Positions 1 through 64,000 of a DNA stretch of 64,000 bases are shown piece after piece. The stretch is from Octopus vulgaris (taxonomy: Eukaryota): assembly GCA_951406725.2 (NCBI GenBank), contig OX597819.1:21576001-21640000 (forward strand), given 5' to 3'. Within the stretch, counting starts at the first letter, position 1. Every line of letters starts with the position of its first letter. The notes under the pieces are model-generated. The model saw only the letters and a list, made by a program, of their open reading frames with translations. It ran no database searches and was not told the DNA's origin. The translations under genes and the position numbers were made by a program.

Positions 1-489
1 TGCATTATACATAACAAAAATGTCTGCTAATTTTGTATGTTTAGGTACATTTATTGTGAGTTCCTTGTGTTTGTGCGTTTATCTAAATGTTTGTCTTTGT
101 ATTCAATATATCTATATGTCTGTCTGACAGTGTATTGATCTACTGTCTACGGTAAATAGCAATAATTTTATTTCTATATCTATTTAATTCATGTCTACTC
201 ATATGAGAATATCACTCTAAATTCTTTACCCAGTCTCAAGAGTTGTTTAACTACAACATACCAACGAATATTACATACAAAAACACCCAGCAAAAACTTA
301 GGAGCACACGCACATATGCGCACAAACACACACGTATATATGCATACTAATCTACCTATTTATATAGTTATCTCTTTAGCTATCTATACATATCTGTAGA
401 TATATATTCACATTACATTTGACTTAGATATATGTCTATCTATCTATCCATCTGTGTCTGTCTATCTGTTTACTCTATCTCTCTCTCCC

Positions 490-549
<60 letters not shown>

Positions 550-582
550 AAATATACATCTATCAACATATATATATATATA

Positions 583-975
583 TCTTTATATATAAAAGTG
601 AAGTTCTGTGTCTGTCTCCTACGATTTAGATTCCTAACTACTCCCACATTTTGCGATGCAGTTTAACCAAAACCGGGTATCTTATAGTCGTGATTCATAT
701 CGAGCCCTTCTGGGTATTAGCGCGCGTCTACGATGAGTCTACTATTTAAAAAAAAATTTACCATAATTTTTTTCCATTTTAATGCATTTTTTCGCTATTA
801 TATAAGGGAAGTAACTCTCTAAAAATGTCTACGATGTGTCAACGATTTAAAAAAAAATTACCATCATTTTTTTCCATTTTTAATGCATTTTTTTGCTTTT
901 TTTGCTATAACTCTCTAAAAATGCTTATATAGTTATTTCCCTTACAAACCCGAGCAACGCCGGACGATACTGCTG
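583..975 (+). mobile_element. Non-autonomous Helitron-like element, copy 1
   Basis: Starts A|TCTTTATATATAAAAG. Ends with GC hairpin CCCGAGCAACGCCGG followed by ATACTGCTG|T (CTAG with one base lost). No TSD. Matches copies at 48428 and 58247. Confidence 0.8.
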
Positions 976-1096
976 TATATATATATATAAAGATAGATAT
1001 ATACGCATGTATATATATACATATACGTACGTACGTACATGTATATATATATATATATTTGTAAATGTAATATGTGATAATTACTCGGTAGCCCTC

Positions 1097-1155
1097 ATAA
1101 AACTCCGAGTTTCGGATGACGGGATGGAAATCCACGCCGCCATCTCTTCAGTTAT
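1097..1155 (-). ncRNA. Minimal type-I hammerhead ribozyme motif (Penelope pLTR-like remnant)
   Basis: Minus strand: ATAA-CTGAAGA-GATGGCGG...CCGTCATC-C-GAAA-CTC g GAG-TT-TTAT. Stems I, II and III all pair; there is one extra C before GAAA. Confidence 0.6.
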
Positions 1156-1186
1156 CCGGCCATCGGAAAAATGCTATGAAAAATAA

Positions 1187-1270
<84 letters not shown>

Positions 1271-1714
1271 ATACTATGCATGTAAATTGGGATTATTCAT
1301 ATACGTATGAGTTTATACATGTGTATATCTAATTTTAATATATTTATGCATGCACACATATACACAAGCATATAGTCACACTAACACCCACACACACTCA
1401 TTGATATATAAACACAATACAGATCATAGGGGATTACATATAACATATAACTTGGGATAGCAAAGAATAGGTGTAAGAATTTCTATTTGCCTGAGTATAA
1501 AATTCTTGTATATGTTTGGAGATACTTTTTACACACACACACACACGCGCGCACACAAGTATATTCATGTATACACATGTATTTGTACATGCATATATAT
1601 GTATATATTTATGTTTTTATGTATATACGTATATACATATATTCATGTGAATATAGTTATATAAAATCAATTATAGATATATACATAGACGTATACTTAA
1701 AACATATATGTATG

Positions 1715-1755
<41 letters not shown>

Positions 1756-1779
1756 GTATATATTTATAAATAAATATAT

Positions 1780-2432
1780 ATATATGTATGTATTTATATG
1801 TACATATATATGTATATGTATATATTCATAAATAAACAAATATATATATATATATTTATAAATGTATATATATATATATATATTTATAAATAAATAAATA
1901 AATATATATATATATTTATAAATAAATAAATATATATATATATTTATAAATAAATAAATATATATATATATTTATAAATAAATATATATATATATATTTA
2001 TAAATAAATATATATATATATATTTATAAATAAATATATATATATATATTTATAAATAAATATATATATATATATTTATAAATAAATATATAGACATATA
2101 TACATGCATATTTATAAATAAATATATATTCATATATATATACATATATATGTATATATTTATAAATAAATAAATATATATATATATACATATATAAATA
2201 TATATACCTATAAATATATATAAATATACATATATATATACATAAATATATATATATATAAATATACATATATATATACATAAATATATATATATATACC
2301 TATAAATATATATAAATATACATATATATATACATAAATATATATATATATAAATATACATATATATATACATAAATATATATATATATATATACCTATA
2401 AATATACATTTATATATATACATATAAATATA

Positions 2433-2530
<98 letters not shown>

Positions 2531-2600
2531 TATAAATATACATATATATATATATATATATATCCATGTAAATAAATATATACATATATATATATATTTA
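1780..2600. repeat. Compound (TA)n / TATTTATAAATAAA minisatellite
   Basis: Visible tandem units of (TA)n interrupted by TTTATAAATAAA or CATAAATA. Confidence 0.9.
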
Positions 2601-2995
2601 TTGATATTGATTTTTGTCGGTTACCTACCGAGGGTATCTAGCTGTCCAGTTTTGTATTTCTCTAACGGCCATTCGATCTGTCTGACCATTCGTCTACGTA
2701 TTTATGTTTATCTTTTTATCAGCCTGCTTATCTCTCTAAACTTTCCCAAACTACATAATACACACACAACAAACACAATCATGTGCTCACACAGACACAT
2801 ATCTACACTCCCTCCCCAAAGACACGTCTACAGTCATAAACATAGAAATATGTATATATATGTGTTCTGGATTGTCTAGCGTTCCATCATTGTCGGAATT
2901 ATTTACAGAATACCATTCACCAGCACCACCGTCATCGGCAGAACTCTTACACTCATGACAGTACATACAAATACCTATCTATCTCTGTGTCTCGC

Positions 2996-3108
<113 letters not shown>

Positions 3109-3150
3109 ATATATATAGATATGTATATATGATGTGAGTATTTGTGTCTG

Positions 3151-3198
<48 letters not shown>

Positions 3199-3302
3199 GT
3201 GTGTGTACATATATATAATATATGTATATACATATATATATTATATATTATATGTGTGTGTCTACATACATATACGAACACACGCGAAATCATGAGTGCG
3301 CG

Positions 3303-3379
<77 letters not shown>

Positions 3380-3380
<1 letters not shown>

Positions 3381-3543
3381 CGTATGTGTGGCTGTGTGGT
3401 AAGCAGCTTCCTTACCAACCACATGTTTCCCAGTTCATTACCACTGTGTGGCACCTTGGGCAAGTGCTTTCTTCTATAGCCTACGGCCGACAAAAGCATT
3501 GAGAGAATTCGGTAGACGGAAACTGAAAGAAGCCCGTCGTATA
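3380..3543 (+). mobile_element. tRNA-derived SINE family A, 5' part
   Basis: GTGGCTGTGTGGTAAG A-box-like head and CCTTGGGCAAGTG...GGTAGACGGAAACTGAAAGAAGCCCGTCG body, shared with about 10 other copies in the window. Confidence 0.8.
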
Positions 3544-3817
3544 TTATATATACGTTTATATATTTTCATTGATAATTTATATATATTAGTCATTTTAAAA
3601 TATATATGTAATTAGACGTAGACTAATACCGATATTGGATTATGGGTGGGTTTCCTACCTTATAAATTAAAATTAATATTTAACATTATAGTCGATTTTG
3701 ATATAATCATAATTGTTAAGTTCTATGTTTCTAGTTTGATAATAGAGTTTATTATAAGTAAAATTATTATATTATTTATATCTTTAAAATATTGTTTAAA
3801 TATTTCTGATTATATTT

Positions 3818-3886
3818 TACCTGAAGATTGACTGTAACCATAACTCGAATTATTACGAATTAGACAGTCATGAAACGATCGTAGTG
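3818..3886 (+). ncRNA. Minimal type-I hammerhead ribozyme motif
   Basis: TAC-CTGAAGA-T-TGACTGT...ACAGTCA-T-GAAA-CGATCG-TA-GTG. Canonical core, 7-bp stem II, palindromic stem III, GUA triplet; stem I is weak. Confidence 0.65.
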
Positions 3887-4939
3887 TTTTACTCATTATC
3901 TTTTATTAAACTTTTAATACTTTTGATATATATTTAAAATAATATAAATTAATTAATTTTATGTATTGGCTTAAGTTTTTCATTGTTTGATTTGCCTAAT
4001 AGTGGTTTTATCTCTAATTTAATATAATATATATATATATATTTATATATACACACGTAATATAGAATGCAGCGATTTTAGCTTGCCCGTCTTTTATATG
4101 CCGAAAGACTAACTGACATCGTGCTTTGTTTGATATTCTCCGAAGATTAACCCTCTCAAAATGCTGTTTGTTCTTGGCTCCCCCTTGTTCTCTTTCCTTT
4201 GTCTTACATTTTGCATGTTTTTTTTTAAATTCCTCCTCAAAGAAATACGTTTGATAGAAGAATGTCCCAAAGTGTAACCAAGCAAAGGAAGAACAGAGAC
4301 TGCATTTTGTAGATTGATTGGCCCCCACGTTATGTACACATCGAAATAATTAGGACATGATTTTCACGATATAATGTCTGTCCGTTCTTAAAATAAAAGA
4401 ATGAAAAGTTTATATGATTTCCAGCACCCCTTGTGTGCAATGATCAAATACAGTACGTAGGTACATACAAACATACATACATACATACATACATACATAC
4501 AAACATAAATATCTTCAAATACGTGCGCGTGTGTGTATGAGAGCATTGAGAGTATATATGTGTGCATGTATGCATAGATGAATATAAAAGAATATGTGCG
4601 TATATATGTCTCCGTCTCACTTGCTCTCTCATTTCTTTCCACTGTGTATGTATACATATGTGTGTATGTGTGTATATATATATATATATATTTGTGTGTG
4701 TATGAGTGAGTGAGAGTTCGGATGTGTACACACCCATATACACATACATGTATATGTTTGTGCCTTTGAACATATATATATATATGCGTACATGTATAGA
4801 TTCTTACACATATATATGCATAAACGTATATAGATGAACATACTCTAATTGTAGGATATTGTGTGCGTGTGTGTGTATTCATGTTTTTACTGTTTGAACA
4901 ATATATCGCTTATATACACATGAGCACGTATGGGTACGC

Positions 4940-4979
<40 letters not shown>

Positions 4980-5081
4980 GTATACACATACATATATATA
5001 TAAAATATACTTTTATGTTTATATATATATATATATATACGCACACACATATATACATACACATATATACATATACACATG

Positions 5082-5140
<59 letters not shown>

Positions 5141-6036
5141 GTATACATATACACATATATATATATATATATAATATATTTTTATGTTTATATATATATA
5201 TATATATACATATATGCATACATATATATACATATACACATGTATATATAAATATATACATGTACGTATATACGTATGGATATATATTTGTGTGTGTGTG
5301 TGTGTAAAGGAGCTCTCGAACACACACACAAACGCACACTGTTACACAAACACACGAACACTTGTTAAATATCGATCAATTTTTTTTTTATCATTCATCT
5401 CAGTACATTTATAAACAGAATTTATCTGTTGCCGTCATTTGTATTATTGTTGTTCTTGTTGCTGCTTGTCTTTTGTTTTTTTTTTTATTTGTGTTGTTGT
5501 TGTTGTTGTTGTTGATACTATTTTATGTGTGTGAGCGTAACCATGGAAACAGAAATAAACTCGAATAAATGTAAGCCATGCAAAACATCAATAATCATTA
5601 ATATCTTAGTATCCGTCCAGTAATAACAAATACTCTTAATATACATGTGTGGGTGTATGTGCGTCTTCATACACACACAAACATACACATACAGATATAT
5701 ATGTATATATACACACACACACACACACACACAAACATTCAGATATATATATATATATATACAAATATATACACGCACACACACATATATATATATATAC
5801 ATACATATATATACATAGATATACACATATATATACATAGATATACACACATATATACATAGATATACACTCATATATACATCGATATACACACATATTC
5901 ATAGATATACACACATATATACATTGATATACACACATGTATATATCCATAGATATACATACATGTATATATACATAGATATACATACATGTATATATAC
6001 ATAGATATACATACATGTATATATACAAAGATATAC

Positions 6037-6080
<44 letters not shown>

Positions 6081-6103
6081 AAATATATACATACATACAT
6101 ACA

Positions 6104-6134
<31 letters not shown>

Positions 6135-6282
6135 GATTATATGAAAGCGAACATATACACGTAACTGTGTTTCAATAAACATACATATACCGAATATATA
6201 TATAAATATATATGTTTATATAAGTTTATATAAACATGTATACATATGTTTATATCAATATGTGCACACACACACACACACA

Positions 6283-6316
<34 letters not shown>

Positions 6317-6839
6317 GTATGCATACATTTGTGTGCATGTATCTGTGCGTATATAAATTTATGTGCTCAATTATATGCAGTACATTTATGAGCGCCACCA
6401 ATCACCTTGTAGCCAATATACAAATATGTCACGAGTGGGATCCTATGATACACTAGCACATTTACATACATACATGCATATATATATATATATGAAGAAA
6501 TAAATAAATATATATATATATATATATAAATACATACATACGGAAATGCATATATCTATATGCTCACTTACGCATATATATAATAACACGTGTATATGCA
6601 TACATATACTTCGATATTCATACATATATTTATATATACATATACGAGATGAACACAGACGCGCGCACAAACATCTGCACACATATATATATATATATAT
6701 ATATAGATATATATATATATACGTGTGCGTGTGTGTATATATATGTGAGTAGAAATAGAGAGTGTAAGAGAGAGAGAGTGATTTCGATGGCGGAAAGGTA
6801 GTGAAATCAGTGGTGTTGGAGAAACAGATTTAAATGGAA

Positions 6840-6919
<80 letters not shown>

Positions 6920-7301
6920 TGTGTGTGTGTAATTATTAGATGCATATGTGCGTCTCTGTACACGTGTGTGTGCGATCGTCTCTGCTTGCGTGCGTGAGAG
7001 TTGTGTATATTTGTAACGAACACCCACACAATTTTACAAAATGGAATTCTCTGTCTTCGACATTGACATCCAGTTGCTATCACCAACCTATATTTACATA
7101 TGTTTGTTTGACGATCCTTTTCAGACATATTTTCAGTTTGCTCTTTTTTTTTTTAACTCTCTTTTGTTATGAAATATTCAAAGATAAACTCTTCTGTAAA
7201 TCTTCTCTTCTCAATTCTGATTATTATGGAGTTTACCAATCTCTGTTTTGTACTTTTCCTGCTTCTTTCCTTTCGTGGTTTTTCTTGAGATTTGTTTGTC
7301 A

Positions 7302-7376
<75 letters not shown>

Positions 7377-7789
7377 GAATCATTTCGGTTTGAACGGCAG
7401 TTTTTAACATAATTTCTAGGTAACTAAAAAATGTTAAACTTCGTATACTGGTAGAATGTGTTTATAAAACATCTTTTTCTCTTGGCTTTATTGAGAAAAT
7501 TCTATGGTTTGTAAGATATTTGTTGTTTTTCTTCAATTTCTGCAATTTCAACCAATCATTGCCGTCTATTGAGGTAAAAACATTCAGTGCCGTATGAATA
7601 TGTCCCTCGTTTAAGGAACAGATTGGGTTTATTTACATTTATGAAGAAAAAAAGACACTCTTCACCCCATCTCTAACCCTAGCCCAAAAACAGATTGAAA
7701 TGCAATAGATCGATACTAGGGTCATAATTATGGGTGACAATTTCATATGACACCGCTAGAAAAAACTGTCGTTCAAACCGAAAAGATCC
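7377..7789. mobile_element. MITE with ~29-bp terminal inverted repeats, inserted in a (CTA)n microsatellite
   Basis: Left end GAATCATTTCGGTTTGAACGGCAGTTTTT; right end reverse complement GGATCTTTTCGGTTTGAACGACAGTTTTT. Flanked on both sides by ACTACTAC. Confidence 0.8.
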
Positions 7790-7899
7790 ACTACTACTAC
7801 TACTAAGTAGAAGAAGAAAGAAGAAAGAAGAAGAAGAAGAACAACAACAACAACAATATTGCCACATGACGACACCATTAGATTGCATTGGAATAATGA

Positions 7900-9190
7900 G
7901 GGATAGAAATAAGTAGGGGTGCAACAAGACGGTAAAATAATGGAAAGAGAAACGAGAGAGAAAGCCACAAGAGAGTACAATTGGAGAATTAGAAAGATAC
8001 TAAAAACAATGTTAATGGAAGAAACATCATTAGGGCCAGACATACATGGGCAACGACAGTATTGTGATTCTATGGTCCCTTTCTGAAATAGATAAAAATG
8101 GAGCTGCAGAATTTCGAAGAACCAGAAACCTGCTAACAATGCGCAAAGTACTCCACCCCAAATGTAATACCGACCGACGCCTCTGACTGCCATAACAGGA
8201 ATGTGGTAAAGGAATACTAAACAAAAAATACCCTTTTGGTACTGTGGAACTGGGTCTGAAAAAATTATGTTGTGCAGAGTAGAGAAAGAATAGTTTCGGC
8301 TGCCAGAGATGCCCAGATCGTGAGTGAAACAGTAGGAGAATTCAAAGAAGAATGAAAGAATAACAGAATGAACAACTGAAAAGAAATGAAACTGTATGGA
8401 TAATTCATACAACAAACCTAGAATGTTGGAAGTGATGATCGCTCGCTGTGGTTGACGGACGGGAAATGTAAGGCAAAAAGATCGTTATTTTTAGCCGCAA
8501 ATAAACAAACCCTTGGAGCCAATCTGGAAACGATAACGATCGACAAATGTCAGTGAGATAGCAAATGTAGAAACTGCAGGAAAGAAGACGAGAGTATCAA
8601 TCGCATTTTGAGTGAGTGCAGTATGCTAGCGCAAAAAGAGTATAAGGGTAGAAATGACTGTGCAGGTAAACTAGTTCATTAGGATGTTAGCCGAGTATGT
8701 AGCATCAAAACAAAAGAAATACAGTATGTACACAAACCGGATATTGTAATAGAAACTGAGAATTACAAGATCCTGTGGATTTTCACCGTACAGTCTGACC
8801 CTATGCTCCTGAGGCAAAAAGACCAAAAGTCATGATAGAGTAAAAAATAAACAAACAATGCTAGGTCATATATTTTGCAATTTCCTACGATTGTAGAGTC
8901 GATAGCAAAGAAATTTAAAAAGTTCAGAAATATCAGGATCAAGCCAGATATCAGAGGATATTGTGGGAGATCAAGACAACCATTATTCCTGTTGGAATTG
9001 GTGCACTTGGCACAACAACAAAAAATGCTACCTAACAGATAGAAAGAAATTGAAATTGAAACTCGTATTGTCAACCGGCAGAAAAGTAGAGTACCATCCC
9101 AAATTCTGCAAAAATTCTCAAAGAAATTCTTTAGAATTTAGTAGTCTTGTTATCACCCGATCCTCACCATATACTATTTGCTAACAGAAT
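7900..9190 (+). mobile_element. Decayed R4/Dong-type RLE non-LTR retrotransposon (post-RT, CCHC and restriction-like endonuclease region)
   Basis: Hand translation gives LLTMRKVLHPKCNTDR and KCRNCRKEDESINRILSECSMLAQKEYKGRND...HKPDIVIETENYKILWIFTVQSD, the typical CxxC-ETxxH-C-LAQKEYKRRHD...KILWDF signature. Multiple stops and frameshifts. Confidence 0.8.
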
Positions 9191-9234
9191 TAGCGTACAC
9201 TAGAGGAATAAAAGAAAAAAATTAAATAAAGACA

Positions 9235-9525
9235 ACGCTTTAAAATACGAAATAGCGCGGCTATGGAAAATAAAGAAGGTGAAGATAATGCCAATTATTC
9301 TTGGGGACAGTATCAGAAGGAATCAGGAGGCATATCAAGGAAATTGGAATAGAGTGCCCAGTAGAAATGTTACAAAAGGTTTTGATCCTTGGAACGGCCA
9401 GAATAATCAGGAAAGTATTAGATAGATTAAAAGAACGGAAAGTATGATACCAGAGGTTGCAGGCAGCAAGTCCCCGCTACGCATGGAAGACTCCAGGAGT
9501 TCCAACAAAATCTACGATGAAATAT
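9235..9525 (+). mobile_element. 3' end of a second Dong/R4-type copy ending in (TAA)n
   Basis: YEIARLWKIKKVKIMPIILG...LQKVLILGTARIIRKVLD C-terminus, then a short UTR, then the (TAA)n run at 9528-9585. Confidence 0.75.
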
Positions 9526-9526
9526 T

Positions 9527-9585
<59 letters not shown>

Positions 9586-9587
<2 letters not shown>

Positions 9588-9981
9588 TGCAGTATTTGTC
9601 GATAAAACGATGAAACCGTATGGCATATTACCAGCCAATGTACGCCACTAGCCCAGGAGGAATATAAGAGATGCCACGACAATATAGCCAGGATTGTCCA
9701 TTGGACACTTTGCAACAAGTATAGACTTGACATAGCAAAAAATTGGTACGACCACAAACCAGAAGGCATTGTCGAAAGTAGAAATGCGAAGATCCTATGA
9801 GATTTTGATTCATTGCGACCATGAGATTGAGAATAGGAAGCTAGAAATAGTCTTAATTGAGAAAGAAAGCAAAAGATGCTGGATCATAGTTATAGCATGC
9901 CCAGCTGACTACAAGGTATGTGATAAGGAAGAAAGAAAAGTCGAGAGATATAACGGGTTAGCTTGGGAGGTTAAGCAGTTG
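9586..9981 (+). mobile_element. Third Dong/R4-type fragment (CCHC plus RLE)
   Basis: CSICR*NDETVWHITSQCTPLAQEEYKRCHDNIARIVHWTLC...WYDHKPEGIVE, then CDHEIENRKLEIVLIEKESKRCWIIVIACP...KEERKVERY. Confidence 0.85.
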
Positions 9982-10014
9982 TAGATAGGTAGGCAGATAT
10001 ATATATATATACAC

Positions 10015-10285
10015 GGAGGCGCAATGGCCCAGTGGTTAGGGCAGCTGACTCGCGGTTTCGATTCCCAGACCGGGCGTTGTGAGTGTTTATTGAGCGAAAA
10101 CACCTGAAAGCTCCACGAGTCTCCGGCAGGGGGTGGTGATCCCTGCTGTACTCTTTCACCACTCTTTCGTCTGTTGACCTGCTTGCTTAGTCAGCGGGGT
10201 GGCGTCATTCGAATGCTAAAGCAATGCGAACGCATTGTGACCAGCGATGTGTAGCAACATCTGATGGTCTGGTCGGTCAGGTGAT

Positions 10286-10293
<8 letters not shown>
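10015..10293 (+). mobile_element. tRNA-derived SINE family C with RTE-type 3' tail
   Basis: TGGCCCAGTGGTTAG A box and GGTTTCGATTCC B box. Tail TGTGACCAGCGATGT...CTGATGGTCTGGTCGGTCA matches the RTE 3' end at 23981-24040. Confidence 0.8.
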
Positions 10294-10358
<65 letters not shown>

Positions 10359-10772
10359 AGAAATATTGAATTTCTAAATCTCTCGTGGAGACATGTACGG
10401 TGGTGGGGCGTTAGAATGGTTGTATACTGTCAATCTAACAAAAACGTGACAGTAGGGGGTACACCACCGCTGTATAGCCCTAGGAAGCATCGAACGCCTC
10501 CTGATAGCTTTGACACATTTTTCCCTAGGGAAAAAATGTGTCAAAGCTTCCTAGGGCTATACAGCGGTGGTGTACCCCCTACTGTCACGTTCTTGTTAGA
10601 TTGACAGTATACAACCATTCTATCGCCCCACCACCGTACATGTCTCTACGAGAGATTTAGAAATTCAATATTTCTTATTTTGATAATCAGTGAATAAACT
10701 TCACTGAATATATATGTGTCCTTATATACATATACGAAGGGGAGACAAACACCCCCGGCTGCCGGAACTGCA

Positions 10773-10818
10773 TCTAGGGACACCGTGTTTCAGGATCGTT
10801 GTCCTTCATCGGCCTAGA
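10773..10818 (-). ncRNA. Minimal type-I hammerhead ribozyme
   Basis: TCTAGG-CCGATGA-AGGA caacga TCCT-GAAA-CAC g GTG-TC-CCTAGA: 6-bp stem I, 4-bp stem II, GUC site, U4C core variant. Confidence 0.8.
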
Positions 10819-11257
10819 GTAGCAGACACCGGTCAGCTCGTGATATTTGCCTCGACTTCGTAATTGTATATACTTATATTCAGTGAAGTTTATTCACTGA
10901 TTATCAAAATAAGAAATATTGAATTTCTAAATCTCTCGTAGAGACATGTACGGTGGTGGGGCGATAGAATGGTTGTATACTGTCAATCTAACAAGAACGT
11001 GACAGTAGGGGGTACACCACCACTGTATAGCCCTAGGAAGCATCGAACGCCTCCTGATAGCTTTGACACATTTTTCCCTGTGTCCTTATATACATATACG
11101 AAGGGGAGACAAATACCCCCGGCTGCCGGAACTGCATCTAGGGACACCGTGTTTCAGGATCGTCGGCCTAGAGTAGCAGACACCGGTCAGCTGGTGATAT
11201 TTGCCTCGACTTTGTAATTGTATATACCTATATTCAGTGAAGTTTATTCACTGCTAC

Positions 11258-11303
11258 TCTAGGCCGATGAAGGCCAACGATCCTGAAACATGGTGTCCCT
11301 AGA
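11258..11303 (+). ncRNA. Minimal type-I hammerhead ribozyme (inverted copy)
   Basis: TCTAGG-CCGATGA-AGG ccaacgat CCT-GAAA-CAT g GTG-TC-CCTAGA. Confidence 0.75.
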
Positions 11304-11471
11304 TACAGTTCCGGCAGCCGGGGTTGTTTGTCTCCCCTTCGTATATGGTATATAAGGACACAGGGAAAAAAATGTGTCAAAGCTATCAGGAGGCGTTCGA
11401 TGCTTCCTAGGGCTATACAGCGGTGGTGTACCCCCTACTGTCACGTTCTTGTTAGATTGACAGTATACAAC

Positions 11472-11532
<61 letters not shown>

Positions 11533-11533
<1 letters not shown>

Positions 11534-11580
11534 CACGATATATTCGTGATCAGAGACGTTCGTGAAGCGAGGTACTATTG
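11533..11580 (-). mobile_element. Terminal fragment of a Tc1/pogo(Tigger)-like element
   Basis: Reverse complement TA-CAATAGTACCTCGCTTCACGAACG resembles TA|CAGTAGTACCTCG-type termini. Only one end is seen. Confidence 0.35.
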
Positions 11581-13522
11581 TATATCATTTAAAATAAAGT
11601 CATAAAAAGATAAGACCATCTCGAGGGGAGACGAACAGACAAAAACTCAGCGGTACACTTCAGCAGTTGTGACTTGACTGTGGTGTTTTATGGATGCATA
11701 CAAAACATTCACTTCCCTCATCTCCATCTTACAGATTCTCAGGAATCGGCAGGCTGTAGCAACCATTTGATGTGGATTTAGGATTTGAATTTCAATGCTC
11801 AGGGTATGTGCTTCGCCTAACTACGGATATATTTATATATTTACGTAGGCACATGTACATATGTATATACGTGACAATATTCTTTAACGCATCATAACTA
11901 AAAGGCACGCTCTAATTATCAGTGTTCCGAGTCTCACATTCTTGTTCTTTCAGTTAGTAATCCGAGTGTTTTTCGTTTAAATTATCTGATGTTTGTGTAA
12001 TGAAATGTTATAAGTTTGTTTGTTTGTGTTAGTGTGTGTATGAGAGAGAGTGTATGTATGAGAGAGAGTGTATGTATGAGAGAGAGTGTATGTATGAGAT
12101 GGAGAGAGAGAATGTGCGGGTGTGTGTGGTTGTGTGTTCTTACCAACACAAGCTGCACTTCATTTTATCGCTTATTCAAAATTCCAAACGGTCTTCGAAT
12201 TTAACAATGAAATACAGAAACAGGTCACGCTTGCAAGTTCTATATACAATACAAGGACATACACAAACGGTCATACTCACACACACACACAGACACACAC
12301 ACACTAACAAACAGGCAAACGTTTACAAAACACGTTCAAACATACAGATATTTAATTTGAAACTCGTTTTATAACTTAATTTGGGAATTTTTAGATAGCA
12401 GACAGAATAAACAAAAATTTCGAAATTATAAAATAAAATAAAATTGTTTTTAATGATCATTACACACGAGCGATCACCAATTTGACAAACAAAGCTGAAA
12501 TTTGTCAAACACCGTAAAGAAGAAAATGTTTAAATATTTATTGATAATAGCACATAATTGCGTCTATTCTCTGGTGAACAGAATTGTCATATCTTGCAGT
12601 ATTTAATCATAAATTTCAAGAAAACTAAATATTTAAGGAACATATATGAGGTGAGATTGTTTTAGTTTTTTTTTTTTTTTTTTTTTGAAAAGGCATTGTA
12701 TTTGATAAGATAATTTACCAGAGTTAACAATGTGCGTAACTTCTGGACTAACAACTCAGCATTTTTTTGTTCACCCTGTATCTCAGCTTCAACGTTTTCA
12801 TTTAACCGACTACAAACAGCAACAAACTTATTTCAAATCATACCTTATTGTCTTCAACAAAAAAATATATTTATATCGTATTCAGTTTTCAAGATCCTTC
12901 ATATGAATTCGTGTTTTGAAATTGAATTCGTATCCGGTTGGGTCATTATGCTAATAATAAACACGCGCATTGGTTCTATTTCTCTACTTTCTTATTCATC
13001 AATTGATTAAAATGTCATCGCAGAGGTTGCGGAGGAGAACAATGAAAGAACCGATACAATGTTAGCTGATTGATTGACCGAATGCTAAATCCAACAATAT
13101 CGATTTATTAATAAGAAAAATAATTAACCTATCGATAAGTAATAAATACGTGAACTAGAACAAATGCGTGTGATTATAATGGACATAATGACACTGTCGA
13201 GATACAACATAGTCAATAACATAATACTATAACGTTAGATATACAAATAGACATGATGTTTGTAACAGAAGCGTCCTACATCGTAGAGGTACCGGGCGCA
13301 AGTTTGCTGGTACCATACAGCTCGACATTAATTATCGGTCCACATATCTTTTGCTATGTTCATGAAAATATATACCTGTATTCTTTGTCCCAGTTCAAGT
13401 TATATGTTCAATAAAATACTTTGTTCAGCTCTATATTTAAGAGATGAGGAATTATGTACATTATTTCATTATTTATATTATTTACTTTAGGTGGATATTT
13501 GTCCTCATCGTGTTTGTTGTTA

Positions 13523-13566
13523 AAACAATGTTTCGGCTGATATACCCTCCAGCCTTCATCAGGTGT
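13523..13566 (-). ncRNA. Minimal hammerhead motif, left arm
   Basis: ACAC-CTGATGA-A-GGCTG gagggtatat CAGCC-GAAA-CA-TT-GTTT; stems I and III are partly decayed. Confidence 0.6.
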
Positions 13567-13603
13567 CTTGGGAAAATTTCGAACGTGGGTTCCCATTCCT
13601 AAG

Positions 13604-13668
<65 letters not shown>

Positions 13669-13892
13669 GTTCAAGTCACTGCTTGGAATCGAACTCGGAA
13701 TCTTGGGGTTAATAGCCCGCGCTCTTAACCACCACGCCCACGGACATATGACAAAGTGGGCGTAGTGGTTAAGAGCGCGGGCTACTAAGGCCAAGATTCT
13801 GAGTTTCGATTCCCGGCAGTGACCTGAATAACAACAACAACAACATCGAAAATTACCCTAGGAATGAGAACCAGGTTCGAAATTTCCGCAAG

Positions 13893-13936
13893 ACACCTGA
13901 TGAAGGCTGGAAGGTATATCAGCTGAAACGTTATGT
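13893..13936 (+). ncRNA. Minimal hammerhead motif, right arm
   Basis: ACAC-CTGATGA-A-GGCTG gaaggtatat CAGCT-GAAA-CG-TT-ATGT; palindromic AACGTT stem III typical of Penelope-associated minimal hammerheads. Confidence 0.65.
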
Positions 13937-14096
13937 TAACAAGAAACAAGATGAGGACAAATATACATCAAATGTAAATAACTAAAATACTTTGTTGTAA
14001 TTCTGCTTTCAATACATTTTATGCAAGATTTTCCTCCACGAATAGGTGTTGATGAGAAGAGAGAGAGAGAGAGACTAAGTTCTAAGTTCTCTGCAA

Positions 14097-14181
<85 letters not shown>

Positions 14182-14353
14182 GAGAGAGAGATCATTAATG
14201 TTCACTGTAATACTAGACAACCGAGAGGATTCTCCAACAATATGTTCGAACAATACTTACCGTGGCAACCCACAATAAATTGACCCTTACGAAACAACAT
14301 ATATAATCCATGTCCATTGTGAGATGCTACGAAAGTTAGACAGCCCCTGTCTG

Positions 14354-14414
<61 letters not shown>

Positions 14415-14799
14415 GGTAAAATCCAAGCATTAAGGTGTAATAAGCTTAACTTTCGGGAACCTTAGTGATTTATTGACGAAGAAAGTTCTACATCTTTCCC
14501 ATATCAACGTTCGGTAAGTTGAAAAAAGTTATCTTATAGTTGAAGGTTAGCAGCTTGGGGTGCTGTGTGTCTGCGAATAAAAATCCCAAATTTGGGAATG
14601 GAATTGACAAAATCTAGGCTGAAACATAGGTTTCAACGGTAGCATAACTACGGACGTAGTAAATACCCAAATGTGGGGTAATCCGCGAGCGACTGGTCGT
14701 ACCAAAGATATCTTACAAAATGAAGATTATTTCGTCGTTAAGGGATCCTATGTTAACTTGAAGGAAATTTGATCGAATACACACACACGTTTATATGTA

Positions 14800-14995
14800 T
14801 CTATTCTTTTATTTGTTTCAGTCATTTGACTGCGGTCATGCTGGAGCACCACCTTTAGTCGAGCAAATCTACCCCAGGGCTCATTCTTTGTAAGCCGAGT
14901 ATTTATTCTATCAGTCTCTCTTGCCGAACCACTAAACACACCAACATCCGTTGTGAAGCGATGTTAGGGGGACAAACACAGACACACAAACAGAT

Positions 14996-15045
<50 letters not shown>

Positions 15046-15181
15046 GACGGGCTTCTTTCAGTTTCCGTCTATTAAATCTACTCACAAGGCTTTGGTCGGC
15101 CCGAGGCTATAGTAGAAGACACTTGCCCAAGATGCCACGCAGTGGGACTGAACCTGGAACCATGTGGTTGGTAAGCAAGCT
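14800..15181 (-). mobile_element. SINE family A copy with internal (TA)/(TG) microsatellite
   Basis: Reverse complement of the family A sequence (compare 55292-55811). Confidence 0.85.
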
Positions 15182-15195
15182 CATTTATTTCATAT

Positions 15196-16560
15196 AATTT
15201 GCTACAAGGGCATTACACAGAGTAAGAAGCTTGTGGGCTGGACGTAGACAAAATACGATGAAATGAAAACATAATGATAAAGATGAGGAGGATGTCGGCG
15301 CCCACCGGCCAACAAGCCCTCGAATACAATTTTTCTAATACAAAAATTCAAAAATATCAATACAAATAAGGCTCCTAATCGGAGCCCCAAGCAAGTTGAC
15401 TTACCGCCTGCAGACAACTCGGCACCGACAAGTCGGGGCCCGTGAAGAGGAAAGCAAACTCTTTCTTGTCAATTGATAGAATTTTTATGTTCTATTACCT
15501 CCGCAGCCACCTCCGGAGGCCATAATGGACTGCTTATGCAGCCTGAGTATCTGTGGTCTCAGTCGCCCAGGCCGTCCAAAAATTCTCCCACAGGCCCTCC
15601 CTCGTGACAAAGGAAGATAAACTCCTCCTCCTCCTCACGGGAAGGGGCCTCAAGCTGCTCCGTCAGTGGCACACTTCCCATAGACGAAGCCTTTTCTGCT
15701 GGTGACACACATACCACCGGTGGTTCAGTCGGCGGCACGGGGACATCCGCCGGCTGTTCTCTGCTCCTCTTTTTCCTCTTTCTTTTAGAGGCTACGGGAG
15801 CAGGGACAAAAGACGGCGGGCACAGGGGCACTATCCCCCCGTTTCCCGTGCCGCTTGCCCATTTTATGGTGGGCAACCATTGTTGCTCACCTTTCTTTTT
15901 CTCTTCGTGGAGGCAACTTCCTTCATGACTTCTACCGTCTCCTCCAACACAGGGGGTGGGGTGGGCACCTTACTTTCCTGTGCCTGAGCCATGTTACGGC
16001 CCCGGGGGCAGTCCTTCCTAATGTGGTCAGGCTCCAGGCAAGAGTGACACTTGGGGCGGGGCGACCCTCAAGTATCACCGGATACCTGCAGCCAGTCATT
16101 TTTAGGAAGTCCGGGAATACCATTTCGTCTGCGGCCGATGGGGTCCATAAGGTCAAAATTGCTTTTGACCCCCTCCCAGTCGATCGCTGGCGTCATTCTT
16201 ACATATATGAGCATGGGCCCACTATCTCCCACTCACTGCCGGATGGTATCACCAATTCAGCCTGCCTTTGTGCACAGGAGTAGCCCACATACCCAGGCTT
16301 TTATCACCCTCCTCCCACAATAAGTGGAGAGGAACATAATTTCTTGCCCCACAAGGGGCTCGCTGGAAAATCTGCCAGCTTCCTCGGGGGTACCAAACAG
16401 CAACCAGACCGTTGCAAATTTGGTCCGGCCGTGAAATAAATTTTATAATTGGCAGGTAGTCAGCCAACTCTTTCTCTATCACATCTTGTCGAAGAGGGCG
16501 ATGGCACCATGCGACCTAGAATAGGTCCGTAGTACCACCGTCTTCTTCTCGAGATCTTTA
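15196..16560 (-). mobile_element. Decayed ORF1/gag-like (CCHC knuckle) retroelement lacking RT; L1/Tx1-type ORF1
   Basis: Minus strand reads VILEGRP, then a frameshift, then KCHSCLEPDHIRKDCP (CX2CX4HX4C), followed by Lys/Pro/Glu-rich low complexity. 3' end CTCTGTGTAATGCCCTTGTAGCAAAT. GC-rich relative to the flanks. Confidence 0.7.
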
Positions 16561-16584
16561 ATCCACTTTAATCCAAAACATATA

Positions 16585-16660
16585 GTCCGGTCCGGGAATC
16601 GAACTAACAACTTCATGATTTTGTGCCCGATGCTGTAACCACTGAGCCAGGTGCCTGCAC
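16585..16660 (-). mobile_element. Degenerate tRNA-derived SINE head
   Basis: Reverse complement TGGCTCAGTGGTTAC...AGTTCGATTCCCGG (A and B boxes). Confidence 0.55.
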
Positions 16661-16719
16661 TAATAATGCTGACAATAACATACTAAAAATAATAGGTTTA
16701 ATTTTTCTGAAACTCTCTG

Positions 16720-17010
16720 CGTGGAGGCGCGTATCCTAGAGATCAAGTTGGTGCAGTTACGATCATGATATCACGGTTTCGCTTCTCAGGTAAAGCGGTG
16801 TTCTATGTCCTTGTGCAAAATATTTCCTTCTACATTAGTCCATTCTACTCAACTGTAAATGAGGGATCCTACAAAGAACTGGCGTCCTTTTCCCGTGAAA
16901 ATGTAATCTTGGTCGCTTTTCCACTTGAGAGTCCGGGTAACCATTCCTATGAGATGGTTACCCTTGAAACTACAGACATTGCTTCTATGTGGTCGCTTGT
17001 CCCGAGAGAA
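16720..17010 (+). mobile_element. Old degenerate tRNA-derived SINE
   Basis: GTGGAGGCGCGT head, GGTTTCGCTTC B-box remnant and TGTCCTTGTGCAA...CTCAACTGTAAATGAG core-like motif. Confidence 0.45.
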
Positions 17011-18102
17011 TCTTTCTCAAATCAAATCTTAGCAACTTCAAAAAAAAAAAAAAAAGAGGAAGAAACTGTTGACGGGCGAAAGGAGAAAGAACATTCAACG
17101 GATAATGTACTTTCGAATTCATTATACCTGAATAAAAGACGGGGTGACCGCAGGGTGAACGCCTTTGATCTGGTTGTGCTCAATCACGGTTGACCTAAGG
17201 AGAAACAAAATCAACAACAAAACTTGATAGATGGTCTTTCACACAACTGAAACAACACAGAAGAGAAGTGACATATTTCTCTCGAATGTATGTGTGTATG
17301 TGAGTGTTTGAATGTGTGTAAGTGCGTGTGTGAGTTTTATGAAATAACTGACAGAAAATCTGATGTGTTTCTTCATGTATTTTTTTCAGAACTTAAACTT
17401 CATTTCTTTTTTTTTTTTTTCATATATTCTATATTTGTTCATTTGTTGACTTCCCCTCCAGCCCATGTAGGATCAATTTTCAGTATATGATAAAATTGTT
17501 GTGAACGGTCAAATAACAGGAAAACAAAGAAAAAAAACACAAAAAAAAACTTAAGAGCGGAAAATGTCCCAGGAGAGAATCCGGTTTATTTTGGCAACTT
17601 CCATGCGTCCCTTTAGAATGGAGTGTGTATAGCCCCAAACTTCCTAAATTATTTCTTGTGGCTCTTATAGGTTTGTATGAATGTATGCATGTATGTATGT
17701 ATGTACGTACGTATGTAAGTTTGTATGTAGATGTGTATGAATGTATATAGATAGATATATACATAAATATATACATACTAATATCATAAATGATATACAT
17801 GTGTGTGTGTATATATATACATGTATATACCCACACATACACTAGTATATACACAGACGTATATAAACATGCACAAACATATACACACCTATATGTATAC
17901 ATACGCACATGTACACAAATTACTGTTTTTTCTCGTTTTTTTTCTCTTGTGTATGTATTTAGATATTTGCGTATAGCTTTTCTTTTACCTAGTGTATCGA
18001 AGTCTCTCTCTCTGTATGTATGTATGTATGTATATGTACATATCTCTGTATATAGGCATTGCATATACGTACATACATTCATTCTTCCACACACAGATAT
18101 AG

Positions 18103-18215
<113 letters not shown>

Positions 18216-18309
18216 TATATGTAGCTAGATAGATAGATAGATACATACATACATACATACATTCTCATTGAAATGTTCTTTCTATTATTGTTCTTGTTAA
18301 ATAATGAAA

Positions 18310-18664
18310 AGCAAGAGAGAAACTATGAGAGAGAACAGGAGAAAAGTAGAAGAGATGAAAAGACGAAGAAGAACAACAACAAGAAAGAGGAGGATGAGGT
18401 GGTGGTGGTGTAGGAAGAGGTGGATGAAGAATGAAAAAGAGGAGGACATGAAGAACAAGGAGAAGAGGAGAGAGAAGGAGGAGATGGAGAAAAGTAGGAG
18501 GGGAGGAAGACGAAGCGGACAAAAAAGGAAAAGGAGATGAAAAATAATAGCAGTAAGAAGAAGAAGAGGAAGAAAGAAAGAAGAAGAGGAAGAGAGAAAG
18601 AAAAAGAGGAAGAGAGAAAGAAGAAGAAGAAGAAGAAGAAGAAGAAGAAGAAGAAGAAGAAGAA

Positions 18665-18696
<32 letters not shown>

Positions 18697-18712
18697 AGAC
18701 GAGGAAGAAGAA
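18310..18712. repeat. Purine-rich low complexity with (GAA)n
   Basis: Visible GAA/GAG runs. Confidence 0.9.
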
Positions 18713-19280
18713 ATCGATGGTAGTACCGTCCACGCTATTCGCCTCAAGACATAAGATTACAGTTTTGTGTTGGAATAAACTATGTCTGCGTCTATTTTGG
18801 TCGACTCATAGAGCAGCTTCCTGGCAGAGTGACAGAAAGTATAAAGAATTACACAGATTTAGAAGCGAGAGAGGGAGAATGAGAGAGAGAGAGAGAGAGA
18901 GAGGGAGAGAAAGAAGAGAGAGAGAGAGAGGTGGGAGAGCGTCTGGTGGAAAGAAATTGTGAGAAATGATGTGGTAGGGAAGGAGTCAAGATGTGTGAGT
19001 TTTGGAAAGGGTGGCGAGGGAAGTGGTGGTCATGTGAGAGATGTGGGTGGTGAGAGGAGTGGCGTTTTGTGAGGGTTATATGAGGGCGATGAGGTCGGTG
19101 GAGGCCGTGACGGCGGTGAGCAGCGGTAATCGATGAAGCAGAAAAGGACGATATATAGTCACAGTCTGATAGGCAGATGGATATATAAACACACACACAC
19201 ACACACACACACTAATACATACGCAATGAGAGAGTTAGAGAGGGAAAGAGAGAAACAGAACAGACTGACATATAGCTACT

Positions 19281-19470
<190 letters not shown>

Positions 19471-19812
19471 GAAAGTGAAAGAGAGAGAGATATCAAAAGA
19501 GATAGTGAGTGAAAGAAGCTGAGTGCTAACTATAGGAAGAGAGCCGTAGAGTGAAAGGTGAGAGAAACTCGGTGAGGAGAGAGGAGGCGAGAGAGACAGA
19601 GACAGGCAGATAGAAGAGGGAAAGGAAACGACAGAGCGCGAGAGGAAGTCATGAATAGAGAGGGAGAAGGGTAGAAGTGTGTTAATGTGGAATGAGGAGT
19701 AGCAGAGATTAAGTGATGTTGAAGTGATAGAGAAGTGAATGAGAATTGAGATTTGATAATTGACGGAGCAGAAAGGAATGGAAGAGAAAGAGAGAAAATA
19801 AGAGCGGAAGAT

Positions 19813-19885
<73 letters not shown>

Positions 19886-20864
19886 TGATGGGAGTGATTA
19901 AATAGAAATGGAGAATATGAGTGAGCGGTTTGGTGGGACGGATAAATAAAGAACTAAAAAGTATAGGCTAAATAAAGAAAGAAAATCAAGAAAGAAAAAC
20001 GAAAGAAAGGGAGGAAGAAAGTGAAAGAGAAAGACATAGAGGAAAATGAAAGGAAAGAAGGAAATCAATAAACGCGAAGGAATATTATGAAGAATGGAAA
20101 CAGGGAGGGAGTGACAAGAAGGGGTAGAGTTAGGAAAGTAAGAAAAAATAGCGAGTTTAAATTATTACAGGATAGTGAAGATATTGTGAGAATCCCAGAA
20201 GAGAAGGGGTCAAGAAGGGGAGAGGAAGAAGTATCAACTGGAAGCCCCGTGGAGGGCTGTGTCTACAAGCATTGTATCAAATCCGAAGTAGACGGGCTGA
20301 GTCCAAACAATACCCAGAAGAGCTAACATCCAGAACAGTTCGATAAGTTCACTTGCTTGAGGCGTGTGAAGTCTGACGTTTGCAGCAGGCCTTGTCCTGC
20401 GTCTGAGAGGAAGACACACACAGAAAACCACTGCAGTTGCTTTTGGGCTTTTTTTGTCCTTTTATATATATATATATATATTGGCGACTGAGACCAGTAT
20501 TTTGTTTTATTCAGACATCGGATTGTGGCAGGGACTGATGTGATGAGGCTAAAAACAAAACAAGAAGCACCATGAAATTAAGAAATATTATCTGTTCATA
20601 TCCATGAAGGCCAGTTTTCAATTTTCTTTCAATCTTTCTCACAATGAATTAGAAGCTTAGAGATTAGGGGACATTATACTACAATAGTGTGCATATGTAT
20701 AATACCTACATGTATATTCCTGGTGTTGGGGAGACTGCTTTATAGGAACATGACCAGATCCCATGGAATACAAAAATAGTGAAGTCTTGAGTCAAACAAA
20801 ATATATGTTTCACTGAGACTCTTCTTCAATGAAAAGCTCACAGTTCAAATAACAGGTGCATACG

Positions 20865-20906
<42 letters not shown>

Positions 20907-21072
20907 TAGTTATCGCCAAACTAATATGGCAGTCCAGGAAAATAGGACGAATGCTGCCGTTGATTAGCTCCAAGAGGCCATTGCCTCGAGCTAACTATGT
21001 AACACACGAACCTGTGTCCATTATAACCTTCGAACAGGGGATTTCCAGCCGCTTCCCCTTACTAGTCTGTCA

Positions 21073-21115
21073 TCTACAAACTAGTTTCGGGGTATTTGCC
21101 CCTTATCAATGTAGA
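21073..21115 (-). ncRNA. Minimal hammerhead with U3-A8 core variant inside a pLTR-like segment (about 20907-21237)
   Basis: TCTACA-TTGATAA-GGGG caaata CCCC-GAAA-CTAG-TT-TGTAGA; perfect stems I and II, palindromic stem III. Confidence 0.7.
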
Positions 21116-21237
21116 GCAGTCGAACCCAGCAGGCGTGGCTGCTGACCGTCTGTTCGAAGGATTATTTACCTATATTCAGTGGAATACATCCCCTGGTTTT
21201 CAAAAGTAGAAATATTAATATTTCTAAGTTTCTCTAG

Positions 21238-21775
21238 ATGTTCTCAGGTTCCACTGGCCCCACTCCCGAACAATACGGTCGTTATATAGACGACTGTATC
21301 GGTGCGACCTCACTCTCTCGCGAACATCTAGACTCCTTCCTCTCTTTTGTCAAATCTTTCCATCCTGCCCTCCACTTCTCCTGCACTTTCTCTGACAACT
21401 CTGCCTCCTTTCTTGACATTTCGGCCAGCATTCATCACTCCACTCTCACAACCTGCAGCCACTACAAACACACAGACTCACACTCATACCTCAACTTCTC
21501 CTCCCACCCTAAATACACAAACTTTCCATCCCCTATTCCTCATTCCTCCGTCTGCGCAGGCTCTGATGTGACGACCATAACATTGAGACTCAGTGTCAAC
21601 TCATGGCTCGCCACTTCATCCTACGTGGATATCCTCTCACTACTATCCACACCGTCCTTGCCAGAGCACGTTCCGCGGACCGTGCATCTACTGTCTCCCG
21701 CCGAACCCGCTCCGTCGTCTTCCACCTCCCGATTCCCCTCACCTAACACCCACCACCCTACCTCTCAAACGCACC
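21238..21775 (+). mobile_element. Penelope-like element reverse transcriptase fragment (palm to thumb), frameshifted
   Basis: YGRYIDDCIG...SFHPALHFS...SFLDIS...HYKHTDSHSYLNFSSHP, then in a shifted frame PYSSFLRLRRL*CDD...HFILRGYP, all characteristic of PLE RT. Confidence 0.9.
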
Positions 21776-21780
21776 ATTTT

Positions 21781-22113
21781 TATTTCGGGATGTTAATTTT
21801 CTTTTTTACGGAGATGTACCTGCATAGCAAGTGATTTGATCTGAGATCGTGTGCTGAAACGAAAACAATTGCAGCGTTTTCTTTTCCAAATAAACAGTCA
21901 CACTATGTTTTTTCTTCACTCATGGAGTAAGTGCAGCAAGAACACGCACAAAAACGAAAAGTGTCGCTGAAAAGGTCACAGATGTCTGACGAAAGATTTA
22001 CGGAAAATGGACATGATGAAATAATGAAATAAGAATAGAAATAGATGAGTGAAGAAAAATATATAATGCGTGTGGTTATTTCTCAAAAAAAAAAAAATGT
22101 CCGTCCCGAAATA
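21781..22113. mobile_element. MITE-like element with short TIRs
   Basis: Left TATTTCGGGATG..ATTTT; right reverse complement TATTTCGGGACG..CATTTT. It truncates the PLE RT fragment. Confidence 0.55.
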
Positions 22114-22145
22114 CAACAGTATCTTTTTCAGCAATCTTGCAAAAC

Positions 22146-22196
<51 letters not shown>

Positions 22197-22197
<1 letters not shown>

Positions 22198-22402
22198 TTT
22201 ATTTAAAAGCAGCAGAAATTCAACAAAACCTGTTACTCGGAGTTACACGTTTTTGAAAAAAAACTGTCCGAAGAACGGGAACGTGAAACTCTGAGTAACA
22301 GGTTTTGTTGTATTTCTGCTGCTTTTAAATAAAGCATATTACTCTACCCCTGGTATTTGAGTACTCTTTTTTACACCTTGTTTCACATTTATGTGTTTAC
22401 TC

Positions 22403-22404
<2 letters not shown>
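22197..22404 (+). mobile_element. Foldback Penelope-type pLTR fragment in (TA)n
   Basis: 22197-22253 is an inverted copy of 22280-22334; the segment contains a hammerhead. Confidence 0.75.
22264..22301 (+). ncRNA. Minimal type-I hammerhead ribozyme
   Basis: CTGT-CCGAAGA-ACG ggaa CGT-GAAA-CTC t GAG-TA-ACAG; all three stems pair, GUA site, U4C variant. Confidence 0.75.
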
Positions 22405-22439
<35 letters not shown>

Positions 22440-22451
22440 TATATACTCTTA

Positions 22452-22806
22452 CTCTCTTTTACTCATTTACTTGTTTCAGTCATTTGAGTGCGGCCATGCT
22501 GGAGCACCACCTTTAATTGAGCAACTCGACCCCGGGACTTATTCTTTGTAAGCCCAGTACTTATTCTATCGGTTTCTTTTGCAGAACCGCTAAGTGACGG
22601 GGACATAAACACACCAGCATCGGTTGTCAAGCAATGCTAGGGGGACAAACACAGATACACAAACACACACGCAATATATATATATATATATACATATATA
22701 CGACGGGTTTCTTTCAGTTTCCGTCTACCAAATCCACTGACAAGGCTCTGATTGACCCAAGGCTATAGTAGAAAACACTTACCCAAGGTGCCACGCAGTG
22801 GGACTG
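22452..22806 (-). mobile_element. SINE family A copy
   Basis: Reverse complement of the family A body and tail. Confidence 0.85.
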
Positions 22807-23980
22807 ATTTTATATGAAGCTGGTGACTTACTCTACTTTTGTAGAGTACAAATTTATTATCCTTAACCAAGAATACATATACACACTTAAATTTTATACT
22901 TGTATGCAAACAAACTGAAAAAAATCTTTCCTTTAATTTTCCCTTTTTTTTCAATAAAATTATACTTTTGATCCCATTTTTTATAAATGAATACATACAC
23001 ACCTACTCTATGAGCCCCACTTTAGCATTTATGTAGAACAGAACTTGAAGAAGTTTTATAAACGAACAACAAACAAAATCTACCTTCACGAAAGAGAAAA
23101 TTTACAATCCCTTTCTACTGACAAAATTTCTTATAGATCAATGAACACCCAGAGAGAAAAACATAAACATAGAAATACGTTTGTGAACACCAAAGGACAA
23201 GAGAGACAACCTTCCTTCCATACTAACGCAGCCATAATGTGTCTGAGTAGTGACTCCAACCTCACAAAGGAAAATAAGAGGTATCCTAAATAACAACAAC
23301 AAGCAAAGAAATGACCAGCCTAAACTCTCCATCCACCTACATCTTTTGGAGAAAGAAGTTGACACATCCGATTATTAAGGGCTTAAGTACTGGACCTTGT
23401 AGCTTTGACCTTTACCCTGAATAAATCCAATAATGTGAAAAGTAACAAGAATACTGTCGCACCTTACGCATACCTCATAATGAGAAACACCTGCACACTT
23501 GTCTACGAAGTTCTATATACATGAATAAATTCTAAACAATAGCATAACTCCAAATTTAATCAATTAAAACTTCTCCAAAACACAATTCATATATAATAAG
23601 GAAATTGTTGTATAGAGTGCTCAGGTGCAACCTACCGCAAACACAAAATCCTTATGACCACCCCCACCGAAACCCACACGCCTAAAGATGATTTTAACAA
23701 AGTCTATATAAACGTAAGACTATCTCTAATGCATCTCGGTCCGGCGATGTCTTAGATGAGAAAACTTCGTTGTCACTATCAACAATCTTCTGTGTATATA
23801 GAAATGCGTCTGTCATTGCAGGGAAACCTGTTGTTGCTGATAGTGTTGTTCTTATTCCTGTTGTTGTAACTATCCTCCTGTTTGTGGATTACTCCCAGAC
23901 AGTAACTGATTTATCTCATCTCGGCTGAAGAACATTTCAACAACAGCCAGGCTGTGGTTTATGTTTATATAACTATATTT

Positions 23981-24262
23981 ATCACCTTGACCGACCAGTC
24001 CGTCAGGCGTCCATTTGACACCGCTGGTCACAGCACGCTGTCCACTCCTCTCTGGATCGCGCCTTTCTCATCCACGCGATCCCAATCGTCCTCCTGAAAT
24101 CGTAACTCCACCGTCGTGGAGGCCTTCCGGGTGATCGTTTTCGCTCGGTTCCACCGATTATCGGTGAGCCTCGCGACGTGTCCAGCTCATCTAAACTTGC
24201 TGCGTGTATACTCTGCGATGGCATCCCTCACGCCGGACTTCTTTCTGATGTGCTCTTTCAAC
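23981..24262 (-). mobile_element. RTE-clade LINE 3' end
   Basis: HIRKKSGVRDAIAEYTRSKFR*AGHVARLTDNRW...KRSPGRPPRRWSYDFRRTIGIAWMRKARSREEW, the RTE C-terminal WAGH/GRP..RW signature. Confidence 0.85.
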
Positions 24263-24385
24263 AAGATACCAAGTATTATGATATATATATATAATAAGGA
24301 AAATGTTGTATAGAGTGCTCAGGTGCAACCTACCGCAAACACAAAATCCTTATGACCACCACACCAAAACCCACACGCCTAAAGA

Positions 24386-24722
<337 letters not shown>

Positions 24723-24723
24723 A

Positions 24724-24795
<72 letters not shown>

Positions 24796-26307
24796 TAATC
24801 TTTCGTTCAAAATGCATTTTCTGGTTTTCGTTCAGAAGACAGACTGCTTTTGTTCCTATACATGATTTCGGACGCGGGCGGAGTTTAATCTCATCTGGAG
24901 TTCGGCAAGACTGACTGGACATTCAAGCTGTTTTGGCGACAGTGCTTTTTGGCGAAGGAGACAAATATGCACGCACACGCACACACACACACACGAATGC
25001 AAGTACACGCACACCTATATATAGACACATACAGATAGAAAGAGTAGGATGGAGAGAGAAACATTACAATTTAGTGATTGAAGGCGACTGACATAAATAC
25101 TTACCCTCTCCTTTGACATATAGAGATATATGTTAATACAAACAGAGGGAGTGGGGAGAAAAATATGAAAATCTGCCATGTCAAATGAGTCAGCATCGAC
25201 TCAGCAATCCAAAATAGGTTGTGTTTAAAGGATCCGCTAAACGTAGCTTTCCCAACTTGACAAACTCTCCTTTAAAACTCTCTTCCCTTAAGAATTCTCT
25301 AATCTAATGTAAAGTCCTGCAAAAAAAAAAGATGTCACGCTTTTAATGATAGCATTGTTGATCCAGGGAATTGTTTTCTCAGTTATATGAACCGTGTCTG
25401 CGTTTTGTTCATGGCTTTGATAAGGTGTTTCATAAGTTTAAGCTTAAGAGGAAAAGGTAGAAGGAATACTTTCTAAAGGCCAACCTATGAATGGTGCAAG
25501 ATTTCCTGAAACCATTTCCAATGTGCAATGGTTTTCTGATCTCCACACATATTTCACTTATATTTCTGAGACTCATCCCTTTCTAAAAGTACCTTCTTTT
25601 AGAAAGAAGGTACTTTTAAAAAAAAGGTAGTTCTTGAAATCACATGATTCTTTCAAGTTTACAGCATGTGCAATAAGTACAGAAAAGAAATTTTTCCCGT
25701 TCTGAGGAAGGACTGCTTTCGAATTAACTTTTGGGGTTTCAGTGAACAATTGCCGACCGACAATTTTATATTAGGGGTCTGTGGTCACGATTACAAAGGC
25801 GCGTAAGACCGTTCTCTTTCAATTCGTCAAGGAGACGTCCGAAAACACAAACCTTCGTATTAGATTCCCCCCTTTTGTTTTACTTACTCGATCAATATCC
25901 AAAATAAGAATCAAAACATTATCTTCTCCATGACAGGACAAGGCACCTACATGAACAAAATACACTGTTGTAACATCGCCGAGAAACAATAATATTAGGT
26001 CTTAGCATGGTAGAATTTACTAGCACTCTGACTTAGAGCTGCTCCATACAAAAATGCTAAGCAGCAGATTGCGCAGGTCTCGGGTCTGAACAAGCATAAA
26101 GATGTTTCAATCTACACATACTCAGATATATGTGTTATGAGGTTGCGAACGAAATCTGACCTCCTTGAAAATCGCCAAACGTCTGTTTTCCACTTGATAT
26201 AGAGAAACATCAAGTAGGTACAAGCCTAATACAGTTTGTTGTCTTAAATTCCTAGAAAGAATTCCCTGGCTATCTTAATTCATTTTTCCTCACTATACTA
26301 ACAAACC

Positions 26308-26939
26308 TGGAGCAAACAAGAAAGCCTCAACAAGGACCCTGAACTATTAGAGTTCAGTTAAACACCCATGAAATCACACATTGCCTTCAATAAAGAGGAG
26401 TACACTCGTTGGTGTAGAAACTAATATACAAAATTGTAGAGATGGCCACGACTCCGACGACAGAGTGAGAACATCTCCTTGATCAGGGTTGACGAGAAAC
26501 TATTAAAGACCAGCAACTGGAAGACACTGTTTCAAATATTAAAACTGGAAACAGAATAACGCCAGGAGACTTTCAAATACGCAGTTTGTTATCCGAAATA
26601 TCAAAATCAATGTTTGGGCCTTTTGGAACAAACAAGAAAGCCTCAGCAAGGAACCTGAACAATTAGAGTTCAGTTAAGCACCCATGAAATCACACATTGC
26701 CTTCAATAAAGAGGAGTACACTCGTTGATGTAGAAACTAATATACAAAATTGTAGAGATGGCCACGACTCCGACGACAGAGTGAGAACATCTCCTTGATC
26801 AGGGCTGACGAGAAACTATTAAAGACCAGCAACTGGAAGACACTGTTTCAAATATTAAAACTGGAAACAGAATAACGCCAGGAGACTTTCAAATACGCAG
26901 TTTGTTATCCGAAATATCCAAATCAATGTTTGGGCCTTT
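26308..26939. repeat. 316-bp tandem duplication
   Basis: CAAACAAGAAAGCCTCA at 26313 and 26629; the units differ at only a handful of positions. Confidence 0.95.
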
Positions 26940-27372
26940 GCCCGAGAGAAAACCAACAGCAGGTTTCATTTGAATCAACATGACCTAAGTGCGTCATATC
27001 ATCTTTCTTTATTAGTTTTCTTTGTGTTATTTTTAACCGTTTGTGTAAATTCTATGATACTTTTAGCTGATTCTTCAGTATTTTCAATAGGATTTTGACT
27101 TCATGATTACTCGTCATGTCCTTTCATGCTGTTTCGCAAAATAGATGCGTTTTTTTTTCTTCCATTTTGTGTGTTTGTGATATATTTTTTTTTTTTTTTT
27201 ACATTGGAATTCTTTTGGTCCAAATTCATTCTTTCTACGTTTCTTTTTTTAACAGTGTGAGAATATTTCGCAATATGGTGCACGACCAATATGTATTTAT
27301 TTAGAACTGACATATTTATAATCCTTTCTTGTTCTTAAATAAAAGACTTCTTAGTCTACAAAGAACCAGAGG

Positions 27373-27405
<33 letters not shown>

Positions 27406-27508
27406 GGAGTGGAGAAAGGAGGGAGAGAAAGAAGGAGTTATATATATATAATATGCCGGCGTAATTATATATGTGCGTGTGTTTGTGTGTGTATGTGTAT
27501 GAATGAAG

Positions 27509-27556
<48 letters not shown>

Positions 27557-27662
27557 GTATGTATATATATATATATACATACATACATACAAGCATACAT
27601 ATATATATATTGTATGTGTTTGTGTACTTAAATACATGCGTAAGTATGCATATAAATACATG

Positions 27663-27723
<61 letters not shown>

Positions 27724-28408
27724 ATATATATATATGTATGTATATTTATGTATTTATATACATATCTATAAGTGTATGTATATATACATATATGTATATA
27801 TACACACGCACACATGCAAAGAAAAATAATAAAAGCGTAAAGAAAGAAAAGGAAGAGAGCAAATTCGTATCAAATAATGCTGCACGCCTTTCAATGATCG
27901 TTGCTGTTTGATCCAAAAAGTGAATTAAATGAAGGGCAAAAAAAATCTATTCACCAAGCAGTCCACCCACCCGCAGGGTGACAATTTTATAGCCGCTGCG
28001 ATCATGTTGATTTTTGTATATCTCCGGGGCTCAAACGTATTCTGTGATTGTCTTCTATCACTGCTGTTTCTTGTTTAAGACATCTAGAACCTTCTGTATA
28101 CCATTTCCTCCTGTCACGATGTGCTACACTCGACGAAAATTCACTTAAGAACGTCAAACAAGCGGAGCATTTTTCCTTGTGGTTTGTCTTCTTCTATTTT
28201 CTACGTTTTTTGATGATTATTTCTCCTTTTTTTTATATATATACGTTTATTAGGCTTTCTGTTCATTTTTTTCTTCCTCTCTTTTGCTAGAATAACGTAT
28301 ATTAAAATGAATGCAAATGCCTGCCAGGCAGAGTTGCTTTGCCAGAAAATGTTCTACTGATTTTTAACACCTTCCATTATCCACCTTCTAAATGGTTCCG
28401 ACCATTTT

Positions 28409-28422
<14 letters not shown>

Positions 28423-28473
<51 letters not shown>

Positions 28474-28475
28474 TG

Positions 28476-28522
<47 letters not shown>

Positions 28523-28770
28523 GTATATATATATACATATATATACACATATATGTATATATATGTATATATATATACATATATATATATGTATATATAT
28601 ATACATATATATATATGTATGTATATATACATATATATATATATGTATATATATATACATATATATACATATATATGTATATATATGTATATATATATAT
28701 ACATATATATATATGTATATATATATACATATATATATGTATGTATATATACATACATATATATATATTT
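28423..28770. repeat. (TA)n-based compound microsatellite
   Basis: Visible. Confidence 0.95.
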
Positions 28771-29314
28771 ATATTTTTTCCCTTTCTTTGATACTTATTT
28801 TTATATTTTACATCTCTTTGCCAAATATCTTCATTCACATTTCTCTCCTCTTCCTCCTCCACCTCCTTCCTATCCTTATTACAGTTTCATCCCCTCGTTC
28901 TCTTCCTTTCTCTTTATTTACCAGTTTATTTATTATCACCCTTCTCTCTCTCTCTCTCAATCTCTCTCTCTCACTCTAATTCTTTCATATTCATTTCGAC
29001 CTAATCATTCTCTCACACTGTCTCCTTTCCACATGAACGCAGCCATAAACGCATACATAAAAATATCCACATACACACACTCACACATGCATCGAGCAGG
29101 CACTTATGTCACTCCTTTTAATATTATCATCTCACTATAAAATACCACGACTCTCTCTCACTCCCCTCTCTTTCACTCTCTATTCCTCTCTCTCTCTCTC
29201 CCCTCTCTTTCTCTCTCTCTCTCACCTAGACAGTCTACAATCTCACTTTGTCATTATTATCCTTCCATACGTTTTCCATTATCACTTTTCTCTCTCTTAC
29301 ATCTATTTCCCCTT

Positions 29315-29847
29315 TATATATATATATATATATATACGCACACAAATACGCATATATATACATACATATATACATACATACACACATACATATATACACA
29401 TACATATATACACATACATATATACACACATACACATATACATACATACATATGTACATACGTACACACATACATATGTACATACGTACACACATACATA
29501 CGTACATACACACATACATATATACATACATACACACATACATACATATATACATACATACACACATACATACATATATACATACACATATACATACATA
29601 TATACATACATACACACATATATACATACTCACATATATACATACATACATACATACACACACACATACATACACACATACATATATACATACACACATA
29701 CATATATACATACACACACATATACATATATATACATACACACATACATACACACATACATATATACATACATACATACACACATACATATATACATACA
29801 CACATACATATATACATACATACACACATACATATATACATACATAC

Positions 29848-29882
<35 letters not shown>

Positions 29883-29886
29883 TACA

Positions 29887-29970
<84 letters not shown>
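29315..29970. repeat. (CATA/CA/TA)n compound microsatellite
   Basis: Visible; source of the long spurious ORFs. Confidence 0.95.
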
Positions 29971-29975
<5 letters not shown>

Positions 29976-30232
29976 CATTATTTCCTTGTATTCATCTTCT
30001 CTTTTACTAGCCTATATCGCGTTTCTCTTCGCCATCTTTCATACTGCAACATGTATCACTCATTCGTTTGAATCAAAATTATCCATATGTAATGGCTCCG
30101 GAGGCAAGTTCTGTTTATCTTCTATCTCAACCGCACATCATAAGCAAGGTTTCTATATGGAAATTGAAAGGGTTATATACACCGTGAGCAATGATGTGCA
30201 TGTGTATGTACAACTATCTAAGTATATATATG

Positions 30233-30273
<41 letters not shown>

Positions 30274-30479
30274 GTGGTCGACTCAAAAGGTTTTCACGGG
30301 TTCTCTCACGGATGATTTTTGACACCTGGTATCTCCATGATCGTACATGAACTTGTACAAAATTATTTGCCAAATGTTTATATGCTAAAATGTTTATTCT
30401 TTACATCCATATATATCTTCAAAATATCCGTTTACAGCGTCGAATTCTAACTGGGAATATAGATCTAGTTTTCGTAAAC

Positions 30480-30745
30480 CTAATAAGACAAACCAGTTTC
30501 TTCGATCTGGTAAAGCTTCCAAAGGTGCTGACACACAAGGATGGTATTTCGTGGAATTTTGAGGCGATTCTGCACCTCGAGCATATTCCATATGATCAGG
30601 CTGTGAATGCTGAGATTGAGGCTGAACAAGTGCAGTGAATATATTCCTCGAATGCCTGATGCCCAGCATTGGTCAATGTAAAACATACATACATATATAT
30701 ATCCATCCATATATGAGAAATGCCGTGCCAGATGTCATACGGTGA
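30480..30745 (+). mobile_element. Mariner transposase remnant
   Basis: ISWNFEAILHLEHIPYDQAVNAEIEAEQVQ*IY...PALVN resembles the mariner segment WWxxxGxxHxExxPxGxxVNAxxYxxQL...PALVN that precedes HDNARPH. Confidence 0.65.
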
Positions 30746-31019
30746 ATGATGTTTAGTTCGAAACTTAGAAGCCACCATCACAAAATTTCACATTGCAAAA
30801 CTTAATTAAAACATTTGCAGAAGCCATATCATCAAATAATTTGGGCAACATATTTTAATCAACGAATGTCGTAGCGCATCCATATATGAAGTCGATGGCA
30901 TAGAAACAGTAAAATATAGCATAGATAATGTCCAGTAGCAAATAAAAAAATAAAAAATCTAATATTCGATGTACGAATTGTAATATCTGCATTGATTTTT
31001 TAAGTGCTGCATGAAACGG

Positions 31020-31160
31020 TAGAATGGTGGCTGGTAAAGTAGGGTTTGGTGTGTTGCACTCACGATCGGAAGATCGTGGTTTAGATACCGGGACTGGAGA
31101 GTGGTTTATATTCTTGAGCAAAAGAGTTTCTTGCACTTCATGTTGCTCTAATTCACGGAA
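31020..31160 (+). mobile_element. Degenerate tRNA-derived SINE head
   Basis: GCACTCACGATCGGAAGATCGTGGTTTAGATACC...TTCTTGAGCAA, similar to the copies at 16720 and 38745. Confidence 0.45.
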
Positions 31161-32023
31161 GTGTAAATGAGATACATTTACAAATACAGGTATATCAAAT
31201 ATCACACAACATAAAGTCTTGATTTATTAAACGTATATCTTGAAAATGTATCGTAATTACCAAATGTATCGTAATTACCAAATGCCAATTAAGACCAGAT
31301 TTTAAAATAAAAACACAATAATTCCTATTAATATTCTTATAATTTATAAACCCTCAATCTCTATACGTAATCATTACCACTCGTGTTACTTCTCTTAGCT
31401 ACTTTTCTTAATTATGCTGTGGTTGGTAAGGGTGTTGTAGCCCTGGTCATTTATGCACCATGGAAACCGGGTAAGCAGCCCTACAGCACATTTGAAACGG
31501 TAGGGCCACCTTCTCAGAGAACCTGTGTACAGATAATGTTTCTAATATTCATAACGCTGCAATATATTTACCTTGTTTTTTCTTTCATATCTATAAGTTC
31601 CATTGATATGAATTACTATATCGTAAAATATGATGTAGATTACGAGCTACGAGGTCGCATGAACTCTATCAAGCAATTAGATTGATAGCGTGCAATCTCG
31701 GATTCCGAAATGTACCTTTTACGATATGACATTGTCGTTATTTTCATTAGGCAGCCATTTGCTATTCATCTTAAACATAAAAGTTTAATTCATGTTCACA
31801 CACACACACACACACATGCGTATACTTATATATTTGTATATGTGTGTCTCGCTGTGAATTTATAAACCGTCACCGAAGCATGTATATTTGAATATGAATA
31901 CACTTCTGTATGGAGGCATTTGTTTATTGCATATACTTATGAAGTGCACAAATATACACTCATTATAAAGATTGATACATAAATGCACACATGAATATTA
32001 CATATGTGTATGTCTGTAATCTT

Positions 32024-32118
<95 letters not shown>

Positions 32119-32833
32119 GATGGTTGCGTCTGTATGCAAACTGCAGAACATAGTTTGCAATGCTGGAATTTAATGGCATCAATGCACGAAGTATATTATC
32201 AAGTAAAGACTAAAATATCAGAAAGAAACAATTTAATGCCGCCCTAAATGTCAAAGTAGCGAAAATTCTAAATATCTTCAATCTACGAATTCAGTTTATA
32301 GACATATAAATCCACAAGACATAAATTATTAGTACCAACCCAATCTGTTGAATGGCTGCACACTATCAGTGATTAAATCTATCGTTGATATGAATTAGGC
32401 TTATATTTCAAAGAAAAAATTCCGTATAACAGGTCTTGTATTTTAGCGTCCCGTTAAAATTACTTCTGAAGAATGCACTGGATGCATTATTCAATATCTT
32501 AACAAGACACTATCATATTTATTGGTTACACACACACACAAACATATATATTCAAATATCAATGCCTATGTAGGAACATATATACATCGTACCTAAAGTC
32601 CATTTTGATCTCTGTTAATATATATATACACATCACTCCCTCGCCATATGGCGCTTCACCTATCGTGGTTTATTATTTAAGCTTCCGTCGATTCCTCCGT
32701 GGTTCTGTTTTGCATTTATAATAAAATATATGCAAATTATAAAAATAACTTGAAAAAAATACAGTGCAGTACATTTTCTACTTCAAGGATTTTCACATAT
32801 CGCAAGGCGTTGTGCAACGTAACCGCCGCGATA

Positions 32834-32899
<66 letters not shown>

Positions 32900-33364
32900 G
32901 AAATTTTCAGATAAACAAAAGACGAAGACATGTGTTTTAGTTTGTCGCTCAGGAAGGTGAGAAAATCTATACGTTTTGAGCCTACGCTCATCAACAGAAA
33001 GGAACACATACATACATATAATAATAATGATGATGATGATAATAATAATAATAATAAAACCGTAAAAGATTTTATCAGAGGACAGCATATAATATAGACC
33101 TATTAAAGTGAATTCTTATAGAGAGATTTATAATAGTATAAAACACAATTGTAAGTAAGAGCATAGAGGTGACCATGCTTCGGTTGAAAATAGACGCTAA
33201 ATCATGGGTATGATTAAATATCTCATTTATATCGTGGGTATATTTCACTTACTTCAATATGGAAAATATATTGGACTAATCCAGAAATTGTTCAATCCAA
33301 TGTTATATATTTTATGAATCTCTGTCAGCCTCCTCTCTCGGTTTCAACACGTTGTGAACTATAG

Positions 33365-34990
33365 AAGTGACAATTTGCACTTTGTCGGCATCCTGGTAAA
33401 ATGCTTTTGGAAAGAGGCATCATCACTCATGTCAGAGGCAGTGAGCTGGCAGAATCGTTAGCACGCCGGGCGAAATGCTTAGTGGTATTTCGTCTGCCGT
33501 TACGTTCTGGGTTCATATTCCGCCAAGGTCGACTTTGCCTTTCATCCTTTCGGGGTCGATTAAATAAGTACCAGTTAAGCACTGGGGTCGATATAATTGA
33601 CTTAATCCGTTTGTCCGTCCTTGTTTATCCTCTCTGTGTTTAGCTCCTTGTGGGTAGTAAAGAAATAGGTATCATCACTCATGTCGATACCCATGTCCCT
33701 CATTGATTTAGGCTCTGTGATGGAAATTCCCTGTGGACCAGTGTACCCTGTAAATTTCATATTCAATTTTGGACGCTGGTAGCCCAGGATTTGGAATTTT
33801 TCAGCATTAAACTACATATTATTATCCTTAGCCCAAGTGTAAATTGAGTCCACTCCTGCTGCAACATCACTGGGGTTCTGCATTTTCTGTGAGACTTTCG
33901 TATCGTCTGCGTAGCTTGCAATGGTCGCTATCCAGCCACTTAAGTGCATATCTGAGAGAATCTGGAGGGGTTTTGCCAGGGCACGCTTACACGACTTGAT
34001 GAGGATTGTTGGGAAACCATCTGGACCAGCAGTTGAGTTTGTGTCCACTTCCACTATGGCTAGTAGTATATCTTCTTCGCTAATGTCAATGTATTCCATC
34101 GTAATTGCCTCGCTGGTTATAGGTGAGGCGGCAAAGAAGTCCACTCGTTCGTTCACTTGTTTGTGTTCCAAAGGAGTGGTAAACACACTTTTGAACTGGT
34201 CATTCAGTACCTCACTGATCCAAGTTGGACTGTCTGTGAGGGAGCCATCCTTTTGGAAGAGGGGTCCTATCTTGCAGCGTATTGTTTCTTTCGCGTAACG
34301 AAAGAAGGACTTTGGGTTTGACAATGTTTTTTATAACCCAGGCTTCTTTGTCTGCCTTCTCCCTCACATAGGATTGTTGCAGCCTTTTTTCGATCTCCAT
34401 AAGTATCGTTTTTATGCGGGACGTTTCGCTACTTTTAGGATGTTGGTTGAGTCGATTTGCAGCCTTCGTCCGTCGGTCTCATGTGGATCACATCTCCCTT
34501 GGAATCTTGCTCCTATTTGTTTTGGCCTTGTGCTCTGGGACATATTCCAGGCATATGGTTTGCACAGAAGACATAAAACATTCTAGTTTCATGTCAATGT
34601 CTGGTGTGGAGAGACATTTCGGCCAGTCCTCTCTGAGGATCTCTTTTTGGATCGATTTCCAATCTGCTTTGTGAAAGTTCAGATTGGAGAGATTTCGGGT
34701 GCTTCCTTTAGGCTCTATGTCTTTGGTTACTTTCGATCCAAACATAGACAGCTCTATTATGTTGTGATTCGAAACTAATGTCGGCGTCACATTCACTTCA
34801 TGAATGATGTCCATATTTTTCGTGAAGCAGAGATCCAGAATGTTATTTGCCCTAGTTGATCTAAGTACAGCTTGCTTCATGAATAGGGCATTGGTGAGGT
34901 TTCGGCAGGGACTCCACCTGTGCTTGCTTGCAATGAGTCATTCCTGAGAGTATGTGACCTTCGGGACATTTGACGCTTGGGAAGTTGTTC
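33365..34990 (-). mobile_element. Decayed CR1/Jockey-group LINE ORF2 (APE C-terminus, tether and RT) with internal deletion, interrupted by a SINE
   Basis: TRANNILDLCFT...SNHNIIE...NFHKADW; NPKSFFRYAK; AGPDGFP; IASYADDTK...WAKDNNM*FNAEKFQ...RDMGIDMSDDASF. Confidence 0.9.
33434..33666 (+). mobile_element. SINE family B (Nin-domain-like), full length, 19-bp TSD
   Basis: GAGCTGGCAGAATCG head, GCCTTTCATCCTTTCGGGGTCGAT..AAGTACCAG central domain, ends AAAGAAAT. TSD AGGYATCATCACTCATGTC at 33415-33433 and 33667-33685. Confidence 0.9.
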
Positions 34991-35092
34991 ATATAATATA
35001 TCATTATTACATTACGTCATTTGACCAAACAACATGATATACTCTCTCTCTCTTCCTGTCTTTCCCTCTCGCGCTTTTACCCTCTCCTTCTC

Positions 35093-35141
<49 letters not shown>

Positions 35142-35144
35142 TAT

Positions 35145-35222
35145 ACAATGCTAAAGAGCATTGTGGCCAACAATGTGTAACATCTGATAGTCTGGTCAGT
35201 CACATTGTCACGTGATCGCATG

Positions 35223-35224
<2 letters not shown>
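35145..35224 (+). mobile_element. 3' tail fragment of SINE family C
   Basis: GCATTGTGGCCAACAATGTGTAACATCTGATAGTCTGGTCAGTCA...CACGTGAT matches 10230-10293. Confidence 0.7.
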
Positions 35225-35280
<56 letters not shown>

Positions 35281-35281
<1 letters not shown>

Positions 35282-35600
35282 AAGGCTGGACGCTTTCCAT
35301 ATGCGATGCTTGAGTATGATCTCCAACATAAATCCGAGTGGCCATATTCATTACAATCATGTATTAACACAATGCAACATATCAGGTATTGAAGCGATGC
35401 TATTCAAGATACAGCTTAGATTGTCAAGCCAAGTCTCATGTATGAGTGATATCAGAATTCCGAAGCAACTTCTCTTTGGCCAATTATCAACAGGAAAGTC
35501 ATTTGAAAGGCCAGTCTTGCGATTGAAAGACACACCCAAAGACATTCTGAAGCGATGCAAAACTTCCGTATCTTCCTTGAAAAACAAAGCAACAGAACTC
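35281..35600 (+). mobile_element. RTE/BovB-like LINE ORF C-terminal fragment
   Basis: RLDAFHMRCL...GIEAMLFKIQLRLSSQVSCMSDIRIPKQLLFGQL..G...RPVLRLKD. Confidence 0.8.
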
Positions 35601-36154
35601 AAGACAATCTTAATTTATTTTTAATTTCTCAAGCCGATCACAGGCAGAAATGGTGTTCCTCTCCATTTTTTCATCCAAAATGGAGACGAACACCATTTCT
35701 CCATGTGATCAACCTGGAAACTTGTTAAGTTTGGAAACTTGTTAAGTTATTAAGATATTTCCCCTACCATGAAAGTAATGGTAGCTTTAATACACAAATA
35801 AAGAAATCCTATCCACCAATGCGATGTTGAGAACTTATTTTCTTTGTTCGACATTTACGTATATAAACACACACCCACGAGCATTCACACATATATAACC
35901 ATCAACAGAACTGGGTTTTAGGGAGAAGTGGTTCGCTAGGGTCATTCACTGAAAGTGAGAGGTCGTGGCACATTTTACTGAAAAGAATGGGAACGTAATT
36001 CTCTTCCATTACACTACGCCTTCTTTTTCTTTTTATTGTTTATGACTGCCTTGCGTACACGTTGCATCTACTGAAATCTATCAGAGAGCCTGTAGCAAAA
36101 ATTCTTCTTCAACATAATACAAATTTGTATGAAGTATTCCGAAGTGAAACGCTG

Positions 36155-36465
36155 ATCTTTTGTTTCACTCATTGGACAGCGGCCATGCTGGGGTTCCGGT
36201 CTTAGCCGAAACAAATCAATCGCAGTATCCCATCGTATCTTTTCCCGAACCACTACGTTACGTGGAATTAATTCAATGCTGGTTGTTAAGTGTTGGTGTT
36301 GGGGATGCACACACACACATGCAAATACACGTACACATACACACAAGCACAAACACACGCACACATACACACAAGCCCACATGTACACACACACATATAT
36401 GACTATCTATATATCCTGAAACCCTGTGGTTGCAAACCGACCATGTAAACCACACAGCCATATCT
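36155..36465 (-). mobile_element. Degenerate SINE family A copy
   Basis: TGTTTCACTCATTGGACAGCGGCCATGCTGG tail and AACCACACAGCCA head. Confidence 0.6.
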
Positions 36466-37293
36466 GCTTGCGAGTGGAACTCGCGAACTACACAATCAAG
36501 TCCAGCGATCAGGAATTCTGATCATAAGTTGTTAAAAGTGTGCCATTCAAATTTATAAACTGATCGATATGCATAACGAAAGTGCACTGGGCTTTGATTT
36601 AATAGTCAATAGTGTTTCTTCAGAAATCTCGAACCTCGCGCCATTGTAAAATGTCATTATTTAAACAATTCAAACAAACCAACAAACGCCGTTATATTTG
36701 TAAAACACAAAGAAAAAAAAACCACTAAAAGTGCCGAAAATATGGACAGTTACCAAATGTATATCTCCCTTAAGGACTCTCTTGTTTTGTTGCGTATTTT
36801 TCTTCATTGCTTTATCTTTTGCTGCTGAAGTTTTGCAAAGTAGAAACCCATCGGAAGTAGCCAAAATGTTTAGTAATTTCCAAGGCCAGCAAGTATTGCA
36901 ACTGCTGTAACGAAGACAACGATCAGAGAATAGGAAATAGCATTAACACCTGAGGCTATTTTGATGTTATCTCAATTACTCTCTGCTAACAAATAACCGA
37001 CACAACTGCCAAATATCAGTGAAGTTTATTTAATTTGTTCTTTCCGACTCAATCTTGCTACGTTTATCCGATGTAGTTGTTCACTTCGTGTTAAAATGCA
37101 GTCCATGAGTTATTATGCTTATATACAGAAAGAAGAATGGGAGAAGAAAAAATTCATGGCGATTTATATTCTTTATTCATTATTCAGAAACCCACTATTT
37201 GGATGCAGAGAAGGGACTCCATCATGTATATAAGCATATATGGGTTCATATGTCTTTGTGCGTATGTGGGTGGGTGGGTGTGTTTCTGTCTAC

Positions 37294-37370
<77 letters not shown>

Positions 37371-38744
37371 ATAAGACTAGATCGTATACGAGTGGGTATA
37401 TATTTGTAAAAAAGAAGTTTGAAAACGCCACTATATTAGATAAATTTTAATTTTCTTATGAATTTTACATGTTTCGGTTCTTGAAAAAACGAACCTTATC
37501 GAAAATATTATAGAAAGAAAAGTGCAATAGAAAAGTTCATAATTGTTTCTTACTGGTCTCAATAGAATCCATGTGGTGGTGTTTTGTCGGTAGTTGGTAT
37601 AATCGCTACATTCCTGTTGAGTGTAGTAAAGAAGTTCATTATTGTTTCTTGTTGGTATCAAAAGGAACCGTGTGCTTGTTTTTTTGTTTCCTTGTGGAAG
37701 GAAACAAAAGACAAGGAAACAAAAAAGGTACAGTAATGCCCCAGCTTCAGCGCTCGTTCCACACAAGAGGAGAGGTTTTCAATAAAGTCATAGCTTGCTA
37801 CGTTCAACTCGGTTTTCCTGCTTATCGTCACTCATGTTCATTTATGTTGGATAATGACCGAAAGTATGACCGCGAACAGAAACGGCCGAAATAGGGTTCC
37901 TCCGAAAGATCTCTGGATTAAAGTTACTTGATAGGTTGTATAACTCAGGGATCCGGTCGAGATGCCATTATTCCGCACCGGGAAATCACAACTCCGCTAC
38001 AATGGACATATCATTAGAAAGAAAAAAATCACAAGACGTATTTGCAGGAAAAGAACACAAGGCGTGTTCTTGAAGCCGAGCAGTTGCTTCCTTGAAATTC
38101 TTATGTCGGAGGTAAATGAAGAACACTCTCGTACGAAATTCTGAGGAATCGTAAGGAGAGAAAAAGGACAAGAAATGACTGGATTAATGTTTAATAGGCC
38201 TTTGGCTCAGAAACTGCAACATGTCTACAGAAATTTAACATTCTAAAAGAAACAAAAATTTGTCTCCATCTTGACTGGTAACTAGTTCAGTTATGCCTTA
38301 AAAGCCACGCAACTTATCGTTGTTTGTGTTCTACAGCTCTAAACTTAGGCTGGGTAAATTTATAATTTCCTTGAGGAAATCTAAATAGCAATAATGTGCG
38401 GAGTTGTCTACGTTCTTTGCTCGGCTAAAGATTAGAGTTAGCTAACTTTATTTTCCATACTCACAGTATACAGTCCCACATTATTTAGCTATGCCCTTTG
38501 AACATATTGATTATATTTTAACCGATCGCTTTAAAATTATTAAATTTTATGACTCAAATGCAACGTAAAAAAAATTACTGTAGGTTCCCGATATAGTAAT
38601 TACTGCCACGATTCCTAGAAATCCTAAGGCAAGAGGCAGTGACCCAGACCCATAGTGACACTTGTTTGGTTTCCATTGTGTGTAAATGACGGAGACCACA
38701 ACATTCCTTTCAGACAGTCTTGCAGTCCGTCTCACGGTTACTTG

Positions 38745-38882
38745 TAACAGCTAAGTGAGCTGAAGCAACGTGAAAGGAAGTGATTTGCTCAAAAACAAAA
38801 TGCACAGCCTAGTCCGGGAATCGAAACGAACATCTTGCAAATTGGAGTGCACAACCTTGACCACTAGGCTATGAACCTCCAC
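38745..38882 (-). mobile_element. Degenerate tRNA-derived SINE head
   Basis: Reverse complement GTGGAGG..TAGCCTAGTGGTCAAGG...GTTTCGATTCCCGG. Confidence 0.55.
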
Positions 38883-39475
38883 AACATCACTGTAGACATT
38901 AATAACATTTCGATACAGGTGGGAGCGTTGAATTTCAGAAGTTTCATTTCAGCAGATTATTAAAATGTTTCTAACGCAGCTTAAGGTCGATGAATTCATT
39001 ATAAATGAAATCATGAAGATGATGCTGACTTCTCTGTGCAAGCCTTTCTTGCTTTTAGGCCTCATCTTAATACACGACACGTTTTGACACCACTACTATT
39101 AACTTGGTCGTTAATAGACTCAGCGCTGTTTCCAAATGTTTCAACAAGATATTTTACCTAAAGTCAGGGATAACAACCTCCTTCCTACAATTACGCTTGG
39201 AGGACGTGAAAAACAAGTGTGAGAGGTTAAAGATATTGTCTATGAGGAGGATTTTCTCCCAAAACTACTTCTTCTGTGAAATGAGTAAGCACGTCCAAAT
39301 ATACACGAATGTGTTATGGATGACTTTAAACACCGATAAATTCCAGCTTGAAAAATTTGCGACTTTAGTTAATAATTTCAGCTTTCCCAAGCTAGTACGT
39401 GTCAGAAAATAAGTTATTTGCAGCTTAACTATAACATCGGCAGCTTAAATTGACAATGGGCGACGGGTTCAGTGT

Positions 39476-39522
39476 CCGTAGCTGATGAAGCGCAATTCCG
39501 TTGAAATGCTTGTGCCATACGG
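39476..39522 (+). ncRNA. Decayed hammerhead motif
   Basis: CCGTAG-CTGATGA-AGCG caattc CGTT-GAAA-TGC tt GTG-CC-ATACGG; core and stems I and II retained, stem III and cleavage triplet mutated. Confidence 0.5.
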
Positions 39523-40078
39523 CCCGATGTCGTCATTCATAACCCTGTGATGTAGGAAAAATATTGCGAATTATGTATCGAGACTCTTTCTGAGTTTACA
39601 CGAACGTCATAAATATGATTGTACGCAACTGTACTTAAAAACTCAATAATTAATTCAAATATTTTACTTGAATGTTGTTACTTCAGAACCAACCCGTATA
39701 TTTAGCAACTACAGATAAAAATAATTCACTTTGCCTTAAATAATTTGTGCCTCTCTCCGATACAGCACAAACAACCTATTTCTTGTTTCTCACTCGAAAA
39801 TCCATCCAAGTATGTTTATTTTATTCATGCATTCGTAGCATACAGACGCAAAAAACCATCTCGGTTATCATTTTCCACATTTCCAACACACTTAACAGCC
39901 CACAGAATAGTGAAATCATTTCATCTCTCTCACCATTCTCATTCTTGACTCTTCGCGAATATTTCGGGTTATTTAAACGTACATCTATCTTTTCTAACAC
40001 TTTTTGCCCGCCAGTATGTGTGCGAGTGTAGATGCGTGCAAGTGTAAGCGTATTTGCCTACGTGTGTGTGTATGCATT

Positions 40079-40161
<83 letters not shown>

Positions 40162-40267
40162 ATATATATATACGTGCATAAACATTCCATGTCTATTTTA
40201 AGATCACCTTCACAACTAGCATCGTAAATAAAATTTTCGTTCAGCAAAGGCATAACTTCATCTTTGT

Positions 40268-40299
<32 letters not shown>

Positions 40300-42223
40300 A
40301 CACACACACACACACAGCACAACACACACAACGCGCTCACACACGGACGCACACATTCCCTCTCTCTCTCTCTTTCTCCTCCTCTCACTCACTCACACAC
40401 GTATATCCATGATTATATATGCACACACAGACATAACTAACGTGTTTGAGAAAGAAAACGATACGTTTTCCCATTCTCTTTCAGCAAGAATTAATCTTTC
40501 CTAAGTTTACTGGAAATGGGTGAATAAATAGCACACGTAGTAAAATGGTAGGCCAGAATTTATTTCGTACCTTCGCTGTTCCAAGTTCAAACCCTACCGC
40601 TGCAGACTTTGCTTTGCAATTCGGTACAAGTTTTAACGGACAAATCAAGTGGCCAATGCATTTTTGACACCCAGAGAATGACAAGAGAGCATCTGTGCAC
40701 TATTCTTCAATACGTATTACAAGGGATGTTGTTGCATCTCAGGTGGGTCATTGTACTAATAATAAACACGTTACCTCTGGTTCTGTTTCACTTCTTTACT
40801 AAGTGCTTGTCATTTGGTTAACTATTTGATCAGTTAACTAATCGATTATTTAATAAATATTTCGGTTAATCAAACGGGTTTGTAAAAGGCTTTTTGTCAC
40901 CATTCGCGATTTCATCAATGACATGCCATTATGAGAAAAGCACCCAACTTTTCGTCAACTTTTAGACACACTGCTGTGTGTGTGTGTATGTATATATGTG
41001 TGTGCGTGAGTGTTTGTGCATGTGTGTGTGTACCACAGGCTTCCTCACAGTTTCTTTCACCTAATGTCGATCACAAGTTACAGATGGTGCTGCGAATTAG
41101 AATCATTGTAGACTTTGTCTTCTATCCTACTCTGACATCGATAATACCTTACCAGATCAATATTTGTCAGCATGACTGACATTACTCCAACTTGGCCACA
41201 ATTAGATTATTGAAATAAGTAAAGAGGAATAAAACAATATACAATTTTGTTAAGCAGAGTGCACTGTTTCCCTTTTGGAAATGAATCCCCATAGCTGTCT
41301 TGATGTGAAAAACATTTTTCAATGGCCACTTTGGAGGGAAATTGCACCAACCCTGGCTATTTTCAAACTATTTATTACTGGTATATCTATGGTAGATTGT
41401 TAGACTTTGACTGCAGATCTGGTTTCAAAACTTGAACGAGAATGGAGCCCGCTAAACGGGGGCAATGTGTCACGTAGTGAGAGAAAACAGAAGTGAGAGG
41501 TCGAGTTTACCAAGCAAGAATTCAAACGATTCCTTAGACGTGCTTCCTTATAGTGTTCGCCAGCCAAGGTAGAAGAAACTTGGTCAAGGCATCTCCTAAA
41601 GAAATCGAACCAGAAATCCCATCGTTGTCAAGTGAACTAGTTAACCACACAGATATCCAATACGTACGCATCAATTTTTATTACAGCAACTTTAAAACGT
41701 AATTAGTACGGATGGAATTAGTAAAGTTATCAATGGTTCTACAGGGAAATTAAAGTAAAACATACTTGATACTAAAGCAAAGCTCCGTAACTGAATTAAA
41801 ACTTTTGCCAGATTAAAACTGTAATGTCAAGATATTTAATGAACAGTTGTTATCCTACAGATAAAAATTTTCTCTGCTAATTTGCATTCAGAATTGTTTG
41901 AGGTATTTTCTTTGCCAATAAAATATGTTTACAATTCTTCTGATAATTCTTTCTATGCATTCACATGTGGCTATTTTTCCTTTCGTTTTATATATAAATT
42001 GACCATTTCACACCGACAGATGAAGCAGGCTAGATTAGTTTCAGGATTTGAGGATTAACGAAAGCTTAGACTAATCTTGTTTACTTTTATTGGGCTCTTG
42101 ATACTATAACGCACACACACACACGCACACACACATACGCACACATATACACACACACACACACAGAGAGAAACGCACCAAAATACAATCGCATACATAA
42201 TTACGCACACATGGATGCACAAG

Positions 42224-42286
<63 letters not shown>

Positions 42287-42649
42287 TATAAATATATATA
42301 TATATATGAGAGAGAGATATAAATATATATATATATTATAATGTAAATTCAAATCGAATTGCACAACAAGCAGATATTTCAAATAGATTTTACATATACA
42401 GAGCGAACGATGTTTTGAAACGTTTGAAAAGAAAGCACCAGGACAAAGTTTTGTTAAAAAGAAGAGAGAAGGGGGAAAACAAACGGAGAAGAAGAGAAAT
42501 GTTAGTGGTGAAACATGGGAACTTAGTGACGAAAGCATTTGGGTTGAAAGAATACTAGCGGATTGCTAAGTCAAGCAGTCAAAGAGCAACTACTGTAAAA
42601 GGACTACTCCGACCAGCGGCCAGGTCCGAAAGATTTAGAAAACAGAACA

Positions 42650-43177
<528 letters not shown>

Positions 43178-43749
43178 TGAGAGAATGGAAGAGGAAAGGT
43201 AGAGAAAAGCATGTAAGTCCTTTCAAACGAAGCCATTCTGAATAATAGCGTTAAATAGTTCCAGCGATTTGGTTCAGAGGTTCAACGAAAGCTTTAGACC
43301 CTAAGAAATATATGAAAAGTGAAGATTCCAGTTATTGCGAGTCCTTCAACGGTTAAAGGAATTCTCAAAACAATATAACAGTTTCTCTAATTTCTAAAAG
43401 ACCTTTTATCAAGTTATTTGCCAAATAGATACATGAGTGTGTTTGCGTGTAACATTGATGTGCATGTACATCGATATATATATATATACTCATACATACA
43501 CGCGTATACATATACACTCACGCAAATATATATTCATGTATGCAAAATTGTTTCACAGGGGCAATGATGGAGCTCTGTCCTGTAAATTTACTCCAACAAT
43601 TCGAAACCAGTAGTCGTCAGATTGTCTGGTAATTATTCTGTCAGGCAGGCAGATCCACTTAGTTCTGAGGACATAAACAAACCAATGTCGGTTGTCAAGT
43701 TGTGGTGAGAGACAACCACTGACGCAAGTGTTTATATATGTATGTATAT

Positions 43750-43830
<81 letters not shown>

Positions 43831-43834
<4 letters not shown>

Positions 43835-44810
43835 GGTTGGACAAAATAATAGGAACAGTATAAAATTTCAAACAAATTTCTTTTAATATGGAGTTGGACC
43901 GCCTTTGACAGTAATTACAGCTTGAATTCTTGTAGTAATGATGGTGGAGGATATCGACTCCTTAATTGTTTTTCTAAAATGCACCATACATGTCCAATAC
44001 TATTGAGATCTGGGCACTGTGGTGACCAGAGAAGATGTTCAACTTCACTAGAATGTTCCTCGTGCCATTCAGTAACAACTTAGGTGTGTAAATTGGTGCA
44101 TTATCATCGCGAAAGATTGCGTTTCCCTCCGGAATCAGTTACATAGCTATAGGATAAATTTGATGCGATAAAAGGCTTAAATAGTCTTAACTATTAATTC
44201 TGCCATTAAGGGAAACCATGATACCGGCGGATTTCCAAGATATAGCCGCCCAAATCATCACAGATCCTCCTCCATGTTTAACAATTGGAAGAAGGCCGTC
44301 TGGGTCAAATGCTTCTTTTGACTGTCTCCACACGTATACTCGGTCGGTGGTCGGAAAGAAGGTAAAGGATGACTTATCCGAGAAAATGACGTTTCCCACT
44401 AGTCCAGGGACCAATTCTGTAGGTTTTTACCCCACTCTAAACGCTTCGGAACGTTTGTTTTTGAAAGTAGTGGTTTTCTGATTGCAGCCCTCTCGTGAAA
44501 TCCGGTTTTGTGCAGCTCCCGGCGAACAGTTTTTGTGGAAACTGGGTTCTCGAGGTGGTCATGAATCTCTTCAATAATTTTGGGAGCTGTACTTTTGTGA
44601 TCCTTTCTAACAATTTGCGACGGTCCTTATCTGGAAATTTTGGTTTTCTTCCGGAGATTTGTTTCGACGAGGAGGTTTTCCCTCTTTCTCAAAGGGTGTC
44701 ATTACTTTCGAGATATTACTTCTTGATACACCAAACATTTCGGCTGTTGTCGTTAAGCTAGCGCCTGCCATACGAGCACCAACATTTTGACTTCTTTGAA
44801 AGTCCAATAG
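43831..44810 (-). mobile_element. Decayed Tc1-family transposon
   Basis: DFQRSQNVGARMAGASLTTTAEMFGVSRSNISKV (HTH); VIFSDKSSF...VKHGGGSVMIWAAIS; WSPQCPDLNSIG. One terminus TA|CAGAGGTTGGACAAAATAAT. Confidence 0.9.
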
Positions 44811-45682
44811 ATGGGTAAATTGTCGCTAATCTATATTTTTAATTTCACGCATGCACCTTGATTGTTTTTCGATTTTGTCGACCACACACTATTGTAGGGT
44901 GTGGTGGGTATTTACTGTGAGAGGAACAGCATCATGACGTAATTCACTCTGCCAGAAATTTGGAAACGACATGCTGTACTGCTTGGCATTCGCGGCGGAA
45001 GCTCCATTACGAAAACTCTGAGGTCAGTGCAATCTGAGGCCATGTACTGCGGGGGATACAAATCAAACATCCAGTCAACTATTTGATGTTTGGAGTGATC
45101 ACTAGTGATGGCGACGTTATGCCTCCATTCATCTTCCCACACGACCGTAGACTAAACAGAGAGGCCCAGAGCAAGTACCTGCAGGAGGTAATACTACCCT
45201 GGGTCAACAGGGTGGATGCTGGAAGACACTATGTCTAGCAACAGGACCCCGCCACAAAAGCGGGAGCATCCAGTCATGGCTGTCAGATAATTCTAGCGAC
45301 CACAACACCCCCTAACATCTGGTCATCTAATTCCCCAGATTGTGAACCACTTGATTATTATGAGTAGGGCCCAGTTGAGCGAGAGACCAACAAAACTCCT
45401 TGTAACACCAAGGCAAGTATTATGGCAGCATTCGCCAAATGAAGGCAAGGCTTATGACAGCATTCACCAACTAAAATAGGGAGGACGTCCAGAAGAGTTG
45501 CAGGAGATTTCGAAGACGTGTAGCGGCCGTGGTTGAAGCCAATGATATTTCTATTAAATAAATTTACTCTTTACTATTTCAAGATATATTTTATGTACCT
45601 TTGGTAAATACATCTGTTAAAACGAGGTGTCAGTGTTATTTTCATGTCAGCGTAATTTACACAATTTATTCACCGCACTCTG
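44811..45682 (+). mobile_element. Decayed, internally deleted Tc1/mariner-superfamily transposon, maT (DD37D)-like
   Basis: IKHPVNYLMFGVITSDGDVMPPFIF...LQEVILPWV...QQDPA...IWSSNSPDCEPLDYY. Right terminus reverse complement TA|CAGAGTGCGGTGAATAAATTG. Confidence 0.8.
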
Positions 45683-45740
45683 TATGTATGTGTGTATGTT
45701 TGTGTGTGTGTGTGTATGTGTGTGTAGACGAGCTACCAAA

Positions 45741-45968
45741 CGGCGAGCTAGCAGAATCGTTAGCACGTCGGGCGAAATGCTTAGCGGTATTTCGGCTGCT
45801 GTTACGTTGTGAGTTCAAATTCCGCCGAGGTCGACTTTGCCTTTCATCCTTTCGGGGTCGATAAATTAAGTACCAGTTAAGTACTGGGGTCGATATACTC
45901 GACTTAATACCTATGTCTGTCAATCTTTGTCCCCTCTATGTTTAGCCCCTTGTGGGTAATAAAGAAAT
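45741..45968 (+). mobile_element. SINE family B (Nin-domain-like)
   Basis: Near-identical to 33434 and 52837; ends AAAGAAAT; sits within a degenerate minus-strand family A copy. Confidence 0.9.
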
Positions 45969-46376
45969 AGGTTTCCGTCTACCATATTGACCCACAAGAC
46001 ATTAAATGGACCGTGGGATAAGATTCCCCAACTAGCTACGCTTTGGGACTGAACCAGGGATCACGTTGACGTTAAGCGAACCATTTAACTAGAAACAAAA
46101 AGCCTCCATAAATATACTAAAATAAAATATGATACAATATACACGCATACGTATACATATAGACGTGTATGCGTGTGTGTAACCTACTGGTTCAGTTGAG
46201 AGGCACTTAACGGGTGAGCTGTTTACCAAAATCTACGAAGGGCGATGACATACGAAATTACTGTTTAATATTCAAGATTCAACTTTTACTGAGTGACACT
46301 GAGAGGTCAGAGATAACGGTTTACGTTAACTGTTTAATACTGTCTAGAGAATTTCTATCAAATTTCGTTATGCAAG

Positions 46377-46416
<40 letters not shown>

Positions 46417-46464
46417 ATACATACATACATACACACACACACAGAAACACACACATACACACAC

Positions 46465-46498
<34 letters not shown>

Positions 46499-46539
46499 GC
46501 ATGTATGTATGAATGTATATATACGTATATATATATACG

Positions 46540-46581
<42 letters not shown>

Positions 46582-46942
46582 AACGTACATACATATATTT
46601 GCATACACACGCACACACGTATATATATATATATACATATATTATTCTATGTGTAGACATATGTATATATCATATATGTATGTTTATGTTTACATACATA
46701 CGTATATATGAGTGAGGAAGTGAGAAAGAACGAGAGAGGCGTTTGTAATTTCTCCGTTTCTCCCTGACTCTGTGATAGCCTGATTGTGGGTGTATAATTT
46801 TATTTGTATATATTTTCACTCAGTCGAGTGCATTTATATATGTATATAAATATAAATATAATACACACACACGCGCACACATGTATGTCTGTCTATCAAT
46901 CTCTATTTCCGTCACTCGCTCTCTGTCTTTAAGTTTGCATAT

Positions 46943-46975
<33 letters not shown>

Positions 46976-47083
46976 GATAGATATACACACCGATCTTCAA
47001 GCATATATATATTTATATATGCACACATGATGTGATGGCTGCCCTCTCGTTATCGAGTATGGCCATATATATCTATATATATA

Positions 47084-47225
<142 letters not shown>

Positions 47226-47233
47226 TATGATAA

Positions 47234-47294
<61 letters not shown>

Positions 47295-47993
47295 CAAACC
47301 GATCTTTAAACATTTATGTATTTATATATGCTCACATACACACATACATTCACACAGATTACTCCATTTTCTGCGTTTAGTGATGGTAATTATGTTATAC
47401 TAACAGATATTAGATATTTTCTGCCGCTAAGCTAAACAACTTCTACACCAAATCTTTGTCTGTTGCCAAGAATGTTTATATATATCACGTCTCGCTACTT
47501 GTCTATCTTAGCACAACCTCCATAGCAACGCTTATTCCTTTCAACCAAAGACGCTAAACCTTATTCGTAAATTCTCTAATTCTGCTATTCACTTTTAATA
47601 TAATCATTAAAAATGTGCTACATGTTTTTATTATGTATTTGTTTGTTGTTTTCCTACGATTTATGTTCTTATTGTTTTTCTTTTTGTTTTGGTTATCTGT
47701 GGTGTGGGGGTGTATGTGAGAGTATACGTGCGTGTGTGTGTGTGTGATCATGAGTATGAGTAAGTGTGTGTGTGTGGGGGGGTTATATTTTATTTTTATT
47801 TTCTTTACTTTTGGATGCTTAGAACGTGGGGTGATTCTGGAATTCCGTTGGCACCATTTGAAAAAGATTTAATGTCATCACACACCCACATACATACGTA
47901 CGCATATATATATTTACATGCATGTATGTATATATATATATGTGCGTGTGTGTATACGTATATGTATACCTTTATATATGTATGCAAATATAT

Positions 47994-48031
<38 letters not shown>

Positions 48032-48033
<2 letters not shown>

Positions 48034-48366
48034 TTTTACTCTTTTACTTGTTTCAGTCATGTGAATGTGGCCATGCTGGAGCACCGCCTATTAGTAAAGC
48101 AAATCGAACCCAGGACTTATTCTTTGTAAGCCTCGTACTTATTCTATCGATCTCTATTCTATCGGGGATGCAAACACACCACGATCGGTTGTCAAGCGAT
48201 GATGGGAGGGGGCAAACACAGACACACAAACATATACACCCCCACAGACACTCACATATACATACATATATACGACGGGCTTCTTTCAGTTTCCGTCTAC
48301 CAAATCCACTCACAAGGCACCATGTGGTTCGTAAGGAAGCTACTTACCACCAAAGCCACTCCTACG

Positions 48367-48369
<3 letters not shown>
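48032..48369 (-). mobile_element. SINE family A copy with deletions
   Basis: Reverse complement of family A. Confidence 0.8.
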
Positions 48370-48399
<30 letters not shown>

Positions 48400-48427
48400 T
48401 ATATATATATATATATATATATATACA

Positions 48428-48820
48428 CTAGCAGTATCTCCCGGCGTTGCTCGGTTTGTAAGGGAAATAACTATATAAGCATTTTTAGAGATGTAAAGTA
48501 TAATAGCCATCTCAATATGGCTAACCACAAAGGGTGGTGTTACTGTAGCTTTGTACGTTCTGAGATTTAATAATACATTTTTAGAGAGTTACTTCCCATA
48601 TATAACAGCAAAAATTGCATTAAAAATGGGAAAAAATTATGGTAATTTTTTTTTTTAATCGTAGACTCATCGTAGACGCGCGCTAATACCCAAAAGGGCT
48701 TGATATGAATCACGACTATAAGATACCCGCTTTCGGTTACACTGCACCGCAAAATGTGGGAGTAGTTAGGAATCTAAATCGTAGGAGACAGACACACAAC
48801 TTCACTTTTATATATAAAGA
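48428..48820 (-). mobile_element. Non-autonomous Helitron-like element, copy 2
   Basis: Minus strand A|TCTTTATATATAAAAG ... CCGAGCAACGCCGGGAGATACTGCTAG|T. Confidence 0.85.
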
Positions 48821-49417
48821 TATACATATTTTATGCACGTATCTATATATTTCACAAACCTCTGTGTGTGTATGTGTGTGTGTGTGCGTGTGTGTGTGTG
48901 TGTGCAACGCACATTCCATCAGCATCAATTCAAAGATGTATCCCTAAAATTCTAATATTGAAATACATTTTTCAAATCCTCCCCCCTCGAAATCCCGCTT
49001 AGCTTTTCCTTTCTTTTAACTTGTTGTTTAATTAATTTCCCTGTTTTAGAATTGTGTTTTGTTTTTGTCTTCTCGCACCACCGGCACCGGCAGCAACAGA
49101 ATAACTTTAAAGAGATCGACAATAATGTCTACCGACCACCATGTTTGATTCTTTAGCAACAACTTTTCGCTTAAAACGTTTTGCACCAAATTCTTTGAAT
49201 TGGCACGGGCGTTCTTGTACTAGATGTTAAAATACTATCGAGTGCATTAACTTTACCATGCAGAAAAACTACTTCATAGAATACACACACACACACACAC
49301 ACATACACACATACACACATATACATATACCTTGAAGCATAACTCGTGTATATTTATAATAGCTAATGTGTATATTCTAGCATGTGTTTGTTATATCATT
49401 TGCTTACAAATATTTGT

Positions 49418-49459
<42 letters not shown>

Positions 49460-50119
49460 AGAGAGAGAGAGAGAGAGAGAGAGAAGTAGAGAAAACCAGA
49501 TTTCTTTTACAGGATTTTAGGGCATATTAGCGCCATGATAATAAAGATATTATACAATTTTTTTACAAAATAAGGTTTTGTTCTTTCAGCATAATTTCGC
49601 ATTCCTCATCAAAGAGTTGAAAGAGATAAATTGTTGGTGGGGGTATGAAATATTACAAGGGGAGACAATTGTTCACTCTCTCATTTTATAATAAATGGGA
49701 GGTAAATCTGTTATTTTCGTTGTTTTTTTTGTGTGTGTTATCTGTTTTTATTCTGGCTTACATCTTCCATTAGTCCTTTATTTTTAATATGCATTTATAT
49801 CTAGTTCTGGTTTCTATTTCTGGATACATGAAGCTTCTTTATTCAGTTTTACTTGTGTTAAAACCCAGAAGGCAGGTGGATAAAATGGAAAAAGATTCGA
49901 ATTGTGGTTGTAACAGTTTTGCTCTTTCGTCTACGTGCTGACTGAGGTATATTTGGCGATTTTATGGGAGGAAATTTGTTGCTTGTGCACCGTGCATCTC
50001 TTTCGGATCGAAGTTCCTCTTTAGCCAATACACTTTTGATGGCAGCCCGAGTTTCTGATTACGTACATGAGGTTTCGGAGATGCAAGTGAAGTTAGATTT
50101 GATTTTGAATATTATTATG

Positions 50120-50330
50120 CATGTGTTTGTGTGTCTGTCTGTCCCCTCCCAACATCGCCTGACAACCGATGCTCGTGTGTTTACGTTCCCGTAACTTAGC
50201 AGTTCGGCAAAAGAGACCGATAGAGTAAGTACTTGGCTAAGAAAGAAAGTCTTGGGTCGATTTGTTCAACTAAAGGTAGTGCTCCAGCATGGTCGCAGTC
50301 AAATGACTGAAGCAAGTAAAAGAATAAAGG
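50120..50330 (+). mobile_element. SINE family A 3' half
   Basis: GTTCGGCAAAAGAGACCGATAG...CAAATGACTGAAGCAAGTAAAAGA. Confidence 0.8.
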
Positions 50331-50331
50331 A

Positions 50332-50404
<73 letters not shown>

Positions 50405-51559
50405 AGAATGAGATAAAAAACCAACGTTGTGAAGATTTTAGAACTTCTATTCTTTTAGATACGATAAACATAGTAAATATTCGTAATAGTTATTATAGAG
50501 AAGATATGAAATACAGAGTGAAGTAGAGGAATGATAACAGACATGAGATACGAAAGGATATTGTATTTTCAGTTCCATTATTTAAGTAGAATGGTGTATA
50601 TATGTGTTTCTTCCACCTTTTGTGTGAGTTCCAATGGTGTTTATAATTGGTCATTCCAAGCATAGAGCCTTGCAAATGGTGTTATTCGATCGATCATACG
50701 TTGTTATTATTGGAAAGATTGAAAGTTTTACAGCTGTTTGTGAGATATCCCACAGTATGAGATACTCCGTCATCGAAAACAAATAGGGAACATGAGAAGG
50801 GTATAGTTTGCATGTATGTATGTATGTCTATGTGTGTGTGTGTGAGTGTGTTTCTGTACGTATATATGCACGTATATATGTATATATTTTGTATCTTTTC
50901 ATTTGTCTTGCTCCCTTACGTTCTGGCGTTTGCTAAAGTTTCTTGAGAACATTCTTTTCTTAGTGGCTAGACCATAGCGGGTCTTCTTCTAGCATAATGT
51001 ATGCCCGCTTACAGGTCATATATCTTTTATATGTATGTTATAAAATTTTTCTGAAACTTCAGATTTTTAAATATGCTAGGTCACAAATTTTAAATTGATA
51101 TTAATCAAATTAATATTCAATTTTTCAACCTTATTATTTTAAATTTAAATTTAAATAACTATGTTCCCTAACCGGCAAAATTCACTGCAGAGAATAATTT
51201 TCTGAAGAAATAGTTTGGTGCGCCAGAGCGAAGGCTTTTGAAAAGTCCACTTACAGGTCATCCCTTTTATATGTATGTGTGTATATTCTGCATATTATAG
51301 TTGCTAAGATAATCACACTGACGAGTTTGCGGATAACTACGTAAATAATTACGCAATACATATACATACATATATATATACATATATATATATGCATATG
51401 TATATATATTTATATGTTTATATGTATGTGTGTGTGTATACACACATCTGTGTATTTATGCTTGTATCTATCTTTCGCAATAATTACCTATATATCTGTC
51501 TTTTTATATCTCGTATCGTAACGTTTCTTATATCTCTAAAATATATCTTATATTCCATG

Positions 51560-51628
<69 letters not shown>

Positions 51629-51671
51629 CGTATATATATACTTATACATATACATACATACATATATATAC

Positions 51672-51740
<69 letters not shown>

Positions 51741-51899
51741 TGTGTGCTTATGCACACACACTAAAATATATCTTATATTCCATGGTATTTCATATAATTA
51801 CAAGTATATCTTAAAATATAGATATATACATGCATGTGTTCGTGCGTATGTGTGTTCATATGTCTATGCATGTTTTTATGCATATTCATACATATTTAC

Positions 51900-51934
<35 letters not shown>

Positions 51935-51993
51935 CGTGTGTGTGAGTGTGTGTGTGTGTGTGTGTGAGTGTGTGCTTATGCACACACACACGC

Positions 51994-52032
<39 letters not shown>

Positions 52033-52836
52033 CATAGAGGCATGTGTACAGATTTATATACCTATGTGTGTGTGTGGGTGTGTACGTCTGGATATATTCT
52101 ACAATTCTAGTCTGTCTCATAGTATTCTGTAGGTGGCAGGTCAATGCAGTTATGTAGTTTGTAGCCGACGAACATACGGCCGAACACGAAAACGAAAAAT
52201 CTAATAAACTAGGAAGTATAACAGACAAATCAAGGAATGATTGAATAACGTATATATGAATAAAGTAAACAGATGGAGCCGAACAAACTAGCTGATGGTC
52301 TACGCCGGCAATTAGTGAATATAAACAGTTCCAAAGTGGAATAAATTGGTTGATCTTGAAGACGAGAAAACTTATAAGATTTGAGTTGTAACTTTTCTGA
52401 CAATACGGAATAAATAAATGTTGGTTAGTAAAAGTATGTGAACAAATACGCAATGAAGAATAATGGAGGCAAGTAAATAGTGAAGATTGGAGAATAGAGG
52501 AGAGAAAGAAGATGCGACATGTGTTGGAGTAAATGGACGAAAAAGACACCGTCACTGTCACATTTGAAAAACGAGGAAGCACCACACAGAAATTGAAGAG
52601 ACTGGTATAAATAGTGTTATGCGTTCTGAAACGACGTTGAAGGCGCCGAAGTTGGCAGAAGCACGGCGAACCAAATGCTTAGCACCATTGTTTCTAGTTC
52701 TCTTGATTCTACCAATCAATGTTGTTGCTTTTTTTTTAATTAAAATAATCAAGTACTCAGAGAGACTTGGAGCATAATTGGGGGGGATTCATATTTAGAA
52801 ATAAACAAGGGGTACGAATTACTATATAAAGTAGCA

Positions 52837-53068
52837 AGGCGGCGAGCTGGCAGAAACGTTAGCACGCCGGGCGAAATGCGTACCCGTATTTCGTTTGCCC
52901 TTACGTTCTGAGTTCAAATTCCGCCGAGGTCCACTTTGCCCTTCATCCTTTCGGGGGTCGATAAATTAAGTATGAGTTGCGCACTGGGGTCGATATAATC
53001 GACTTAATCCCTTTGTCTGTCCTTGTTTGTCCCCTCTGTGTTTAGCCCCTTGTGGGTAGTAAAGAAAT
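52837..53068 (+). mobile_element. SINE family B (Nin-domain-like), full length, 14-bp TSD
   Basis: TSD TATATAAAGTAGCA at 52823-52836 and 53070-53083; ends AAAGAAAT. Confidence 0.9.
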
Positions 53069-54114
53069 ATATATAAAGTAGCATGTGGCATACAGCAAGC
53101 ATATCAGAGCGGAGAACATCGATTCCGGTATTGATGGTGTTGCTGGTACTGTTATTGTTGTTGATTATGATAATGATGATGATGATGAGGAGGAGGAGGA
53201 GGAAGATAATGATGATGTTGTGAGACACGTAGATTTCTCTCTCATTACATTGTTGCTGGTGTTGTTTATAAGGTTGTCTGAATTACTGTCAAAATGATCG
53301 AATCATAATAGGGCTTTGGGGTTTGGCTATGAATAAAATTATGGAAATTAAGGGACAAATATAGGATAGACAAATTGCTTGGGAAAGGAGCACCTGATCA
53401 AGAGATCTCTTTTCAAGTAAAGAAGAGGTTTTATGGGAATTTCAGTAGAAAGGAATTGAAAATAAGGGAGCGCAGTCGGCTAAATTGACAGGGATCACGA
53501 GTGAAAAGGGATGGGAATCTATTTTGGGAGTTTAGGTTATTGGTTTCAGAGTGTTGATCGCTTGTCGTCAATAGTTATGGTTAGCGGAACAGAATGCCGT
53601 TTGCTGATTTCCTGCCATCACCATTCAAAGAAACAGGATCCTACAAGTATTGACAGCATGGACCAGGGGCTTAATTTTTATAAAAGTATGATTAATACTT
53701 CTACTGTGAGCTTGTTCCGACTCTCTTATTTGGATCCATTCGGTAACCAGGTGTCAGAATCTTGCGATGGATTCGTCTATAGTATTTGGAGACTGAATAT
53801 ATATCAGTGTATATTTAACTTTTCTGATCAGTTTAGATATAACATTATTTTCTAAATGACAGGCGTTTGTACACGTGAGTTTACTCGATACGTTTATCTC
53901 CCTAAAATCACTTCCGATGCATTGATTTGTGCTATTACTCTGAATTTTTGGTGGGTATTTTATTGCCAAATAGTGAATAAATGTATCTGCCTTTTACACT
54001 AGCCGCTACGATATATACTATGTATTTAATATTTAAACACAAAACGTCTATCAGAAATGTTATGTTTGAAATATGTTGCATCATAACTGCTGTATATATA
54101 TATATATATATACG

Positions 54115-54580
<466 letters not shown>

Positions 54581-54766
54581 AAAGAATATAGATATACACA
54601 TATATATGCATATATGTGTGTATATATATTTGCAGATATACATATATCTACAATATATATGTGTGTGCGCGTGTGTGTGTATGTATGTGTGTATACATGC
54701 ATATATATATGTATCTATATAAATACATATGTATTTATATATGTATGTATATATATATACATACAT

Positions 54767-54813
<47 letters not shown>

Positions 54814-54850
54814 CATATATACATACACACACACATATATATATATACAT

Positions 54851-54890
<40 letters not shown>

Positions 54891-55291
54891 GTATAAACCA
54901 TGCATACATACCCAAATATTAATACACACACACCCACACACACAAACACTCTCATGCGTGCGCTCACACTCATACATATTCAACGAATTATAGAGCATAT
55001 GGTTGAGACATCATAGGAATTTTATTACAGCAATTGCTTCAGCACTTTTACACTAATTAGAAGCGACTGAAATGCCTACTTTCAGTTTCACACAAACCTT
55101 CTATCAGAAACCACTTGGTTTCCGGCAAATATTTTACTCTAAGCTGTCGCTCTGGCTTAGTTGTTCGTCTTGCTACAAGTAAGACGAGCGGAAAACAGAT
55201 TTTCGTTGCAGGTATTATAGAGTACTGTACATACAATGAAATTTCATAGTATATATAGATACGAAAACTCATAAACATATATATATATATA

Positions 55292-55811
<520 letters not shown>

Positions 55812-55816
55812 TGAGT

Positions 55817-55899
<83 letters not shown>

Positions 55900-56430
55900 T
55901 ATATATGCACATATACATATATATGCGTATATATATATATGTATATATGTATGTATTTATATACATATATATTTGTATATGTACATATATGTGTGAGTAT
56001 ATAGATAGATAGGCAGACAGAGTGACAGACTGACAGACTGACAGAGAGAGATAGAGAGAGATAGAGAAGCAACCAAACAGACAGATATGCATATGTACCT
56101 ACATAAATACTTGTATACACAGACACAATTTGCATGTGACACATTTTTCTTTAGGGCTGTACTTTAGTTTTTCATTGCTGAGAACATTCTACTAAATCCT
56201 TAGCTTACAATATGTGGTGAAAGTCTAATCAGTCATTTAGAAGTTTGTCCTGCAACCGCTTAGTTTCGGGTTCAGTCTTTGGTTGTGGTGCTTCCTCCAC
56301 CAACGAATGGCTTCTGATTCGATCTAACACACGAAACGTGTGCGCTGCCCATTGAATATACATGTTAATGCGAGTCTGTTATGTGTGCGCCCGAGCGTGC
56401 GTGTGGGCGTACTTAAGCTTAAGTTCCACG

Positions 56431-56465
<35 letters not shown>

Positions 56466-56509
56466 TTCTCTATCTCTTTATCTATCTCTACCTCCTTCTA
56501 TATATATAT

Positions 56510-56710
56510 TCTTCTTTTTTATTCTTTTAATTTCGGTCATTTGACTGCGGCTATGCTGGAGCACGGCTTTTAGTTGTACAAATCGACTCCAGGATTCATT
56601 CTTTGTAAGCCTATTACTTATTCCGTCCGTCTCTTTTGCCGAACTGCTACGTTATAGGGGTGTAAACACACCAACACAGGTTGTCATGCGATGGTAGGAG
56701 TACAAATACA

Positions 56711-56749
<39 letters not shown>

Positions 56750-56775
56750 ACACATATATATACGACGGGCTTCTT
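56510..56775 (-). mobile_element. SINE family A 3' half
   Basis: Reverse complement of the family A tail. Confidence 0.75.
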
Positions 56776-56789
56776 ATGTTTCAAAGGAT

Positions 56790-57700
56790 TTAGACTCAAT
56801 TGCACTTGCGTTGCTTTGAGTTGGTCTTTGTATCGTCGAATAGGGCAAACCTATGGTCTTTTCGCTGAAGTGTGCCTACTGAGTAAGACTTGGTGTGGAA
56901 TCCTTAACTTTTCCATTCTTGCTACATATCCTCTCCATCGAAGGCGGTGTTTCATGATCAGTGATTCGAAATTTTGATTGTTAGCTATTGCCCGCATTTA
57001 TTATTGGTCACGTAGCGTACCCATCTGTTGTTCTCAAAGATTGAATGAAAGTTTTGTTGGAGGAAGGTTTCTAATTTTGGGATGTCGTTACGATATAGAG
57101 TCCAGATTTCGCAGGCGTATAACAAAGTTGAAATGATCACAGCATTATAGGCCATAGTTTTGCTGTTAAGTTAAGATCTTTGTTGTTGAACTCACGTGTG
57201 ACTAACTTTCCAAATTGCCCTTATACAGCTCCAATTCTTTCTTTCTGAGGTGAATTTGTTTGATAAAATTATGCCTAAATGTGGAAAGTGCTCTATATGT
57301 TCTGGATTTGTATCAGAGATTGTAACACCTAAATCTGGTAAGATGGTATTCGGGGATGTTTGCACAAGAACCTTGGTTTTGATGATATTTACTGTTAGAC
57401 TAAAAGCGATAGTAGACCGTAGCAAAGTTGTTCACAGGCTGTTGGAGTTATTTTGAATGATAGATAGCAGCATTGTCATCAGCATATTGAAGTTCTGAGA
57501 TGTGTTGCGTGCGTAACAGATGTTTGTATCGAAGTCTACTAAGATTGAAAAATCCTCCATTATATTAATATCTGATGTCGACTCCTGGATTGTCTGGAGG
57601 AAGGCCGTGAAGCATTGCAGTCAGATACAAGGAGAGCAGCGTAGTTGCCGAGACACATATTTGTTTTAGTCCGCATGCGATTAGAAATTATTCTAAGAGT
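56790..57700 (-). mobile_element. Decayed RTE/BovB-like LINE RT
   Basis: SELQYADDNA; LTVNIIKTKVLVQ; IEHFPHLGIILS; TLLYACEIWT; RRYKDQLK. Confidence 0.85.
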
Positions 57701-58029
57701 ATGCGTTGCTTGTACCAGAGAGAAAAAGTGATCAGGGCATCCAAAATGATGACAACCCTTCCACGCAGCAACACCTGCAACGTTATCGTAGGTCTCTTCT
57801 AAGTCATAGAAAACAAGAAAAATGGGATTTTAGTGTTCCCTGTTTTCTTTTGGCGTGGCTTGGCAGAGAATATCATGTCATTTTGAGATTCTGGTGGCAT
57901 CTTTTCGATGACGGTCTAGAGCCAATTTAGAAGAATCCTGTCAAAGATCTTCCCCCTCAGATGATCATTCATTGTCTTGATGGAGCGGCTTGCGTAGACC
58001 AATGATTCTAAGAGCCATGCCATCGGCGA

Positions 58030-58246
58030 TCCTACAGAACTGTATGTTGGCCATACACGTAATGCACTTTCAGAACGCTCGCGTGTGCATCGACAACAAA
58101 TTAAAAACCCAGAAGTCCGCCAAATACCAATGAGTAACCACCTGGCATCATGTGGTCGGAAAACTTTTATGATATTCCCATTTCATAAACTTTACAACCT
58201 GAATGAAATTGAGAGAAAACTGAGAGAAAAGGACTTTATTAAGAAA
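58030..58246 (+). mobile_element. Penelope-type GIY-YIG endonuclease fragment truncated by the Helitron
   Basis: ELYVGHTRNALSERSRVHRQQIKNPEVRQIPMSNHLASCG...FMIFPF...ERKLREKDFIKK (YIG-like motif, conserved R, H and E). Confidence 0.75.
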
Positions 58247-58640
58247 CTAGCAGTATCGCCCGGCGTTGCTCGGGTTGTAAGGGAAATAACTATATAAGCA
58301 TTTTTAGAGAGTTATAGCCAAAAAATAGCAAAAAAATGCATTCAAAATTGAAAAAAAATTAAGGTAATTTTTTTTTTAAATCGTTGACACATCGTAGATT
58401 TTTTAGAGAGTTACTTCCCTTATATAAAAGCGAAAAAAATGCATTAAAATGGAAAAATATGATGGTAAATTTTTTTTAAATCGTAGACTCATCGTAGACG
58501 CGCGCTAATACCCAGAAGGGCTCGATATGAATCACGACTATAAGATACCCGCTTTTGGTTAAACTGCACCGCAAAATGTGGGAGTAGTTACGAATCTAAA
58601 TCGAAGGGGACAGACACACAACTTCACTCCTATATAAAGA
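58247..58640 (-). mobile_element. Non-autonomous Helitron-like element, copy 3
   Basis: Minus strand A|TCTTTATATAGGAG ... CCCGAGCAACGCCGGGCGATACTGCTAG|T. Confidence 0.85.
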
Positions 58641-58966
58641 TGCTTTTTTTTTTCAGTCATAGAGTTAGATTTATGAAGGTCTTCAGTAGAAAATCCTTCG
58701 AATTCTGACTCGCTGCTTGATATAATGAAATTCGTATCCATTTTTTGTCAGAATTACAAATTTTGAAAACACAATAGGAACAAATTTGGGAAAAAAATCT
58801 CCCATAATTCACAGAATTAAAATTACCCTTCGATTTTTGTACAAAACTGTATTTGAAGTGTTTACGAAGTATAATACGTGTTTTCACGAATGTACTAAAG
58901 AGATTTACTCTGATATTCTCATTTAAATATGAATAGGTAAATTCGGGCGGTTTGGTAACGAAAGGG
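58641..58966 (-). mobile_element. Possible piggyBac-like terminal remnant
   Basis: Minus strand TAAA|CCCTTTCGTTACC terminus (TTAA|CCC-like), followed by the acidic peptide SSSESEFEGFSTEDL. Only one end is seen. Confidence 0.35.
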
Positions 58967-59664
58967 TTTATATAAGTGTCGTCTGTTTACACATAAACAC
59001 TGTTTCATACTTTCAGTTTAGTCTTCCTCAAATCACTCTGTCGCTAATTTACTCTCTTCCAAGAACATTTTCACTCACTCTTGTCTGTTAGCTTCCCATA
59101 CATTTTACTCATGTATCTATCAGCGTGATAGACAGAAACAAATATTACATCTAGTTTCACTTTATTCGTTGCACACTGTGTGTGTGCGTTTGCGTGTGCT
59201 GTAAACCAGACTAAGAAAAGCATTTGACATACACACCAGAATGTGAGTTTTCTGTAAATTTTGCTTAATTGAAGTTTCAATTTTAAAAACTGGACCTGGC
59301 ATGACCCGATGCATTCTACTCTTAAAAATGCTAGGTAAATTGTAATTGAAGAAATCCTATATTGTAGATTTCTATAGCTTACAAAGGGAGGCAGATAAAA
59401 TCTGCCTTTTATAATAAGAGATTCAAACCCAAGCTTAACAAACAATGATTAAATTAATCTTATTTGGTGACTAAAAATCTTATCTCCTTAACCAAAACCA
59501 AAAATTTCTAAAAAGTACTGCAATCATCATTTCTAAAAATAAACATTGCAAAATGGTTTGGCATCATTTCTAAATATAGCCAAACAACTCATACTGCTGC
59601 CCACATGAACACATACAAAGGACAATAGACAGCCAGTCAACCAAAGTAGAAACAGTCACAGGTG

Positions 59665-61386
59665 TCGTTCACACGTGTGTTTTTTTGGGGTTTTTTGGGG
59701 GTTTTTTAGCTCGTGCGGTGAAGACGTTATGCTGTTGTGAAAACGTCGTTACGTGTTCGGTTCTGTTGGGAATTCGGAAAAGTTGGTTTTAGTTATAAGG
59801 TTTGCTTTTAGTAATTTTCACTGGTGAATTTAGTCTGTCTGTTTGAGACAGACGAAGGAGAATGAGCTTTTTCTCGTTGAGAGGAGGAATGGAAGTGACA
59901 AGGAGAAGAATGTTCAGTGAGTCGGACTTGTCGTCTTCCGAAGAAGAGTTAGTGGAGGCGATGGAAAAAATGGACATGGTTTTAAAAAAAAGAAAATACG
60001 CAGGTGCAACAAAGACAGTGACGAAGGAAATAAATTTGGCAAAGTTGCCGGAAACCCAGGATATGATAAGAAGAGTAAACGGAGAGGTGGAATTGTTGCT
60101 GCCCAACAGGAAAAGGAACAAAATGGAAAAAAAGAAAATAACGTACAGAGTCTTAGCTAATGAAAAGAAAATAGCAGATATAATAAGCATGGAAACGCTA
60201 GCGGAAGCCCTAAGAACAACAGAAGAAATGATATTCCTCGCAAGAGGAAATAAGTATGCCACAGTGGTGGTACAGTATAAAAACGAGGAAACAGCAAGAA
60301 GAATGGCTGCAAAGACAATAAATAATGAAAAAGTAACACTTCTACCCACTTATCTAGGGAGAAGAACCTCAAGAATTACGGTGGATGGAATACCACCGGT
60401 TATCGATGCAGAAATGGTAGTAGCAGCGGTTATCTGCGGTAACGAAGATAAGGTTGACATAGTCCAAGCGACTATAACAGATGATAGAGGGTGGAGAGGT
60501 GGGACGCTGGAAATGAGCGTCCAAGCAGAAATGGGAATCCTACAAAATTTAGCAGAATCGATTACGACAAACGACATAACAATGAGAGTATGGGTGGAGG
60601 GCAGAGCCCCTCGATGTTATAAATCTGGCTTGAAAGGCCACATAAGAGCAAACTGCAATACGACAGTGGAAGAGATAAACGAAGAAGCAGCAGTGGAAAC
60701 GGTAGCACCCCAGGAGGAACTGAAAGAAACAGAAGAAAAAGAGAGTCAAGTGAAGGAAGACGGAAAAGAGGATGAAAATCCAGGAAAAAGAAAACAGTGG
60801 AAAACAAAAAAGGCAAGTGACTGTGAAACGCAACCCACCACAGCACCACCCTCACCCATTGTGGCCCAACCCGTCCACGCAGACACCAAACCCATCCACT
60901 ACCCACCAACAAGAAAATTTAAAACATGCACATAATTGATAACTCAAAAACCCCGTCCAGAAGAATATTGTTTAAGGAAAATAGACAGTGAGCAATTACA
61001 TGAAAGATTAAAGAACTGGGGAAAGGCCGAAATGCCAGATAGATGGGATGAAGAAATGGAAGTGGTATTGTCGGAAGAGCAAGTGAAAGAACTTAAAAAT
61101 GAACTTGAAGATGCATACATGTTAATTAGAGGAAGATTAGTACAGGAAAAGAAAAATGAACTCTGGAAAATACACGGGTTAAAATTTGGGGATTTCGTGG
61201 ATTTTGTAGTAAAATAGGAAAAAGGACAAGCAAGTGATGTTGACTGGTGGGACAGTTAACATCACCTTCACCTCTCATCTATCGCCCATTTTTCCATCCC
61301 ATCATTCGACAATTTTTTATGTTTTGTGTCCCCAACGTGTCGTAATGTCCCATCTATGTATAGTCCTTTATGGATAATAAAGAAAT
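59665..61386 (+). mobile_element. ORF1-only non-autonomous retroelement, apparently full length
   Basis: Flanked by TCACAGGTG (59656-59664) and TCACAGCTG (61387-61395). About 200-bp 5' UTR, one long reading frame, and a short 3' UTR ending AATAAAGAAAT. No RT or endonuclease motifs. Confidence 0.75.
59862..61217 (+). pseudogene. L1/Tx1-type ORF1 (gag-like) protein with RRM-like region and CCHC knuckle; one in-frame stop at 60933-60935
   Basis: The 357-aa and 93-aa ORFs are in the same frame. LLPTYLGRRTSRITVDGIPP and VWVEGRAPRCYKSGLKGHIRANC (CX2CX4HX4C with the second C changed to S). Confidence 0.75.
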
Positions 61387-61674
61387 TCACAGCTGAAACA
61401 CTCCTGTCACAACCTGGAACCTTGAAGACTGCTATAATGTAAGAAAGTATACTAGTCCCTTAATATTTTATATTCAATATTTCATCTATTCAATAAGACA
61501 ATCAATACTTCATTTCATTTTACTATATATATATATATATATATTATTTATAGTATATATTCTATATTCTACATTAATATTATGAAGAATATAAATAAAA
61601 CATAAAAAACCAGACAGATTTGGAATTTCTTTGAATAATATATATCCCTCTATACACAATCATACAAACCCCTT

Positions 61675-61736
<62 letters not shown>

Positions 61737-61993
61737 ATGTATTAAGTATTTGTGCATGTATATATACGTCTAAGCACGAATACGAAAGTTTTTGTCTAAG
61801 TATTATCTTCCTTCCAACTTTCTTTCTCTTGACAGTTAAAACAGCGATGGCCTCATTGCGTCATTTTCTCTAAGCTAGAATGTAAACTTTTCACGTTCAT
61901 ATTTAAATTTTTCGCGTTTCAATTTTTGTCTCCTTTTTATTCATTCTCGAAGTTGAATCAGAAAATCTCTAGTAAGACATTTTTTTTATTGAT

Positions 61994-62030
61994 GTACACG
62001 AAGAGACCCGAGTCGAAACATGTGTCGTAC
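61994..62030 (+). ncRNA. Minimal hammerhead motif with mutated core position 3
   Basis: GTAC-ACGAAGA-GAC ccga GTC-GAAA-CA tg TG-TC-GTAC; three perfect stems and a GUC site. Confidence 0.6.
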
Positions 62031-62149
62031 CTAATAGAATATTTTACTCATTACATCTAATTTTTATTTATATATATATATATATACTTACATACATGCA
62101 TGCATAAAAATGTATATATATATATACTTACATACATGCATGCATAAAA

Positions 62150-62246
<97 letters not shown>

Positions 62247-64000
62247 TGTATATACACTAAGCTATATAAAGAAACGTCTTAAACACGGTGTCATTTTCTG
62301 TTCATCTTCTGGAACCGAACCCATTATTTCTATGTTCTCGTTGGTAAAGTATATAACTCGAATCGTGAAATTCCTTTCTTTCCATTTCATATACGCGTGT
62401 GTGTAATAAGTGGAGTGTGTACGTGCGTTTACATATACACACACAAATATACACACGTATATAATCGTGTACTTAATGATTACATTTATTCATCATATAT
62501 GTGCAAAAACATAAATTTATTCGTATGCGTTACATTTTAAGTAATAACTATACGTTGTTATGTATAGAAGCATAGAATCACATACACACACATACAATTA
62601 ATCGACACATACATGATTATACGATGCTATATCTGTGACATCGTAATATGCATACATGTATATACTTATATGTGTTTGCATGTGTATTTGGTCATTTGCA
62701 TATGCGTGCTTTTTGTGTGTGTACATGTCTCTGTATATCAATACGTGTCCATGTGTCTGCATATGTCTGCCCAGATATGTGTGTCTAACAGAAAAGTTGT
62801 GAGAACTTTCGCTCAACAGTCAACTCGTCATTTAAGCAACGTTGTCATCTATCATGATGGAAATATTTATTCATGCGTGAAAACGAAAGTGGAATAGGAT
62901 CGACTATTTCCCAAAATTATTATCATTGTATCGGGAAGTATGAATTATTAACTAAAGAAGAAAAACTCCTTAACATCTCGTGCAGTCTTATTTCTCGTGT
63001 GAATCTATTTCGGATTTGTTTTTTCAGGGTGCTTTTTTCGCAATTATTTTTTCACTTTTTGCAATGTCCTTTTTTTCTTTTTTGGTTTAACTCCATCTTA
63101 TAAGATTTCATTATAATTAAATAGAAAATTTATTGAAATAATTAATTCTTTGAATTCTATTGACGCCACGCTTAGATTTTTACTTTTTCTTAATCTAGTT
63201 GTTATTATTTTTGGTGTCGTTGTTGTTGCAGTTGTTGTTTTCCTTCTTGTTTAGTTGCAAGTCTAATTGCTATTGTTGTTGTTGTTGTGTTACTACTGAG
63301 GCTGTGGTCGTTGCAGTTGTTATTGCTACAATCGTTGTTGTTGTTATTATTGTTGGCTTGCGGTTTTAGCCTTTTTTATAGCTTGTTTGTCTTATATTCT
63401 TAATAAGGTGGAGAAAATATTAATCTTCGTTGATTTTCATCTTTTCTTTTTTGGTTTGGTTTTTGTGTTTGTTTCTTGTCTTTTCTCTTTTCGTGATGAT
63501 GTCTTCCTTTGAATCGGTTTGTCAGGCTAACTTCTGAAAATGATCGATGAGAGACAATACGAAATCTTCTTCTTACTGTTGTTTTTCTTCTTTGCCATCT
63601 CTTGTTTATCGTGTGTTTGTTCCTTGTTTTTTTTTATTTATATATTTTTTGTCGATTAATTTTGTTATTTTTGTGCAACTTTGTGTTTTTGTTTATATTT
63701 TTATTTTTTATAAACTTGTGTTATTCATTCTACCTAAAAAAAAAGAAAGAAAGAAATACTTAAAACAAAATGATTTCCAAACACGAATGAAGGTCATAGA
63801 GTAAAAGTTGTGAAATCAATTTTCAAATAGAAGAATCAGTAATGAGCGAGGAAGCAAGCGAGAAAAGCCAACAGGAAATTAAAGATTAGCCAATCACTTG
63901 GTGGATGTGTCTTTGTTGTTGTTGTTTTTCCTTCCTTTTAAGCTTAAATTAAAACAAATGCAGCCTTATACAGTTTTATCTGCAAAAACCGCAAGGGTAT

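Follow-up and report, generated by a model that had tools for sequence, protein, structure and literature searches.

SINEs are regarded as chimeras that borrow a LINE tail. The systems closest to the insertion described here are the EN+ Penelope-like elements (PLEs), which, in the available parts of four reports (PMC3846280, PMC8557442, PMC11167929, PMC4209133), share an ORF that begins within the pLTR and encodes RT with a C-terminal GIY-YIG domain, a minimal hammerhead in the pLTR, an inverted 5′-truncated copy, a tail of 30-40 nt at one end, an AT-rich TSD of 9-14 bp, a 5′ palindrome, and partial tandems. Inverted pLTRs, one of them with a 31-bp tail, together with a TSD and 5′ palindromes, are documented in the accessible text of PMC3846280, and the same head-to-head layout appears in that of PMC8557442. 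Palindromes at pLTR 5′ ends are thus known in PLEs, and a tRNA head is not reported with them in the same accessible text of PMC3846280; tRNA is mentioned either not at all or only irrelevantly in the available portions of PMC3846280, PMC8557442, and PMC4209133. In the work of PMC11167929, two internal RT starts bound the tail, and both target strands are extended.

Other described elements combine some of the same parts. As presented in the accessible part of Kojima 2024 (PMC10886601), the TRIMp3 elements (Helenus, Ajax, and Cassandra) likewise carry a small-RNA-derived Pol III promoter, perhaps supplied by an inserted SINE, inside the terminal repeat, but they are non-autonomous LTR elements whose autonomous partners are argued to need Pol II; in octopus, it is the coding element, a PLE, that bears the head. 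The Schistosoma repeats Sm-alpha and Sj-alpha (available text of PMC2770079 and PMC6765202) similarly combine, within one short retroposed unit, a hammerhead and Pol III- or tRNA-related sequence, although they are often tandem and cleavage-released, have the promoter at the 3′ terminus of the cleaved units, and have no autonomous partner named there, whereas the octopus insertions are single or head-to-head and have ends that lie off the cut site. MRC1 of Chlamys (PMC8557442) and the animal non-LTR retrozymes (bioRxiv 10.64898/2026.07.22.740005) are also short, non-coding, and related to PLE pLTRs; in the available text, however, the retrozymes form head-to-tail tandem hammerhead arrays with no mention of a tRNA head, and the short octopus copies are the pLTR of the parent itself rather than a diverged family. 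Repeat classes are only listed in the accessible part of PMC13282606. No PLE with a tRNA-derived pLTR was found in the literature searched; repeat databases (Repbase, Dfam) and subscription journals lay outside that scope and may already hold the family. Compared with the EN+ PLEs, the octopus element has tRNA-like A and B boxes and an AAT tract in its pLTR, a roughly six-fold excess of head-starting copies, and no TTTT in its unit consensus. The apparent novelty lies in a tRNA-like head with A and B boxes that an autonomous element carries within its pLTR, head-to-head one-tailed pLTRs being already published.

The window analyzed here, a 64-kb stretch of Octopus vulgaris DNA, contains a 557-bp unit flanked by a perfect 14-bp TSD, TAAAATACTTTGTT, whose two copies (13412-13425 and 13983-13996, + strand) were recognized by their identity at 14 of 14 positions. 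This sequence occurs only twice within the window, and such a match would be expected by chance with a probability of ~3e-5 over 600 registers. The original prediction that the unit is a foldback bounded by direct repeats is borne out, as the arms are 86% complementary over 13470-13588/13871-13989 and 90% over 13692-13741/13756-13805, and their alignment reveals decay in both. Each arm reads, in order, head, (AAT/AAC)n tract, hammerhead-like motif, and 3′ part. The predicted order therefore stands, but the motifs quoted for it are composites of two decayed arms rather than the real sequence of either, and both arms carry motif-breaking changes in the hammerhead.

With element positions numbered so that +1 is the initial G of the A box, the left arm (13426..13741, − strand) extends from ~+1 to ~+270 and includes an A-box-like motif (13729..13738, −; GGCGTGGTGG), a B-box-like motif (13685..13694, −), an (AAT)n tract (13605..13668, −), and a minimal type I hammerhead motif (13522..13567, −), laid out as in the available text of PMC4209133, in which CAGCC-GAAA-CA-TT records the loss of the palindromic 15.2-16.2 CG by decay to CA. 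The right arm (13756..13982, +) extends from ~+1 to ~+234, with an A-box-like motif (13759..13768, +), a B-box-like motif containing one extra T (13803..13813, +), an (AAT/AAC)n tract (13827..13845, +), and a minimal type I hammerhead motif (13892..13937, +) whose stem II reads CAGCT, whose stem I contains a mismatch, and whose predicted cut falls after 13932. The codon predicted to start the ORF in the autonomous element (+108) falls at 13864..13866 (+), 5′ of this hammerhead. The arms are asymmetric, the left one being ~35 nt longer at its 3′ end. This extension is the PLE tail, of which the distal 33 nt (13426..13458, −) are absent from the right arm and correspond to N-terminal ORF sequence in tandem autonomous copies. 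Between the arms lies a junction (13736..13755, +), identified by eye as a remnant of the pLTR 5′ palindrome (~−14 to +1), that overlaps the start of the left arm by a few bases; a short insert following the remnant may be a decayed duplicate of the A box.

A search of the genome (2.8 Gb in 227 contigs) with the right arm returned 4,582 candidates, the best of them at 87-90% identity. At one locus (L072), sequence coding for an endonuclease C-terminus occurs immediately 5′ of the head, and the endonuclease peptide from this locus retrieved 2,998 candidates in the genome. Arm sequence follows the endonuclease stop codon in 25 of 30 fetched loci (query included), in 22 cases from the head, with a distance of 37 nt from stop codon to head; the remaining five loci break off within ~40 nt of the stop. 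A search with an N-terminal peptide gave 418 candidates, and at 26 of 30 such loci the tail is positioned directly 5′ of the ORF continuation and in frame with it, five of them also having an upstream endonuclease end. The suspected match between the tail and the pLTR of an autonomous PLE is thereby confirmed at both ends of the ORF, and mobilization by Penelope machinery, as originally suggested, is supported by the presence in the genome of an autonomous RT and GIY-YIG element with the same 3′ region. The further suggestion of a chimeric SINE with a head of its own is contradicted, because the head sits in the pLTR of the autonomous element.

One locus (L122) retains a 569-codon open RT and GIY-YIG frame, with a tail-less pLTR on its 3′ side and an inverted tailed pLTR on its 5′ side, and its RVT_1 match (E 2.7e-6) is below the curated cut-off. 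The RT motifs of the parent element are DKG, YGLPKIHK, and YVDD, and its endonuclease is by eye a variant GIY-YIG, with no match to PF01541, although some relatives do match this model. The unit in a consensus assembled by script is 2,661 nt long; its 838-codon ORF, interrupted by one internal stop, starts at +108, inside the pLTR and upstream of the hammerhead core (+142). Of 7,999 scored, 2,744 are relatives at E<=1e-30, the best being 68% identical, and in a 55%-identical relative (P0003) the matching N-terminus overlaps the hammerhead. Taken as a whole, the head, the AAT tract, the hammerhead, and the tail constitute the pLTR of an autonomous element of the Penelope/Poseidon type, and the window unit is almost certainly a pair of such pLTRs. 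The element is an EN+ PLE by the five features examined, namely an ORF with RT and C-terminal GIY-YIG, a tandem pLTR containing the ORF start, an inverted copy with tail, a TSD, and a minimal hammerhead; the Penelope/Poseidon label derives from domain order and hammerhead position.

The families found with PF01541 (148 matches) are other PLEs, none of 30 fetched loci having the tail. The label Naiad was dropped for them, because in these families a cysteine finger precedes an endonuclease located at the C-terminus. Neptune-like is presumably the better label. In viral contigs, seven pattern matches were obtained, none of which is a relative. The genome contains an abundant, presumably Neptune-like PLE family (L031-L060, e.g., L037 and L042) with many intact 781-codon ORFs ending in a C-terminal GIY-YIG and cysteine finger, which is probably young, given its many near-identical copies; one regular expression detected no hammerhead in the 800 nt from its endonuclease start. 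Elsewhere in the window, at 10356-11479, lies an unrelated multi-arm foldback of ~1.1 kb. Its center is palindromic, it bears a separate hammerhead-like motif of type I (core CCGATGA, with stem III short and palindromic), and it resembles a complex insertion of the end of a different PLE; another locus (L133) has one more copy. A PLE-like RT fragment at 21163-21831 includes a 198-codon open frame (21238-21831, +), and the 75 nt upstream of this frame resemble a section of the 10356-11479 repeat at 78%, the possible parent of that repeat being the family of this fragment. The window further holds a 362-codon open frame (59847-60932, +) and a fragment resembling LINE coding sequence (33815-34330, −).

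The tRNA-like character of the head is supported by alignment to host tRNAs sampled from 30 loci representing six isotypes only, the best being tRNA-Arg (z 7.9, 69% over 52 nt). The head does not fold as a tRNA. ARAGORN detected no tRNA, whether run on the window or, with score thresholds of 75-95, on the consensus assembled by script. Rfam searches of 12400-15000 (E<=10) gave neither a tRNA nor a hammerhead match, and for 20 copies neither occurred at element coordinates among the matches listed (150 of 198); Rfam matches to miRNAs were set aside as hairpin and microsatellite artefacts. Because the library models gave no match, the tRNA and hammerhead labels rest on motif layout and alignment. 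The consensus hammerhead is of the minimal type I, with an extra base after A9, G10.1-C11.1, and a palindromic 15.2-16.2 CG, as laid out in the available text of PMC4209133, and relatives have the same core with other stems. The head is 62-66% like other tRNA-like repeat heads of the genome, and two further such heads, ~62% like it, are found in the window at 16592-16655 and 38814-38872. A/B-box decay (5.0%, versus 4-6% for the rest of the copies) is as expected for dead copies and is uninformative. When 52 ORF-linked heads were compared with 97 short ones, the best site reached P 0.005 among ~270 sites, and none was significant after correction, giving no sign of a SINE lineage of its own. 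A variant at +157 confined to short copies (P 0.01) was dropped as a subfamily marker, its arms being discordant (AG 10, AA 0).

The architecture of the family was sampled at 90 position-ordered loci in the first 14 Mb of contig C1, which reduce to 68 insertions: 41 head-to-head, 26 single, and one complex. Among the 32 head-to-head pairs with both ends readable (nine others were left out), 30 combine a tailed with a tail-less arm, two are tail-less twice, and none is tailed twice (p 1e-7 against 0.5). The tailed arm ends at ~+270 and the tail-less arm at ~+230, and the truncated arm can be either. An exact TSD of at least 9 bp flanks 18 of 32 head-to-head insertions, versus one of 150 mismatched flank pairs, which upholds the proposal that the double-armed form inserts as one unit; TSDs in the sample measure 9-13 bp, with a mode of 13 and 80% AT. 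The near-strict tailed/tail-less pairing fits one priming event per strand, and it matches the two RT starts and both-strand extension of PMC11167929. The head is consistently linked to hammerhead and tail, as had been predicted, in 24 of 30 head-anchored loci. Six of these 30 copies (L178, L179, L189, L190, L194, and L197) break off within the AAT tract, beyond which the sequence is unrelated, and this tract may be a hotspot for breakage or insertion. The suggestion that the foldback layout is undescribed is not supported, given the published examples cited at the outset (PMC3846280 and PMC8557442, in their available text).

The original prediction proposed for these copies an independent chimeric SINE, with a tRNA head and a PLE tail, and with an RNA end generated by self-cleavage, possibly through dimeric hammerheads. 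Short head-to-tail copies do dominate, and the minimal hammerhead layout is right. However, the head is present in the autonomous element, and in a set of 120 arms the ends fall mostly at +220-249 (49 arms) or +258-285 (45 arms), 94 of 120 together, with only two ending, and four starting, near the predicted cut at +177. Because the arm ends fall 50-95 nt 3′ of the ribozyme cut site, self-cleavage does not define the inserted ends. Moreover, the two arms lie on opposite strands, which leaves one sense hammerhead per transcript, and insertion occurred without need for ribozyme cleavage in PMC11167929. Head-to-tail tandem arrays with ends at the ribozyme cut, as in retrozymes and Sm-alpha, were not found in the octopus family. 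This chimeric origin is largely refuted, and we regard it as very improbable.

The opposite, 5′ boundary of the short copies coincides with the head. Exact 23-mers from the element occur 641 (−128), 755 (−40), 2,635 (−8), and 4,802 (+23) times in the upstream part, and 6,442 (+134, hammerhead), 6,016 (+243), and 74 (past the tail) times in the downstream part, reversed controls giving 0. On the assumption of equal decay along the element, this profile is flat upstream and rises 6.4-fold across the 5′ edge of the head. In samples anchored at the hammerhead or tail, 32 of 71 arms reach upstream at least to +14, and 25 of these 32 start at −16..+14; the ends are spread over ~40 nt rather than fixed at one base. 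The pile-up coincides with the palindrome, for which a hairpin of −9 kcal/mol is predicted at −22..+2.

Such a boundary could also be produced if the short copies, with the same pLTR identity, were 5′-truncated cDNAs of long RNAs, with RT stalling or folding back on reaching the palindrome just upstream of the head; the tRNA-like segment would then be the relic of a captured SINE or tRNA, without a role as promoter. The hairpin is in keeping with this account, as are the frequent use of the palindrome as junction microhomology, the resemblance of the head to other repeat heads, and the proposal, in the available text of PMC3846280, of self-priming at such palindromes. Furthermore, the polymorphic position +56 is shared between the two arms of double-headed insertions (AA 4, GG 22, AG 2; P ~0.001), pointing to one source per insertion, as self-copying predicts. 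Concordance is weak or absent at +146 and +158, however, and the arms of the window insertion themselves differ at +56. Of 32 arms that start at the head, 15 are paired with one beginning elsewhere or are unpaired, which makes self fold-back by itself an insufficient explanation of the stop. In addition, stem II of the hammerhead is without a comparable pile-up, and the strict tailed/tail-less pairs would need two priming events rather than one fold-back. We therefore consider truncation of long cDNAs to be a credible but rather unlikely source of the short copies.

A further observation concerns TTTT, the Pol III terminator. The 2,661-nt unit consensus contains no TTTT, versus 2.6-5 expected (P 0.05, 0.008, and 0.002 with three shuffles), in a post hoc test made on the consensus; natural copies have such runs at 0.5 per kb, with one recurrent site, the left arm of the window included. 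Another PLE family of the genome has seven TTTT in 1,794 nt (rate test P 0.002). At least one TTTT is present in the ORFs of 53 of 54 relatives (490 seen, 319 expected), a set drawn from 79 loci by leaving out 25 without a long open frame. The only control ORF that lacks the run is that of L288, the closest relative (48% identity): this metagenome sequence (2103-4244) has 2.1 kb of coding sequence without TTTT, a T-rich UTR with many, and no tRNA-like head that could be seen. The avoidance within the ORF may thus be a lineage trait, while the absence of such runs from the UTR and pLTR of the octopus element is left unexplained by truncated cDNAs. With one regular expression, no A/B-box pair was detected within 700 nt 3′ of the ORFs of the 54 relatives, several of which have little downstream DNA.

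The Penelope element of Drosophila has a promoter of the Pol II type in its pLTR. The 5′ pile-up might mark a Pol II start site in the octopus pLTR, with the A and B boxes incidental, and this would account for a capped, translatable RNA for the 838-codon ORF starting at +108; PLE promoters and start sites are placed in the upstream pLTR in the accessible text of PMC6765202. The start sits, however, where that of a tRNA gene would be expected relative to the A box, and Pol II transcription offers no reason for TTTT avoidance; we hold this explanation to be improbable. In three RNA-seq runs (X21-X23, ~6% of reads) on one locus (L159), no pile of starts or ends was apparent, and a coverage gap fell where L159 has diverged. 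Coverage of the pLTR was equal in both directions and carries no implication for promoter or cleavage. An excess of A>G/T>C differences was rejected as a sign of editing, since a contig run (X15) has the same excess.

The identity of the window unit with head-to-head pLTRs inside one TSD, their link to the ORF at both ends, the asymmetry of the tails, and the concentration of 5′ ends at the head are direct observations. Beyond them we favor, with limited confidence, a reading in which the tRNA-like head, as part of the element's own pLTR, likely serves as an internal Pol III promoter. Given the copy-number step and arm starts at the head, its tRNA-like boxes, and the lack of TTTT, Pol III transcription from the head is plausible, and a Pol III origin of the short copies seems to us somewhat better than an even prospect. 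Under this scheme, short pLTR RNAs would be made by Pol III and copied by the element's protein from both nicked target strands. Transcription would start ~15 nt 5′ of the A box; the protein would bind the ORF-start region inside the pLTR and cut AT-rich DNA with a stagger of 9-14 nt. Each nick would then prime RT, one at the tail end (~+270) and the other at an inner site (~+230), and short homology, in many cases at the 5′ palindrome, would join the two cDNA 3′ ends. Copies that keep the head could be transcribed again, and we propose that pLTR-only copies outnumber ORF-bearing ones ~six-fold because every head-keeping copy has this capacity. The hammerhead would be a passenger that does not set the ends. 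A bolder version, which we hold to be possible though doubtful, is that the whole 2.7-kb element came to be transcribed by Pol III end to end after capture of a tRNA promoter, and that this pLTR promoter yielded a self-made SINE now at ~6:1 over its parent.

These considerations bear on how the family is classified. Of the features of tRNA-derived SINEs, the short copies have the tRNA-related head with A and B boxes and do not have a head of separate origin; because the head is common to the parent, they are not a SINE by membership, and the element is SINE-like in function only if Pol III use holds. In genome annotation, thousands of PLE ends would be filed as tRNA SINEs. The family also supplies genomic statistics on the formation of inverted PLE ends, its near-strict pairing of a tailed with a tail-less arm being consistent with priming at two internal RNA sites from each of the target strands. 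Autonomous retrotransposons are held to need Pol II in the available text of PMC10886601, and a Pol III transcript of the full unit, if real, would also call for an explanation of how translation proceeds from an uncapped RNA. If a coding element does carry a tRNA promoter in its terminal repeat, it would illustrate a route for a SINE-like family to arise from its parent with no fusion step.

What the first reader, a model, noticed from the sequence alone, without database searches (positions are those of the whole stretch)
59656..61395. Complete ORF1-only retroelement whose 3' stem-loop tail is shared with Nin-type SINEs, with a compensatory change
Seen: a 1.72-kb unit with a 9-bp near-perfect flanking repeat, one frame of about 451 codons (single stop), a gag-like CCHC knuckle and no RT. 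Its last 38 nt (CCCATCTATGTATAGTCCTTTATGGATAATAAAGAAAT, 61349-61386) match the tail of SINE family B (CCCCTCTATGTTTAGCCCCTTGTGGGTAATAAAGAAAT, 45931-45968) at 32 of 38 positions by hand. The mini-hairpin covaries (CCC-cttgt-GGG versus TCC-tttat-GGA). Both end at AAAGAAAT rather than poly(A), as fixed by the SINE TSDs. Established: SINEs borrow the 3' recognition tail of a partner LINE, and mammalian HAL1 elements encode ORF1 only. Inference: a three-member system made of an unseen autonomous L1/Tx1-like driver, a protein-coding ORF1-only dependent element and a Nin-SINE, all using one RNA recognition hairpin.
Basis: partly seen in the sequence, partly recalled or inferred. Interest (0 to 1): 0.8.

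Follow-up and report, generated by a model that had tools for sequence, protein, structure and literature searches.

The report
Octopus half-LINE sharing a SINE tail
This octopus jumping gene, one of several related copies, encodes only a predicted RNA-binding protein and no copying enzyme, and it ends in the same 40-base tail as a common short repeat, so both likely borrow the copying enzyme of one full-length element that has not yet been seen.

Summary
59665-61386 (+) is a 1.72-kb unit with an 8/9 flanking repeat, one 451-codon frame broken by one stop, no RT or endonuclease, and a 41-nt tail shared with all three copies of a tRNA-type SINE in the window (32, 30, 28 of 38). The protein models as two RRMs plus a decayed CCHC knuckle, a type I LINE ORF1p, and has many octopod relatives. 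Public contigs show at least four diverged copies in each of three organisms; most lack the stop. A second, distant ORF1 element in the window (about 16590-15187, minus) also ends about 190 nt after ORF1, with a similar 3'-UTR hairpin and no ORF2. Best reading: an ORF1-only non-autonomous LINE family (like HAL1, HeT-A, Ag-Sponge) that likely shares a 3' recognition tail with a SINE. Not shown: the autonomous driver, its clade, the absence of ORF2 in other copies, the Nin label. The compensatory change is real but is one pair and not significant. The class is known; an octopus lineage with a sequence-specific, non-poly(A) tail shared with a SINE was not found in the papers searched.

The parts
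59665..61386 (+). E1: ORF1-only non-LTR retroelement, 1722 nt
   Evidence: the 5' end rests on the flanking repeat alone
59656..59664 (+). left copy of the 9-bp putative target-site duplication
   Evidence: 8 of 9
61387..61395 (+). right copy of the 9-bp putative target-site duplication
   Evidence: rival 6-bp reading 59649-59654 / 61395-61400
59665..59861 (+). T-rich 5' UTR (41% T)
   Evidence: other copies align from about 59710
59862..61217 (+). ORF1, 451 codons, A-rich (41% A), one in-frame stop at 60933-60935
   Evidence: P0002 aligns across the stop; most other copies differ at 60933
60099..60362 (+). predicted RRM-like domain 1 (aa 80-167)
   Evidence: AlphaFold model, block pLDDT above 90; La RRM Z 10.1, rmsd 2.3, 82 aligned
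60357..60608 (+). predicted RRM/ferredoxin-like domain 2 (aa 166-249)
   Evidence: best match Z 8.6 is an ACT-type ferredoxin fold; tandem-RRM proteins lead the Foldseek list
60615..60656 (+). CCHC zinc knuckle, decayed here (second Cys is Ser)
   Evidence: the full motif is in 46 of the 150 hits; zf-CCHC in relatives
61234..61265 (+).
   Evidence: z -3.1, 2 of 200 shuffles as good; depth peak and variation at loop positions in other copies
61346..61386 (+). 41-nt tail shared with the SINE; weak stem-loop 61353-61383 with inner stem 61363-61375
45738..45968 (+). SINE copy with the shared tail (no clean TSD; start approximate)
33434..33666 (+). SINE copy with the shared tail, 19-bp TSD with one mismatch
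52837..53069 (+). SINE copy with the shared tail, 14-bp TSD
15187..16590 (-). E2: second, distant, decayed and probably 5'-truncated ORF1 element; ORF1 remnant to about 15375, then about 190 nt ending in GAAAT; no ORF2 found behind it; no TSD found
   Evidence: profile hit E 3e-24; 42% to an O. sinensis protein, 21% to E1
15293..15314 (-). E2 3'-UTR hairpin resembling the E1 hairpin
   Evidence: second-best stem among 25 sites with the same loop hexamer, after E1's own; z -1.7
61396..61460 (.). unidentified high-copy host repeat into which E1 is inserted (continues on the left at about 59400-59654)
   Evidence: depth about 160,000 against 50-76 for the locus's own contigs, and joints that skip E1

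Best explanation
This is a decayed copy of a multi-copy octopus retroelement that encodes only a LINE ORF1-type protein (predicted two RRMs plus a CCHC knuckle) and ends in the same 41-nt tail as a tRNA-type SINE; it is likely an ORF1-only non-autonomous LINE family whose RNA would be copied in trans by the reverse transcriptase and endonuclease of an unseen autonomous LINE, probably of the L1/Tx1 group, that would recognise this tail. Shown: anatomy, tail homology, several diverged copies in three organisms, a second element of the same build. Inferred: transcription from the 5' UTR; ORF1p coating its own RNA and helping it reach the partner's ORF2p, as proposed for HeT-A, HAL1 and Ag-Sponge; binding of ORF2p to the tail stem-loop; target-primed reverse transcription starting at or next to AAAGAAAT and leaving a short duplication; the SINE using the same tail without coding anything.
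For: Tail 32, 30, 28 of 38, next best 25. No RT or endonuclease in or beside the unit. Two RRM-like domains plus knuckle, the type I ORF1p layout described for Tx1-like elements (PMC5203782). 234 relatives; the named ones looked up are from Octopus sinensis, O. vulgaris, O. bimaculoides and Argonauta; none of 34 scanned has an RT or endonuclease family (28, 6, one protein in both); at least four distinct sequences overlap 59921-60156 in X1 and in X4, and four overlap 60234-60486 in X8; most depth at 60933 carries another base (186 of 300, 20 of 20, 276 of 276 in X1, X4, X8); diverged contigs carry variants at 61284, 61300, 61318 and 61341, some 70 letters from a contig end, so UTR and tail are joined in other copies; summed depth between hairpin and tail (639 in X1) is close to that of the ORF body (290-500), whereas a 6-kb LINE should leave many more 3' ends than ORF1 copies (rough: the tool says depth is no copy number). 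E2, on a separate deep branch, also ends about 190 nt after ORF1 with a like hairpin. The nine Logan-sourced relatives looked up lie on contigs of 1.1-2.2 kb, four of one cluster at 1849-1930 nt. O. vulgaris has 13 recently active L1-Tx1 families and 11.7% SINE DNA (PMC13282606).
Against: No genome was held, no listed contig spans the element, and only 24 of 512 loose ends were shown, so copies with ORF2 between ORF1 and tail are not excluded. No autonomous element with this tail was seen. Two more distant relatives lie on contigs of 5.7 and 6.2 kb, the size of a full LINE (P0153, P0152); their DNA could not be read. E1 and E2 3' UTRs are not significantly alike overall (341 of 1000 shuffles as good) and a tail profile does not find E2. 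Covariation in the tail is not significant (116 of 500). Short Logan contigs can be mere fragments. The TSD is short, imperfect and has a rival reading. Of 24 listed ORF differences between this copy and the others only 6 are silent, as expected for decay of this copy, so they give no sign of selection.
Confidence: 0.65

Rival explanations
1. E1 is a one-off or rare internally deleted copy of an ordinary two-ORF L1/Tx1 LINE that is itself the SINE's partner; the other copies are full or 5'-truncated LINEs.
For: Recently active L1-Tx1 insertions in O. vulgaris average about 5.4 kb (2,288,644 bp over 421). Distant relatives on 5.7-6.2 kb contigs. The listed rows leave 61195-61206 unbridged in diverged copies and 488 loose ends are hidden. 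The last 90 residues could not be tied to the C-terminal domain of other relatives (78 of 500 shuffles as good), so a fusion to the end of an ORF2 is possible.
Against: E2 has the same build on a distant branch. No excess of 3' ends over ORF1, and no listed loose end near the ORF1 stop. P0002 aligns to aa 391, past the stop. A random deletion would have to keep ORF1 whole and the 3' UTR whole.
Confidence: 0.2
2. The family took its tail from the SINE, or from an unrelated LINE clade, by template switching, so the enzyme donor is not the source of ORF1 (for example a single-ORF RTE, Dong-R4 or Hero element, or CR1).
For: Similarity is limited to 41 nt and starts abruptly. Tail exchange is common in SINEs (PMC4824008; PMC5786205). 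RTE and Dong-R4 are the largest LINE groups in O. vulgaris. The end is not poly(A).
Against: The tail is joined to this UTR in several diverged copies, so any switch is old. Known ORF1-only elements derive from their own driver's clade. AATAAA in the tail and SINE TSDs of 14-19 bp fit an L1-group element (general knowledge, no call).
Confidence: 0.1
3. The unit is a processed copy or duplicate of a host or domesticated RRM-CCHC gene (ZCCHC3-like), with a 41-nt SINE remnant inserted at its end.
For: ZCCHC3-type clusters score 0.90 by features; many relatives are annotated as uncharacterised genes.
Against: Many divergent paralogues per genome, many of them fragments; depth peak of over 100 times the locus's own contigs at the knuckle; tail attached in several diverged copies; no ZCCHC3 Pfam family at E 0.1 in 28 relatives; no poly(A).
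Confidence: 0.05

Closest known systems
HAL1 (half-L1) of mammals
   Same: Non-autonomous derivative of an L1-group LINE that encodes only ORF1p (PMC5753468, PMC5786205; passages).
   Different: Mammalian L1 ORF1p is type II (coiled coil, one RRM, CTD); here two predicted RRMs plus CCHC (type I). Mammalian L1 recognises poly(A) and shares no tail with SINEs (PMC3747384); this element ends in a defined tail shared with a SINE.
HeT-A (Jockey clade, Drosophila) and Ag-Sponge (CR1 clade, Anopheles)
   Same: ORF1-present bipartite non-autonomous LINEs whose protein is thought to multimerise with the partner's (PMC5786205).
   Different: Other clades and hosts. HeT-A is telomeric with a long 3' UTR (recalled); this element sits inside an interspersed repeat and has a 169-nt UTR.
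L1-Tx1 LINEs of Octopus vulgaris
   Same: 80 families, 13 recently active (PMC13282606); RRM plus CCHC ORF1p is described as consistent with Tx1 (PMC5203782).
   Different: Those carry ORF2 and average about 5.4 kb when near full length. No sequence link to this element could be tested.
Stringent SINE/LINE pairs with a shared 3' stem-loop (eel UnaL2; maize and sorghum L1 with SINEs)
   Same: About 40-45 nt of shared 3' sequence that can fold as a stem-loop (PMC3747384).
   Different: Here the element that shares the tail with the SINE has no RT, so both would depend on a third element; covariation is not significant on four sequences.

Membership tests
ORF1-only non-autonomous LINE (HAL1 / HeT-A / Ag-Sponge type) | encodes a LINE ORF1-type protein | tested here: met
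   two RRM-like domains plus CCHC
ORF1-only non-autonomous LINE (HAL1 / HeT-A / Ag-Sponge type) | no ORF2 (RT, endonuclease) in this copy | tested here: met
   169 nt from stop to 3' end; no Pfam hit in flanking frames; the same scan found RVT_1 at 33670-35500
ORF1-only non-autonomous LINE (HAL1 / HeT-A / Ag-Sponge type) | the short form spread as a family (several dispersed ORF1-only copies with own TSDs) | tested here: inconclusive
   multi-copy shown, UTR-tail junction shared, E2 of like build; but no contig spans a whole second copy
ORF1-only non-autonomous LINE (HAL1 / HeT-A / Ag-Sponge type) | 5' and 3' parts shared with an identified autonomous LINE | not testable with these tools
   no genome; tail pattern absent from the three contig collections
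ORF1-only non-autonomous LINE (HAL1 / HeT-A / Ag-Sponge type) | insertion by target-primed reverse transcription (TSD, fixed 3' end) | tested here: inconclusive
   8/9 repeat with a 6-bp rival; diverse loose ends at 61386 that may be mostly SINE tails
HAL1 proper | mammalian L1 type II ORF1p (Transposase_22) | tested here: not met
   no such Pfam hit in E1 or 28 relatives; model has two RRM-like domains and a knuckle
HAL1 proper | poly(A) 3' end | tested here: not met
   ends AAAGAAAT
Tx1 / L1 clade | RT phylogeny | not testable with these tools
   the element has no RT and the partner was not found
Tx1 / L1 clade | ORF1p with RRM(s) and CCHC | tested here: met
   the layout is not exclusive to Tx1 (I, Jockey and R1 have knuckles too; recalled)
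Nin-DC (Deu) SINE, for the SINE | central Nin domain | tested here: inconclusive
   short motifs of the SINE body were not found in the supplements searched, which show no Nin or Meta consensus as text; tRNA-Deu SINEs cover 61 Mb of O. vulgaris
LTR retrotransposon or provirus (gag only) | long terminal repeats | tested here: not met
   no terminal direct repeat beyond 9 bp
LTR retrotransposon or provirus (gag only) | capsid fold | tested here: inconclusive
   no capsid among the listed fold matches, which are RRM and ferredoxin-like folds; sequence matches to nucleocapsids cover the knuckle only

The most novel reading that the evidence does not exclude
Octopods carry an old, self-standing radiation of ORF1-only retroelements (subfamilies only 20-60% alike in protein, in Octopus and Argonauta) that kept a coding ORF1 and a 3'-UTR hairpin for tens of millions of years without an ORF2 of their own, and that use the same sequence-specific tail as an abundant SINE: one reverse transcriptase serving a coding and a non-coding dependant, possibly with the ORF1-only elements supplying ORF1p to a driver that lacks it.
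Probability: 0.25. Interest if true: 0.75.

Novelty: new variant of a known kind. Interest (0 to 1): 0.52.

Why it matters
SINEs make up about 12% of the O. vulgaris genome and most are unclassified. A coding element that shares the SINE's tail gives a handle on the enzyme behind that expansion. It would add a fourth origin of ORF1-only LINEs to the three that PMC5786205 lists, apparently the first reported from a mollusc in the papers searched, and one with a defined non-poly(A) tail. It makes two questions testable: what keeps ORF1 under selection in an element that cannot copy itself, and whether an animal L1/Tx1-type enzyme recognises a specific 3' RNA. It also suggests that many 'uncharacterised' CCHC gene models in octopus annotations are retroelement ORF1s.

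Tried and rejected
No whole genome was held, so the genome-wide copy census could not be run. The tail pattern found 0 matches in viral, metagenome and prokaryote genome contigs; a protein-alignment scan of metagenome contigs gave 93 candidates, none confirmed. These collections hold little or no octopus DNA, so the blanks say nothing. Two searches for longer, ORF1-ORF2 fused proteins were blank; one search also missed known relatives of 640-860 aa, so it is uninformative. No RNA holder was listed; run X5 is only guessed to be RNA, so expression is untested. Pfam gave nothing for E1's own protein. Rfam gave only weak miRNA matches below threshold; ARAGORN found no tRNA. The C-terminal 93 aa gave no atlas match (0.76), a low-confidence model (pLDDT 59; not searched further) and no significant match to a 7-sequence profile of relatives' C-termini. 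Global alignment of the E1 and E2 3' UTRs and a tail profile search were not significant; the hairpin test was chosen after seeing both sequences. Inverted repeats between the ORF end and the 3' UTR were set aside as purine/pyrimidine composition. No partner end for the host repeat was found, so it stays unidentified. LTR/gag-only and host-gene readings were rejected as above. Literature: 10 full-text searches listed no paper on an ORF1-only octopus element, judged from listings and the passages read; Repbase, Dfam and the Zenodo library of PMC13282606 could not be searched and may already hold the family. Bao and Jurka 2010 was not held; Piskurek and Jackson 2011 was not read. One supplementary file each of PMC4824008 and PMC4758252 could not be searched and may bear on the Nin/Meta question.

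Full report
Setting. The window is octopus DNA: the best protein match is an Octopus sinensis gene model and the named relatives come from three Octopus species and Argonauta. No whole genome was held, so copy evidence comes from one laying of public contigs and from protein searches.

The observation. The unit runs from 59665 to 61386 between TCACAGGTG and TCACAGCTG. It has a 197-nt T-rich leader, one frame of 451 codons with a single stop at 60933-60935, and 169 nt after the final stop. The last 38 nt match the three SINE copies at 32, 30 and 28 positions; the best other site on either strand scores 25, and the chance of 32 or more anywhere is about 1e-9. Identity ends about 41 nt from the 3' end. 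TSDs fix the SINE end in 2 of 3 copies; all three have one more A and two continue GGT, so the end is known to within a few bases. The tail can fold as an imperfect 10-pair stem with all 40 cells paired and one double change, but 116 of 500 shuffles do as well and folding z-scores are -0.7 and -1.6. The covariation is compatible with a structure and does not prove one.

The protein. Pfam does not name it. A full-library search gave 234 relatives, of which 150 were listed; 46 of the 150 have an intact CCHC motif. A model built on 45 sequences has two confident alpha/beta domains at aa 80-167 and 166-249. Tandem-RRM proteins lead the Foldseek list; the first domain matches the La RRM at Z 10.1, rmsd 2.3 over 82 residues, and the second matches ferredoxin-like folds at Z up to 8.6. 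With the knuckle at aa 252-265 this is the type I ORF1p layout, which PMC5203782 (passages) calls consistent with Tx1 in non-mammalian animals. The atlas gave arthropod CCHC clusters at 0.92-0.93 and ZCCHC3-type clusters at 0.90. None of the relatives scanned has an RT or endonuclease family, and no stored protein over 500 aa has the simple RT or endonuclease motifs tested. The closest relative aligns across the stop to aa 391, so the part after the stop belongs to the same protein; its last 60 residues have no confirmed homologue.

Other copies. I laid 4 of the 24 listed runs, from three organism labels. Besides near-identical contigs of this locus, each DNA run holds contigs 82-90% alike: at least four distinct sequences overlap 59921-60156 in X1 and in X4, and four overlap 60234-60486 in X8. 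Most depth at 60933 carries another base (186 of 300, 20 of 20, 276 of 276), so the stop looks private to this copy. Organism B has a contig across the left junction with 3 differences in 345 nt, so the insertion predates the split of A and B. Depth peaks at the knuckle and at the 3'-UTR hairpin, where the listed variants fall in the loop. Diverged contigs run from the UTR into the tail. Depth between hairpin and tail (639 in X1) is near that of the ORF body (290-500); a full LINE family would be expected to leave far more 3' ends than ORF1 copies, but the tool warns that depth is no copy number. No loose end is listed near the ORF1 stop, though only 24 of 512 were shown and no piece spans the element. 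Both flanks are repeats, and several joints skip the element. One joins at GAAACA, which gives a rival 6-bp TSD; other host variants carry the right-hand sequence, which fits the 9-bp reading.

A second element. An ORF1 profile found a second, decayed member at 16568-15891 on the minus strand (E 3e-24), 42% identical to another O. sinensis model and 21% to E1, on a separate branch of the tree (25 rows, chosen as the longer hits, deep forks unresolved). Its frame ends near 15375 and about 190 nt later the sequence ends in GAAAT against a SINE head that lacks its first 26 or so bases. No RT or endonuclease family lies in the 6 kb behind it, while the same scan did detect RVT_1 elsewhere in the window. 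Of 25 sites with the loop hexamer GGTGGG, the two longest stems are those of E1 and E2 (test chosen after the fact). Against this, the two UTRs are not significantly alike overall (341 of 1000 shuffles), a tail profile misses E2, and E2 has no TSD. E2 is support for the build, not for the shared tail. The nine Logan-sourced relatives looked up lie on contigs of 1.1-2.2 kb, four of one cluster at 1849-1930 nt; two members of a more distant group lie on contigs of 5.7 and 6.2 kb, which would fit a full LINE.

Mechanism. Shown: ORF1-type protein, no ORF2 in two copies, several diverged copies, tail homology. Inferred: the element is transcribed, its ORF1p coats the RNA, and the ORF2p of an autonomous LINE binds the 3' tail and reverse-transcribes at a nick; the SINE carries the same tail and uses the same enzyme. 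The driver is probably L1/Tx1 by elimination: of the LINE groups recently active in O. vulgaris (RTE, Dong-R4, CR1, L1-Tx1, Hero, R2), L1-Tx1 is the one known for RRM plus CCHC ORF1p; that the others lack such a protein is recalled, not tested. I put 0.65 on a true ORF1-only family with this mechanism, 0.2 on a deleted copy of a two-ORF LINE, 0.1 on a captured tail with an unrelated driver and 0.05 on a host gene.

Comparison with what is known. PMC5786205 (passages) lists HeT-A, HAL1 and Ag-Sponge as ORF1-present non-autonomous LINEs from Jockey, L1 and CR1. PMC5753468 (passages) defines HAL1. PMC3747384 (passages) describes shared SINE/LINE tails and notes that mammalian L1 shares only poly(A). 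The element works like these but is not HAL1: the ORF1p type and the 3' end differ. For the SINE, the Nin label is untested. PMC4824008 (passages and section 9) describes MetaSINEs as a tRNA head directly followed by a 66-bp domain, which fits the layout here; from memory the body looks more like Meta than Nin, a lead only. Also seen: PMC4758252 (passages, supplement search), PMC5804259 (passages, supplement), PMC13282606 (two of three parts and the supplement), PMC10294476 and PMC9115989 (passages). None of what I saw describes an ORF1-only octopus element. Repbase, Dfam and the O. vulgaris library could not be searched.

Verdict. Real and more than chance; most likely a new variant of a known kind. 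Interest 0.52: the class is known, the driver is unseen, and the covariation is weak, but a coding dependant and a SINE sharing one defined tail gives a direct way to find the enzyme behind octopus SINEs. The boldest reading not excluded, an old ORF1-only radiation across octopods, has about 0.25 probability and would merit 0.75.

Noticed in passing
window 15187-16590 (-): Second, distant ORF1-type element with no ORF2 behind it and a similar 3'-UTR hairpin.
   Followed up: partly
window 33667-33670, 45969-45972; loose ends at 61386: Two of three SINE copies are followed by AGGT, and loose-end consensus in runs X5 and X8 also starts AGGT: either a target preference or a longer SINE end. E1 does not show it.
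   Followed up: no
window 59400-59654 and 61396-61460: Unidentified host repeat; the right part has over 1000 times the depth of the locus's own contigs, and about 10 nt at the insertion point vary strongly among host copies.
   Followed up: partly
window 33670-35500 (-): Decayed LINE with an RVT_1 match (E 3.6e-4), CR1/L2-like by eye; the SINE at 33434-33666 sits at its edge.
   Followed up: no
window 21238-21831 (+): Open frame with a YIDD motif that looks like a Penelope-like RT remnant by eye; no Pfam hit.
   Followed up: no
window 44402-44626 (-): Tc1/mariner transposase fragment (HTH_Tnp_Tc3_2, E 2e-16).
   Followed up: no
window 16580-16660 (-) and 14840-15184 (-): tRNA-like SINE head just 5' of E2, and a second SINE family lacking its first 26 or so bases just 3' of it.
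   Followed up: partly
proteins P0003, P0010, P0057, P0147: Public gene models or names (EPM2A-interacting-like, zinc-finger fusion, LDL-repeat fusion, nek3) that contain this ORF1 domain; probably annotation artefacts over retroelement copies.
   Followed up: no
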